Assembly: GCF_988242995.1 (NCBI RefSeq)
Contig: NZ_OZ547043.1
Strand: one strand, 5' to 3'
DNA: 64,000 bases
The notes beneath the pieces were generated by a model, which did no database searches, was not told where the DNA came from, and saw only the letters and a list, made by a program, of their open reading frames with translations. Each line of letters begins with the position of its first letter. The first letter of the stretch is position 1. Shown one piece after another: positions 1-64,000 of this stretch. A program made the position numbers and the translations under genes.

Positions 1-219
1 TACCATGTTTACCGTGCTAGTGAAATCTACGTATGGCGTGGACAGACGCCATTCGTGATGTCGATAGCTGCCACAAGGCAACGGTCTTCTCACCGTAGAC
101 CCAGGCATTGCGCGCCGTGAATCTTCATGATTTCGGTCTATCGTGACGGGTAGCGACTCTGAACAGTGATGTTTCAGGGTCAGACAGGAGTAGGGAAGGA
201 ATACAGAGAGACAATAATA

Positions 220-714
220 ATGGTAGATAGCAAGAAGCGCCCTGGCAAAGATCTCGACCGTATCGATCGTAACATTCTTAATGAGTTGCAAAAGGATGGG
301 CGTATTTCTAACGTCGAGCTTTCTAAACGTGTGGGACTTTCCCCAACGCCGTGCCTTGAGCGTGTGCGTCGGCTGGAAAGACAAGGGTTTATTCAGGGCT
401 ATACGGCGCTGCTGAACCCCCATTATCTGGATGCATCACTTCTGGTATTCGTTGAGATTACTCTGAATCGTGGCGCACCGGATGTGTTTGAACAATTCAA
501 TACCGCTGTACAAAAACTTGAAGAAATTCAGGAGTGTCATTTAGTATCCGGTGATTTCGACTACCTGTTGAAAACACGCGTGCCGGATATGTCAGCTTAC
601 CGTAAGTTGCTGGGGGAAACCCTGCTGCGTCTGCCTGGCGTCAATGACACACGGACATACGTTGTTATGGAAGAAGTCAAGCAGAGTAATCGTCTGGTTA
701 TTAAGACGCGCTAA
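220..714 (+). CDS. lrp: Leucine-responsive regulatory protein Lrp (164 aa)
   Basis: ORF 166..714 contains the Lrp sequence from MVDSKKRPGKDLDRIDRNILNELQKDGRISNVELSKRVGLSPTPCLERVRRLERQGF; start placed at that Met, the in-frame upstream extension is probably not translated. Confidence 0.93.
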   Translation: MVDSKKRPGKDLDRIDRNILNELQKDGRISNVELSKRVGLSPTPCLERVRRLERQGFIQGYTALLNPHYLDASLLVFVEITLNRGAPDVFEQFNTAVQKLEEIQECHLVSGDFDYLLKTRVPDMSAYRKLLGETLLRLPGVNDTRTYVVMEEVKQSNRLVIKTR

Positions 715-848
715 CACGGAACAGGTGCAAAATCGGCGTATTTTGATTACACTCCTGTTAATCCATACAGCAACAGTACTGGGGTAACCTGGTACTGTTG
801 TCCGTTTTAGCATCGGGCAGGAAAAGCCTGTAACCTGGAGAGCCTTTC

Positions 849-3800
849 TTGAGCCAGGAATACACTGAAGACAAAGAAGTCACATTGACAAAGTTAAGTA
901 GCGGCCGCCGCCTTCTGGAGGCGTTGCTGATCCTTATTGTCCTGTTTGCCGTCTGGTTGATGGCTGCCTTACTAAGCTTTAACCCTTCGGACCCCAGCTG
1001 GTCGCAAACGGCCTGGCATGAACCTATCCATAATTTAGGTGGGATGCCCGGTGCGTGGCTGGCAGATACGCTGTTCTTTATTTTTGGCGTGATGGCTTAC
1101 ACCATTCCCGTCATTATTGTCGGCGGTTGTTGGTTTGCCTGGCGTCATCAGTCCAGCGACGAATACATTGATTATTTTGCCGTTTCGCTACGCATCATTG
1201 GCGTTTTGGCGCTCATCCTTACCTCCTGTGGTCTGGCGGCAATCAACGCTGACGATATCTGGTATTTTGCCTCCGGTGGCGTCATTGGCAGCTTACTAAG
1301 CACTACGCTACAACCACTGCTACACAGTAGCGGGGGAACTATTGCGCTGCTCTGCGTTTGGGCTGCGGGTCTGACGCTGTTCACCGGTTGGTCATGGGTG
1401 ACCATTGCTGAAAAACTCGGCGGCTGGATTTTAAACATTCTCACCTTCGCCAGTAATCGTACACGTCGCGATGATACCTGGGTCGATGAAGATGAGTATG
1501 AAGATGACGAAGAGTATGAAGATGAAAATCACGGCAAACAGCATGAATCACGCCGTGCCCGTATTCTTCGCGGCGCGCTAGCGCGTCGTAAACGGTTGGC
1601 GGAAAAATTCATTAATCCGATGGGGCGGCAAACAGATGCTGCGTTGTTCTCCGGTAAGCGGATGGATGATGAAGAAGAGATTACCTACACTGCACGCGGT
1701 GTGGCTGCCGACCCTGACGACGTCCTCTTTTCGGGCAATCGTGCAACGCAGCCAGAATATGACGAGTACGATCCATTATTAAACGGTGCGCCAATTACCG
1801 AACCTGTTGCTGTAGCAGCTGCTGCTACCACGGCGACGCAAAGCAGGGCTGCACCGGTTGAACCTGTGACTCAGACGCCACCTGTTGCCTCTGTTGATGT
1901 TGCACCTGCACAACCTACAGTAGCCTGGCAGCCTGTACCGGGGCCACAAACGGGAGAGCCGGTGATTGCTCCGGCACCGGAAGGTTACCCACAGCAGCCA
2001 CAATATGCGCAGCCTGCAGTGCAATATAATGAGCCGCTGCAACAACCTGTACAGCCACAGCAGCCGTATTATGCGCCTGCGGCGGAACAACCTGTTCAGC
2101 AACCGTATTACGCAACTGCGCCGGAACAGTCTGCGCAACAGTCGTATTACGCCCCTGCGCCGGAACAGTCTGCGCAACAGCCGTATTACGCCCCTGCGCC
2201 AGAACAATCGGTGGCAGGTAACGCCTGGCAAGCCGAAGAGCAGCAATCCACTTTTGCTCCACAGTCTACATACCAGACTGAGCAAACTTATCAGCAGCCA
2301 GTCGCTCAGGAGCCGTTGTACCAACAGCCGCAACCTGTTGAACAGCAGCCTGTTGTGGAGCCTGAACCCGTTGTAGAAGAGACAAAACCCGCGCGTCCGC
2401 CGCTTTACTACTTTGAAGAAGTGGAAGAGAAGCGAGCCCGTGAACGTGAACAACTTGCGGTCTGGTATCAACCGATTCCAGAACCGGTTAAAGAACCAGA
2501 ACCGATCAAATCTTCGCTGAAAGCACCTTCTGTTGCAGCAGTACCTCCAGTAGAAGCCGCTGCCGCTGTTTCTCCGCTGGCATCTGGCGTGAAAAAAGCG
2601 ACACTGGCGACGGGGGCTGCCGCAACCGTTGCCGCGCCAGTCTTCAGTCTGGCAAATAGCGGTGGACCGCGTCCGCAGGTCAAAGAGGGGATTGGCCCGC
2701 AGTTGCCACGACCGAAACGTATCCGCGTGCCAACTCGTCGTGAACTGGCGTCTTACGGTATTAAGCTGCCCTCACAGCGTGCGGCAGAAGAAAAAGCCCG
2801 TGAAGCCCAGCGTAATCAGTACGATTCTGGCGATCAGTACAACGATGATGAAATCGATGCGATGCAGCAGGATGAACTGGCACGTCAGTTCGCCCAGACA
2901 CAGCAGCAACGCTATGGCGAACAGTATCAACATGATGTGCCCGTGAACGCAGAAGATGCAGATGCTGCGGCAGAGGCTGAACTGGCTCGTCAGTTTGCGC
3001 AAACTCAACAACAACGTTATTCCGGCGAACAACCGGCTGGGGCGAATCCGTTCTCGCTGGATGATTTTGAATTTTCGCCAATGAAAGCGTTGCTGGATGA
3101 TGGTCCACACGAACCGTTGTTTACGCCAATTGTTGAACCTGTACAGCAGCCGCAACAACCGGTTGCACCGCAGCAGCAGTATCAGCAGCCACAACAGCAG
3201 GTTGCGCCGCAGCCGCAGTATCAGCAGCCGCAACAGCCGGTTGCACCGCAGCAGCAATATCAGCAGCCACAACAACCGGTTGCACCGCAGCCGCAATATC
3301 AGCAGCCGCAACAGCCGGTTGCACCACAGCCGCAATATCAGCAGCCGCAACAGCCAGTTGCGCCGCAGCCGCATGATACCCTGCTTCATCCGCTGTTGAT
3401 GCGCAATGGTGACAGCCGTCCGTTGCATAAACCGACGACGCCGCTGCCTTCTCTGGATTTGCTGACGCCGCCGCCGAGCGAAGTGGAGCCGGTAGATACC
3501 TTTGCGCTTGAACAAATGGCGCGCCTGGTGGAAGCGCGTCTGGCTGATTTCCGTATTAAAGCCGATGTCGTCAATTATTCTCCGGGGCCGGTTATCACTC
3601 GCTTTGAATTGAACCTGGCACCGGGAGTAAAAGCGGCGCGTATTTCTAACTTGTCACGTGACCTTGCCCGTTCACTTTCGACGGTGGCGGTGCGTGTCGT
3701 TGAAGTTATTCCTGGCAAACCCTATGTAGGTCTGGAGTTACCGAATAAAAAACGACAAACCGTTTATCTGCGCGAAGTTTTGGATAACGCCAAATTCCGC

Positions 3801-4916
3801 GATAATCCGTCGCCATTAACCGTGGTGCTGGGTAAAGATATCGCCGGTGAGCCGGTGGTTGCCGATCTGGCGAAAATGCCGCACTTGTTGGTTGCGGGGA
3901 CTACCGGTTCCGGTAAGTCTGTCGGTGTGAACGCGATGATCCTGAGCATGCTTTATAAAGCACAGCCAGAAGATGTGCGTTTCATCATGATCGACCCGAA
4001 AATGCTGGAGCTTTCGGTTTATGAAGGCATCCCGCATCTGTTAACGGAAGTCGTTACTGATATGAAAGATGCCGCCAACGCGCTGCGCTGGTGTGTTAAC
4101 GAGATGGAGCGTCGTTATAAACTGATGTCTGCGCTGGGTGTGCGTAATCTGGCGGGTTATAACGAAAAAATTGCTGAAGCCGATAGGATGATGCGTCCGA
4201 TTCCAGACCCGTACTGGAAGCCGGGTGACAGTATGGATGCCCAGCATCCGGTGCTGAAAAAAGAACCGTACATTGTGGTGTTGGTGGACGAATTTGCCGA
4301 CCTGATGATGACGGTAGGTAAAAAAGTGGAAGAGCTGATAGCACGTCTGGCGCAAAAAGCCCGTGCCGCGGGTATCCACCTCGTACTGGCAACGCAGCGT
4401 CCATCGGTTGATGTTATTACTGGTCTGATTAAAGCGAATATTCCGACCCGTATCGCCTTTACCGTATCCAGTAAGATTGACTCACGTACCATTCTTGATC
4501 AGGCTGGCGCGGAATCACTGCTGGGTATGGGGGATATGCTTTACTCTGGGCCGAACTCCACGTTGCCGGTACGTGTTCATGGTGCTTTTGTTCGCGATCA
4601 GGAAGTTCATGCCGTGGTGCAGGACTGGAAAGCGCGTGGTCGCCCACAGTATGTTGATGGCATCACCTCCGACAGTGAAAGCGAAGGTGGCGCGGGCGGT
4701 TTCGATGGCGCTGAAGAACTGGATCCGTTGTTCGATCAGGCGGTGCAGTTTGTCACTGAAAAACGCAAAGCATCAATTTCAGGCGTACAGCGCCAGTTCC
4801 GCATTGGTTATAACCGTGCAGCGCGTATTATCGAACAGATGGAAGCGCAGGGGATTGTCAGCGAACAGGGGCACAACGGTAATCGTGAAGTGCTGGCCCC
4901 ACCGCCGTTTGACTAA
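849..4916 (+). CDS. ftsK: DNA translocase FtsK (1355 aa, TTG start); N-terminal membrane domain, long PQ-rich linker, C-terminal motor with Walker A GTTGSGKS
   Basis: ORF 849..4916 begins [36 protein letters not shown] and ends with the FtsK gamma domain; 1355 aa versus 1329 aa recalled for K-12. Confidence 0.93.
2059..2215 (+). repeat. In-frame degenerate ~39-bp tandem repeats in the ftsK linker ([13 protein letters not shown] units)
   Basis: Repeated ccgtattacgcccctgcgccggaacagtctgcgcaacag-like units visible in the sequence; protein shows QQPYYA.APEQ units three to four times. Confidence 0.6.
3139..3372 (+). repeat. In-frame 39-bp tandem repeat array (~6 units) in the ftsK linker encoding [13 protein letters not shown]
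   Basis: Unit cagcagccgcaacagccggttgcaccgcagccgcaatat recurs with minor substitutions; protein shows PQQPVAPQ(P/Q)QYQQ repeated. Confidence 0.75.
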
Positions 4917-4926
4917 TTAATGCATC

Positions 4927-4966
4927 GTAGGCCGGATAAGGCGTGGTAGCGTTGCATCCGGCACTC
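4927..4966. repeat. REP-like (repetitive extragenic palindrome) element in the ftsK-lolA intergenic region
   Basis: taggccggataaggcgtggtagcgttgcatccggca carries the ggccggataaggcg / gcatccggc motifs typical of E. coli REP units. Confidence 0.5.
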
Positions 4967-5074
4967 TATGAATTGAAAATTCAGTATTTTCTTCTTTCCT
5001 CAAGCTGATTATTAGCCTGGAATAGAGAGTAGAGGGAACTCCCGGTCGGGAGTGACGTAATTTGAGGAATAATG

Positions 5075-5686
5075 ATGAAAAAAATTGCCATCACCTGTGC
5101 ATTACTCTCAAGCTTAGTAGCAAGCAGCGTTTGGGCTGATGCCGCAAGCGATCTGAAAAGCCGCCTGGATAAAGTCAGCAGCTTCCACGCCAGCTTCACA
5201 CAAAAAGTGACTGACGGTAGCGGCGCGGCGGTGCAGGAAGGCCAGGGCGATCTGTGGGTGAAACGTCCAAACTTATTCAACTGGCATATGACTCAACCTG
5301 ATGAAAGCATTCTGGTTTCTGACGGTAAAACACTGTGGTTCTATAACCCGTTCGTTGAGCAAGCTACGGCAACCTGGCTGAAAGATGCCACCGGTAATAC
5401 GCCGTTTATGCTGATTGCCCGCAACCAGTCCAGCGACTGGCAGCAGTACAATATCAAACAGAATGGCGATGACTTTGTCCTGACGCCGAAAGCCAGCAAT
5501 GGCAATCTGAAGCAGTTCACCATTAACGTGGGACGTGATGGCACGATCCATCAGTTTAGCGCGGTGGAGCAGGACGATCAGCGCAGCAGTTATCAGCTGA
5601 AATCCCAGCAAAATGGGGCTGTGGATGCAGCGAAATTTACCTTCACCCCGCCGCAAGGCGTCACGGTAGATGATCAACGTAAGTAG
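5075..5686 (+). CDS. lolA: Outer-membrane lipoprotein carrier protein LolA
   Basis: ORF 5072..5686; [45 protein letters not shown] matches LolA; start taken at the second Met. Confidence 0.93.
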
Positions 5687-5696
5687 AGGCACCTGA

Positions 5697-7040
5697 GTGA
5701 GCAATCTGTCGCTCGATTTTTCGGATAACACTTTTCAACCTCTGGCCGCGCGTATGCGGCCAGAAAATTTAGCACAGTATATCGGTCAGCAACATTTGCT
5801 GGCTGCGGGGAAGCCGTTGCCGCGTGCAATCGAAGCCGGGCATTTGCATTCGATGATCCTCTGGGGGCCACCGGGTACCGGCAAAACAACCCTCGCTGAA
5901 GTGATTGCCCGCTATGCGAATGCTGATGTGGAACGTATTTCTGCCGTCACCTCTGGCGTGAAAGAGATTCGCGAGGCGATAGAGCGCGCTCGGCAAAACC
6001 GCAATGCAGGTCGCCGCACTATTCTTTTTGTTGACGAAGTTCACCGTTTCAACAAAAGCCAGCAGGATGCATTTCTGCCGCATATTGAAGACGGCACCAT
6101 CACTTTTATTGGCGCAACCACTGAAAACCCGTCGTTTGAGCTTAATTCGGCACTGCTTTCCCGTGCCCGTGTCTATCTGCTGAAATCCCTGAGTACAGAG
6201 GATATTGAGCAAGTACTGACTCAGGCGATGGAAGACAAAACCCGTGGCTATGGTGGTCAGGATATTGTTCTGCCAGATGAAACACGACGCGCCATTGCTG
6301 AACTGGTGAATGGCGACGCGCGCCGGGCGTTAAATACGCTGGAAATGATGGCTGATATGGCCGAAGTCGATGATAGCGGTAAGCGGGTCCTGAAGCCTGA
6401 ATTACTGACCGAAATCGCCGGTGAACGTAGCGCCCGCTTTGATAACAAAGGCGATCGCTTTTACGATCTCATTTCCGCACTGCATAAGTCGGTACGTGGT
6501 AGCGCACCCGATGCGGCGCTGTACTGGTATGCACGAATTATTACTGCCGGTGGCGATCCGTTATATGTCGCGCGTCGCTGTCTGGCGATAGCGTCGGAAG
6601 ATGTGGGTAATGCTGATCCACGAGCGATGCAGGTGGCAATTGCGGCCTGGGATTGCTTTACCCGAGTTGGCCCGGCGGAAGGTGAACGCGCCATTGCTCA
6701 GGCGATTGTTTACCTGGCCTGCGCGCCAAAAAGCAACGCTGTCTACACTGCGTTTAAAGCCGCGCTGGCGGATGCTCGCGAACGTCCGGATTATGACGTG
6801 CCGGTTCATTTGCGTAATGCGCCGACGAAATTAATGAAGGAAATGGGCTACGGGCAGGAATATCGTTACGCTCATGATGAAGCAAACGCTTATGCTGCCG
6901 GTGAGGTTTATTTCCCGCCGGAAATAGCACAAACACGCTATTATTTCCCGACAAACAGGGGCCTTGAAGGCAAGATTGGCGAAAAGCTCGCCTGGCTGGC
7001 TGAACAGGATCAAAATAGCCCCATAAAACGCTACCGTTAA
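5697..7040 (+). CDS. rarA: Replication-associated recombination protein A RarA/MgsA (AAA+ ATPase, GTG start)
   Basis: ORF 5697..7040, 447 aa, Walker [12 protein letters not shown]; matches RarA (YcaJ). Confidence 0.93.
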
Positions 7041-7109
7041 TGTTATCGTTGCGGTAATGTTGTTACTGTATCCCTGTGGTCGCAGGCTGTGGCCACATCT
7101 CCCATTTAA

Positions 7110-8423
<1,314 letters not shown>

Positions 8424-8444
8424 TACCCAATTTTTCTGAATCTA

Positions 8445-8469
8445 AAAAGCGCCTGCGGGCGCTTTTTTT
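8445..8469 (+). terminator. Rho-independent terminator of serS
   Basis: aaaaagcgcctgcgggcgcttttttt: GC stem agcgcc/ggcgct with a T7 run, directly after the serS stop. Confidence 0.65.
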
Positions 8470-9180
8470 GTGCACAGAAAACCCCCAGCTAGGCTGGGGG
8501 TTCCGGAAAGCTTTCAGCTTTGAGCCAGTTATTAAAACCCCTTTTGATTTGTTAAAACACCTTGCGGTCTGGCAACTGCAAGTGTCAAACAAGAAATCAA
8601 AAGGGGGTCCCAATGGGGGACGAAAAGAGCTTAGCGCACACCCGCTGGAACTGTAAATATCACATAGTTTTTGCGCCGAAATACCGAAGACTGGCGTTTT
8701 ACGGAGAGAAGCGTAGGGCGATAGGCAGTATTTTGAGAAAGCTGTGTGAGTGGAAAAGCGTACGGATTCTGGAAGCAGAGTGCTGCGCAGATCATATCCA
8801 TATGCTTGTGGAAATCCCACCCAAAATGAGCGTATCCGGCTTTATGGGATATCTGAAAGGGAAAAGCAGTCTGATGCTTTACGAGCAGTTTGGGGATTTG
8901 AAATTCAAATACAGAAACAGGGAGTTCTGGTGCCGAGGGTACTATGTCGATACGGTGGGTAAGAACACGGCGAAGATACGTGACTACATAAAGCACCAGC
9001 TTGAAGAGGATAAAATGGGGGAGCAGTTATCGATTCCATATCCGGGCAGCCCGTTTACGGGCCGTAAGTAACGAAGTTGAATGCAAATGTCAGATCGTAT
9101 GCGCCTGTTAGGGCGCGGCTGGTAACAGAGCCTTACAGGCGCATTTGAAAAACCTCCGGCTATGCCGGAGGATATTTATT
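8467..9180 (+). mobile_element. IS200 insertion sequence, copy 1 (IS200/IS605 family, ~714 bp)
   Basis: Identical to the second copy at 13344..14057 over ~714 bp (both boundaries offset by 4877 bp); encodes IS200 TnpA; left-end hairpin aacccccag/ctgggggtt at 8480..8502 and right-end hairpins including cctccggc/gccggagg. Ends are inferred from where the two copies' flanks diverge, so +/- a few bp. Confidence 0.85.
8613..9071 (+). CDS. tnpA: IS200 transposase TnpA (Y1/HUH transposase, 152 aa)
   Basis: MGDEKSLAHTRWNCKYHIVFAPKYRR...HIHMLVEIPPKMSVS...YYVDTVGKN is the IS200 TnpA sequence with the HuH motif and catalytic Tyr; start taken at the internal Met of ORF 8562..9071. Confidence 0.9.
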   Translation: MGDEKSLAHTRWNCKYHIVFAPKYRRLAFYGEKRRAIGSILRKLCEWKSVRILEAECCADHIHMLVEIPPKMSVSGFMGYLKGKSSLMLYEQFGDLKFKYRNREFWCRGYYVDTVGKNTAKIRDYIKHQLEEDKMGEQLSIPYPGSPFTGRK

Positions 9181-9188
9181 GTCTCCCT

Positions 9189-9202
9189 TTGATACCGAAC
9201 AA
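9189..9202 (+). promoter_or_regulatory. Candidate FNR box of the dmsA promoter (TTGATaccgAACAA)
   Basis: Near match to the FNR consensus TTGAT-N4-ATCAA about 170 bp upstream of the dmsA start; dmsABC is known to be FNR-activated. Assignment is from memory, not verified. Confidence 0.4.
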
Positions 9203-9372
9203 TAATTACTCCTCACTTACACGTAATACTACTTTCGAGTGAAAATCTACCTATCTCTTTGATTTTCAAATTATTCGATGTATACAAGCCTATATAGCGA
9301 CCTGCTATAGAAATAATTACACAATACGGTTTGTTACTGGAATCAATCGTGAGCAAGCTTGAGTGAGCCATT

Positions 9373-11817
9373 ATGAAAACGAAAATCCCTGATGCGGTAT
9401 TGGCTGCTGAGGTGAGTCGCCGTGGTTTGGTAAAAACGACAGCGATCGGCGGCCTGGCAATGGCCAGCAGCGCATTAACATTACCTTTTAGTCGGATTGC
9501 GCACGCTGTCGATAGCGCCATTCCAACAAAATCAGACGAAAAGGTTATCTGGAGCGCCTGTACAGTTAACTGTGGTAGTCGCTGCCCGCTACGTATGCAC
9601 GTCGTGGACGGTGAAATCAAATATGTTGAAACGGATAATACTGGCGATGACAACTATGACGGCCTGCACCAGGTGCGCGCCTGTCTGCGTGGTCGTTCCA
9701 TGCGTCGCCGTGTCTACAATCCGGACCGCCTGAAATATCCGATGAAACGAGTCGGGGCGCGCGGTGAAGGCAAATTCGAGCGCATTAGCTGGGAAGAAGC
9801 CTACGACATCATCGCGACCAATATGCAGCGCCTGATCAAAGAGTACGGCAACGAGTCTATCTATCTGAACTATGGTACCGGTACGCTGGGCGGCACCATG
9901 ACCCGCTCCTGGCCGCCGGGAAATACCCTGGTCGCTCGCCTGATGAACTGCTGCGGCGGTTATCTGAACCATTACGGTGACTACTCTTCCGCGCAAATTG
10001 CGGAAGGTTTGAACTATACCTACGGCGGCTGGGCAGATGGTAACAGCCCGTCGGATATCGAAAACAGTAAACTGGTAGTGCTGTTTGGTAATAACCCTGG
10101 CGAAACGCGAATGAGTGGCGGTGGGGTGACTTACTATCTTGAACAGGCGCGCCAGAAATCTAATGCTCGCATGATCATCATCGATCCGCGCTATACCGAC
10201 ACCGGTGCCGGGCGCGAAGATGAGTGGATCCCTATTCGTCCGGGAACAGATGCCGCACTGGTTAACGGTCTGGCGTATGTCATGATCACCGAAAACCTGG
10301 TGGATCAGGCATTCCTCGATAAATTTTGCGTTGGCTACGACGAGAAAACACTGCCAGCCAGTGCGCCGAAAAATGGTCACTATAAAGCTTATATTCTGGG
10401 TGAAGGGCCAGATGGCGTGGCTAAAACGCCGGAATGGGCCTCGCAAATCACCGGTGTTCCGGCAGACAAAATCATCAAATTGGCTCGTGAAATCGGTAGT
10501 ACCAAACCGGCGTTTATCAGCCAGGGATGGGGCCCGCAGCGTCACGCTAACGGTGAAATCGCAACCCGTGCTATCTCGATGCTGGCGATTCTGACCGGTA
10601 ACGTTGGTATTAATGGAGGGAACAGCGGCGCGCGTGAAGGTTCATACAGCTTACCGTTTGTGCGTATGCCGACCCTCGAAAACCCGATCCAGACCAGCAT
10701 TTCTATGTTTATGTGGACCGATGCCATTGAACGTGGCCCGGAAATGACAGCGCTGCGTGATGGTGTGCGCGGGAAAGATAAGCTGGATGTGCCGATCAAA
10801 ATGATCTGGAACTATGCCGGTAACTGCCTGATTAACCAGCATTCTGAAATCAACCGTACCCATGAAATCCTTCAGGATGATAAGAAGTGCGAGCTGATTG
10901 TGGTTATCGACTGCCACATGACCTCATCAGCGAAATATGCTGACATCCTGCTGCCTGACTGCACCGCTTCCGAACAGATGGACTTTGCACTGGATGCATC
11001 CTGCGGGAATATGTCTTACGTGATTTTCAACGATCAGGTGATTAAACCGCGCTTTGAATGTAAGACCATCTATGAAATGACCAGCGAACTGGCAAAACGT
11101 CTTGGCGTTGAGCAACAGTTTACTGAAGGCCGTACACAGGAAGAGTGGATGCGGCATCTGTATGCCCAGTCGCGGGAAGCGATTCCTGAACTGCCAACGT
11201 TTGAAGAGTTCCGCAAGCAGGGGATCTTTAAAAAGCGCGACCCACAAGGGCACCACGTTGCTTATAAAGCTTTCCGTGAAGATCCTCAGGCAAATCCACT
11301 GACCACGCCATCGGGTAAAATTGAGATTTATTCGCAGGCGCTGGCTGACATTGCCGCGACCTGGGAATTGCCAGAAGGCGATGTGATCGATCCACTGCCG
11401 ATCTATACGCCGGGCTTTGAAAGTTATCAGGATCCGCTGAACAAACAATATCCGCTGCAGCTTACTGGCTTCCACTACAAATCTCGCGTTCACTCAACTT
11501 ACGGCAACGTTGATGTGCTGAAAGCAGCTTGCCGTCAGGAAATGTGGATCAACCCGCTTGATGCACAAAAACGCGGTATCAACAACGGCGATAAAGTCAG
11601 GATCTTTAACGATCGTGGTGAGGTTCATATTGAGGCGAAAGTGACGCCACGAATGATGCCGGGTGTGGTCGCACTGGGTGAAGGTGCCTGGTATGACCCG
11701 GATGCAAAACGTGTCGATAAGGGCGGTTGTATCAACGTACTGACCACTCAACGTCCGTCTCCTCTCGCGAAGGGGAATCCGTCGCATACAAACCTTGTTC
11801 AGGTTGAAAAGGTGTAA
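9373..11817 (+). CDS. dmsA: Anaerobic DMSO reductase catalytic subunit DmsA (molybdopterin, Tat signal)
   Basis: ORF 9373..11817, 814 aa; twin-arginine signal SRRGLVKTTAIGGLAMASSALTLPFSRIAHA and CTVNCGSRC FeS motif. Confidence 0.95.
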   Translation: MKTKIPDAVLAAEVSRRGLVKTTAIGGLAMASSALTLPFSRIAHAVDSAIPTKSDEKVIWSACTVNCGSRCPLRMHVVDGEIKYVETDNTGDDNYDGLHQVRACLRGRSMRRRVYNPDRLKYPMKRVGARGEGKFERISWEEAYDIIATNMQRLIKEYGNESIYLNYGTGTLGGTMTRSWPPGNTLVARLMNCCGGYLNHYGDYSSAQIAEGLNYTYGGWADGNSPSDIENSKLVVLFGNNPGETRMSGGGVTYYLEQARQKSNARMIIIDPRYTDTGAGREDEWIPIRPGTDAALVNGLAYVMITENLVDQAFLDKFCVGYDEKTLPASAPKNGHYKAYILGEGPDGVAKTPEWASQITGVPADKIIKLAREIGSTKPAFISQGWGPQRHANGEIATRAISMLAILTGNVGINGGNSGAREGSYSLPFVRMPTLENPIQTSISMFMWTDAIERGPEMTALRDGVRGKDKLDVPIKMIWNYAGNCLINQHSEINRTHEILQDDKKCELIVVIDCHMTSSAKYADILLPDCTASEQMDFALDASCGNMSYVIFNDQVIKPRFECKTIYEMTSELAKRLGVEQQFTEGRTQEEWMRHLYAQSREAIPELPTFEEFRKQGIFKKRDPQGHHVAYKAFREDPQANPLTTPSGKIEIYSQALADIAATWELPEGDVIDPLPIYTPGFESYQDPLNKQYPLQLTGFHYKSRVHSTYGNVDVLKAACRQEMWINPLDAQKRGINNGDKVRIFNDRGEVHIEAKVTPRMMPGVVALGEGAWYDPDAKRVDKGGCINVLTTQRPSPLAKGNPSHTNLVQVEKV

Positions 11818-11827
11818 GGAGTAACCG

Positions 11828-12445
11828 ATGACAACCCAGTATGGATTTTTAATTGATTCCAGCCGTTGCACCGGTTGCAAAACCTGCGAGCTGGCCTGTA
11901 AAGACTATAAAGATCTGACGCCGGAAGTCAGCTTCCGCCGCATTTATGAATATGCTGGCGGTGACTGGCAGGAAGATAACGGTGTCTGGCATCAGAACGT
12001 GTTTGCCTACTATCTGTCGATTTCATGTAACCACTGCGAAGATCCGGCTTGTACTAAAGTCTGCCCGAGTGGTGCGATGCATAAACGTGAAGATGGTTTT
12101 GTTGTAGTCGATGAAGATGTGTGCATTGGCTGCCGCTACTGCCATATGGCTTGCCCGTATGGCGCACCGCAATATAACGAAACGAAAGGCCATATGACCA
12201 AATGCGATGGTTGTTATGACCGTGTTGCGGAGGGGAAAAAGCCGATCTGTGTTGAATCTTGCCCGCTGCGGGCGCTGGATTTCGGCCCTATCGACGAGCT
12301 GCGTAAAAAACATGGCGATCTGGCGGCCGTTGCGCCGTTGCCGCGAGCTCACTTTACCAAACCGAATATTGTGATCAAACCCAATGCCAACAGCCGCCCG
12401 ACCGGGGATACCACTGGCTATCTGGCAAACCCGAAGGAGGTGTGA
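11828..12445 (+). CDS. dmsB: DMSO reductase iron-sulfur subunit DmsB (4x[4Fe-4S])
   Basis: ORF 11828..12445, 205 aa, several CxxCxxCxxxCP ferredoxin motifs. Confidence 0.95.
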   Translation: MTTQYGFLIDSSRCTGCKTCELACKDYKDLTPEVSFRRIYEYAGGDWQEDNGVWHQNVFAYYLSISCNHCEDPACTKVCPSGAMHKREDGFVVVDEDVCIGCRYCHMACPYGAPQYNETKGHMTKCDGCYDRVAEGKKPICVESCPLRALDFGPIDELRKKHGDLAAVAPLPRAHFTKPNIVIKPNANSRPTGDTTGYLANPKEV

Positions 12446-12446
12446 G

Positions 12447-13310
12447 ATGGGAAGTGGATGGCATGAATGGCCGCTGATGATCTTCACGGTCTTCGGGCAA
12501 TGTGTAGCGGGTGGTTTTATCGTTCTGGCTTTGGCGCTGCTCAAAGGCGACCTGCGAGCAGAAGCCCAGCAGCGTGTTATTGCCTGCATGTTTGGTTTAT
12601 GGGTGCTGATGGGCATTGGCTTTATCGCCTCTATGCTTCATCTTGGTTCACCGATGCGCGCCTTTAACTCGCTCAACCGGGTAGGGGCTTCAGCACTCAG
12701 TAACGAAATCGCCAGCGGTTCGATCTTTTTTGCTGTTGGTGGCATCGGCTGGTTACTGGCAATGCTGAAAAAGCTGTCACCGGCATTGCGTACGCTGTGG
12801 CTGGTGGTGACGATGGTTCTTGGCGTCATCTTTGTCTGGATGATGGTGCGTGTCTATAACAGCATCGATACCGTACCCACCTGGTACAGCATCTGGACAC
12901 CGATGGGCTTCTTCCTGACGATGTTCATGGGCGGCCCGTTACTGGGTTACCTGTTGCTGAGTCTGGCTGGCGTCGATGGCTGGGCGATGCGTCTGCTGCC
13001 AGCCATTTCTGTACTGGCACTGGTAGTGAGTGGCGTGATGTCAGTGATGCAGGGCGCAGAGCTGGCGACTATTCATAGTTCTGTGCAGCAGGCCGCAGCG
13101 CTGGTGCCGGACTATGGTGCGCTGATGTCCTGGCGGATCGTGCTTTTGGCTGTTGCCCTGTGTTTGTGGATTGCACCACAGCTAAAAGGTTATCAGCCTG
13201 CGGTTCCGCTACTATCCGTCTCATTCATTTTGCTTCTGGCAGGAGAATTAATCGGCCGCGGCGTATTCTATGGTTTGCATATGACCGTGGGGATGGCCGT
13301 CGCAAGCTAA
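12447..13310 (+). CDS. dmsC: DMSO reductase membrane anchor subunit DmsC
   Basis: MGSGWHEWPLMIFTVFGQCVAGGFIVLALALL within ORF 12384..13310; start chosen at the Met following an aggagg RBS, 1 bp after the dmsB stop. Confidence 0.9.
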   Translation: MGSGWHEWPLMIFTVFGQCVAGGFIVLALALLKGDLRAEAQQRVIACMFGLWVLMGIGFIASMLHLGSPMRAFNSLNRVGASALSNEIASGSIFFAVGGIGWLLAMLKKLSPALRTLWLVVTMVLGVIFVWMMVRVYNSIDTVPTWYSIWTPMGFFLTMFMGGPLLGYLLLSLAGVDGWAMRLLPAISVLALVVSGVMSVMQGAELATIHSSVQQAAALVPDYGALMSWRIVLLAVALCLWIAPQLKGYQPAVPLLSVSFILLLAGELIGRGVFYGLHMTVGMAVAS

Positions 13311-13318
13311 TCAGTAAC

Positions 13319-13346
13319 AACCGGGGTTTCGACCCCGGTTCTCTTT
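13319..13346. terminator. Hairpin after dmsC (aaccgggg...ccccggtt), probably the native bidirectional dmsC/ycaC terminator
   Basis: Perfect 8-bp GC-rich stem with a T-rich tail ctcttt; lies between the dmsC stop and the left end of IS200 copy 2. Confidence 0.5.
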
Positions 13347-14057
13347 GTGCACAGAAAACCCCCAGCTAGGCTGGGGGTTCCGGAAAGCTTTCAGCTTTGA
13401 GCCAGTTATTAAAACCCCTTTTGATTTGTTAAAACACCTTGCGGTCTGGCAACTGCAAGTGTCAAACAAGAAATCAAAAGGGGGTCCCAATGGGGGACGA
13501 AAAGAGCTTAGCGCACACCCGCTGGAACTGTAAATATCACATAGTTTTTGCGCCGAAATACCGAAGACTGGCGTTTTACGGAGAGAAGCGTAGGGCGATA
13601 GGCAGTATTTTGAGAAAGCTGTGTGAGTGGAAAAGCGTACGGATTCTGGAAGCAGAGTGCTGCGCAGATCATATCCATATGCTTGTGGAAATCCCACCCA
13701 AAATGAGCGTATCCGGCTTTATGGGATATCTGAAAGGGAAAAGCAGTCTGATGCTTTACGAGCAGTTTGGGGATTTGAAATTCAAATACAGAAACAGGGA
13801 GTTCTGGTGCCGAGGGTACTATGTCGATACGGTGGGTAAGAACACGGCGAAGATACGTGACTACATAAAGCACCAGCTTGAAGAGGATAAAATGGGGGAG
13901 CAGTTATCGATTCCATATCCGGGCAGCCCGTTTACGGGCCGTAAGTAACGAAGTTGAATGCAAATGTCAGATCGTATGCGCCTGTTAGGGCGCGGCTGGT
14001 AACAGAGCCTTACAGGCGCATTTGAAAAACCTCCGGCTATGCCGGAGGATATTTATT
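13344..14057 (+). mobile_element. IS200 insertion sequence, copy 2 (same orientation as copy 1)
   Basis: Identical to 8467..9180 judging by identical six-frame ORFs and visible sequence; flanks differ on both sides. Right end abuts the ycaC stop codon. Confidence 0.85.
13490..13948 (+). CDS. tnpA: IS200 transposase TnpA (second copy)
   Basis: Translation identical to the TnpA at 8613..9071. Confidence 0.9.
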   Translation: MGDEKSLAHTRWNCKYHIVFAPKYRRLAFYGEKRRAIGSILRKLCEWKSVRILEAECCADHIHMLVEIPPKMSVSGFMGYLKGKSSLMLYEQFGDLKFKYRNREFWCRGYYVDTVGKNTAKIRDYIKHQLEEDKMGEQLSIPYPGSPFTGRK

Positions 14058-14683
14058 TATTTCTGCTTCGTTAATGTGTCATAACTGGTCATCAAATTAC
14101 GATAATCAGGAATGTGGTTAGAGAACAACGTCGCCAGTCCTTCAATATCATTACGCCAGTCACGGTGCAGCTCGCACGCCACGCCGAACCATGTCATCAA
14201 TTGCGCACCAGCTTGCGACATGCGATCCCATGCCGAATGCCGGGTAATTTCATTAAAGGTCCCTGACGCGTCAGTCACGACAAATACATCAAACCCTTCT
14301 TCAATGGCTGAAAGCGCCGGGAATGCCACGCAAACTTCGGTTACCACACCGGCAATAATTAACTGTTTTTTACCTGTCGCTTTGACAGCTTTTACAAAAT
14401 CTTCGTTATCCCAGGCGTTAATATTTCCCGGGCGAGCAATGTAAGGTGCATCGGGAAACTGTGCTTTCAGTTCTGGAACTAATGGGCCGTTAGGACCGGT
14501 TTCAAAACTGGTGGTAAGAATAGTAGGTAAGTTGAAATACTTAGCCAGGTCGCCCAGCGCCAGCACGTTATTTTTAAACTTATCGGGTTCGATATCCCGT
14601 ACAAGGGAAAGTAAACCAGCCTGGTGATCAACAAGCAAAACGGCAGCATCATTTTTATCAAGACGAACATACGGTTTGGTCAT
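14057..14683 (-). CDS. ycaC: Isochorismatase-family hydrolase YcaC
   Basis: ORF 14057..14683 (-), 208 aa, MTKPYVRLDKNDAAVLLVDHQAGLLSLVRD with the cysteine-hydrolase fold signature. Confidence 0.9.
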   Translation of the reverse strand: MTKPYVRLDKNDAAVLLVDHQAGLLSLVRDIEPDKFKNNVLALGDLAKYFNLPTILTTSFETGPNGPLVPELKAQFPDAPYIARPGNINAWDNEDFVKAVKATGKKQLIIAGVVTEVCVAFPALSAIEEGFDVFVVTDASGTFNEITRHSAWDRMSQAGAQLMTWFGVACELHRDWRNDIEGLATLFSNHIPDYRNLMTSYDTLTKQK

Positions 14684-14997
14684 CCTCTTCTCCTTTCGAG
14701 AGTCAGTGGTACGTCTGAAATCGGTCAGACGCGATGCATTGCTCTGAAAGCATAGACGGGAAATATGAGTTTGCTGTGACCATGAAATTTTTCGACTGAA
14801 CGAAGCGTATGGAATTTGTGTTAGATCAATAAAAACAATCAGATGAGATTAATCGTCTCTCCAGCATTAGCGTTATGAATGAGTAATATAAATCGATAAT
14901 ACCTCCGCTGCGATATGCGCGTATTTTCACCCATTGACAATGTTTTTGGCGGTGGCATGATGCGCATGAAATTTGAACTTCCTCACGGTTTTAATTC

Positions 14998-16146
14998 ATG
15001 TCCACGTATACCCGGCCTGTCATGCTTTTGCTGTCTGGCCTGCTTTTGTTGACTCTGGCGATCGCAGTGTTAAATACACTCGTGCCGCTTTGGCTCGCCC
15101 AGGAACACATGTCCACATGGCAGGTAGGCGTTGTCAGCTCATCCTATTTTACCGGCAACCTGGTCGGTACATTGCTGACAGGGTATGTCATTAAGCGCAT
15201 TGGCTTTAACCGCAGCTATTATCTGGCCTCCTTCATTTTTGCCGCTGGCTGTGCCGGCCTTGGCCTGATGATTGGATTCTGGAGCTGGTTGGCTTGGCGT
15301 TTTGTCGCCGGCGTCGGCTGTGCCATGATTTGGGTGGTTGTTGAGAGCGCGCTGATGTGCAGTGGGACGTCACGTAACCGTGGGCGTTTGCTTGCTGCGT
15401 ATATGATGGTTTATTACGTGGGAACGTTTTTAGGCCAGTTACTGGTCAGCAAAGTTTCAACCGAGCTGATGTCCGTATTGCCGTGGGTTACAGGTTTGAC
15501 GTTGGCAGGGATCTTACCGCTGTTGTTTACGCGTGTGCTGAATCAGCAGGCTGAAAAGCATGATTCGACGTCAATTACGTCAATGCTAAAACTCCGTCAG
15601 GCGCGGCTTGGCGTGAATGGCTGTATTATCTCAGGAATCGTTCTGGGATCTCTATATGGCCTGATGCCGCTGTACCTCAATCACAAAGGGGTGAGCAATG
15701 CCAGCATTGGTTTCTGGATGGCGGTACTGGTCAGTGCGGGTATCCTTGGACAATGGCCGATTGGACGTCTGGCGGATAAGTTTGGTCGACTGCTGGTGTT
15801 GCGTGTTCAGGTCTTTGTCGTCATTCTCGGCAGTATCGCGATGCTTAGCCAGGCGGCGATGGCCCCAGCGTTATTCATCCTCGGTGCCGCTGGCTTTACG
15901 CTATATCCGGTGGCGATGGCATGGGCTTGCGAGAAAGTTGAACATCATCAACTGGTGGCAATGAACCAGGCCTTACTGTTGAGCTATACCGTGGGAAGTC
16001 TGCTTGGCCCGTCATTTACTGCCATGCTAATGCAGAATTTCTCCGATAATTTATTGTTTATCATGATCGCCAGCGTATCGTTTATCTATTTGCTGATGCT
16101 GCTTCGCAACGCCGGTCATACGCCGAAACCCGTTGCTCACGTGTAA
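14998..16146 (+). CDS. ycaD: MFS transporter YcaD
   Basis: ORF 14998..16146, 382 aa, 12-TM hydrophobic profile; matches YcaD. Confidence 0.9.
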
Positions 16147-16160
16147 ATGAATTCAAGCAA

Positions 16161-16195
16161 AGTGTGAACTTACTGTTTCACACTCTGCTTTTTTG
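16161..16195 (+). terminator. Probable ycaD terminator hairpin (agtgtgaac...gtttcacact followed by a T-run)
   Basis: Inverted repeat plus ctgcttttttgtttc immediately after the ycaD stop. Confidence 0.4.
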
Positions 16196-16355
16196 TTTCT
16201 TCTATCTGACTTGCTTTATTCCAAATTTTATTCGTTTAAAAATAAAATGTGCAGCAGGTTATAATTTTGCATTTCGCTATTTCCGCACTTCTTATTTGCC
16301 GCGCATAATCCCTCGTTTTACAGATGCCCCTTTAATTTTGGCGAAGGATTTGTCT

Positions 16356-17786
16356 ATGGCTGGGAATGTTCAGGAAAAACAGCTGCGATGGTACAACATT
16401 GCGCTGATGTCTTTTATCACTGTCTGGGGTTTTGGCAACGTTGTTAATAACTACGCCAACCAGGGGCTGGTGGTTGTTTTTTCATGGGTGTTTATCTTTG
16501 CGCTCTATTTCACACCTTATGCGCTAATTGTTGGTCAGTTAGGCTCGACCTTCAAAGATGGGAAGGGCGGGGTCAGTACCTGGATTAAACACACGATGGG
16601 ACCCGGACTGGCTTACCTCGCCGCGTGGACCTACTGGGTAGTGCATATTCCCTATCTGGCACAAAAACCCCAGGCAATACTGATTGCGCTCGGTTGGGCG
16701 ATGAAAGGCGACGGTTCGTTAATCAAAGAATATTCAGTCGTAGCGTTACAGGGGTTAACGCTGGTGCTGTTTATCTTCTTTATGTGGGTTGCTTCACGCG
16801 GTATGAAATCGCTGAAAATCGTCGGTTCTGTGGCAGGGATTGCGATGTTTGTTATGTCGCTCCTGTATGTGGCGATGGCGGTAACCGCGCCTGCGATTAC
16901 TGAAGTGCATATTGCGACCACAAACATTACCTGGGAAACGTTCATTCCTCATATCGACTTTACCTACATTACCACTATTTCAATGCTGGTTTTCGCGGTT
17001 GGCGGAGCAGAGAAGATTTCTCCTTACGTTAATCAAACGCGCAACCCAGGAAAAGAATTTCCAAAAGGGATGTTATGCCTGGCGGTGATGGTTGCGGTTT
17101 GTGCCATTCTGGGCTCACTGGCGATGGGGATGATGTTTGACTCGCGTAATATCCCGGATGACTTAATGACTAACGGTCAGTATTACGCCTTTCAGAAGCT
17201 GGGCGAGTATTACAACATGGGTAATACTTTAATGGTGATTTATGCCATTGCGAATACCCTGGGACAAGTAGCTGCGCTGGTATTCTCGATTGATGCGCCG
17301 CTTAAAGTGTTATTAGGCGATGCTGACAGCAAATATATTCCAGCCAGTTTATGTCGTACCAACGCTTCTGGTACGCCCGTTAATGGCTATTTTCTGACCC
17401 TGGTGCTGGTGGCGATCCTGATAATGCTACCGACTCTCGGCATTGGTGATATGAACAATCTCTATAAATGGCTGTTGAATCTTAACTCGGTAGTGATGCC
17501 GCTGCGTTATTTATGGGTATTTGTTGCATTTATTGCAGTTGTTCGCCTGGCGCAGAAATATAAACCAGAATATGTCTTTATTCGTAATAAGCCGCTGGCA
17601 ATGACCGTCGGAATTTGGTGTTTTGCCTTTACCGCTTTTGCCTGCCTGACTGGTATTTTCCCGAAAATGGAAGCCTTCACCGCAGAGTGGACATTCCAGT
17701 TGGCGCTGAATGTTGCAACGCCGTTTGTGTTGGTAGGATTAGGACTGATATTCCCGCTGCTGGCGCGTAAAGCGAATGGTAAATAA
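16356..17786 (+). CDS. ycaM: APC-family amino acid transporter YcaM
   Basis: ORF 16164..17786 contains MAGNVQEKQLRWYNIALMSFITVWGFGNVVNNYANQG; start set at that Met (476 aa). The upstream ORF extension is AT-rich promoter sequence. Confidence 0.9.
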   Translation: MAGNVQEKQLRWYNIALMSFITVWGFGNVVNNYANQGLVVVFSWVFIFALYFTPYALIVGQLGSTFKDGKGGVSTWIKHTMGPGLAYLAAWTYWVVHIPYLAQKPQAILIALGWAMKGDGSLIKEYSVVALQGLTLVLFIFFMWVASRGMKSLKIVGSVAGIAMFVMSLLYVAMAVTAPAITEVHIATTNITWETFIPHIDFTYITTISMLVFAVGGAEKISPYVNQTRNPGKEFPKGMLCLAVMVAVCAILGSLAMGMMFDSRNIPDDLMTNGQYYAFQKLGEYYNMGNTLMVIYAIANTLGQVAALVFSIDAPLKVLLGDADSKYIPASLCRTNASGTPVNGYFLTLVLVAILIMLPTLGIGDMNNLYKWLLNLNSVVMPLRYLWVFVAFIAVVRLAQKYKPEYVFIRNKPLAMTVGIWCFAFTAFACLTGIFPKMEAFTAEWTFQLALNVATPFVLVGLGLIFPLLARKANGK

Positions 17787-17953
17787 TTATTGTGGTCGGT
17801 GACGCTGACTCTGGCAGATCTGACCCGTTTTTACATAATCGAGAAATGCGCGCAAGCCGCAGGACATATACTGGCGGTTTGGGTAATACATTTGGAAGCT
17901 GTGCTGTAAGGGCGTTAGAAATAGAGCTCTGAATTATTATGCAGCGCGGAATA

Positions 17954-17984
17954 AAAAAGCGGCAACTCAATAAAGTTGCCGCTT
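17954..17984 (-). terminator. Rho-independent terminator downstream of pflA
   Basis: aaaaagcggcaactcaataaagttgccgcttt: on the minus strand an 11-bp stem aaagcggcaac/gttgccgcttt followed by a T-run. Confidence 0.55.
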
Positions 17985-17994
17985 TACGGGGAAA

Positions 17995-18735
17995 TTAGAA
18001 CATTACCTTATGACCGTACTGCTCAAGAATGCCTTTCACGCGTTCCATGGTTTCTTTCTTAGGTGGTTTAACACCATCGAGTTTGTATTCTTCACCCATC
18101 GCCACCCATTTGTGTTTGCCCAGTTCGTGGTAGGGGAGAAGCTCGATTTTCTCAACGTTGCCCATATCACGGGTAAATTCACCGAGGCGATGCGCTGAAT
18201 CGTCATCGTCAGACCAGCCTGGGACAACAACGTAGCGGATCCACACCTTCACATTTTTGTTCGCCAGATATTTGGCGAACTCCAGCGTGCGGTGGTTTGA
18301 AACTCCAACCAGATTTTGGTGGATCTCGTCGTTCATCTGTTTGAGATCGAGCATTACCAGGTCGGTTACTTCCAGCAGTTCATCAATCACCGGATCGTAA
18401 CGACGAACAAAACCGTTGGTGTCCAGACAGGTATGAATGCCTTCTTTTTTGCAGGCGCGGAACCAGTCACGAACAAACTCAGCTTGCAGGATTGCTTCAC
18501 CGCCGGATGCGGTAACGCCGCCGCCGGAAGCGTTCATAAAGTGGCGATAGGTCACCACCTCTTTCATTAAATCTTCAACGGTAACTTCTTTACCGCCATG
18601 CGTGTCCCAGGTGTCGCGGTTATGACAATACAGGCAGCGCATCAGGCAGCCCTGGAAAAAGGTGATAAAGCGAATACCCGGGCCGTCTACGGTTCCACAG
18701 GATTCAAAGGAGTGAATGCGACCAATAACTGACAT
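17995..18735 (-). CDS. pflA: Pyruvate formate-lyase activating enzyme PflA (radical SAM)
   Basis: [43 protein letters not shown] carries the CxxxCxxC radical-SAM motif; start at the internal Met of ORF 17995..18762. Confidence 0.95.
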
Positions 18736-18856
18736 TGCGGTGTTTCTCCAGATGTGGCCCATCTGAGGCCGTGTTGGTGCGCAGCTCGAAGGCTACGTCG
18801 AGTCTGTTTTGGCAGTCACCTTAAAGTATAGATAGCTGACAAAAAAGGCTCTCGTG

Positions 18857-18886
18857 CTAAAAAAGGCCCCACTTTCGTGGAGCCTT
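18857..18886 (-). terminator. Rho-independent terminator of pflB
   Basis: Minus-strand hairpin ggctccacgaaagtggggcc followed by a T-run, about 45 bp downstream of the pflB stop. Confidence 0.55.
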
Positions 18887-18926
18887 TATTGTACGCTTTT
18901 TACTGTACGATTTCAGTCAAATCTAA

Positions 18927-21209
18927 TTACATAGATTGAGTGAAGGTACGAGTAATAACGTCCTGCTGCTGTTCTTTAGTCAGCGAGTTGAAACGTACTG
19001 CGTAGCCAGATACACGGATGGTCAGCTGCGGATATTTTTCCGGGTTTTCCATCGCGTCGAGCAGCATTTCACGGTTCATCACGTTAACGTTCAGGTGCTG
19101 ACCACCTTCGATGGATGCTTCGTGGTGGAAGTAACCATCCATCAGACCAGCCAGGTTGGTCTTACGAACTTCGTCGTCTTTACCCAGTGCGTTCGGAACG
19201 ATAGAGAAGGTGTAGGAGATACCATCTTTAGCGTAAGCAAACGGCAGTTTAGCAACGGAAGTCAGAGAGGCTACTGCACCTTTCTGGTCACGACCGTGCA
19301 TCGGGTTAGCACCCGGTCCGAACGGCGCGCCAGCACGACGACCGTCTGGGGTGTTACCAGTTTTCTTACCATACACAACGTTAGAAGTGATGGTCAGAAC
19401 AGACTGAGTCGGGATAGCGTCACGGTAGGTGTGCAGTTTCTGAATTTTCTTCATGAAACGTTCTACCAGGTCAACAGCCAGGTCATCTACACGCGGATCG
19501 TTGTTACCAAACTGCGGGTATTCGCCTTCGATTTCGAAGTCGATAGCCAGACCGTCTTCGTCACGAATCGGTTTAACTTTCGCATATTTGATTGCAGACA
19601 GGGAGTCAGCAGCAACGGACAGACCAGCGATACCACACGCCATAGTGCGGATAACGTCACGGTCGTGCAGCGCCATCAGAGAGGCTTCGTAGCTGTACTT
19701 GTCGTGCATGTAGTGGATGATGTTCAGTGCAGTGATGTACTGTTTAGCCAGCCAGTCCATGAAGTGATCCATGCGCTCCATCACTTCATCGTAGTTCAGG
19801 AGATCGCCTTTGATCGGTTCAGACTTCGGACCAACCTGCATTTTCAGTTTTTCGTCAACGCCGCCGTTGATTGCGTACAGCATGGTTTTCGCCAGGTTTG
19901 CACGCGCACCGAAGAACTGCATTTGTTTACCAACGATCATCGGGCTTACGCAGCAAGCGATAGCGTAGTCATCGTTGTTGAAGTCCGGACGCATCAGGTC
20001 ATCGTTCTCATACTGCAGAGAAGAGGTGTCGATGGACACTTTAGCGGCGAATTTCTTGAAGTTCAGCGGCAGTTTTTCAGACCACAGAATGGTCATGTTC
20101 GGTTCCGGAGACGGACCCATGGTGTACAGGGTGTTCAGGAAACGGAAGCTGTTTTTGGTAACCAGGGTACGACCGTCGAGGCCCATACCACCGATAGATT
20201 CGGTTGCCCAGATCGGGTCGCCAGAGAACAGTTCATCGTATTCCGGAGTACGCAGGAAGCGAACCATACGCAGTTTCATGACCAGGTGGTCAACCATTTC
20301 CTGCGCTTCTTGTTCGGTGATCTTGCCAGCTTTCAGGTCACGTTCGATGTACACATCCAGGAAGGTGGAGGTACGACCGAAGGACATTGCAGCGCCGTTC
20401 TGAGACTTAACAGCAGCCAGGTAGCCAAAGTAAGTCCACTGGATAGCTTCCTGAGCGTTGGTAGCCGGACCAGAGATGTCGTAGCCGTATTTCGCAGCCA
20501 TTTCTTTCATCTGACCCAGAGCGCGGTGCTGTTCAGCGATTTCTTCGCGCAGACGGATAGTCTGTTCCAGGTTTACGCCGTTTTCCAGATCAGCCTGCAG
20601 AGAGGTGAACTGTGCAAGTTTGTCTTTCATCAGGTAGTCGATACCGTACAGCGCAACGCGACGGTAGTCACCGATGATACGACCACGGCCATAAGCATCT
20701 GGCAGACCGGTCAGAACACCGGATTTACGGCAACGCAGGATGTCCGGAGTGTAAACGTCGAACACGCCCTGGTTGTGAGTTTTACGGTATTCAGTGAAGA
20801 TTTTTTTGATCATCGGGTCCAGTTCGCGGTTGTACGCTTTGCAGGAACCTTCGATCATTTTGATACCACCGAACGGGATAAGAGCACGTTTCAGCGGAGC
20901 TTCAGTCTGCAGACCAACGATTTTCTCAAGCTGCTTGTTGATGTAGCCAGCGTCGTGAGAGGTGATGGTGGAAGCAACAGCGGTGTCAAAGTCAACTGGC
21001 GCGTGAGTGCGGTTTTCCAGTTTAACGCCTTCCATTACTTTGTCCCACAGGGTGGTGGTCGCTTCAGTAGCGCCAGCCAGGAAGGACTCGTCACCCTCGT
21101 ACGGAGTGTAGTTTTTCTGAATGAAGTCACGGACGTTTACTTCATTCTGCCAGTCACCTTTGGTAAAACCTTCCCAGGCTGTGGCTAACTTTTCATTAAG
21201 CTCGGACAT
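18927..21209 (-). CDS. pflB: Pyruvate formate-lyase PflB (glycyl radical enzyme)
   Basis: ORF 18927..21209 (-), 760 aa, ending with the glycyl-radical motif RVSGYAV. Confidence 0.97.
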
Positions 21210-21263
21210 GTAACACCTACCTTCTTAAGTGGATTTTTTATTTACTGCGTACTTCGACAACCA

Positions 21264-22121
21264 TTAATGGTGATCGTTTTCACGCAGATAAATGACCCAG
21301 TATGTCAACCCAACCAACAAACCACCGCCGATAATATTACCGATCGTAACCGGAATCAGGTTATCAGTGATGAAGTTCATCACGGTCAGGTGAGAAAAAT
21401 TTTCCGGTGCAGAACCGACAGCGGTCCAGAATTCCGGAGATGCGAAGTCGCGGATTACAATACCCATCGGGATCATAAACATGTTTGCGATACTGTGCTC
21501 AAAACCGCTGGCAACAAACATCGCGACCGGCAGCACCATAATGAACGCTTTATCCATCAGGCTGCGGCCAGAATAACTCATCCATACTGCCAGACATACC
21601 ATCAGGTTTGCCAGGATACCAAGACAGACGGCCTCAATAAAAGTATGGTGCACTTTGTGGTCGGCGGTTTGTAGGACGTTTAGTCCCCATTGACCATTCG
21701 CGGTCATATACTCGCCGGAAAGCCACATTAAAAGTACAAACAGCAGTGCGCCGACCAGGTTGCCAAAATAGACATTTAGCCAGTTTTTCGCCAACTGACC
21801 CCAGGTGATTCGCCCACTCGCCTTAGCAACAACAATCAACACTGTGGAAGTAAAGAGATCGGCTCCGCAGACAACACAAAGAATCAGCCCCAGAGAGAAG
21901 CAAATGCCGCCAACCAGTTTTGCCATGCCGAAGGGCATTGTGCCTGTGCCAGTGGTTGCTGTGATATAGAAGACGAATGCGATTGAGATGAAAACACCGG
22001 CGGTAATCGCCAGATAGAAAGTCTTAAGCGGATGTTTCGTTGCTTTATAGACACCTGCCTCTTCGGCCACTTTGGCCATTGCTGCAGGAAGTAAAAGATC
22101 AAAAGGGTTGTCAGCTTTCAC
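21264..22121 (-). CDS. focA: Formate channel FocA (285 aa, GTG start)
   Basis: ORF 21264..22460 contains KADNPFDLLLPAAMAKVAEEAGVYKATKHPLKTFY; start set at the GTG giving the 285-aa FocA, upstream extension discarded. Confidence 0.9.
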   Translation of the reverse strand: MKADNPFDLLLPAAMAKVAEEAGVYKATKHPLKTFYLAITAGVFISIAFVFYITATTGTGTMPFGMAKLVGGICFSLGLILCVVCGADLFTSTVLIVVAKASGRITWGQLAKNWLNVYFGNLVGALLFVLLMWLSGEYMTANGQWGLNVLQTADHKVHHTFIEAVCLGILANLMVCLAVWMSYSGRSLMDKAFIMVLPVAMFVASGFEHSIANMFMIPMGIVIRDFASPEFWTAVGSAPENFSHLTVMNFITDNLIPVTIGNIIGGGLLVGLTYWVIYLRENDHH

Positions 22122-22460
22122 ACTAACTCTCTCTTTATTAAGTCGGCGACGAGATACTAACAAAGCATTATAGATGAGAAATTGATATAGATCATATCTC
22201 GCCTGGCTTATAGGCCCGTAACTCGCATGGTTTTTATGCAAATACGGAGTAACTATTTGATTATCCAAATAAAAATAAATTTTAAAAATTAACAAATGAG
22301 TTGAATTTTTTCCGCATCCTCCGCTAAAACAGTTAATTAAAAGGGAGCACCAGGCGAATAAAGTAACAATATCGATCGTATTTATTAAATACAAATTACC
22401 GATATTTAACTTTATAATTACAATTATTTTATTAATGCAAATATATGTAAAGCGGGGCAT
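22122..22460 (-). promoter_or_regulatory. AT-rich focA-pflB upstream regulatory region; candidate FNR palindrome ttgatatagatcat at 22182..22195
   Basis: Very AT-rich; contains near-consensus TTGAT-N4-ATCA(T). The focA-pflB operon is known to be driven by several FNR/ArcA-dependent promoters. Individual sites are not verified. Confidence 0.5.
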
Positions 22461-22526
22461 TAAAAAAACGCCCCGTAATATAACTCAGACGAATCATTAA
22501 GCCTACATTGCGAAGGCTATTTGATT

Positions 22527-24287
22527 TTATTTTGCCCAGAATGCTGCTTTGGCGCGCTGCAGCTTTTCGTAGGCCTTCAACAACGACTGATGTGCAGCAA
22601 ACGCGTGCAGATCGCTATCTACTGGTTGCAAGCCATAAAACGCCGCTTCGCCGCTCATTGCCGCACTGGCGGCTTCCACGGCATCTGCGCCGTACATGCG
22701 AACAAACGCATTCAGATATTGCAGCGGCTGGCGATCTTCTTCCTGCGCCAGTAATAACAACGTTTGCAGGCAGCGATAATAGTTGGCGCGTTCCGGACTA
22801 AATACTGATGAGTTAAACTCCATCGTCCATTCGGTCCAGACCAGAGCCTGTTCCAGATCGCCACCAGCCAGCGCCAGCATGGCTTTTAATTCTCCGATAC
22901 GCAGGGTGTACCAACCGTTATCCGACCCGGTCGCCAGACCCAACAGCTCACGCACGCGAGTAAAGTCATCAAAACCTTCTTCATCCAGTTGCTCGATAAG
23001 GTTCAGGTAATCTTCTTTTTCCCACTCGCTGCCTGGTAACGAAAGAATCGTTTCACGTAAATGGCTGCCCATACTGTTATTCGCTAACCACAAATCTTCA
23101 GCCGGATAAATATCGGACATGCCAGGCACGATAATTCGGCAAGCATAAACGCCCAGATGCTCGTAATCGGCAATATAAACTTCTTTATCTTCTTTGTTGA
23201 AGATAGCCATCAGCGTAGCAAACTCTTCTTCCGTAGTGCCGGAGAAATTCCAGTCCACAAACGGATAATCGGCATCCAGCTTGAACAGGTCCCAGGAGAT
23301 TAAACCGCTGGAATCGATAAAGTGCGTTTCGAGGTTGGTATGTTCAGCAACTTCTTCATCATCGAAGGTTGGCGGAGTAAACACATCCAAATCTTTCAGG
23401 CCACGACCTTGCAGCAGCTCGGTCACGGTACGTTCCAGTGCTACGCCAAAATCAGGATGCGCACCGAAAGAGGCAAAGCAGGTACCGTTAGCAGGATTGA
23501 ACAGTACCACGCAAATCACCGGATACTGGCCGCCAAGCGAACCATCATAAGCAAAGATTGGGAAACCTTCTGCTTCCAGTGTTTCGATCGCTTCAACCAC
23601 CGCTGGGTAACGCGCCAGCACGTCTGCCGGGATTTCCGGCAAGCTGATGCTTTCAGCAATAATGCGGTTTTTCACGTAGCGTTCGAAAACTTCGGACAAC
23701 CCCTGAACGCGTGCTTCGTTTCGGGTATTGCCAGCGGACATACCGTTAGAAACGTACAGGTTACCAATGATATTCATCGGAATATAAACGATCTGATTGT
23801 CGGACTGGCGCGTAAACGGCAGACCGCAAATACCACGATCTTCGTTACCGGATTGCAGGTCAATCAGCATACTGCCGGTCAGTTCATTCTCCGGATCGTA
23901 AAATGCGCGCAGACGGTCATCGAGCAGCCCTTCTGGCACATCGTCATTTTCGCTCAGTGGGAACCATTTTTCGTTGGGATAATGCACGAACGGACCGTTG
24001 GCGATGGTTTCGCCCAGCCAGAAATCAGCAAAAAAGTAGTTGGTTGAGAGACGCTCGAAATATTCACCGAGTGCAGAAGCCAGCGCCGCTTTTTTGGTTG
24101 CGCCTTTACCGTTGGTAAAACACAGTGCGCACTCTTTGTCGCGAATATGTACAGACCAGACGTTAGGCACCGGATTCAACCAGGAGGCCTCTTCAATCTG
24201 AAAGCCGAGGTCTGAAAGTTTTTGCTGGAAGCGAGCGATGGAATCTTCCAGTGCGGCATCTTTGCCGGGGATAAATGTTTGCGTCAT
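22527..24287 (-). CDS. ycaO: YcaO (ribosomal protein S12 methylthiotransferase accessory factor, YcaO-domain protein)
   Basis: MTQTFIPGKDAALEDSIARFQQKLSDLGFQIEEASWLNPV within ORF 22527..24320; start at the internal Met (586 aa). Confidence 0.9.
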   Translation of the reverse strand: MTQTFIPGKDAALEDSIARFQQKLSDLGFQIEEASWLNPVPNVWSVHIRDKECALCFTNGKGATKKAALASALGEYFERLSTNYFFADFWLGETIANGPFVHYPNEKWFPLSENDDVPEGLLDDRLRAFYDPENELTGSMLIDLQSGNEDRGICGLPFTRQSDNQIVYIPMNIIGNLYVSNGMSAGNTRNEARVQGLSEVFERYVKNRIIAESISLPEIPADVLARYPAVVEAIETLEAEGFPIFAYDGSLGGQYPVICVVLFNPANGTCFASFGAHPDFGVALERTVTELLQGRGLKDLDVFTPPTFDDEEVAEHTNLETHFIDSSGLISWDLFKLDADYPFVDWNFSGTTEEEFATLMAIFNKEDKEVYIADYEHLGVYACRIIVPGMSDIYPAEDLWLANNSMGSHLRETILSLPGSEWEKEDYLNLIEQLDEEGFDDFTRVRELLGLATGSDNGWYTLRIGELKAMLALAGGDLEQALVWTEWTMEFNSSVFSPERANYYRCLQTLLLLAQEEDRQPLQYLNAFVRMYGADAVEAASAAMSGEAAFYGLQPVDSDLHAFAAHQSLLKAYEKLQRAKAAFWAK

Positions 24288-24416
24288 GAAAATCACTTTA
24301 GTCGTACGGAAAGCGCGCAATAATACGGGTTTTATCTCAAAGGCGCTATCACCGCCGCCATGCCGATGAACTGTTGACTATGCTTTTAGTGGATAAACCA
24401 CGATAAGAGCATAAAA

Positions 24417-25109
24417 ATGAAGGCGTTTGATCTCCACCGTATGGCATTTGATAAAGTGCCTTTTGATTTCCTTGGCGAAGTGGCACTACGTAGTCTTTAT
24501 ACCTTTGTACTGGTTTTTTTGTTCCTCAAAATGACCGGAAGACGCGGTGTGCGGCAGATGTCGCTTTTTGAAGTGTTAATCATTCTGACGCTGGGATCAG
24601 CGGCGGGAGATGTGGCGTTTTATGATGATGTACCGATGGTCCCGGTACTTATCGTCTTTATTACTCTGGCGTTGTTATACCGCCTGGTAATGTGGTTGAT
24701 GGCGCACAGTGAAAAACTGGAAGATCTTCTGGAAGGCAAGCCGGTTGTCATTATTGAAGATGGCGAGCTGGCTTGGTCAAAACTCAATAACTCCAACATG
24801 ACGGAATTTGAGTTCTTTATGGAGCTACGATTGCGCGGTGTAGAGCAGTTGGGGCAGGTACGTCTGGCGATTCTCGAAACCAACGGGCAAATCAGTGTCT
24901 ATTTCTTTGAAGATGACAAGGTGAAACCGGGCTTACTTATTTTACCCAGTGACTGTACTCAGCGTTACAAAGTGGTACCCGAGTCGGCGGACTATGCCTG
25001 CATTCGTTGCAGTGAAATCATTCATATGAACGCGGGGGAAAAACAATTATGTCCGCGCTGTGCAAATCCAGAATGGACGAAGGCAAGTCGGGCAAAACGG
25101 GTGACGTGA
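24417..25109 (+). CDS. ycaP: DUF421-family inner-membrane protein YcaP
   Basis: ORF 24417..25109, 230 aa, N-terminal TM segments; matches YcaP. Confidence 0.85.
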   Translation: MKAFDLHRMAFDKVPFDFLGEVALRSLYTFVLVFLFLKMTGRRGVRQMSLFEVLIILTLGSAAGDVAFYDDVPMVPVLIVFITLALLYRLVMWLMAHSEKLEDLLEGKPVVIIEDGELAWSKLNNSNMTEFEFFMELRLRGVEQLGQVRLAILETNGQISVYFFEDDKVKPGLLILPSDCTQRYKVVPESADYACIRCSEIIHMNAGEKQLCPRCANPEWTKASRAKRVT

Positions 25110-25307
25110 CAGTAAAAACATCGGCTTTTTGCTAATAATCCGAGAGATTCTTTTGTGTGATGCAAGCCACATTTTTGCCCTCAACGGTTTTACTCATTGC
25201 GATGTGTGTCACTGAATGATAAAACCGATAGCCACAGGAATAATGTATTACCTGTGGTCGCAATCGATTGACCGCGGGTTAATAGCAACGCAACGTGGTG
25301 AGGGGAA

Positions 25308-26396
25308 ATGGCTCAAATCTTCAATTTTAGTTCTGGTCCGGCAATGCTACCGGCAGAGGTGCTTAAACAGGCTCAACAGGAACTGCGCGACTGGAACGGT
25401 CTTGGTACGTCGGTGATGGAAGTGAGTCACCGTGGCAAAGAGTTCATTCAGGTTGCAGAGGAAGCCGAGAAGGATTTTCGCGATCTTCTTAATGTCCCCT
25501 CCAACTACAAGGTATTGTTCTGCCATGGCGGCGGTCGCGGTCAGTTTGCTGCTGTTCCGCTGAATATTCTCGGTGATAAAACCACTGCAGATTATGTTGA
25601 TGCCGGTTACTGGGCGGCAAGTGCCATTAAAGAAGCGAAAAAATACTGCACGCCTAATGTCTTTGACGCCAAAGTGACTGTTGATGGTCTGCGCGCGGTT
25701 AAACCAATGCGTGAATGGCAACTCTCTGATAATGCTGCTTATATGCATTATTGCCCGAATGAAACTATCGACGGTATCGCCATCGACGAAACGCCAGACT
25801 TCGGCAAAGATGTGGTGGTCGCCGCCGACTTCTCTTCAACCATTCTTTCCCGTCCGATTGACGTCAGCCGTTATGGCGTGATTTACGCTGGCGCGCAGAA
25901 AAATATCGGCCCGGCAGGCCTGACAATCGTCATCGTTCGTGAAGATTTGCTGGGCAAAGCGAATATCGCGTGTCCGTCGATTCTGGATTATTCCATCCTC
26001 AACGATAACGGCTCCATGTTTAACACGCCGCCGACATTTGCCTGGTATCTGTCTGGTCTGGTCTTTAAATGGCTGAAAGCGAACGGCGGTGTAGCTGAAA
26101 TGGATAAAATCAATCAGCAAAAAGCAGAACTGCTGTATGGGGTGATTGATAACAGCGATTTCTACCGTAATGACGTGGCGAAAGCTAACCGTTCGCGGAT
26201 GAACGTGCCGTTCCAGTTGGCGGACAGTGCGCTTGACAAATTGTTCCTTGAAGAGTCTTTTGCTGCGGGCTTACATGCGCTGAAAGGTCACCGAGTGGTC
26301 GGCGGAATGCGTGCGTCTATTTATAACGCCATGCCGTTGGAAGGTGTTAAAGCACTGACAGACTTCATGGTTGAGTTCGAACGCCGTCACGGCTAA
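25308..26396 (+). CDS. serC: Phosphoserine aminotransferase SerC
   Basis: ORF 25308..26396, 362 aa, [46 protein letters not shown]. Confidence 0.96.
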
Positions 26397-26416
26397 TGTC
26401 GAAATTTTGCATAATC

Positions 26417-26445
26417 CCCACAGCCAGCCTGTGGGGTTTTTATTT
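26417..26445 (+). terminator. serC-aroA intergenic hairpin (attenuator/partial terminator)
   Basis: ccccacagccagcctgtggggtttttatttctgtt: 8-bp stem ccccacag/ctgtgggg followed by a T-run. Confidence 0.55.
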
Positions 26446-26466
26446 CTGTTGTAGAGAGTTGAGTTC

Positions 26467-27750
26467 ATGGAATCCCTAACGTTACAACCCATCGCTCGTG
26501 TCGATGGCACTATTAATCTGCCCGGTTCCAAGAGCGTTTCTAACCGCGCTTTATTGCTGGCGGCATTAGCACATGGCAAAACATTATTAACCAATCTGCT
26601 GGATAGCGATGACGTGCGCCATATGCTGAATGCATTAACAGCGTTAGGGGTAAGCTATACGCTTTCAGTTGATCGTACGCGTTGCGAAATTATCGGTAAC
26701 GGCGGTCCATTACACGCAGAAGGTGCCCTGGAGTTGTTCCTCGGAAACGCCGGAACGGCAATGCGCCCGCTGGCGGCAGCTCTTTGTCTGGGTAGCAATG
26801 ATATTGTGCTGACCGGTGAACCGCGTATGAAAGAGCGCCCGATTGGTCATCTGGTGGATGCGCTGCGCCTGGGCGGGGCGAAGATCACTTACCTGGAACA
26901 AGAACATTATCCGCCATTGCGTTTACAGGGCGGCTTTACTGGCGGCAACGTTGACGTTGATGGCTCTGTTTCCAGCCAGTTCCTCACCGCACTATTAATG
27001 ACTGCGCCTCTTGCGCCGGAAGATACGGTGATTCGTATTAAAGGCGATCTGGTTTCTAAACCTTATATCGACATCACACTCAATCTGATGAAGACGTTTG
27101 GTGTTGAAATTGAAAATCAGCACTATCAACAATTTGTCGTTAAAGGCGGGCAGTCTTATCAGTCTCCGGGTACTTATTTGGTCGAAGGCGATGCATCTTC
27201 CGCTTCTTACTTTCTGGCAGCAGCAGCAATCAAAGGCGGCACTGTAAAAGTGACCGGTATTGGACGCAACAGTATGCAGGGTGATATTCGCTTTGCTGAT
27301 GTGCTGGAAAAAATGGGCGCGACTATTTGCTGGGGCGACGATTATATTTCCTGCACGCGGGGTGAACTGAACGCTATTGATATGGATATGAACCATATTC
27401 CCGATGCGGCGATGACCATTGCCACGGCGGCGTTATTTGCAAAAGGCACCACCACGCTGCGCAATATCTATAACTGGCGTGTTAAAGAGACCGATCGCCT
27501 GTTTGCGATGGCAACAGAACTGCGTAAAGTTGGTGCGGAAGTAGAAGAGGGGCACGATTACATTCGTATCACTCCACCGGAAAAACTGAACTTTGCCGAG
27601 ATCGCGACATACAATGATCACCGGATGGCGATGTGTTTCTCGCTGGTGGCGTTGTCAGATACACCAGTGACGATTCTTGATCCCAAATGTACGGCCAAAA
27701 CATTTCCGGATTATTTCGAGCAGCTGGCGCGGATTAGCCAGGCAGCCTGA
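26467..27750 (+). CDS. aroA: EPSP synthase AroA
   Basis: ORF 26467..27750, 427 aa, [35 protein letters not shown]. Confidence 0.96.
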
Positions 27751-27791
27751 ATGAACAACGGGCAATAAATAGCCAAATCTTTCTTTATCAA

Positions 27792-27820
27792 AACGTCGGC
27801 ACATTGTCGGCGTTTTTTTT
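27792..27820 (+). terminator. Rho-independent terminator of aroA
   Basis: acgtcggcacattgtcggcgtttttttt: hairpin with G-U wobble pairs followed by T8. Confidence 0.55.
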
Positions 27821-27918
27821 CGGACCTTGTGAGTCATTTTGATTAATGGTAGCGTCGTTTGTCAATGTAAGTTATTGATACATAATATTTATATATGATT
27901 AATCAACGGATGATTCAC

Positions 27919-28683
27919 ATGAAGAATACTAAATTACTGCTGGCGATTGCGGCCTCTGCAGCATTACTGACAGGGTGTCAAAATACCCACGGTATTGATA
28001 CCAATATGGCTATCAGCTCAGGTTTAAATGCCTATAAAGCAGCAACGTTAAGCGATGCTGATGCAAAAGCGATTGCCAATCAGGGCTGTGCCGAAATGGA
28101 CAGCGGCAATCAAGTCGCAAGTAAATCCAGCAAGTACGGTAAACGTCTGGCAAAAATCGCCAAAGCATTGGGTAACAATATTAATGGCACGCCGGTCAAC
28201 TATAAGGTTTATATGACCAGCGACGTCAACGCATGGGCGATGGCGAACGGCTGTGTTCGTGTCTACAGTGGCCTGATGGACATGATGAACGACAACGAAA
28301 TTGAAGGCGTTCTGGGTCATGAACTGGGCCACGTCGCGTTGGGTCACTCGCTGGCTGAAATGAAAGCTTCTTATGCGATCGTGGCCGCACGTGATGCGAT
28401 TTCCGCTACCAGCGGTGTGGCTTCCCAGCTTTCTCGCTCACAATTAGGTGATATCGCAGAAGGCGCGATCAATGCTAAATACTCCCGCGATAAAGAGTCC
28501 GAAGCAGATGATTTCTCCTTTGATCTGTTGAAGAAACGTGGCATCAGCACCCAGGGGCTGGTTGGCAGCTTTGAAAAACTGGCCAGCCTGGATGGCGGTC
28601 GTACCCAGTCCATGTTTGACTCTCACCCACCATCAACAGAGCGTGCGCAACACATCCGTGATCGTATCGCCTCTGGTAAGTAA
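27919..28683 (+). CDS. ycaL: M48-family metalloprotease lipoprotein YcaL
   Basis: MKNTKLLLAIAASAALLTGCQ lipobox and HELGH zinc motif; start at the internal Met of ORF 27895..28683. Confidence 0.88.
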   Translation: MKNTKLLLAIAASAALLTGCQNTHGIDTNMAISSGLNAYKAATLSDADAKAIANQGCAEMDSGNQVASKSSKYGKRLAKIAKALGNNINGTPVNYKVYMTSDVNAWAMANGCVRVYSGLMDMMNDNEIEGVLGHELGHVALGHSLAEMKASYAIVAARDAISATSGVASQLSRSQLGDIAEGAINAKYSRDKESEADDFSFDLLKKRGISTQGLVGSFEKLASLDGGRTQSMFDSHPPSTERAQHIRDRIASGK

Positions 28684-28855
28684 ATCATTGTCATCTTTCG
28701 GGCTGGTCTTCTGCCAGCCCGCTATAATTGCGCAATAAATCCCCATCTGAATACAGACAAAACTGGTTTTTGCACACAACGTTAACGATTTGTGGCGTCG
28801 GCGCGTATAATGCGCGCGGTTATGTTAACGGTACGCCTGTTTTAAGGAGATAAAG

Positions 28856-29539
28856 ATGACGGCAATTGCCCCGGTTATTACCATTGATGGCCCAAGCGGT
28901 GCAGGGAAAGGCACCTTGTGTAAGGCTATGGCGGAAGCGTTGCAATGGCATCTGCTGGACTCGGGTGCAATTTATCGCGTACTGGCACTGGCGGCATTAC
29001 ATCACCATGTTGATGTTGCATCGGAAGATGCGCTGGTGCCGCTGGCATCCCATCTGGATGTACGTTTTGTGTCGACCAATGGCAATCTGGAAGTGATCCT
29101 CGAAGGGGAAGATGTCAGCGGCGAAATTCGTACTCAGGAAGTGGCGAATGCTGCTTCACAAGTCGCGGCATTCCCACGCGTTCGTGAAGCATTATTGCGT
29201 CGCCAACGCGCGTTTCGCGAATTACCAGGCTTGATTGCCGATGGCCGCGATATGGGAACGGTGGTATTCCCTGATGCGCCAGTGAAAATTTTCCTTGACG
29301 CCTCCTCGGAAGAACGTGCGCATCGCCGCATGCTACAGTTGCAGGAGAAGGGCTTTAGTGTTAACTTTGAGCGCCTTTTGGCCGAGATCAAAGAACGCGA
29401 CGACCGCGATCGTAACCGAGCGGTAGCGCCACTGGTTCCGGCAGCCGATGCTTTAGTGTTGGATTCCACCACCTTAAGCATTGAGCAAGTGATTGAAAAA
29501 GCGCTACAATACGCGCGCCAGAAATTGGCTCTCGCATAA
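28856..29539 (+). CDS. cmk: Cytidylate kinase Cmk
   Basis: ORF 28856..29539, 227 aa, P-loop [13 protein letters not shown]. Confidence 0.95.
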
Positions 29540-29649
29540 GCGACCGAATTTGCAGTACCCCCGTTGCAATGGAATGACAGCGGGTATGTTAAACAACCCC
29601 ATCCGGCATGGAGCCAGGTGGACGTTAAATATAAACCTGAAGATTAAAC

Positions 29650-31323
29650 ATGACTGAATCTTTTGCTCAACTCTTTGAAGAGTCCTTAAAAGAAATCGAA
29701 ACCCGCCCGGGTTCTATCGTTCGTGGCGTTGTTGTTGCTATCGACAAAGACGTAGTACTGGTTGACGCTGGTCTGAAATCTGAGTCCGCCATCCCGGCTG
29801 AGCAGTTCAAAAACGCCCAGGGCGAGCTGGAAATCCAGGTAGGTGACGAAGTTGACGTTGCTCTGGACGCAGTAGAAGACGGCTTCGGTGAAACTCTGCT
29901 GTCCCGTGAGAAAGCTAAACGTCACGAAGCCTGGATCACGCTGGAAAAAGCTTACGAAGATGCTGAAACTGTTACCGGTGTTATCAACGGCAAAGTTAAG
30001 GGCGGCTTCACTGTTGAGCTGAACGGTATTCGTGCGTTCCTGCCAGGTTCTCTGGTAGACGTTCGTCCGGTGCGTGACACTCTGCACCTGGAAGGCAAAG
30101 AGCTTGAATTCAAAGTAATCAAGCTGGATCAGAAGCGCAACAACGTTGTTGTTTCTCGTCGTGCCGTTATCGAATCCGAAAACAGCGCAGAGCGCGATCA
30201 GCTGCTGGAAAACCTGCAGGAAGGCATGGAAGTTAAAGGTATCGTTAAGAACCTCACTGACTACGGTGCATTCGTTGATCTGGGCGGCGTTGACGGCCTG
30301 CTGCACATCACTGACATGGCCTGGAAACGCGTTAAGCATCCGAGCGAAATCGTCAACGTTGGCGACGAAATCACTGTTAAAGTGCTGAAGTTCGACCGCG
30401 AACGTACCCGTGTATCCCTGGGCCTGAAACAGCTGGGCGAAGATCCGTGGGTAGCTATCGCTAAACGTTATCCGGAAGGTACCAAACTGACTGGTCGCGT
30501 GACCAACCTGACCGACTACGGCTGCTTCGTTGAAATCGAAGAAGGCGTTGAAGGCTTGGTACACGTTTCCGAAATGGATTGGACCAACAAAAACATCCAC
30601 CCGTCCAAAGTTGTTAACGTTGGCGATGTAGTGGAAGTTATGGTTCTGGATATCGACGAAGAACGTCGTCGTATCTCCCTGGGTCTGAAACAGTGCAAAG
30701 CTAACCCGTGGCAGCAGTTCGCGGAAACCCACAACAAGGGTGACCGTGTTGAAGGTAAAATCAAGTCTATCACTGACTTCGGTATCTTCATCGGCCTGGA
30801 CGGCGGCATCGACGGCCTGGTTCACCTGTCTGACATCTCCTGGAACGTTGCAGGCGAAGAAGCAGTTCGTGAATACAAAAAAGGCGACGAAATCGCTGCA
30901 GTTGTTCTGCAGGTTGACGCAGAACGTGAACGTATCTCCCTGGGCGTTAAACAGCTCGCAGAAGATCCGTTCAACAACTGGGTTGCTCTGAACAAGAAAG
31001 GCGCTATCGTAACCGGTAAAGTAACTGCAGTTGACGCTAAAGGCGCAACCGTAGAACTGGCTGACGGCGTTGAAGGTTACCTGCGTGCTTCTGAAGCATC
31101 CCGTGACCGCGTTGAAGACGCTACCCTGGTTCTGAGCGTTGGCGACGAAGTTGAAGCTAAATTCACCGGCGTTGATCGTAAAAACCGCGCAATCAGCCTG
31201 TCTGTTCGTGCGAAAGACGAAGCTGACGAGAAAGATGCAATCGCAACTGTTAACAAACAGGAAGATGCAAACTTCTCCAACAACGCAATGGCTGAAGCTT
31301 TCAAAGCAGCTAAAGGCGAGTAA
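29650..31323 (+). CDS. rpsA: 30S ribosomal protein S1
   Basis: ORF 29650..31323, 557 aa, [34 protein letters not shown] and repeated S1 domains. Confidence 0.97.
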
Positions 31324-31333
31324 TTCTCTGACT

Positions 31334-31362
31334 CTTCGGGATTTTTATTCCGAAGTTTGTTG
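31334..31362 (+). terminator. rpsA terminator hairpin
   Basis: cttcgggatttttattccgaag followed by tttgttg. Confidence 0.5.
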
Positions 31363-31482
31363 AGTTTACTTGACAGATTGCAGGTTTCGTCCTGTAATCA
31401 AGCACTAAGGGCGGCTACGGCCGCCCTTAATCAATGCAGCAACAGCAGCCGCTTAATTTGCCTTTAAGGAACCGGAGGAATC

Positions 31483-31767
31483 ATGACCAAGTCAGAATTG
31501 ATAGAAAGACTTGCCACCCAGCAATCGCACATTCCCGCCAAGACGGTTGAAGATGCAGTAAAAGAGATGCTGGAGCATATGGCCTCGACTCTTGCGCAGG
31601 GCGAGCGTATTGAAATCCGCGGTTTCGGCAGTTTCTCTTTGCACTACCGCGCACCACGTACCGGACGTAATCCGAAGACTGGCGATAAAGTAGAACTGGA
31701 AGGAAAATACGTTCCTCACTTTAAACCAGGTAAAGAACTGCGCGATCGCGCCAATATTTACGGTTAA
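31483..31767 (+). CDS. ihfB: Integration host factor beta subunit
   Basis: ORF 31483..31767, 94 aa, [51 protein letters not shown]. Confidence 0.96.
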
Positions 31768-31794
31768 GTTTTTACTCAAACTTGAACGCGAGAA

Positions 31795-31817
31795 AAGCAC
31801 CTGTCGGGTGCTTTTTT
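31795..31817 (+). terminator. Rho-independent terminator of ihfB
   Basis: aaaagcacctgtcgggtgctttttt: stem agcacc/ggtgct with a T-run. Confidence 0.6.
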
Positions 31818-31973
31818 CATTTCTCTAATCTGGAACTGGAAGCTGCCTCGCAGAGTTTTGAGCAGTTTTCACCCTCTCGTTAAATTCTTCTGAACGTGCC
31901 TCGGGGAACGCAAAATTCCCACCAGACAACCGCTCAACAAAGTTGCACACTTTCCATAAACAGGGAGGGGTGC

Positions 31974-34238
31974 ATGAAAATAACGACAGTCGGCGTATGC
32001 ATAATTTGCGGAATTTTTCCGTTGCTGGTTTTGCCACAATTGCCTGGGACATTACCCCTTGCGTCTCTGACCGTCTTCGCCTGCGTACTGGTATTTATCC
32101 CTTTTAAAACTGTCCGTTATATCGCGCTGACGTTGCTGTTTTTCGTTTGGGGCATATTAGCAGCAAAGCAAATTTTGTGGGCAGGAGAAACCTTAACTGG
32201 CGCGACGCAGGATGCAATTGTTGAGATCACTGCTACTGGCGGTATGACCACTCATTACGGTCAAATTACTCATCTACAAGGTCGACGTATATTCCCTGCG
32301 CCAGGCCTCGTGCTGTATGGCGAATATCTTCCGCAAGCGGTTTGTGCTGGACAACTGTGGTCAATGAAACTCAAAGTTCGTGCAGTTCATGGCCAATTTA
32401 ATGATGGCGGCTTTGATAGCCAGCGTTATGCCATTGCCCAGCATCAGCCGCTGACCGGCCGCTTTCTGCAGGCAAGTGTCATTGAACCGAATTGTAGCCT
32501 GCGTGCACAGTATCTGGCGTCATTACAAACAACGCTGCAACCCTATCCGTGGAATGCGGTTATTCTTGGTTTAGGTATGGGGGAACGGTTATCCGTTCCC
32601 AAAGAAATCAAAAATATCATGCGCGATACTGGAACGGCGCATTTAATGGCGATATCGGGATTGCATATCGCTTTTGCGGCGTTGCTGGCTGCCGGACTCA
32701 TTCGCAGTGGACAAATTTTTCTGCCTGGGCGCTGGATCCACTGGCAAATGCCATTAATTGGCGGAATCTGCTGTGCTGCTTTTTATGCCTGGCTGACGGG
32801 AATGCAACCTCCTGCATTTCGTACCGTGGTGGCGCTTGCTACGTGGGGAATGCTTAAGTTAAGTGGGCGACAGTGGAGTGGCTGGGATGTATGGATATGT
32901 TGTCTGGCGGCAATTTTGCTGATGGATCCTGTTGCCATTCTCTCGCAAAGTTTATGGCTCTCTGCCGCTGCGGTCGCGGCACTGATTTTTTGGTATCAGT
33001 GGTTTCCCTGTCCGGAGTGGCAACTGCCGCCGGTATTGCGCGCGGTTGTTTCCCTCATCCATCTGCAGCTGGGAATCACCCTCCTGCTTATGCCCGTGCA
33101 AATCGTCATATTTCATGGCATTAGTCTGACCTCGTTTATTGCGAATCTTTTTGCAATTCCCCTGGTGACATTTATCACGGTTCCGTTGATCCTCGCCGCG
33201 ATGGTTGCGCATTTAAGCGGGCCGTTAATTCTGGAGCAAGGGTTATGGTTTCTTGCCGACCGGTCTTTGGCTTTACTTTTCTGGGGGTTAAAGAGTTTGC
33301 CGGAAGGGTGGATCAACATTGCTGAACGTTGGCAATGGCTAACATTTTCCCCATGGTTCTTACTGGTGGTATGGCGATTAAACGCCTGGCGAACGTTGCC
33401 AGCAATGTGTGTGGCTGTAGGCTTGCTGATGTGCTGGCCGCTGTGGCAAAAACCTCGACCTGACGAGTGGCAAGTGTACATGCTTGATGTCGGGCAAGGG
33501 CTGGCAATGGTCATTGCGCGAAACGGCAAAGCGATTCTCTATGACACGGGGCTGGCCTGGCCCGAAGGGGATAGTGGGCAACAACTGATTATCCCCTGGC
33601 TCCACTGGCATAATCTTGAACCGGAAGGCGTTATTCTGAGTCATGAACATCTGGATCACCGGGGAGGGCTGGACTCAATATTGCATACATGGCCGATGTT
33701 ATGGATAAGAAGTCCGTTAAACTGGGAACATCATCAGCCCTGTGTGCGTGGCGAAGCGTGGCAATGGCAAGGATTGCGTTTCAGCGCGCACTGGCCTTTA
33801 CAAGGTAGCAACGATAAAGGAAATAACCATTCCTGTGTGGTTAAGATTGATGACGGGACGAATAGCATTCTTCTAACCGGTGATATTGAAGCCCCCGCTG
33901 AACAAAAGATGCTAAGCCGTTACTGGCAGCAAATGCAGGCAACATTACTTCAGGTACCTCACCATGGCAGTAATACCTCATCATCGTTGCCATTAATTCA
34001 GCGAGTGAATGGAAAAGTGGCACTCGCATCGGCATCGCGCTATAACGCATGGCGACTGCCCTCAAGCAAAGTTAAACATCGCTATCAACAACAGGGTTAT
34101 AAGTGGCTTGATACTCCTCATCAGGGGCAAATAACGGTCAATTTTTCAGCGCAAGGATGGCGGATTAGCAGCCTCAGGGAGCAAATTTTACCTCGTTGGT
34201 ATCATCAGTGGTTTGGCGTGCCAGTGGATAACGGGTAG
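31974..34238 (+). CDS. ycaI: ComEC-family inner-membrane protein YcaI (competence protein homologue with C-terminal metallo-beta-lactamase domain)
   Basis: ORF 31896..34238; start set at MKITTVGVCIICGIF (754 aa); polytopic membrane region plus HEHLDHRGG beta-lactamase-fold motif. Confidence 0.85.
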   Translation: MKITTVGVCIICGIFPLLVLPQLPGTLPLASLTVFACVLVFIPFKTVRYIALTLLFFVWGILAAKQILWAGETLTGATQDAIVEITATGGMTTHYGQITHLQGRRIFPAPGLVLYGEYLPQAVCAGQLWSMKLKVRAVHGQFNDGGFDSQRYAIAQHQPLTGRFLQASVIEPNCSLRAQYLASLQTTLQPYPWNAVILGLGMGERLSVPKEIKNIMRDTGTAHLMAISGLHIAFAALLAAGLIRSGQIFLPGRWIHWQMPLIGGICCAAFYAWLTGMQPPAFRTVVALATWGMLKLSGRQWSGWDVWICCLAAILLMDPVAILSQSLWLSAAAVAALIFWYQWFPCPEWQLPPVLRAVVSLIHLQLGITLLLMPVQIVIFHGISLTSFIANLFAIPLVTFITVPLILAAMVAHLSGPLILEQGLWFLADRSLALLFWGLKSLPEGWINIAERWQWLTFSPWFLLVVWRLNAWRTLPAMCVAVGLLMCWPLWQKPRPDEWQVYMLDVGQGLAMVIARNGKAILYDTGLAWPEGDSGQQLIIPWLHWHNLEPEGVILSHEHLDHRGGLDSILHTWPMLWIRSPLNWEHHQPCVRGEAWQWQGLRFSAHWPLQGSNDKGNNHSCVVKIDDGTNSILLTGDIEAPAEQKMLSRYWQQMQATLLQVPHHGSNTSSSLPLIQRVNGKVALASASRYNAWRLPSSKVKHRYQQQGYKWLDTPHQGQITVNFSAQGWRISSLREQILPRWYHQWFGVPVDNG

Positions 34239-34274
34239 AATATGCGGCTATTTCAACAAATGCTGGTTTTTTGA

Positions 34275-36023
34275 ATGCATAACGACAAAGATCTCTCTAC
34301 GTGGCAGACGTTCCGCCGACTGTGGCCAACCATTGCGCCTTTTAAAGCGGGTCTGATCGTGGCGGGCGTAGCGTTAATCCTCAACGCAGCCAGCGATACC
34401 TTCATGTTATCGCTCCTTAAGCCACTTCTTGATGATGGCTTTGGTAAAACAGATCGCTCCGTGCTGGTGTGGATGCCGCTGGTGGTGATCGGGCTAATGA
34501 TTTTACGTGGTATCACCAGCTATGTCTCCAGCTACTGTATCTCCTGGGTATCAGGAAAGGTGGTAATGACCATGCGTCGCCGCCTGTTTGGTCACATGAT
34601 GGGAATGCCAGTTTCATTCTTTGACAAACAGTCAACGGGTACGCTGTTGTCACGTATCACCTACGATTCCGAACAGGTTGCTTCTTCTTCTTCCGGCGCA
34701 CTGATTACTGTTGTGCGTGAAGGTGCGTCGATCATCGGCCTGTTCATCATGATGTTCTATTACAGCTGGCAACTGTCGATCATTTTGATTGTGCTGGCAC
34801 CGATTGTTTCGATTGCGATTCGCGTTGTATCGAAGCGTTTTCGTAACATCAGTAAAAACATGCAGAACACCATGGGGCAGGTGACCACCAGCGCAGAACA
34901 AATGCTGAAGGGCCACAAAGAAGTATTGATTTTCGGTGGTCAGGAAGTGGAAACGAAACGCTTCGATAAAGTCAGTAACCGAATGCGTCTTCAGGGGATG
35001 AAAATGGTTTCAGCCTCTTCCATCTCTGATCCGATCATTCAGCTGATCGCCTCTTTGGCGCTGGCGTTTGTTCTGTATGCGGCGAGCTTCCCAAGTGTCA
35101 TGGATAGCCTGACTGCCGGTACGATTACCGTTGTTTTCTCTTCAATGATTGCACTGATGCGTCCGCTGAAATCGCTGACCAACGTTAACGCCCAGTTCCA
35201 GCGCGGTATGGCGGCTTGTCAGACGCTGTTTACCATTCTGGACAGTGAGCAGGAGAAAGACGAAGGTAAGCGCGTGATCGAGCGTGCGACTGGCGACGTG
35301 GAATTCCGCAATGTCACCTTTACTTATCCGGGACGTGACGTGCCCGCATTGCGTAACATCAACCTGAAAATTCCGGCAGGGAAGACGGTTGCTCTGGTTG
35401 GACGCTCTGGTTCAGGTAAATCAACCATCGCCAGCCTAATCACACGTTTTTACGATATTGATGAAGGCGAAATCCTGATGGATGGTCACGATCTGCGCGA
35501 GTATACCCTGGCGTCGTTACGTAACCAGGTTGCTCTGGTGTCGCAGAATGTCCATCTGTTTAACGATACGGTTGCCAACAACATTGCTTACGCACGGACT
35601 GAACAGTACAGCCGTGAGCAAATTGAAGAAGCGGCGCGTATGGCCTACGCCATGGACTTCATCAATAAGATGGATAACGGTCTCGATACAGTGATTGGTG
35701 AAAACGGCGTGCTGCTCTCTGGCGGTCAGCGTCAGCGTATTGCCATCGCTCGAGCCTTGTTGCGTGATAGCCCGATTCTGATTCTGGACGAAGCTACCTC
35801 GGCGCTGGATACCGAATCTGAACGTGCGATTCAGGCTGCACTGGATGAGTTGCAGAAAAACCGTACCTCTCTGGTGATTGCCCACCGCTTGTCTACCATT
35901 GAAAAGGCAGACGAAATCGTGGTCGTCGAGGATGGTGTCATTGTGGAACGCGGTACGCATAACGATTTGCTTGAGCACCGTGGCGTTTACGCGCAACTTC
36001 ACAAAATGCAGTTTGGCCAATGA
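34275..36023 (+). CDS. msbA: Lipid A flippase MsbA (ABC transporter)
   Basis: ORF 34275..36023, 582 aa, Walker [10 protein letters not shown] and signature LSGGQRQR. Confidence 0.96.
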
Positions 36024-37006
36024 TCGAAAAAATCTGGTCTGGTGAATCCCCTTTGTGGCGGCTATTGCTGCCACTCTCCTGGTTGTATGGCCTGGTGAGT
36101 GGCGCGATCCGTCTTTGCTATAAACTAAAACTGAAGCGCGCCTGGCGTGCCCCCGTACCGGTTGTCGTGGTTGGTAATCTCACCGCAGGCGGCAACGGAA
36201 AAACCCCGGTCGTTGTCTGGCTGGTGGAACAGTTGCAACAGCGCGGTATTCGCGTGGGGGTCGTATCGCGGGGATATGGTGGTAAGGCTGAATCTTATCC
36301 GCTGTTATTGTCGGCAGATACCACCACAGCACAGGCGGGTGATGAACCTGTGTTGATTTATCAACGCACTGGCGCGCCCGTTGCGGTTTCTCCCGTGCGT
36401 TCTGATGCGGTAAAAGCCATTCTGGCGCAACGCCCTGATGTGCAGATCATCGTAACCGACGACGGTTTACAGCATTACCGTCTGGCGCGTGATGTGGAAA
36501 TTGTCGTTATTGATGGTGTGCGTCGCTTTGGCAATGGCTGGTGGTTGCCGGCGGGGCCAATGCGTGAGCGAGCGGGGCGCTTAAAGTCGGTTGATGCGGT
36601 AATCGTCAACGGCGGTGTCCCCCGCAGCGGTGAAATCCCCATGCATCTGCTGCCGGGTCAGGCGGTGAATTTACGTACCGGTACGCGTTGTGACGTTGCT
36701 CAGCTTGAACATGTAGTGGCGATGGCGGGGATTGGACATCCGCCGCGCTTTTTTGCCACGCTGAAGATGTGCGGCGTACAACCGGAAAAATGTGTACCGC
36801 TGGCCGATCATCAGTCTTTGAACCATGCGGATGTCAGCGCGTTGGTAAACGCCGGGCAAACGCTGGTAATGACTGAAAAAGATGCGGTGAAATGCCGGGC
36901 CTTTGCAGAAGAAAATTGGTGGTATTTGCCTGTAGACGCACAGCTTTCAGGTGATGAACCAGCGAAACTGCTTGCGCAACTAACCTCGCTGGCTTCTGGC
37001 AACTAG
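36020..37006 (+). CDS. lpxK: Tetraacyldisaccharide 4'-kinase LpxK
   Basis: ORF 36020..37006, 328 aa, overlaps the msbA stop (ATGA); [13 protein letters not shown]-loop. Confidence 0.95.
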
Positions 37007-37042
37007 TTACGCCGCGGCAGCGTTCGATTGATGGAGTCATGA

Positions 37043-38275
37043 ATGTCGCTGCCGCACCTCTCTCTTGCTGATGCGCGTAATCTTCACCTCGCCGCGCAAG
37101 GCCTGTTAAACAAACCCCGCCGTCGAGCATCGTTGGAGGATATTCCGGCAACGATCTCCCGCATGTCCTTGCTGCAAATCGATACCATTAATATTGTTGC
37201 CCGTAGTCCATATCTGGTGCTTTTCAGTCGTCTGGGAAATTATCCTGCCCAGTGGCTGGATGAGTCTCTGGCGCGTGGCGAATTAATGGAATACTGGGCG
37301 CATGAAGCCTGCTTTATGCCGCGTAGCGACTTTCGTCTTATTCGCCACCGCATGCTGGCACCTGAAAAAATGGGCTGGAAATACAAAGACGCCTGGATGC
37401 AGGAACATGAGGCGGAAATTGCACAGTTAATTCAGCATATTCATGATAAGGGGCCGGTACGTTCAGCCGATTTTGAGCATCCTCGTAAAGGTGCAAGCGG
37501 CTGGTGGGAGTGGAAGCCGCATAAACGGCATCTGGAAGGTTTATTTACAGCCGGGAAAGTGATGGTGATTGAACGGCGCAACTTCCAGCGCGTTTATGAT
37601 TTAACCTACCGTGTCATGCCTGACTGGGATGATGAGCGCGATCTCGTTTCGCAAACAGAAGCAGAAATCATCATGCTGGATAACAGTGCGCGTAGCCTGG
37701 GAATATTCCGCGAACAGTGGCTGGCAGATTACTATCGGCTGAAACGTCCGGCACTGGCAGCGTGGCGCGAAGCGAGGGCTGAACAGCGGCAAATCATTGC
37801 TGTGCATGTTGAAAAATTGGGCAATCTTTGGCTGCATGCTGATTTGCTGCCGCTACTCGAGCGTGCGCTGGCCGGAAAGCTCACTGCAACGCACAGCGCG
37901 GTACTTTCGCCTTTTGATCCTGTTGTCTGGGATCGCAAACGCGCAGAGCAGCTTTTTGATTTTAGCTACCGGCTGGAGTGCTATACCCCAGCGCCGAAAC
38001 GCCAGTATGGCTATTTTGTTCTGCCGTTATTACATCGTGGGCAATTAGTTGGGCGAATGGATGCCAAAATGCATCGCCAGACAGGCATCCTTGAAGTTAT
38101 CTCTCTGTGGTTACAGGAAGGCATTAAACCAACGACAATGCTGCAAAAAGGGTTACGTCAGGCGATTACTGATTTCGCGAGCTGGCAGCAGGCAACGCGG
38201 GTGACATTAGGACGCTGCCCGCAAGGTCTCTTTACTGATTGCCGCACTGGCTGGGAAATAGACCCCGTCGCATAA
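37043..38275 (+). CDS. ycaQ: YcaQ (winged-helix DNA-binding protein, AlkZ-like DNA glycosylase family)
   Basis: ORF 37043..38275, 410 aa, matches YcaQ. Confidence 0.85.
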   Translation: MSLPHLSLADARNLHLAAQGLLNKPRRRASLEDIPATISRMSLLQIDTINIVARSPYLVLFSRLGNYPAQWLDESLARGELMEYWAHEACFMPRSDFRLIRHRMLAPEKMGWKYKDAWMQEHEAEIAQLIQHIHDKGPVRSADFEHPRKGASGWWEWKPHKRHLEGLFTAGKVMVIERRNFQRVYDLTYRVMPDWDDERDLVSQTEAEIIMLDNSARSLGIFREQWLADYYRLKRPALAAWREARAEQRQIIAVHVEKLGNLWLHADLLPLLERALAGKLTATHSAVLSPFDPVVWDRKRAEQLFDFSYRLECYTPAPKRQYGYFVLPLLHRGQLVGRMDAKMHRQTGILEVISLWLQEGIKPTTMLQKGLRQAITDFASWQQATRVTLGRCPQGLFTDCRTGWEIDPVA

Positions 38276-38326
38276 ATGATTATGATAAGATTTATGCATT
38301 CATAACCCGATCCATCTGGAGGAACT

Positions 38327-39252
<926 letters not shown>

Positions 39253-39405
39253 TTTCACTTCACGACACTCCAGCCAATTTTGGGAGGAGTGTCGTACCGT
39301 TACGATTTTCCTCAATTTTTCTTTTCAACAATTGATCTCATTCAGGTGACATCTTTTATATTGGCGCTCATTATGAAAGCAGTAGCTTTTATGAGGGTAA
39401 TCTGA

Positions 39406-40299
39406 ATGGAACAGCTGCGTGCCGAATTAAGCCATTTACTGGGCGAAAAACTCAGTCGTATTGAGTGCGTCAATGAAAAAGCGGATACGGCGTTGTGGGC
39501 TTTGTATGACAGCCAGGGAAACCCAATGCCGTTAATGGCAAGAAGCTTTAGTACGCCCGGAAAAGCCCGACAACTGGCATGGAAAACCACCATGCTGGCA
39601 AGAAGTGGAACTGTCCGTATGCCGACTATTTATGGTGTGATGACGCATGAAGAACACCCCGGCCCCGATGTCCTGCTACTGGAGCGGATGCGTGGTGTTT
39701 CGGTGGAGGCACCAGCCCGAACACCAGAACGCTGGGAACAGCTCAAAGATCAAATCGTTGAAGCCTTACTGGCCTGGCACCGTCAGGACAGTCGCGGTTG
39801 CGTCGGCGCGGTCGACAATACTCAGGAAAATTTCTGGCCCTCATGGTACCGGCAACATGTTGAAGTGCTATGGACCACGCTCAATCAGTTCAATAACACC
39901 GGTCTAACGATGCAGGATAAGCGGATCCTGTTTCGTACTCGCGAATGTCTCCCGGCATTATTTGAAGGCTTTAACGACAATTGTGTGCTGATTCACGGTA
40001 ACTTCTGTTTACGCAGCATGCTGAAAGATTCGCGCAGCGATCAGTTACTGGCGATGGTCGGGCCGGGACTAATGCTTTGGGCACCGCGAGAATACGAACT
40101 GTTCCGACTAATGGATAATTCTCTGGCGGAAGATTTGCTCTGGAGTTACCTGCAACGCGCGCCAGTGGCGGAGTCGTTCATCTGGCGGCGTTGGTTGTAT
40201 GTGTTATGGGATGAAGTTGCGCAACTGGTTAATACCGGACGATTTAGTCGGCGCAACTTCGATCTGGCATCAAAATCACTCTTGCCGTGGCTCGCCTGA
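39406..40299 (+). CDS. ycbJ: YcbJ (putative phosphotransferase/kinase-like protein)
   Basis: ORF 39406..40299, 297 aa, matches YcbJ. Confidence 0.8.
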   Translation: MEQLRAELSHLLGEKLSRIECVNEKADTALWALYDSQGNPMPLMARSFSTPGKARQLAWKTTMLARSGTVRMPTIYGVMTHEEHPGPDVLLLERMRGVSVEAPARTPERWEQLKDQIVEALLAWHRQDSRGCVGAVDNTQENFWPSWYRQHVEVLWTTLNQFNNTGLTMQDKRILFRTRECLPALFEGFNDNCVLIHGNFCLRSMLKDSRSDQLLAMVGPGLMLWAPREYELFRLMDNSLAEDLLWSYLQRAPVAESFIWRRWLYVLWDEVAQLVNTGRFSRRNFDLASKSLLPWLA

Positions 40300-41055
40300 C
40301 GAACTTTTTAGCCACTGCCAGATGCGGCCAAGCGTTTCATAGCCAACACGATCGCTATGCATCAACCAGACTGGAGAAGGGATTGCCCGTTCCCACGGGT
40401 TAAGCGGCGAGTCGATGGCCAACTGATTCGCCGGGGCTGGCAGCGGATTTAACCCTTCCTGCTGAAAAAAGATCATCGCCCGCGGCAAATGAGACGCGGA
40501 TGTCACCAGCAGGAAAGGGGCGTCACCAATTGCCTGTTTCACTGCCGCAGCTTCTTCTTCGGTATCTTTTGGCAAATCCAGAGTGATAATTTGCTCGCGC
40601 GGCACGCCCAGCGATTGCGCAACTCGGGCACCTACTTCGGCTGTACTCACCGTATTGGTTTTTGCTACGCCTCCCGTGAAGATCAGTTTTGATCCCGGAT
40701 TTTCGCGCCATAAGCGAATACCTTCATTCAGGCGGGGCAGACTGTTATTGATTAAATTCGAGCTTGGTGCCCACTGCGGGTTCCAGGTATAACCACCTCC
40801 GAGCACCACGATATAGTCCACTTTTTGCGAATTATTCCATGTCGGATAGGTGCTTTCGATGGGACGCAGCAGGCGGTCGGCTACCGGTTGCAAACTCAAT
40901 AACAAGAGCGCCAGCCACCCAATGCTAATAAAAATCTTCCCGGTTTTTTGAAAACGGCTAAACCACAGCAGCGCCAGGCCAGCGCCAATAATCAACAACA
41001 TTAGCGGAAGTGGCAGCAACATATTGCCAATCACTTTTTTCAGTGTAAAAAGCAT
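40276..41055 (-). CDS. elyC: Envelope biogenesis factor ElyC (YcbC, DUF218)
   Basis: ORF 40276..41055 (-), 259 aa, MLFTLKKVIGNMLLPLPLMLLIIGAGLALLWFSRF; 3' end overlaps ycbJ by 24 bp. Confidence 0.88.
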   Translation of the reverse strand: MLFTLKKVIGNMLLPLPLMLLIIGAGLALLWFSRFQKTGKIFISIGWLALLLLSLQPVADRLLRPIESTYPTWNNSQKVDYIVVLGGGYTWNPQWAPSSNLINNSLPRLNEGIRLWRENPGSKLIFTGGVAKTNTVSTAEVGARVAQSLGVPREQIITLDLPKDTEEEAAAVKQAIGDAPFLLVTSASHLPRAMIFFQQEGLNPLPAPANQLAIDSPLNPWERAIPSPVWLMHSDRVGYETLGRIWQWLKSSSGEPRQE

Positions 41056-41065
41056 CCTTTCTGGT
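41055..41065. repeat. Left copy of the 11-bp IS4 target-site duplication (tcctttctggt)
   Basis: Identical 11-mer directly flanks both IS4 ends (second copy at 42492..42502). Confidence 0.85.
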
Positions 41066-42491
41066 TAATGCCGATCAGTTAAGGATCAGTTGACCGATCC
41101 AGTGGCTGTGTAAGAATCCGGAAACGCTCACTTGTTTCCGGATTTTTTTATGCACATTGGACAGGCTCTTGATCTGGTATCCCGTTACGATTCTCTGCGT
41201 AACCCACTGACTTCTCTGGGGGATTACCTCGACCCCGAACTCATCTCTCGTTGCCTTGCCGAATCAGGTACTGTAACGCTACGCAAGCGCCGTCTTCCCC
41301 TCGAAATGATGGTCTGGTGTATTGTTGGCATGGCGCTTGAGCGTAAAGAACCTCTTCACCAGATTGTGAATCGCCTGGACATCATGCTGCCGGGCAATCG
41401 CCCCTTCGTTGCCCCCAGTGCCGTTATTCAGGCCCGCCAGCGCCTGGGAAGTGAGGCTGTCCGCCGCGTGTTCACGAAAACAGCGCAGCTCTGGCATAAC
41501 GCCACGCCGCATCCGCACTGGTGCGGCCTGACCCTGCTGGCCATCGATGGTGTGTTCTGGCGCACACCGGATACACCAGAGAACGATGCAGCCTTCCCCC
41601 GCCAGACACATGCCGGGAACCCGGCGCTCTACCCGCAGGTCAAAATGGTCTGCCAGATGGAACTGACCAGCCATCTGCTGACGGCTGCAGCCTTCGGCAC
41701 GATGAAGAACAGCGAAAATGAGCTTGCTGAGCAACTTATAGAACAAACCGGCGATAACACTCTGACGTTAATGGATAAAGGTTATTACTCACTGGGACTG
41801 TTAAATGCCTGGAGCCTGGCGGGAGAACACCGCCACTGGATGATACCTCTCAGAAAGGGAGCGCAATATGAAGAGATCAGAAAACTGGGTAAAGGCGATC
41901 ATCTGGTGAAGCTGAAAACCAGCCCGCAGGCACGAAAAAAGTGGCCGGGACTGGGAAATGAAGTGACTGCCCGCCTGCTGACCGTGACGCGCAAAGGAAA
42001 AGTCTGCCATCTGCTGACGTCGATGACGGACGCCATGCGCTTCCCCGGAGGAGAAATGGGGGATCTGTACAGTCATCGCTGGGAAATCGAACTGGGATAC
42101 AGGGAGATAAAACAGACGATGCAACGGAGCAGGCTGACGCTGAGAAGTAAAAAGCCGGAGCTTGTGGAGCAAGAGCTGTGGGGTGTCTTACTGGCTTATA
42201 ATCTGGTGAGATATCAGATGATTAAAATGGCGGAACATCTGAAAGGTTACTGGCCGAATCAACTGAGTTTCTCAGAATCATGCGGAATGGTGATGAGAAT
42301 GCTGATGACATTGCAGGGCGCTTCACCGGGACGTATACCGGAGCTGATGCGCGATCTTGCAAGTATGGGACAACTTGTGAAATTACCGACAAGAAGGGAA
42401 AGGGCCTTCCCGAGAGTGGTAAAGGAGAGGCCCTGGAAATACCCCACAGCCCCGAAAAAGAGCCAGTCAGTTGCTTAACTGACTGGCATTA
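41066..42491 (+). mobile_element. IS4 insertion sequence (1426 bp) with 18-bp imperfect terminal inverted repeats
   Basis: IR-L taatgccgatcagttaag (41066..41083) and IR-R cttaactgactggcatta (42474..42491; reverse complement taatgccagtcagttaag, 16/18 match); encodes an IS4-type DDE transposase; flanked by an 11-bp direct repeat. Confidence 0.9.
41150..42478 (+). CDS. insG: IS4 transposase (InsG-like, DDE family)
   Basis: [24 protein letters not shown]...DKGYYS...[15 protein letters not shown] in ORF 41132..42478; start could be 41132 or 41150. Confidence 0.88.
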
Positions 42492-42502
42492 TCCTTTCTG
42501 GT
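42492..42502. repeat. Right copy of the 11-bp IS4 target-site duplication (tcctttctggt)
   Basis: Identical to 41055..41065. Confidence 0.85.
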
Positions 42503-42627
42503 TCCTTTTTTAACCATATAGCAAGGGATCGCCAGCGATATTACACCAGACGGGTTCATTCTCGCCGTGGCTGTGACAAAATAGCGTCTTTATCAGAAAA
42601 CGTCTTAGCCAACCGGTGGAGAAAGCA

Positions 42628-43413
42628 ATGCAGGATCGCAATTTTGATGATATTGCGGAAAAGTTTTCCCGTAACATTTACGGCACCACCAAAGGGCAGC
42701 TTCGACAGGCTATTCTGTGGCAGGATCTCGATCGCGTGCTGGCGGAAATGGGCCCGCAAAAACTGCGTGTGCTGGATGCTGGCGGTGGAGAAGGGCAGAC
42801 CGCAATCAAAATGGCTGAGCGCGGGCATCAGGTCATTTTATGCGATCTTTCTGCGCAGATGATCGACCGCGCAAAACAGGCGGCAGAAGCAAAAGGTGTG
42901 AGCGACAACATGCAATTTATACATTGCGCCGCTCAGGATGTTGCTTCGCATTTGGAAACGCCCGTTGATCTGATATTGTTCCATGCGGTGCTCGAGTGGG
43001 TGGCCGATCCCCGCAGCGTATTACAGACCCTGTGGTCAGTGTTGCGTCCAGGCGGTGTGTTGTCGTTAATGTTCTACAATGCGCACGGCTTGCTGATGCA
43101 TAACATGGTCGCCGGGAATTTTGATTACGTGCAGGCGGGAATGCCGAAAAAGAAAAAACGGACGCTTTCGCCAGATTATCCACGCGACCCGGCGCAGGTT
43201 TATCTGTGGCTGGAAGAAGCTGGTTGGCAAATTATGGGTAAGACAGGCGTTCGCGTGTTTCATGATTATCTGCGCGAGAAGCACCAGCAGCGCGACTGCT
43301 ATGAAGCATTACTTGAATTAGAAACGCGTTATTGCCGTCAGGAACCGTATATTACCCTGGGGCGTTATATTCATGTCACCGCGCGCAAACCGCAGAGCAA
43401 GGATAAAGTATGA
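42628..43413 (+). CDS. cmoM: SAM-dependent methyltransferase CmoM (SmtA)
   Basis: [38 protein letters not shown] with [11 protein letters not shown] motif; start at the internal Met of ORF 42616..43413; stop overlaps the mukF start. Confidence 0.9.
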
Positions 43414-44732
43414 GTGAATTTTCCCAGACAGTCCCCGAACTGGTTGCCTGGGCCAGAAAAAATGACTTCTCCATCTCGCTGCCGGTAGACCGACTCTCTT
43501 TTCTGCTGGCGGTTGCCACGCTGAACGGCGAGCGTCTGGATGGTGAGATGAGTGAAGGCGAGCTGGTGGATGCATTCCGCCATGTGAGTGATGCGTTTGA
43601 GCAAACCAGCGAAACCATCGGCGTGCGCGCCAACAACGCGATCAACGACATGGTGCGTCAACGTCTGCTGAACCGCTTTACCAGCGAGCAGACGGAAGGG
43701 AACGCAATTTACCGTCTGACGCCGCTCGGCATTGGCATCACTGACTATTACATTCGTCAGCGCGAGTTTTCTACGCTGCGCCTTTCTATGCAATTGTCGA
43801 TTGTGGCGGGTGAGCTCAAACGCGCAGCAGATGCCGCCGAAGAGGGCGGTGATGAATTTCACTGGCACCGTAATGTTTATGCGCCACTGAAATATTCGGT
43901 AGCAGAAATTTTCGACAGTATCGACCTGACGCAACGTCTGATGGATGAACAGCAGCAGCAGGTGAAGGATGATATCGCCCAGTTGTTGAACAAAGACTGG
44001 CGGGCGGCGATTTCCAGCTGTGAATTGTTGCTTTCAGAAACTTCCGGCACGCTGCGTGAATTGCAGGATACGCTGGAAGCGGCAGGCGATAAATTGCAGG
44101 CCAACCTGTTACGCATTCAGGATGCGACGATGACCCATGACGATCTGCATTTTGTCGATCGTCTGGTATTCGATCTGCAGAGCAAACTTGACCGTATTAT
44201 CAGCTGGGGCCAGCAATCCATCGATTTGTGGATTGGCTACGACCGCCACGTACACAAATTTATTCGTACTGCGATCGATATGGATAAAAACCGCGTCTTT
44301 GCTCAGCGGTTACGTCAGTCGGTACAAACCTATTTTGATGAGCCGTGGGCGCTAACTTATGCCAATGCCGATCGTCTGTTGGATATGCGTGACGAAGAGA
44401 TGGCTCTGCGCGATGAAGAAGTGACAGGAGAACTTCCTGAGGATCTGGAGTACGAAGAGTTTAACGAGATCCGCGAACAGTTGGCGGCGATCATCGAAGA
44501 ACAACTCGCCGTGTACAAAACCAGACAAGTGCCGCTGGATCTTGGTCTGGTGGTACGCGAATATCTGTCACAGTATCCGCGTGCACGTCACTTTGACGTT
44601 GCGCGCATTGTTATTGATCAGGCGGTACGTCTTGGCGTAGCGCAAGCAGATTTCACCGGACTGCCAGCGAAATGGCAGCCGATTAATGATTACGGAGCCA
44701 AGGTACAGGCGCATGTCATCGACAAATATTGA
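43410..44732 (+). CDS. mukF: Condensin kleisin subunit MukF
   Basis: ORF 43410..44732, 440 aa, [45 protein letters not shown]. Confidence 0.96.
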
Positions 44733-45417
44733 ACAAGTGATGCCGGTTAAGCTGGCGCAGGCGCTGGCGAATCCGTTATTTCCGGCGCTGGATAGCGCCT
44801 TACGTTCAGGCCGCCATATTGGCCTCGACGAACTGGATAATCATGCATTCCTGATGGATTTTCAGGAATATCTGGAAGAGTTTTACGCGCGTTATAACGT
44901 TGAGCTTATTCGTGCACCGGAAGGGTTCTTCTATTTACGCCCACGTTCCACCACGCTGATCCCTCGTTCCGTCTTGTCGGAACTGGATATGATGGTCGGG
45001 AAAATCCTCTGTTATCTCTATCTCAGCCCGGAACGGCTGGCGAACGAGGGGATTTTCACCCAGCAGGAACTGTACGACGAACTGCTCACCCTGGCCGATG
45101 AAGCGAAACTGCTGAAACTGGTGAACAACCGTTCAACCGGTTCAGACGTTGACCGCCAGAAGTTGCAGGAAAAAGTACGTTCTTCGCTCAACCGTCTGCG
45201 TCGTTTGGGTATGGTGTGGTTTATGGGCCACGACAGCAGCAAGTTCCGCATTACCGAATCGGTGTTCCGCTTCGGAGCCGATGTGCGTGCTGGCGACGAT
45301 CCCCGTGAAGCACAGCGTCGCCTGATTCGTGATGGCGAAGCAATGCCGATTGAAAATCATCTGCAACTCAACGATGAAACCGAAGAGAGTCAGCCAGATA
45401 GCGGAGAGGAAGAATAA
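44713..45417 (+). CDS. mukE: Condensin subunit MukE
   Basis: [50 protein letters not shown] in ORF 44686..45417; start ambiguous (44686, 44713 or 44740). Confidence 0.9.
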
Positions 45418-48400
45418 TGATTGAACGCGGTAAATTTCGCTCACTGACGCTGATTAACTGGAACGGCTTTTTTGCCCGAACTTTTGACCTCGATGAGCTG
45501 GTTACGACGCTCTCCGGCGGTAACGGGGCGGGTAAATCCACCACCATGGCGGCGTTCGTTACGGCGCTGATCCCCGACCTGACCCTGCTGCATTTCCGTA
45601 ACACCACGGAAGCCGGGGCCACCAGCGGTTCGCGCGATAAAGGTCTGCACGGTAAGCTGAAAGCGGGTGTCTGTTATTCGATGCTCGACACCATTAACTC
45701 GCGCCACCAGCGTGTGGTGGTCGGTGTGCGTTTGCAACAGGTTGCCGGACGCGATCGTAAAGTCGATATCAAACCGTTTGCCATTCAGGGCCTGCCGATG
45801 TCGGTGCTGCCGACGCAGCTGGTGACCGAAACCCTCAACGAACGCCAGGCGCGTGTACTGCCGCTGAACGAGCTGAAAGACAAGCTCGAGGCGATGGAAG
45901 GCGTGCAGTTTAAGCAGTTCAACTCCATTACCGATTACCACTCGCTGATGTTCGATCTGGGCATCATCGCGCGTCGTCTGCGCTCAGCGTCTGACCGTAG
46001 CAAATTCTATCGTCTGATCGAAGCTTCGCTGTACGGCGGGATCTCCAGCGCCATTACGCGCTCTCTGCGCGACTACCTGTTGCCGGAAAACAGCGGCGTG
46101 CGGAAAGCGTTCCAGGACATGGAAGCGGCGCTGCGCGAAAACCGCATGACGCTGGAAGCGATTCGTGTCACCCAGTCGGACCGTGACCTGTTTAAGCATC
46201 TGATCAGCGAAGCCACCAACTACGTGGCGGCGGACTACATGCGTCACGCCAACGAGCGCCGTGTCCATCTCGACAAAGCCCTGGAATTTCGTCGCGAGCT
46301 ACACACTTCGCGTCAGCAACTGGCGGCTGAGCAGTACAAACACGTCGATATGGCGCGTGAGCTGGCAGAGCACAACGGTGCCGAAGGCGATCTGGAAGCA
46401 GATTATCAGGCGGCCAGCGATCACCTGAACCTGGTGCAAACCGCACTGCGTCAGCAGGAGAAGATCGAACGTTACGAAGCGGATCTCGATGAGCTGCAGA
46501 TCCGTCTGGAAGAGCAAAACGAAGTGGTGGCAGAAGCCATCGAACGCCAGGAAGAGAACGAGGCTCGTGCGGAAGCTGCCGAACTGGAAGTGGACGAGCT
46601 GAAAAGCCAGCTTGCTGACTATCAGCAGGCGCTGGACGTCCAGCAAACGCGCGCGATCCAGTATAACCAGGCGGTTGCTGCGCTTAATCGTGCCAAAGAA
46701 CTGTGCCATCTGCCGGACTTAACCGCCGACAGCGCCGCCGAATGGCTGGAAACCTTCCAGGCGAAAGAGCTGGAAGCGACTGAAAAAATGCTCTCTCTTG
46801 AGCAGAAAATGAGCATGGCGCAAACCGCGCACAGCCAGTTTGAGCAGGCTTATCAGCTGGTGGTGGCAATTAATGGCCCGCTGGCGCGTAACGAGGCGTG
46901 GGATGTCGCTCGCGAACTATTGCGCGAAGGGGTCGATCAGCGTCACCTGGCAGAGCAGGTTCAACCGTTGCGGATGCGCTTAAGCGAACTGGAACAGCGT
47001 CTGCGCGAGCAGCAAGAAGCCGAACGCCTGCTGGCAGATTTCTGCAAACGTCAGGGCAAGAATTTTGATATTGATGAACTGGAAGCTCTGCATCAGGAGC
47101 TGGAAGCACGCATTGCCTCTCTTTCCGATAGCGTGTCTAACGCCCGTGAAGAGCGCATGGCTCTGCGCCAGGAACAGGAACAGCTGCAGTCTCGCATTCA
47201 GAGTTTGATGCAGCGTGCGCCGGTTTGGCTGGCTGCGCAAAACAGCCTCAACCAGTTGAGCGAACAGTGCGGCGAAGAGTTCTCCTCTAGCCAGGATGTC
47301 ACCGAATATCTGCAACAGTTGCTGGAGCGTGAGCGCGAAGCCATTGTTGAACGCGATGAAGTAGGCGCGCGCAAAAACGCCGTCGATGAAGAGATCGAAC
47401 GTTTAAGCCAGCCAGGTGGTTCTGAAGACCAGCGTTTGAATGCGCTGGCGGAGCGTTTTGGCGGCGTGCTGCTGTCCGAAATTTATGACGACGTGAGTCT
47501 GGAAGATGCGCCGTACTTCTCGGCACTGTATGGCCCGTCACGCCACGCCATCGTGGTGCCAGATCTGTCACAGGTAACCGAGCACCTGGAAGGCTTGACC
47601 GATTGCCCGGAAGATCTCTATCTGATCGAAGGGGATCCGCAGTCATTCGATGACAGCGTGTTCAGCGTTGATGAGCTGGAAAAAGCGGTAGTGGTGAAAA
47701 TCGCCGATCGTCAGTGGCGTTATTCACGTTTCCCGGAAGTGCCGCTGTTTGGTCGTGCTGCGCGTGAAAGCCGTATTGAAAGCCTCCATGCCGAGCGTGA
47801 AGTGCTTTCCGAACGCTTCGCCACGCTCTCCTTTGATGTACAGAAAACCCAGCGTCTGCATCAGGCGTTCAGCCGCTTTATCGGCAGCCATCTGGCGGTG
47901 GCGTTTGAGTCTGATCCGGAAGCCGAAATCCGTCAACTGAACAGCCGTCGCGTCGAACTGGAGCGGGCGTTGAGTAATCATGAAAATGATAACCAGCAGC
48001 AACGCATTCAGTTTGAGCAGGCGAAAGAAGGCGTTACGGCGCTGAACCGCATTCTGCCGCGTCTCAACCTGTTGGCTGATGACAGCCTGGCAGATCGCGT
48101 CGATGAAATCCGCGAACGTCTGGATGAAGCCCAGGAAGCCGCGCGTTTTGTTCAGCAGTTCGGTAATCAACTGGCGAAACTGGAACCGATCGTTTCGGTA
48201 TTGCAGAGTGACCCGGAACAGTTCGAACAGTTAAAAGAAGATTACGCGTACTCTCAGCAGATGCAGCGCGATGCCCGTCAGCAGGCGTTTGCCCTGACGG
48301 AAGTGGTGCAGCGTCGTGCGCACTTTAGCTACTCTGACTCGGCAGAAATGCTGAGCGGTAACAGCGATCTCAACGAAAAACTGCGTGAACGTCTGGAACA

Positions 48401-49877
48401 GGCGGAAGCGGAGCGTACCCGCGCGCGTGAAGCGTTGCGCGGACACGCAGCGCAGTTGAGTCAGTACAACCAGGTGCTGGCTTCGCTGAAAAGTTCTTAC
48501 GACACCAAAAAAGAGCTACTTAACGATCTGCAACGTGAATTGCAGGATATAGGCGTGCGTGCTGATAGCGGGGCAGAAGAGCGGGCACGTATTCGCCGTG
48601 ACGAGCTGCATGCGCAACTGAGCAATAACCGTTCACGCCGCAATCAACTGGAAAAAGCGCTCACCTTCTGCGAAGCGGAGATGGACAACCTGACCCGCAA
48701 ACTGCGCAAGCTGGAGCGTGATTACTTTGAGATGCGCGAGCAGGTAGTGACCGCGAAAGCGGGCTGGTGTGCAGTCATGCGCATGGTGAAAGATAACGGC
48801 GTTGAGCGTCGCTTACACCGTCGTGAGCTGGCTTATCTCTCCGCTGATGATTTGCGCTCTATGTCGGATAAGGCGTTAGGTGCGCTGCGTCTGGCGGTGG
48901 CGGATAACGAACATCTGCGCGACGTGCTGCGCATGTCGGAAGATCCGAAACGTCCGGAGCGTAAAATTCAGTTCTTCGTGGCGGTTTATCAGCATCTGCG
49001 TGAACGTATTCGTCAGGATATTATTCGTACCGATGATCCGGTGGAAGCTATCGAACAGATGGAGATCGAACTTAGCCGTCTGACCGAAGAATTAACCTCC
49101 CGCGAACAGAAACTGGCGATCAGTTCCCGCAGCGTGGCGAACATCATTCGCAAAACCATTCAGCGCGAGCAGAACCGTATCCGTATGCTCAACCAGGGGT
49201 TGCAGAACGTATCGTTTGGTCAGGTGAACAGCGTGCGCCTCAACGTGAACGTGCGTGAAACGCACGCCATGCTGCTGGATGTGCTCTCTGAACAGCATGA
49301 GCAGCATCAGGATCTGTTTAACAGCAACCGTCTGACCTTCTCGGAAGCGCTGGCGAAATTGTATCAGCGTCTTAATCCGCAGATTGATATGGGGCAGCGC
49401 ACGCCGCAGACCATTGGCGAAGAACTGCTGGATTACCGCAACTATCTGGAAATGGAAGTTGAGGTTAACCGTGGTTCTGATGGCTGGTTGCGCGCAGAGT
49501 CTGGTGCATTGTCGACCGGTGAGGCGATTGGTACCGGTATGTCGATTCTGGTGATGGTGGTACAAAGCTGGGAAGATGAATCTCGCCGCCTGCGCGGTAA
49601 AGATATCTCTCCTTGCCGCCTGCTGTTCCTCGATGAAGCAGCGCGACTGGATGCTCGTTCTATTGCCACGCTGTTTGAATTGTGTGAACGTTTGCAAATG
49701 CAGCTCATCATCGCAGCGCCGGAAAATATCAGCCCGGAGAAAGGCACCACCTATAAACTGGTGCGTAAAGTCTTCCAGAATACCGAACACGTTCACGTCG
49801 TCGGCCTGCGTGGCTTTGCGCCGCAACTCCCTGAAACGCTTCCAGGAAGTGACGAAGCGCCTTCTCAGGCGAGTTAA
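45417..49877 (+). CDS. mukB: Chromosome partition protein MukB (SMC-like)
   Basis: ORF 45417..49877, 1486 aa, Walker [10 protein letters not shown], long coiled coils, C-terminal head. Confidence 0.97.
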
Positions 49878-49881
49878 AATT

Positions 49882-49911
49882 AAGGCGGCAGCAATGCCGC
49901 CTTTTCTTTTT
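49882..49911 (+). terminator. Rho-independent terminator of the cmoM-mukFEB operon
   Basis: aaggcggcagcaatgccgccttttctttttcc: 8-bp stem followed by a T-run. Confidence 0.65.
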
Positions 49912-50137
49912 CCGAAAACTCCGTTTCTGCACTAAAAAAGTGGCACATTACGGCGCGCTTTTCTTTAAACTTCTTTACATTAGGTTATGTAAAAACGTAT
50001 CGGCGTTTATATACTGAAGATAAGCCTGATGAGTAACAGGCTTGCTCGTCATACTTTCGTGAGTATTGGCGTTGTACAGGCAAGTCGTAAAATAACAGCC
50101 TGGCTATTCAGAGTATGATAAAAACAGGGGGCAAGGG

Positions 50138-51985
50138 ATGTTGCTTAATATGATGTGTGGTCGTCGGCTGTCGGCAATCAGTTTGTGCCTGGCCGTAACA
50201 TTCGCTCCACTGTTCAATGCGCAGGCCGATGAGCCTGAAGTAATCCCTGGCGACAGCCCGGTGGCTGTCAGTGAACAGGGCGAGGCACTGCCGCAGGCGC
50301 AAGCCACGGCAATAATGGCGGGGATCCAGCCATTGCCTGAAGGTGCGGCAGAAAAAGCCCGCACGCAAATCGAATCTCAATTACCCGCAGGTTACAAGCC
50401 GGTTTATCTTAACCAGCTTCAACTGTTGTATGCCGCACGCGATATGCAACCCATGTGGGAAAACCGTGATGCTGTTAAAGCCTTCCAGCAACAGCTGGCA
50501 GAGGTGGCGATTGCCGGTTTCCAGCCGCAGTTTAATAAATGGGTAGAGTTACTGACCGATCCTGGTGTTAACGGGATGGCACGCGACGTCGTGCTCACTG
50601 ATGCGATGATGGGCTATCTCCATTTCATTGCAAATATTCCGGTCAAAGGCACTCGCTGGCTATATAGCAGTAAACCTTATGCGCTTGCAACGCCGCCGCT
50701 TTCGGTGATTAACCAATGGCAGCTGGCGCTGGATAAAGGTCAATTGCCGACGTTTGTTGCAGGACTGGCGCCGCAGCATCCGCAATATGCGGCGATGCAT
50801 GAATCGTTACTGGCCTTACTCAGTGACACCAAACCGTGGCCTCAACTGACCGGTAAAGCAACGTTGCGCCCAGGGCAGTGGAGTAACGACGTACCGGCGT
50901 TGCGCGAAATATTGCAACGCACAGGCATGTTGGACGGGGGGCCAAAAATTACTCTCCCTGGCGATGACACGCCAACTGACGCAGTAGTCAGCCCATCCGC
51001 TGTTACTGTTGAAACAGCAGAAACTAAGCCGATGGACAAGCAAACGACGTCTCGTAGTAAACCTGCGCCTGCCGTTCGTGCCGCCTACGATAATGAACTG
51101 GTGGAGGCCGTTAAACGTTTTCAGGCATGGCAAGGATTGGGGGCAGATGGCGCTATTGGCCCGGCAACGCGTGACTGGTTAAACGTAACGCCCGCCCAGC
51201 GTGCTGGCGTGTTGGCACTCAACATCCAGCGATTGCGCTTGCTGCCAACAGAGCTTTCTACCGGGATCATGGTTAACATTCCAGCCTATTCGCTGGTCTA
51301 CTATCAGAACGGCAATCAGGTACTGGATTCGCGAGTCATTGTCGGTCGCCCCGATCGCAAAACGCCGATGATGAGCAGTGCACTTAACAACGTAGTGGTA
51401 AACCCGCCGTGGAACGTACCACCAACTCTGGCACGCAAAGATATTCTGCCGAAAGTGCGCAACGATCCGGGATACCTCGAAAGCCATGGCTATACGGTGA
51501 TGCGCGGCTGGAACAGCAGAGAAGCGATTGACCCATGGCAGGTTGACTGGTCTACAATCACGGCCTCGAATTTACCGTTTCGCTTCCAGCAGGCTCCAGG
51601 CCCACGGAACTCGCTGGGGCGCTATAAATTCAATATGCCGAGTTCAGAGGCCATTTATTTGCATGACACGCCGAACCACAATCTGTTCAAGCGTGATACA
51701 CGCGCATTGAGCTCAGGCTGTGTACGAGTGAATAAAGCTTCCGATCTGGCGAATATGCTGTTGCAGGATGCAGGATGGAATGACAAACGTATTTCTGATG
51801 CGCTGAAGCAGGGCGATACGCGTTACGTCAATATTCGGCAGTCGATTCCGGTGAATCTCTACTACCTGACGGCCTTTGTTGGTGCAGATGGTCGTACCCA
51901 GTATCGTACAGATATTTACAATTATGATCTGCCTGCGCGATCCAGCTCGCAAATCGTATCGAAAGCGGAACAATTAATCAGGTAA
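50138..51985 (+). CDS. ldtD: L,D-transpeptidase LdtD (YcbB)
   Basis: ORF 50138..51985, 615 aa, signal peptide, PG-binding and YkuD-type L,D-transpeptidase regions; matches YcbB. Confidence 0.92.
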
Positions 51986-52165
51986 ATGAAGCAGTTCGGG
52001 GAAATCCGTTGTCGTAATAATTAGCATGATCGGGGGCGATTCTCTGCAGCCCCCGTCACTGCTGGGGTTGAGTCATCTTGACGTCTGCTTTACGGGCGGT
52101 TAAGGTGCCTCTTGTGCGCCAGAAGTGCATATAAACGATAACATTGACCTGTAGACTTGATTATC

Positions 52166-52714
52166 ATGGACAAATTCGACGCTAATCGCCGCAAACTGCT
52201 GGCGCTTGGTGGCGTTGCACTCGGTGCCGCCATCCTGCCGACTCCTGCGTTTGCAACACTCTCTACCCCACGCCCGCGCATTTTGACACTCAATAATCTT
52301 CATACCGGAGAGTCAATCAAAGCGGAGTTTTTCGATGGCAGAGGCTATATTCAGGAAGAATTGGCAAAACTTAACCATTTTTTCCGCGATTACCGCGCGA
52401 ACAAAATAAAGTCCATCGACCCAGGATTATTCGATCAGTTGTATCGCCTGCAAGGGTTATTAGGTACCCGCAAACCGGTGCAACTCATTTCCGGTTATCG
52501 TTCCATTGATACCAACAATGAACTACGCGCCCGCAGCCGTGGAGTAGCGAAGAAAAGCTATCACACGAAAGGGCAGGCGATGGATTTCCATATTGAAGGT
52601 ATCGCGTTAAGCAATATTCGCAAAGCCGCGTTATCTATGCGCGCAGGTGGTGTAGGATATTACCCACGTAGTAACTTTGTGCATATTGATACCGGGCCAG
52701 CACGGCACTGGTAG
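52166..52714 (+). CDS. mepK: Murein endopeptidase MepK (YcbK), Tat-signal peptidase M15-like
   Basis: MDKFDANRRKLLALGGVALGAAILPTPAFA twin-arginine signal; 182 aa from the internal Met of ORF 52157..52714. Confidence 0.88.
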   Translation: MDKFDANRRKLLALGGVALGAAILPTPAFATLSTPRPRILTLNNLHTGESIKAEFFDGRGYIQEELAKLNHFFRDYRANKIKSIDPGLFDQLYRLQGLLGTRKPVQLISGYRSIDTNNELRARSRGVAKKSYHTKGQAMDFHIEGIALSNIRKAALSMRAGGVGYYPRSNFVHIDTGPARHW

Positions 52715-52740
52715 CAATTGCTTAACGAAACAGGGGCAGT

Positions 52741-53388
52741 ATGAACTATCGTATTATTCCGGTCACCGCATTCTCCCAGAACTGTTCATTGATCTGGTGT
52801 GAACAAACCCGCTTGGCCGCACTGGTCGATCCTGGCGGCGATGCGGAAAAAATCAAACAGGAAGTTGACGCCAGCGGCCTGACACTGATGCAGATCCTGC
52901 TGACGCATGGTCATCTGGACCACGTTGGTGCAGCGGCGGAACTGGCGCAACATTACGGCGTGCCGGTTTTTGGCCCGGAAAAAGAAGATGAGTTCTGGCT
53001 GCAAGGCTTGCCTGCGCAAAGTCGTATGTTTGGTCTGGAAGAGTGCCAGCCGCTGACGCCGGATCGTTGGCTGAACGAAGGCGATACCATCAGCATAGGG
53101 AATGTGGCTTTACAGGTGTTACATTGCCCTGGGCATACGCCGGGTCATGTCGTGTTTTTTGATGATCGGGCAAAGCTGCTGATTTCTGGCGACGTTATTT
53201 TCAAAGGCGGAGTAGGGCGCAGTGACTTCCCGCGTGGCGATCATAATCAACTGATTTCTTCAATCAAAGATAAGTTGCTGCCACTGGGGGATGACGTGAC
53301 ATTTATTCCGGGTCACGGACCATTATCCACACTTGGTTATGAGCGTCTGCATAATCCCTTCCTGCAAGACGAAATGCCCGTCTGGTAA
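52741..53388 (+). CDS. gloC: Metallo-beta-lactamase-fold hydroxyacylglutathione hydrolase GloC (YcbL)
   Basis: ORF 52741..53388, 215 aa, THGHLDH metal-binding motif. Confidence 0.9.
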
Positions 53389-53400
53389 AGGCGCATAAAA

Positions 53401-53423
53401 AAGCCCGCTTTTTAAGCGGGCTT
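53401..53423. terminator. Bidirectional terminator between gloC (+) and aspC (-)
   Basis: Perfect palindrome aagcccgctt ttt aagcgggctt with A/T runs on both sides. Confidence 0.65.
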
Positions 53424-53438
53424 CATTGTTTTTAACGC

Positions 53439-54629
53439 TTACAGCACTGCCACAATCGCTTCGCACAGCGGAGCCATGTTATCTGGTGTCATCCCGGCTA
53501 CGTTCACACGACCAGAAGCAACAGCATACACGCCAAACTCTTCGCGCAGACGCAGCACTTGTTCTTTTGTCAGACCACTGAAGGAGAACATGCCGTTCTG
53601 TTTGATGATAAAGCTGAAGTCGCGGTTTGCGCCTTTTTCCTGCAGCGTATTGACGAACAACTGACGCATACGCTGAATACGCTGGCGCATATCAGTCAGC
53701 TCTTGTTCCCAAATCGCACGTAACGCATCGTTGCTCAGGATGGTGGCAACAACAGAAGCGCCGTGTGCTGGTGGGTTAGAGTAGTTAGCGCGAATCGCCG
53801 CTTTCATTTGGCTGAATGCGCGATCAACGGTTTCACTGTCAGCAGCAACCAGAGTACAAGCGCCAACACGCTCGTTGTACAGGCCAAAGTTTTTAGAGTA
53901 GGAACTGGCAACAATCAGCTCTTTATGCATAGCCGCGAAAGCGCGCAGTCCTTCAGCATCTTCTTCCAGACCACGGGCAAACCCCTGGTAAGCGAAGTCA
54001 AACAGCGGTAACCAGCCTTTCTCAACGGAAAGTTGTGCCAGTGTCTGCCATTGTTCCAGCGTAGGGTCGATACCGGTTGGGTTATGGCAGCAGCCATGGA
54101 ACAGCACTACGTCGCCAGCCTGAGCTTCGTTCAGGCTGTTAATCAGTGCATCGAAGTCAAGGGTGTGATTTTCCGCATCATAATAAGCGTATTCACGAAC
54201 TTCCAGACCTGCAGAGTTAAAGACGCTCTTATGGTTCGGCCAGCTTGGGTTGCTCACCCACACACGCTTAACGCTGGTATTTTTTGCCAGGAAATCGGCA
54301 GCCACGCGTAGTGCGCCAGTGCCACCCGGAGTCTGTGCCGTGCGAGCACGTTTGTCATTGATCAGGGCGCTACCTTTACCAAACAGCAGTTCCTGAGTGC
54401 AGCGACCAAATTCAGGGATGCCGTCAATGCCGAGGTAATTTTTGGTGGTTTCATTTTCGAGCAGATACTGTTCAGCTTTTTTCACGCTGGTCAGTACCGG
54501 GGTTTTGCCCGTCTCATCTTTATAGACACCAATCCCGAGGTTAATTTTGCCGGGACGTTCATCGGCACGAAACAGATCGGCCAGGCCCAGAATCGGGTCG
54601 GCAGGAGCGGCGGTAATGTTCTCAAACAT
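53439..54629 (-). CDS. aspC: Aspartate aminotransferase AspC
   Basis: ORF 53439..54629 (-), 396 aa, [49 protein letters not shown]. Confidence 0.97.
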
Positions 54630-54756
54630 GACGAGGTTCCATTATGGTTACAGAAGGGAAGTCCGCTATCAGGGTAACGGGAGATTTACAAAATTCCAAC
54701 TATTACTGATGAAAACGCAGGCTGTTTTTGCAAGACGTGAGATTGCTCTGGAAGGC

Positions 54757-54788
54757 ATAAAAAAAACAGGACCAAAGTCCTGTTTTTT
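54757..54788 (-). terminator. Rho-independent terminator of ompF
   Basis: aaaaaaacaggaccaaagtcctgttttttcgg: stem caggac/gtcctg with T-runs, directly downstream of the ompF stop on the minus strand. Confidence 0.65.
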
Positions 54789-54813
54789 CGGCATTTAACA
54801 AAGAGGTGTGCTA

Positions 54814-55887
54814 TTAGAACTGGTAAACGATACCCACAGCTACGGTGTCGTCAGAACCTACGCCCAGTTTGTTGTCAGAATCGATCTGGTTGATGATGTA
54901 GTCAACATAGGTGGACATGTTTTTGTTGAAGTAGTAGGTTGCGCCCACTTCAAAGTAGTTCACCAGATCAACATCACCGATACCTTCTACGTCTTTCGCT
55001 TTAGATTTGGTGTAAGCGATGGACGGACGCAGACCGAAATCGAACTGGTATTGCGCAACTAACAGAACGTCTTGCGTTTTGTTGGCGAAGCCGCCTTCAA
55101 TTGGCGTAGCGTTACGGGTTTCACCGTAGTTCGCTGCCAGGTAGATGTTGTTCGCGTCATACTTCAGACCAGTTGCCCACTGTTCAGCTTTTTTACCCTG
55201 ACCGCGGAATTCGGCTTCCTGGGCGTCGGTACGGTCTGCTGCACCGTAAGCACCTACGATACCAAAGCCTTCGAATTCGTAGCTGATAGAGCCACCGACG
55301 CCGTCGCCGTTGGAACGCTCAGGAATACCAGCACGTTCGTTTTTGCCCAGGTACTGAACGGCAAAGTTCAGGCCGTCAACCAGACCGAAGAAGTTGGAGT
55401 TACGATAGGTAGCAACGCCGCCTACACGACCAACGAAGAAGTCATCGCTGTATGCCGTGTCACCGCCAAACTCAGGCAGCATATCGGTGTAACCCAGTGC
55501 GTCGTAAACCACACCGTAGTTACGACCGTAGTCGATAGAACCCGCATCAGCGAATTTCAGACCTGCGAATGCCAGACGAGTTTTGTTACCTTTCTGGGCA
55601 TCAGCGCCTTCAGAGTTGTTACCCTGGAAGTTATATTCCCACTGACCGTAGCCGGTCAGATCGGAATTGATTTGTGTTTCCCCTTTAAAACCAAGACGGG
55701 CATAAGTTTTGTCGCCGTTTCCGCCGTAACTGTTTACACCATTGTCTTTAGAAAAATAATGCAGACCGACAGCTTTACCGTACAGATCTACTTTGTTGCC
55801 ATCTTTGTTATAGATTTCTGCAGCGTTTGCAGTACCTGCTACTAACAGAGCAGGGACGATCACTGCCAGAATATTGCGCTTCATCAT
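54814..55887 (-). CDS. ompF: Outer membrane porin OmpF, allelic variant (357 aa including signal peptide)
   Basis: ORF 54814..55887 (-): [47 protein letters not shown] ... VGIVYQF; five residues shorter than the K-12 protein as I recall it, with differences clustered in loop regions. Confidence 0.93.
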
Positions 55888-56400
55888 TATTTATTACCCT
55901 CATGGTTTTTTTTATGACACCTGCCACTGCCGTCAATAAGTTCTGTCAATAAAAATTTACGGAACTATTGATGAGAGTTTGGTGTCTTTATGTGTCTGCA
56001 GGCATCTTTCCATTCAAACTAACGTTTCGCTACCGTGAAAGTGCTACAAAGATAAAGATTTGGTTTCAAAAAGAAAAAATATGTAACCAAAAGTAAAATT
56101 TAAGGAACTTTGTGAACACCGTCATATTTCCATAGAAGCGTGATGATATTTACAGCAATATTTATCTATTTATATGATTTCATTATATTTAAATTAACTA
56201 AACGGAAATTTTGTTTCTGATGGAAACTTTATCGACCTGGCACTAAATCCTCGTTCAGACATCCAGAACGCCAAAAAATAGTATGAAAATTGTGCTATCA
56301 GCTAAGAAAAAACTAATCCGCAATAAGAATGCGGATTATTTTTTGTGCGCAAATGTTGCAGTGTAATATTCCGTAACAGGATGATCGTTATGGTGGGGTT
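55888..56400 (-). promoter_or_regulatory. ompF 5'UTR and promoter/regulatory region (OmpR F1-F3 region around 56040..56105, AT-rich upstream region)
   Basis: Minus-strand reading of 56041..56100 gives tttacttttggttacatattttttctttttgaaaccaaatctttatc, recognisable as the OmpR-box region of the ompF promoter; sites assigned from memory of the ompF promoter. Confidence 0.55.
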
Positions 56401-56448
56401 GCAAATAGATTGCTTGACTTAACAAACAGATAACTTGACAGAAAGGAT

Positions 56449-56477
56449 AAAAAAAGAGCCAGCGGGCGCTGGCTCTT
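56449..56477 (-). terminator. Rho-independent terminator of asnS
   Basis: Minus strand: agagccagcgcccgctggctct followed by ttttttt, immediately downstream of the asnS stop. Confidence 0.65.
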
Positions 56478-56489
56478 GAAGACGCTAAA

Positions 56490-57890
56490 TTAGAAGCTGG
56501 CGTTACGTGGAGTACGTGGGAACGGAATCACATCACGCACGTTTTGCACGCCTGTTACGTAAGCAATCAGGCGTTCAAAACCAAGACCGAAACCGGAATG
56601 CGGAACAGTACCGTAGCGACGCAGATCGCGATACCACCAGTAATCTTCTTTGTTCAGGCCCATTTCCAGCATACGCTCGTCCAGCACGTCCAGACGCTCT
56701 TCACGCTGGGAGCCACCAATGATCTCACCGATGCCCGGAGCCAGAACGTCCATAGCCGCAACGGTTTTACCGTCTTCGTTAAGGCGCATATAGAACGCTT
56801 TAATATCTTTCGGATAGTTTTTAACCACTACCGGTGCTTTAAAGTGTTCTTCCGCCAGATAACGCTCATGCTCAGAAGAGAGATCGACGCCCCAGTAAAC
56901 CGGGTTTTCAAACTTCCTGCCGCAGTTTTCGAGAATGGTCACTGCGTCGGTGTAATCCACCTGCGCGAAATCGGCCTCAATAAAGCGTTCCAGACGTGAA
57001 ACGGCATCTTTATCTACGCGTTCAGCGAAGAATTTCATGTCGTCAGCGCGTTCTTCGAGAACCGCTTTGAAGACATATTTCAGCATGGCTTCAGCCAGAC
57101 CCGCAATATCGTTCAGGTTAGCAAACGCCACTTCCGGCTCCAGCATCCAGAATTCCGCCAGGTGACGGCTGGTGTTGGAGTTTTCAGCACGGAAAGTCGG
57201 GCCGAAGGTATAAATTTTGGACAATGCGCAAGCGTAGGTTTCGCCGTTCAACTGGCCAGATACGGTCAGGAAAGACTCTTTACCAAAGAAGTCTTTGTCG
57301 AAATCCACTTTGCCCTGATCGTTACGCGGCAGGTTTTCCAGATCCAGCGTAGAAACGCGGAACATTTCGCCAGCCCCTTCGGTATCAGACGCAGTAATCA
57401 GTGGCGTTGAAACCCAGAAGAATCCCTGCTCGTTAAAGAAGCGATGCAGCGCCTGCGCCAGCGTATGGCGAACGCGCGCGACGGCACCAATCAGGTTTGT
57501 GCGCGGACGCAGGTGAGCGACTTCACGCAGATACTCAATGCTGTGGCGTTTTGCCGCCATCGGGTAAGTGTCTGGATCTTCAACCCAACCAGCAACTTCA
57601 ACCTTGCTGGCCTGAATTTCAAATTGTTGCCCCTGGCCCGGCGATGCCACGACTTTACCCGTCACAATGACCGAGCAACCGGTGGTCAGACGCAGGACGT
57701 CTTCATTGTAATTGGGCAGAGAATTATTGATGACAGCCTGTACAGGATCAAAGCAGGAACCGTCATAAACGGCGAGGAAGGAGATGCCAGCTTTTGAATC
57801 TCGGCGGGTACGTACCCATCCGCGCACGGTGACTTCGCTGTCAACGGCTACGCGGCCCTGGAGTACGTCGGCTACAGGCACAACGCTCAT
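56490..57890 (-). CDS. asnS: Asparaginyl-tRNA synthetase AsnS
   Basis: [51 protein letters not shown] in ORF 56490..57935; start at the internal Met (466 aa). Confidence 0.95.
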
Positions 57891-58058
57891 AATATTCTCT
57901 CTGTTAATAGTCGGAAAAAATAAACACTTGTCCACCCGTAAATGGGGGGATACCTATGTTACCTGGCATCTGCAATCAGACAAGCAGAATTCGCAAATGC
58001 AGCGAAAGATTTCGGAATTAAAGGTAAAAAAAGGGAGCCGATTAGCTCCCTGATGATA

Positions 58059-59261
58059 TTAACTGGCTTTTTTAATATGCGGAAGGTCGAACGCTTTGCG
58101 CAGCGCCCGAACAAACGCTTTATCGTGGCAGATAGTTTTGCCAGGGCTGTCAGAAAGTTTCGCCACCGGTTTACCGTTACACTCTACCAACTTAATGACA
58201 ATATTCAGGGGTTTTACCTGGGGGATATCGCAGGTCAGGCGAGTCCCAATACCAAAACTTAATTGCACGCGGGAAGAGAAATGGCGGTATAGCTCAACCG
58301 CTTTGCGTAAATCCAGATTGTCAGAGAAAACCAGCGTTTTACTCTGTGGATCAATTCCCAGCTTCTCATAATGTGCAATGGCTTTTTCACCCCATTCAAC
58401 CGGGTCGCCGGAGTCATGACGCAGGCCCTGATAGCGACTGGCGAACTCGACACCGAAATCACGCAGGAAAGCATCCATAGTGATGCAGTCGGTTAATGCA
58501 ATGCCAAGTTGGTCGGGATATTCTTCCAGCCAGGCAGCAAGTGCAGCTCGCTGGCTGTTGGCTAGATCCGGGCTGATTTGCTGATGCGCCTGGAACCATT
58601 CGTGTGCCTGTGTTCCCATCGGCGTGAGGGAAAGCCGACGCGCCAGATCGTAGTTGCTGGTGCCCACGAACCAGGATTCCTGTTGCAGACGTTTCACGAT
58701 GGTTTCTTGTACTTCACGAGAAAAACGTCGGCGGGTGCCAAAATCCATCAGATGGAAGCGCGACATATCAAGACCGGCGGTTAATGCCGAGAAGTCGGCT
58801 AATTTGCTTTCCAGCGTGTCGAGGGCTTGCGCAACGTCGGCCTGCGGTGAGCGATAGCGATGTACCATTTCACTGATAACCGCCAGCAAAGGAACTTCCC
58901 AGAGGATGACTTCACGCCACGGGCCGCTTAAACGAATATCCAGCTTGCCATTATCGTTGGACACGGTGACTTGTTCCGGGTTAAAGCGGAACTCGCGTAG
59001 CCAGTTAAGATAGTCGGCCTTAAAGAAAGGCAGGGCTGAGAGCCATTGATATTCATCATCCTGCAGGCGCAGGTGCTGCATCGCCTGAACCTGTTCACGA
59101 ATAGCATCGGCATAAATACCCAGCAGATCGTCACCTCGGCAACGAAACTCCGCCGCGACATGCACATCGTAATAGTGATGAAACACGGCTTGCTGCATAT
59201 GCAACTTATAAGCATCTGTATCCAGCAACGAGTGCAGAACAGGAGAAGCGAATTGTGTCAT
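58059..59261 (-). CDS. pncB: Nicotinate phosphoribosyltransferase PncB
   Basis: [39 protein letters not shown] in ORF 58059..59309; start at the internal Met (400 aa). Confidence 0.93.
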
Positions 59262-59526
59262 AGGTGCGCAGTAGCGTCCTCGTACAGGAGCGTTTAGTAC
59301 AATAAACATCTTCAGGAACTGCTGGAGTATACCTTGTTTCGCAATTTATTGAACCCCGATCACACCATATGCCACCTTTCTGGTCGATGGCATTACGCGG
59401 TGCATGTTATAAAAATGTAGCAATAAAGGCGTTTGTACCTGAAAAGATGAAGATTCTGCATAGCGCGATTTACGCAACAGGAATAGACTGAACACCAGAC
59501 TCTATAAAAGATGCTAAAGGTTATTT

Positions 59527-62139
59527 ATGACTCAACAGCCACAAGCCAAATACCGTCACGATTATCGTGCGCCGGATTACCAGATTACTGATATTGACTT
59601 GACCTTTGACCTGGACGCGCAAAAGACGGTCGTTACCGCGGTCAGCCAGGCTGTCCGTAATGGTGCATCAGATGCTCCGCTTCGTCTTGATGGCGAAGAT
59701 CTTAAACTGGTTTCTGTTCATATTAATGATGAGCCGTGGACCGCCTGGAAAGAAGAAGAGGGCGCACTGGTCATCAGTAATTTGCCGGAGCGTTTTACGC
59801 TTAAGATCGTTAATGAAATTAGCCCGGCGACGAATACCGCGCTGGAAGGGCTTTATCAGTCAGGCGATGCGCTTTGCACTCAGTGTGAAGCCGAAGGTTT
59901 CCGCCATATTACGTATTATCTTGACCGCCCGGACGTACTGGCGCGTTTTACCACCAAAATTATTGCCGATAAAACCAAATATCCCTTCCTGCTTTCCAAC
60001 GGTAACCGCGTTGCGCAAGGCGAACTGGAAAACGGACGTCATTGGGTACAGTGGCAGGACCCGTTCCCGAAACCGTGCTACCTGTTTGCGTTGGTGGCAG
60101 GCGACTTCGACGTGCTGCGCGACACCTTCACCACGCGTTCTGGTCGCGAAGTGGCGCTGGAGCTGTACGTCGATCGCGGCAACCTTGATCGTGCGCCGTG
60201 GGCGATGACCTCGCTGAAAAACTCCATGAAATGGGATGAAGAACGCTTCGGCCTGGAGTATGACCTCGACATCTATATGATCGTCGCGGTGGATTTCTTC
60301 AATATGGGCGCAATGGAGAATAAAGGTCTGAATATCTTTAACTCCAAATATGTGCTGGCCCGTACCGACACCGCCACCGATAAAGATTACCTCGATATTG
60401 AGCGTGTTATTGGTCACGAATATTTCCACAACTGGACCGGTAACCGTGTGACCTGCCGCGACTGGTTCCAGCTCAGCCTGAAAGAAGGTTTAACCGTGTT
60501 CCGCGATCAGGAGTTCAGCTCTGACCTTGGTTCCCGCGCGGTAAACCGTATCAACAACGTGCGCACCATGCGCGGATTGCAGTTTGCGGAAGACGCCAGC
60601 CCGATGGCGCACCCGATCCGCCCGGATATGGTCATTGAGATGAACAACTTCTACACCCTGACCGTTTACGAGAAGGGCGCGGAAGTGATTCGCATGATCC
60701 ACACCCTGCTGGGCGAAGAAAACTTCCAGAAAGGGATGCAGCTTTATTTCGAGCGTCATGATGGTAGTGCAGCGACCTGTGACGACTTTGTGCAGGCGAT
60801 GGAAGATGCATCGAATGTCGATCTCTCTCATTTCCGCCGTTGGTACAGCCAGTCCGGTACGCCGGTTGTGACCGTCAAAGACGACTACAATCCAGAAACC
60901 GAGCAGTACACCCTGACCATCAGCCAGCGCACGCCAGCTACGCCGGATCAGGCAGAAAAACAGCCGCTGCATATTCCGTTTGCCATCGAACTGTATGATA
61001 ACGAAGGCAAAGTGATCCCGTTGCAGAAAGGCGGTCATCCGGTCAATTCGGTGCTGAACGTCACCCAGGCGGAACAGACCTTTGTCTTTGATAATGTCTA
61101 CTTCCAGCCGGTGCCTGCGCTGCTGTGCGAATTCTCTGCGCCAGTGAAACTGGAATATAAGTGGAGCGATCAGCAACTGACCTTCCTGATGCGTCATGCG
61201 CGTAATGATTTCTCCCGCTGGGATGCGGCGCAAAGCCTGCTGGCAACCTACATCAAGCTGAACGTCGCGCGTCATCAGCAAGGGCAGCCGCTGTCTCTGC
61301 CGGTGCATGTGGCTGACGCTTTCCGCGCGGTGCTGCTTGATGAGAAGATTGATCCGGCACTGGCGGCAGAAATCCTGACGCTGCCTTCCGTCAATGAAAT
61401 GGCAGAACTGTTCGATATCATCGACCCGATTGCTATTGCTGAAGTACGCGAAGCACTCACTCGTACTCTGGCGACTGAACTGGCGGATGAGCTACTGGCT
61501 ATTTACAACGCGAATTACCAGAGCGAGTACCGTGTTGAGCATGAAGATATTGCAAAACGCACTCTGCGTAATGCCTGCCTGCGCTTCCTTGCTTTTGGTG
61601 AAACGCATCTGGCTGACGTGCTGGTGAGCAAGCAATACCATGAAGCAAACAATATGACCGATGCGCTGGCAGCGCTTTCTGCGGCGGTTGCTGCACAGCT
61701 GCCTTGCCGTGACGCGCTGATGCAGGAGTACGACGACAAGTGGCATCAGGATGGTCTGGTGATGGATAAATGGTTTATCCTGCAAGCCACCAGCCCGGCG
61801 GCGAATGTGCTGGAGACGGTGCGTGGCCTGTTGCAGCATCGCTCATTTACCATGAGCAACCCGAACCGTATTCGTTCGTTGATTGGTGCGTTTGCGGGCA
61901 GCAACCCGGCAGCGTTCCATGCCGAAGATGGCAGCGGTTACCAGTTCCTGGTGGAAATGCTAACCGATCTCAACAGCCGTAACCCGCAGGTGGCTTCACG
62001 CCTGATTGAGCCGCTGATTCGCCTGAAACGTTACGATGCCAAACGTCAGGAGAAAATGCGCGCGGCGCTGGAGCAGTTGAAAGGGCTGGAAAATCTCTCT
62101 GGCGATCTGTACGAGAAGATAACTAAAGCACTGGCTTGA
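59527..62139 (+). CDS. pepN: Aminopeptidase N PepN
   Basis: ORF 59527..62139, 870 aa, GAMEN and HEYFHNWTGN zinc motifs. Confidence 0.97.
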   Translation: MTQQPQAKYRHDYRAPDYQITDIDLTFDLDAQKTVVTAVSQAVRNGASDAPLRLDGEDLKLVSVHINDEPWTAWKEEEGALVISNLPERFTLKIVNEISPATNTALEGLYQSGDALCTQCEAEGFRHITYYLDRPDVLARFTTKIIADKTKYPFLLSNGNRVAQGELENGRHWVQWQDPFPKPCYLFALVAGDFDVLRDTFTTRSGREVALELYVDRGNLDRAPWAMTSLKNSMKWDEERFGLEYDLDIYMIVAVDFFNMGAMENKGLNIFNSKYVLARTDTATDKDYLDIERVIGHEYFHNWTGNRVTCRDWFQLSLKEGLTVFRDQEFSSDLGSRAVNRINNVRTMRGLQFAEDASPMAHPIRPDMVIEMNNFYTLTVYEKGAEVIRMIHTLLGEENFQKGMQLYFERHDGSAATCDDFVQAMEDASNVDLSHFRRWYSQSGTPVVTVKDDYNPETEQYTLTISQRTPATPDQAEKQPLHIPFAIELYDNEGKVIPLQKGGHPVNSVLNVTQAEQTFVFDNVYFQPVPALLCEFSAPVKLEYKWSDQQLTFLMRHARNDFSRWDAAQSLLATYIKLNVARHQQGQPLSLPVHVADAFRAVLLDEKIDPALAAEILTLPSVNEMAELFDIIDPIAIAEVREALTRTLATELADELLAIYNANYQSEYRVEHEDIAKRTLRNACLRFLAFGETHLADVLVSKQYHEANNMTDALAALSAAVAAQLPCRDALMQEYDDKWHQDGLVMDKWFILQATSPAANVLETVRGLLQHRSFTMSNPNRIRSLIGAFAGSNPAAFHAEDGSGYQFLVEMLTDLNSRNPQVASRLIEPLIRLKRYDAKRQEKMRAALEQLKGLENLSGDLYEKITKALA

Positions 62140-62146
62140 TAAATAA

Positions 62147-62177
62147 CCGAATGGCGGCAATAGCGCCGCCATTCGGG
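62147..62177. terminator. Bidirectional terminator hairpin between pepN (+) and ssuB (-)
   Basis: ccgaatggcggcaatagcgccgccattcgg: 11-12 bp GC-rich stem. Confidence 0.6.
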
Positions 62178-62180
62178 AAT

Positions 62181-62948
62181 TTACCCCTGTTTTCTCAGGC
62201 GAGTTTCAGATTCACCACGCTGCATCACCCGTTGCAACACTTCCGCTTCCAGCTCCGCTAATCGCACCGACCCTAACCGGCGCGGACGGGGGATATCCAC
62301 CGTCAAATCCAGACCAATTTTTCCCTCTTCAATTAACAACACCCGGTCAGCCATTGCTACCGCTTCGCTCACATCATGCGTCACCAACAGTACGGTAAAG
62401 CCGTGCTCCTGCCAAAGTGACACAATCAAATCCTGCATCTCGAGCCGAGTCAGGGCGTCCAGCGCCCCGAGCGGTTCATCAAGCAATAATAAACCCGGTC
62501 GATGAATCAACGCTCTTGCCAGCGCCACTCGCTGTTTCTGCCCGCCTGAAAGTGCGGCAGGCCATTCCCCTGCGCGATTCTCCAGTCCTACTGCAGCCAA
62601 CGCCCGACGCGCGGCATCGCGCCACTGGCCTTTAAGGCCTAACCCAACGTTATCAATCACCGATTTCCACGGCAGCAGACGCGCATCCTGAAACATCATT
62701 CGCGTGTCTTCCTGAATCTCAGCCAGCGGTGTGGAACCCGCTAACACATCGCCAGCGGTTGGCGTTTCCAGACCTGCCAGCAGGCGCAGCAGGGTACTTT
62801 TGCCACCACCGCTGCGGCCCACCACCGCCACAAACTGACCAGCCGGAATATGTAAATCCAGTTGGTTCAGGACGATATTTTCCGCGTAATGTTTGCTTAC
62901 TGCATTGAGCAACAATGGTGTGCCCTGGTTCAGACGAGCAGTATTCAT
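62181..62948 (-). CDS. ssuB: Aliphatic sulfonate ABC transporter ATP-binding protein SsuB
   Basis: ORF 62181..62948 (-), 255 aa, Walker [10 protein letters not shown] and signature LSGGQKQR. Confidence 0.93.
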
Positions 62949-63736
62949 ACCGTGGCCTCCTTCAAATGATAAGCCGGGTTCCAGCGCAACCAGAGGCGCT
63001 CTAACAGCTGCGCGCTGACGTCAGCCAGTTTGCCGAGCAGGGCGTAAAGAATAATGGCGACCACCACCACGTCCGTTTGCAAAAACTCCCGCGCATTCAT
63101 CGCCAGATAACCAATGCCGGAATTGGCAGAAATGGTTTCGGCAACAATCAACGTCAGCCACATCAGGCCCAATGCAAAACGCACGCCGACCATAATTGAG
63201 GGCAGGGCACCAGGCAGGATCACATGGATAAACAGCGGTATGCCGGATAATCCATAGCTACGCGCCATTTCCACCAGACCGCGATCGATATTACGGATGC
63301 CGTGCCAGGTGTTGATATAAATGGGGAATAGCGTGCCGAGCGCCACCAGAAAGATTTTTGCGGATTCATCAATGCCAAACCACAAAATCACCAGCGGGAT
63401 CAGCGCCAGATGCGGCACGTTACGCAACATCTGAATGGAGGTATCCAGCAGCCGTTCTCCCCAGCGAGATAGCCCGCTAATCAGTCCCAAAATCAACCCC
63501 AGCGATCCGCCAATTGAAAAGCCAATGAGCGCCCGCCAGGAGCTGATCGCCAGATGCTGCCACAATTCGCCGCTGGCGGAGAGCGTCCAGAACGCCATCA
63601 CCACTCCTTCCGGTGAGGGCAAAATACGCGTTGACAGCCAGCCAACTGAGGAGGCCAGTTGCCACACCGCCACGATGCCCACCGGTAAAAACCAGGGGGC
63701 AACGCGCAATAACCACTTTTTCACTGGCGTTGCCAT
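62945..63736 (-). CDS. ssuC: Aliphatic sulfonate ABC transporter permease SsuC
   Basis: ORF 62945..63736 (-), 263 aa, polytopic permease; 4-bp overlap with ssuB. Confidence 0.93.
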
Positions 63737-63747
63737 TATCGTATTCC

Positions 63748-64000
63748 TTAGCTTTGCGCGACTTTACGGGGGATAAAATCATTTGCCACCGCTTCGCCTT
63801 GCAGATTCAGCGGTTGTGGCTGGGGTATTTCCGGGATGGCAACATCCAGATGCGGAAACAGCAACTCGCCAACCCGATACGCTTCTTCCAGATGCGGGTA
63901 GCCCGAAAGCACAAAACTGTCGATGCCAAGTGCAGCGTATTCGTTGATTCGCGCGGCGACCGTCGGACCATCGCCCACCAGCGCCGTCCCGGCACCGCCG
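63748..64000 (-). CDS. ssuD: Alkanesulfonate monooxygenase SsuD, C-terminal part only (gene continues beyond the window end)
   Basis: Minus-strand translation ...[75 protein letters not shown] matches the SsuD C-terminus; the 5' part lies beyond the window end. Confidence 0.85.

Follow-up and report, generated by a model that had tools for sequence, protein, structure and literature searches.

What kind of allele is the ompF gene carried by the 64,000-nucleotide stretch of DNA analysed here (hereafter called the “window”), and how did the outer loops of its protein come to differ from those of K-12 OmpF? The original prediction held that the gene is an ompF allele whose substitutions are concentrated in the predicted surface loops, by implication on a K-12 background. 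The gene is ompF. Its open reading frame is intact, begins with ATG and encodes 357 residues, and the features by which it had been recognized—the signal peptide, the start of the barrel, the three variable stretches and the VGIVYQF end—are all present in it. The protein scores 751.9 bits against the NCBIfam OmpF equivalog NF007446, above the cut-off of 583, and lies below the cut-offs of both the PhoE model (486 bits, cut-off 599) and the OmpC model (465 bits, cut-off 484). It matches Pfam Porin_1 (E = 6e-137) and aligns end to end with the solved K-12 OmpF chains 3hw9, 2omf and 1opf (E = 7.8e-216), and it terminates in YQF with the C-terminal Phe present. The gene order asnS-ompF-aspC (asnS at 56490-57890 and aspC at 53439-54629, both on the minus strand) is the same in K-12 and in all of the other E. 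coli records compared. The equivalog score, the alignment with the solved chains and the synteny all agree in the assignment.

Where does the protein depart from K-12 OmpF? Against the reference, which is the OmpF gene of a K-12 genome (L001), it shows 20 substitutions, with L4 longer by one residue and L6 shorter by six. Every amino-acid change falls within mature residues 26-248, and the identity is about 92-94%, according to how the gaps are counted. The loop topology was taken from the strands of an AlphaFold2 model of the window allele, which was built from 42 homologues and has 16 strands; its mean pLDDT of 72.7 is moderate, with values below 50 in part of L3, and its topology agrees with the solved K-12 structure. 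On this topology, 15 of the 20 substitutions and both indels are located in the surface loops L1, L2, L4, L5 and L6 (one-sided Fisher p = 2.1e-7 for the mature protein and 9.4e-7 for the divergent block alone). M38K lies at the L1/beta2 border, and the conservative replacements Y90F, V93A, F96I and Y182F are found at the periplasmic ends of strands. The alignment to K-12 and the topology mapping thus bear out the view that the differences are non-random and mainly extracellular. The three stretches that had been singled out correspond to L4, L5 and L6, and L1 and L2 differ besides.

The stretch with the greatest charge change is L4, where one of the two adjacent K-12 arginines is replaced by glutamate and the second is kept, and the substitutions in L1 and L2 alter the charge as well. 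Six substitutions fall in the L5 stretch that reads TNLQEAQPLGN in K-12, and the L6 tip is PIEGGF in the window allele and PITNKFTNTSGF in K-12. The loop motifs of the allele class are all present, namely DNGVN in L1, AGIPE in L4, PIEGGF in L6 and the L5 motif. On the periplasmic side, the F90, A93 and I96 states match those of other Escherichia lineages. The glutamate at position 71, which is retained in L2, forms an inter-subunit salt bridge in OmpF (PMC5056734). The short L6 is also found in E. albertii, in SCPM-O-B-8794 (a second species-level Escherichia), in Citrobacter and in Superficieibacter. Since all of these outgroups have the short loop, TNKFTN is an insertion in the K-12 type rather than a deletion in the window allele. 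Judged from these sequences, the five-residue difference in length from K-12 OmpF reflects the K-12 insertion in L6, and not a loss in the window allele.

The barrel and the pore are conserved. The model superposes on 2ZFG and 1OPF with TM scores of 0.83-0.87 (Foldseek), the 36-residue segment between model strands 5 and 6 represents the long L3, and the model strands 248-263 and 266-280 flank L6. The residues that we take to form the constriction zone of OmpF—K16, R42, R82, R132, D113, E117 and the PEFGG motif—are the same as in K-12 and occupy invariant columns in the 42-sequence alignment. No replacement from K-12 occurs in L3, L7 or L8. The best identity of the window protein to any PDB entry is 92%, and the PDB comparison found no solved structure with its loop set. 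With this conserved core, the protein is expected to form a normal 16-stranded trimeric general-diffusion porin, with a channel that would work as in K-12.

The expression signals appear equally intact. Using as queries the F1, F2 and F3 sequences, which we assume to be the OmpR boxes of the ompF promoter, we found each of them upstream of the gene (Table 1). The region from -249 to the ATG, including the 5′UTR, is identical to that of K-12. Further upstream, the single substitution next to the distal F4 box is also present in U12A and SMS-3-5. On the other side of the gene, a hairpin followed by a T run in the ompF-aspC interval is likely to be an intrinsic terminator; a consensus terminator scan did not flag this hairpin, probably because the A/T runs extend its stem. 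From these signals, the expression of the gene and its control by osmolarity and micF would be as in K-12.

Table 1. Positions of ompF, its control signals and its loops in the window, with the main differences from K-12
Feature	Residues	Position in window	Strand	Remarks
Distal OmpR box F4 region		56358..56377	-	Core as in K-12; one T-to-C just 3′ of the core
OmpR boxes F1, F2, F3		56035..56097	-	Each matched exactly, at -210, -189 and -168 relative to the ATG; same in K-12
Difference-free tract against CE10		54842..55912	-	Minimum exchanged segment
ompF CDS		54814..55887	-	357 codons plus stop; protein is WP_000977905.1
Signal peptide	1-22	55822..55887	-	Same as K-12 in protein and DNA; 0/117 nt differences in CDS nt 1-117
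Deeply divergent block		55095..55768	-	K-12 CDS nt 120-808, codons 40-271; its first difference from K-12 at 55768, its last at 55095
L1 and strand 2 border	47-60	55708..55749	-	G26D, E29V, M38K (mature K-12 numbering)
L2, latching loop	90-101	55585..55620	-	T77K; salt-bridge residue E71 unchanged
Periplasmic turn T2 and strand ends	112-118	55534..55554	-	Y90F, V93A, F96I
Constriction loop L3	122-157	55417..55524	-	0 amino-acid changes, 8 synonymous; dN 0, dS 0.40; holds D113, E117 and PEFGG
L4	181-195	55303..55347	-	K-12 R-DTARR becomes RAGIPER; one inserted residue, R167E
L5	219-232	55192..55233	-	N198D, L199A, Q203E, P204F, L205R, N207Q
L6	tip at 264-265	55087..55104	-	Short form PIEGGF, without K-12 TNKFTN
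Hairpin in ompF-aspC interval		54757..54795	-	ACAGGAC-TTTG-GTCCTGT plus T run, read from the sequence; likely terminator

How are the differences distributed in the DNA? Besides the 20 replacement codons, 51 codons differ from K-12 only synonymously, and a single block with sharp boundaries holds all of the amino-acid differences and 49 of these 51 codons. Along the coding sequence, the nucleotide differences from K-12 number 0/117, 85/678 and 2/276 in the 5′ end, the block and the 3′ end, respectively (chi-square p = 9e-12), so that 85/678 in the block stands against 2/393 in the remaining coding sequence. The nucleotide divergence of the block is 12.5%, as compared to 2.1% for the surrounding 10.5 kb. 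Nei-Gojobori dS values of the window against K-12 rise from 0.00 over the first 39 codons to 0.51 across the block and drop back to 0.03 over the final 92 codons; the neighbouring genes give 0.060 (asnS) and 0.056 (aspC), about nine times less than the block. Codons 41-240 carry the synonymous differences at a fairly even density, in L3 and the strands too, and many loop codons differ at two or three positions. For scale, the dS of asnS and aspC between E. coli and E. albertii is 0.39-0.50, and that between E. coli and SCPM-O-B-8794 is 0.31-0.44. The block dS is similar to these between-species values, and thus the split between the block and the K-12 type is roughly as old as the separation of those species. 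The contrast with the flanks (0.06), together with the sharp boundaries, indicates an old allele lineage that was moved by recombination. A sharp change of divergence within the gene and an incongruence between gene and flanks, both of which are found here, mark a mosaic gene. The window ompF is therefore a mosaic, in which the first 39 and the last 92 codons are K-12-like and the central block of about 670 bp is divergent. Accordingly, the original prediction holds for the identity of the porin and for its loop differences, while the K-12 background with loop substitutions gives way before the 51 synonymous codons and the block dS of 0.51.

Has this allele moved between strains? In pepN, pncB, asnS, aspC, gloC, ldtD and mukB, the window is 1.0-2.7% apart from CE10 and SMS-3-5, and the flanks of CE10 show 184 differences in 10490 positions (1.75%). 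Within ompF, CE10 differs from the window at only 1 of 1074 positions, and neither SMS-3-5 nor CE10 differs at any of the 681 aligned block bases. At the flank rate, about 19 differences from CE10 would be expected in ompF, and 1 is observed (Poisson P = 1.3e-7); when the rate is taken from the two adjacent genes only, P is 1.1e-4. The comparison of K-12 with U12A yields 24/1089 differences in ompF and about 2.3% in the flanks. As the ompF rate of this pair is close to the flank rate, ompF is not intrinsically slow. Nearly identical ompF genes on flanks that have diverged by 1-2.7% imply homologous recombination between diverged backgrounds, and the allele has been transferred between E. coli lineages in this way. 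What passes from one lineage to another is either the block alone or the entire gene, in a segment of about 1.1-1.25 kb. The flanks of NY1601, ECOCN22, S1-JOR-02-A and elppa9 are related to those of the window, and these four provide no evidence for transfer. Much of the distribution of the allele is probably due to descent, with occasional transfer.

The allele is common. Its DNA is 100% identical to the ompF of NY1601, and its protein, WP_000977905.1 (UniProt C9E711), is encoded in NY1601, ECOCN22, S1-JOR-02-A, SMS-3-5 and CE10 and occurs in exact form on at least 1000 contigs. The carriers include environmental, poultry, dog and clinical isolates. In a collection of 5,426 complete E. coli genomes, 5,435 records matched the window ompF. 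At least 99% DNA identity to the window allele was found in 484 records, which corresponds to about 9% of the genomes (approximately 1 in 11); 2 records, which might be informative intermediates, fall at 95-99%, and the remainder at 80-95%. Viewed from K-12 ompF, 4,922 records have at least 95% identity, 491 have 90-95% and 19 have 80-90%. By DNA identity, therefore, the E. coli ompF genes fall in essence into two classes, a large one that resembles K-12 and a deeply distinct one of about 490 records, to which the window allele belongs. At the protein level, the accessible text of a 2021 preprint (bioRxiv 10.1101/2021.09.21.461324) distinguishes five OmpF groups by combinations of highly variable regions, which are L1, a periplasm-side turn, L4, L5 and L6, and names CE10 as a group representative.

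What would the changed outer face do? The binding of phage K20 has been assigned to L5, L6 and L7 of OmpF (Traurig & Misra 1999, as cited in bioRxiv 10.1101/2021.09.21.461324, among others), T2-like phages with Gp38 use OmpF, and the variability of OmpF loops between E. coli isolates has been described (PMC5056734 and bioRxiv 10.1101/2021.09.21.461324). It is plausible from the sequence that an altered phage spectrum is the most likely consequence of the outer-face changes. A change in colicin susceptibility had been predicted alongside. The determinants of colicin N in OmpF are G119 in L3 and position 285 in L7; both are unchanged in the window allele, as are the pore-lining residues, and thus a change in colicin sensitivity is less likely than one in phage sensitivity. 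Widely differing OmpF proteins were each able to act as the co-receptor for contact-dependent inhibition (CDI) by E. coli 536 (PMC5056734), and less effect is therefore expected on CDI sensitivity. A literature search on natural OmpF variants tested against phages returned nothing relevant.

Compared pairwise by the Nei-Gojobori method, dN/dS amounts to 0.16 for the loops, 0.05 for the strands and turns, 0 for L3 and 0.10 for the block as a whole. No site class exceeds 1 in this pairwise measure, in which the loop dS of 1.17 is saturated and the loop codons are possibly non-homologous. With a loop dN/dS of 0.16, the pairwise comparison does not demonstrate diversifying selection, and since the saturation keeps the test weak, it does not count against such selection either. 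By analogy with known receptor use, two old classes would persist through agents that read the cell surface, such as the K20 and T2-like phages and possibly CDI systems and antibodies, and selection of this kind is the most likely reason for the persistence of both. Considering all of these lines together, we hold with considerable confidence that the window carries a CE10-type ompF, which encodes a normal porin, contains a mosaic block, has spread by recombination and would be under selection by surface-reading agents.

Could the loops instead have arisen from a K-12-like ancestor by point mutation, with diversifying selection acting inside the E. coli lineage of today, as the original prediction implies? 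The strong concentration of the changes in the surface loops is what such a history would produce, and ompF is listed among the positively selected E. coli genes by Chen 2006 and Petersen 2007, as cited in bioRxiv 10.1101/2021.09.21.461324. However, the 51 codons with only synonymous differences run through the strands and L3, the block dS exceeds the values of the adjacent genes roughly ninefold and changes at sharp boundaries, and many loop codons carry two or three nucleotide changes with a dN/dS that stays at 0.16. Moreover, the outgroups share the short L6, and the K-12 and U12A pair reveals no high local mutation rate. Such a history is thus very unlikely. It is also improbable, though somewhat less so, that the allele matters mainly for the permeation of antibiotics and solutes, through R167E at the L4 pore mouth and the other charge changes. 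Losing a conserved arginine of the L4 vestibule lowers beta-lactam permeation through OmpC, and PMC6970295, which reports this, states that OmpF conserves the residue as well; the replacement of one L4 arginine by glutamate in the window allele may be the counterpart of that loss. Against this, the constriction residues and L3 are unchanged, the second L4 arginine is retained, and the carriers, from environmental, poultry and dog to clinical isolates, present no apparent association with resistance. By the same analogy, R167E may have some role in permeation. Is the gene perhaps non-functional and decaying, or an artefact of the assembly? Inactivated copies do occur: the one in elppa9 is annotated as frameshifted, and the K-12-type ompF of H101 is interrupted by IS1. 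For the window, this idea is refuted by the intact reading frame and the conservation: the same protein is found in hundreds of genomes, the block dN/dS is 0.10, and the promoter, the 5′UTR and the C-terminal Phe are intact.

The mosaic allele thus stands, and the question becomes where its central block came from. We scanned for donors with the protein against one genome per bacterial species, taking the matches listed, with E. fergusonii, E. marmotae and E. ruysiae outside the scan. Among the matches listed, E. albertii and SCPM-O-B-8794 have 94% protein identity, followed by Citrobacter and others. For the K-12-type block, dS follows the species distances (SCPM-O-B-8794, 0.32; E. albertii, 0.53). 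The values for the window block are larger (0.66 to SCPM-O-B-8794, 0.85 to E. albertii and 1.05 to Citrobacter). At third positions, the distance of the window block is 0.26-0.33 to K-12, 0.34-0.41 to SCPM-O-B-8794 and 0.47-0.50 to E. albertii. Neighbour-joining gives the block a basal position in the Escherichia cluster, whether the loop codons are included or left out, and nests the 3′ end of the gene with K-12. None of the species matches listed is nearer to the block at the DNA level than K-12, and no donor was found among the 80 species-representative loci or the 120 protein clusters of the matches listed. Among the 134 proteins searched, the L4 motif AGIPE and the L5 motif DAQEAEF turned up solely in the cluster of this E. 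coli allele and in truncated variants of it.

One possible, still tentative reading is that the block is a balanced polymorphism older than the species, that is, that two OmpF surface “serotypes” predate the split of E. coli from its nearest relatives. Frequency-dependent selection by phages or other surface-reading agents would then keep both classes, and a cassette of about 1.1 kb would be shuttled between phylogroups. The central block could instead have been imported into E. coli from an unsampled Escherichia or close relative, which we regard as doubtful though conceivable. The dS of 0.51 to K-12, which equals the between-species values, and the basal position of a block that departs from the species distances kept by the K-12 type speak for an import. 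The lack of a donor among the species matches and protein clusters listed and the restriction of the L4 and L5 motifs to the E. coli cluster among the 134 proteins speak against it. So does the finding that the nearest sequence is still that of K-12, which is in line with two types that have long existed side by side within E. coli and have exchanged DNA from time to time. The data are compatible both with a balanced polymorphism and with a single import from an unsampled relative.

As a discovery, the allele carries little weight: its protein is catalogued and common, and the loop-centred, recombination-driven variation of E. coli porins, including their mosaicism, is already published. Its importance lies elsewhere. 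About 1 in 11 E. coli genomes shows L4, L5 and L6 unlike those of K-12, the strain on which nearly all of the structural and receptor work is based, and this is of use for the prediction of phage host range, for colicin and CDI targeting and for the design of OmpF-directed antibodies. In addition, two old allele classes in ompF, as compared to the cloud of variants in ompC, offer a clean case for tests of balancing selection on a phage receptor.

How does the window allele compare with the known porins? The closest are those of CE10 (O7:K1) and SMS-3-5, which encode the identical protein at the same locus with 1-2 differences in 1074 nucleotides, and whose flanks, differing by 1-2.7%, place them in a different strain background. 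With K-12 OmpF (P02931; 2OMF, 1OPF, 2ZFG and 3HW9), the window protein shares the fold, the signal peptide, L3, L7, L8 and the C-terminal third. The preprint on mosaic evolution (bioRxiv 10.1101/2021.09.21.461324) works, in its accessible text, at the protein level; the five OmpF variable regions given there are those that differ here, and the differences around the periplasmic turn T2 correspond to its periplasm-side HVR2. Beyond that text, the present analysis adds the block dS, where exactly the block begins and ends, the direction of the L6 length change, and how nearly identical the gene is on diverged backgrounds. OmpC of E. coli behaves likewise in that L4 and L5 vary among isolates (Beck et al. 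2016, PMC5056734) and in that ompC alleles recombine between sequence types (PMC6970295). In contrast to OmpC, whose protein variants number over 220 and combine their loops in many ways (PMC5056734), ompF comprises essentially two DNA classes.

Two E. coli records retrieved in the DNA search carry an ompF gene that is 95-99% identical to the allele of the window and lies between the two main classes, the K-12-like and the CE10-type. These two genes could be intermediates or recombinants. In addition, inactivated ompF genes are present in two clinical isolates. Strain elppa9 (record L086, 6001-7078) bears the same ompF allele as the window with four additional bases, and the gene is annotated as frameshifted, while in DJH_183sputum (match H101) a K-12-type ompF is split by an IS1 element. 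Both cases fit the OmpF loss already known in resistant isolates (PMC6970295).

A hairpin with a 9-bp stem, also kept in K-12, lies in the spacer between asnS and ompF, some 430-450 bp ahead of the ompF start codon. T runs flank it on either side, and it resembles a bidirectional terminator. Beyond ompF, the aspC-gloC spacer is longer by about 186 bases in K-12 than in the window, NY1601, U12A, CE10, and SMS-3-5, and the extra K-12 bases are probably a repetitive extragenic element.

Features located in the window
Feature	Position	Strand	Remarks
STnc490 (Rfam)	8480-8603	+	full-length, 146.4 bits
STnc130 (Rfam)	9140-9282	-	
STnc490 (Rfam), second match	13357-13480	+	full-length, 146.4 bits
elyC	40276-41055	-	neighbour of the transposase ORF
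IS4 family transposase ORF	41132-42478	+	448 aa; NCBIfam, 299.5 bits; Pfam Nterm_IS4 and DDE_Tnp_1
cmoM	42616-43413	+	other neighbour of the transposase ORF
gloC-aspC spacer	53389-53438		compared with ~8465-8685 of the K-12 genome record L001
Hairpin	56314-56338	both	terminator scan

The two equally scoring STnc490 matches bracket three ORFs (9373-13310), which we take to be dmsABC from the K-12 gene order. Together, these matches form a 124-nt direct repeat on either side of the operon. Farther along, only about 209 bases separate a 540-aa ORF (16164-17786) from the 255-aa ORF (17995-18762) that comes before pflB. In K-12, ycaN and ycaK are situated between ycaM and pflA. Considering this gene order and the short gap, ycaN and ycaK may be missing from 16164-18762 of the window.

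An IS4 family transposase ORF lies between elyC and cmoM. In the DNA comparison, coverage of positions 30000-54800 reaches just 94% in the nearest relatives, NY1601 for example, which is consistent with the absence of the IS4 insertion from these strains. CE10 has its own IS4 nearby, but at a site different from that in the window, between aroA and ycaL.
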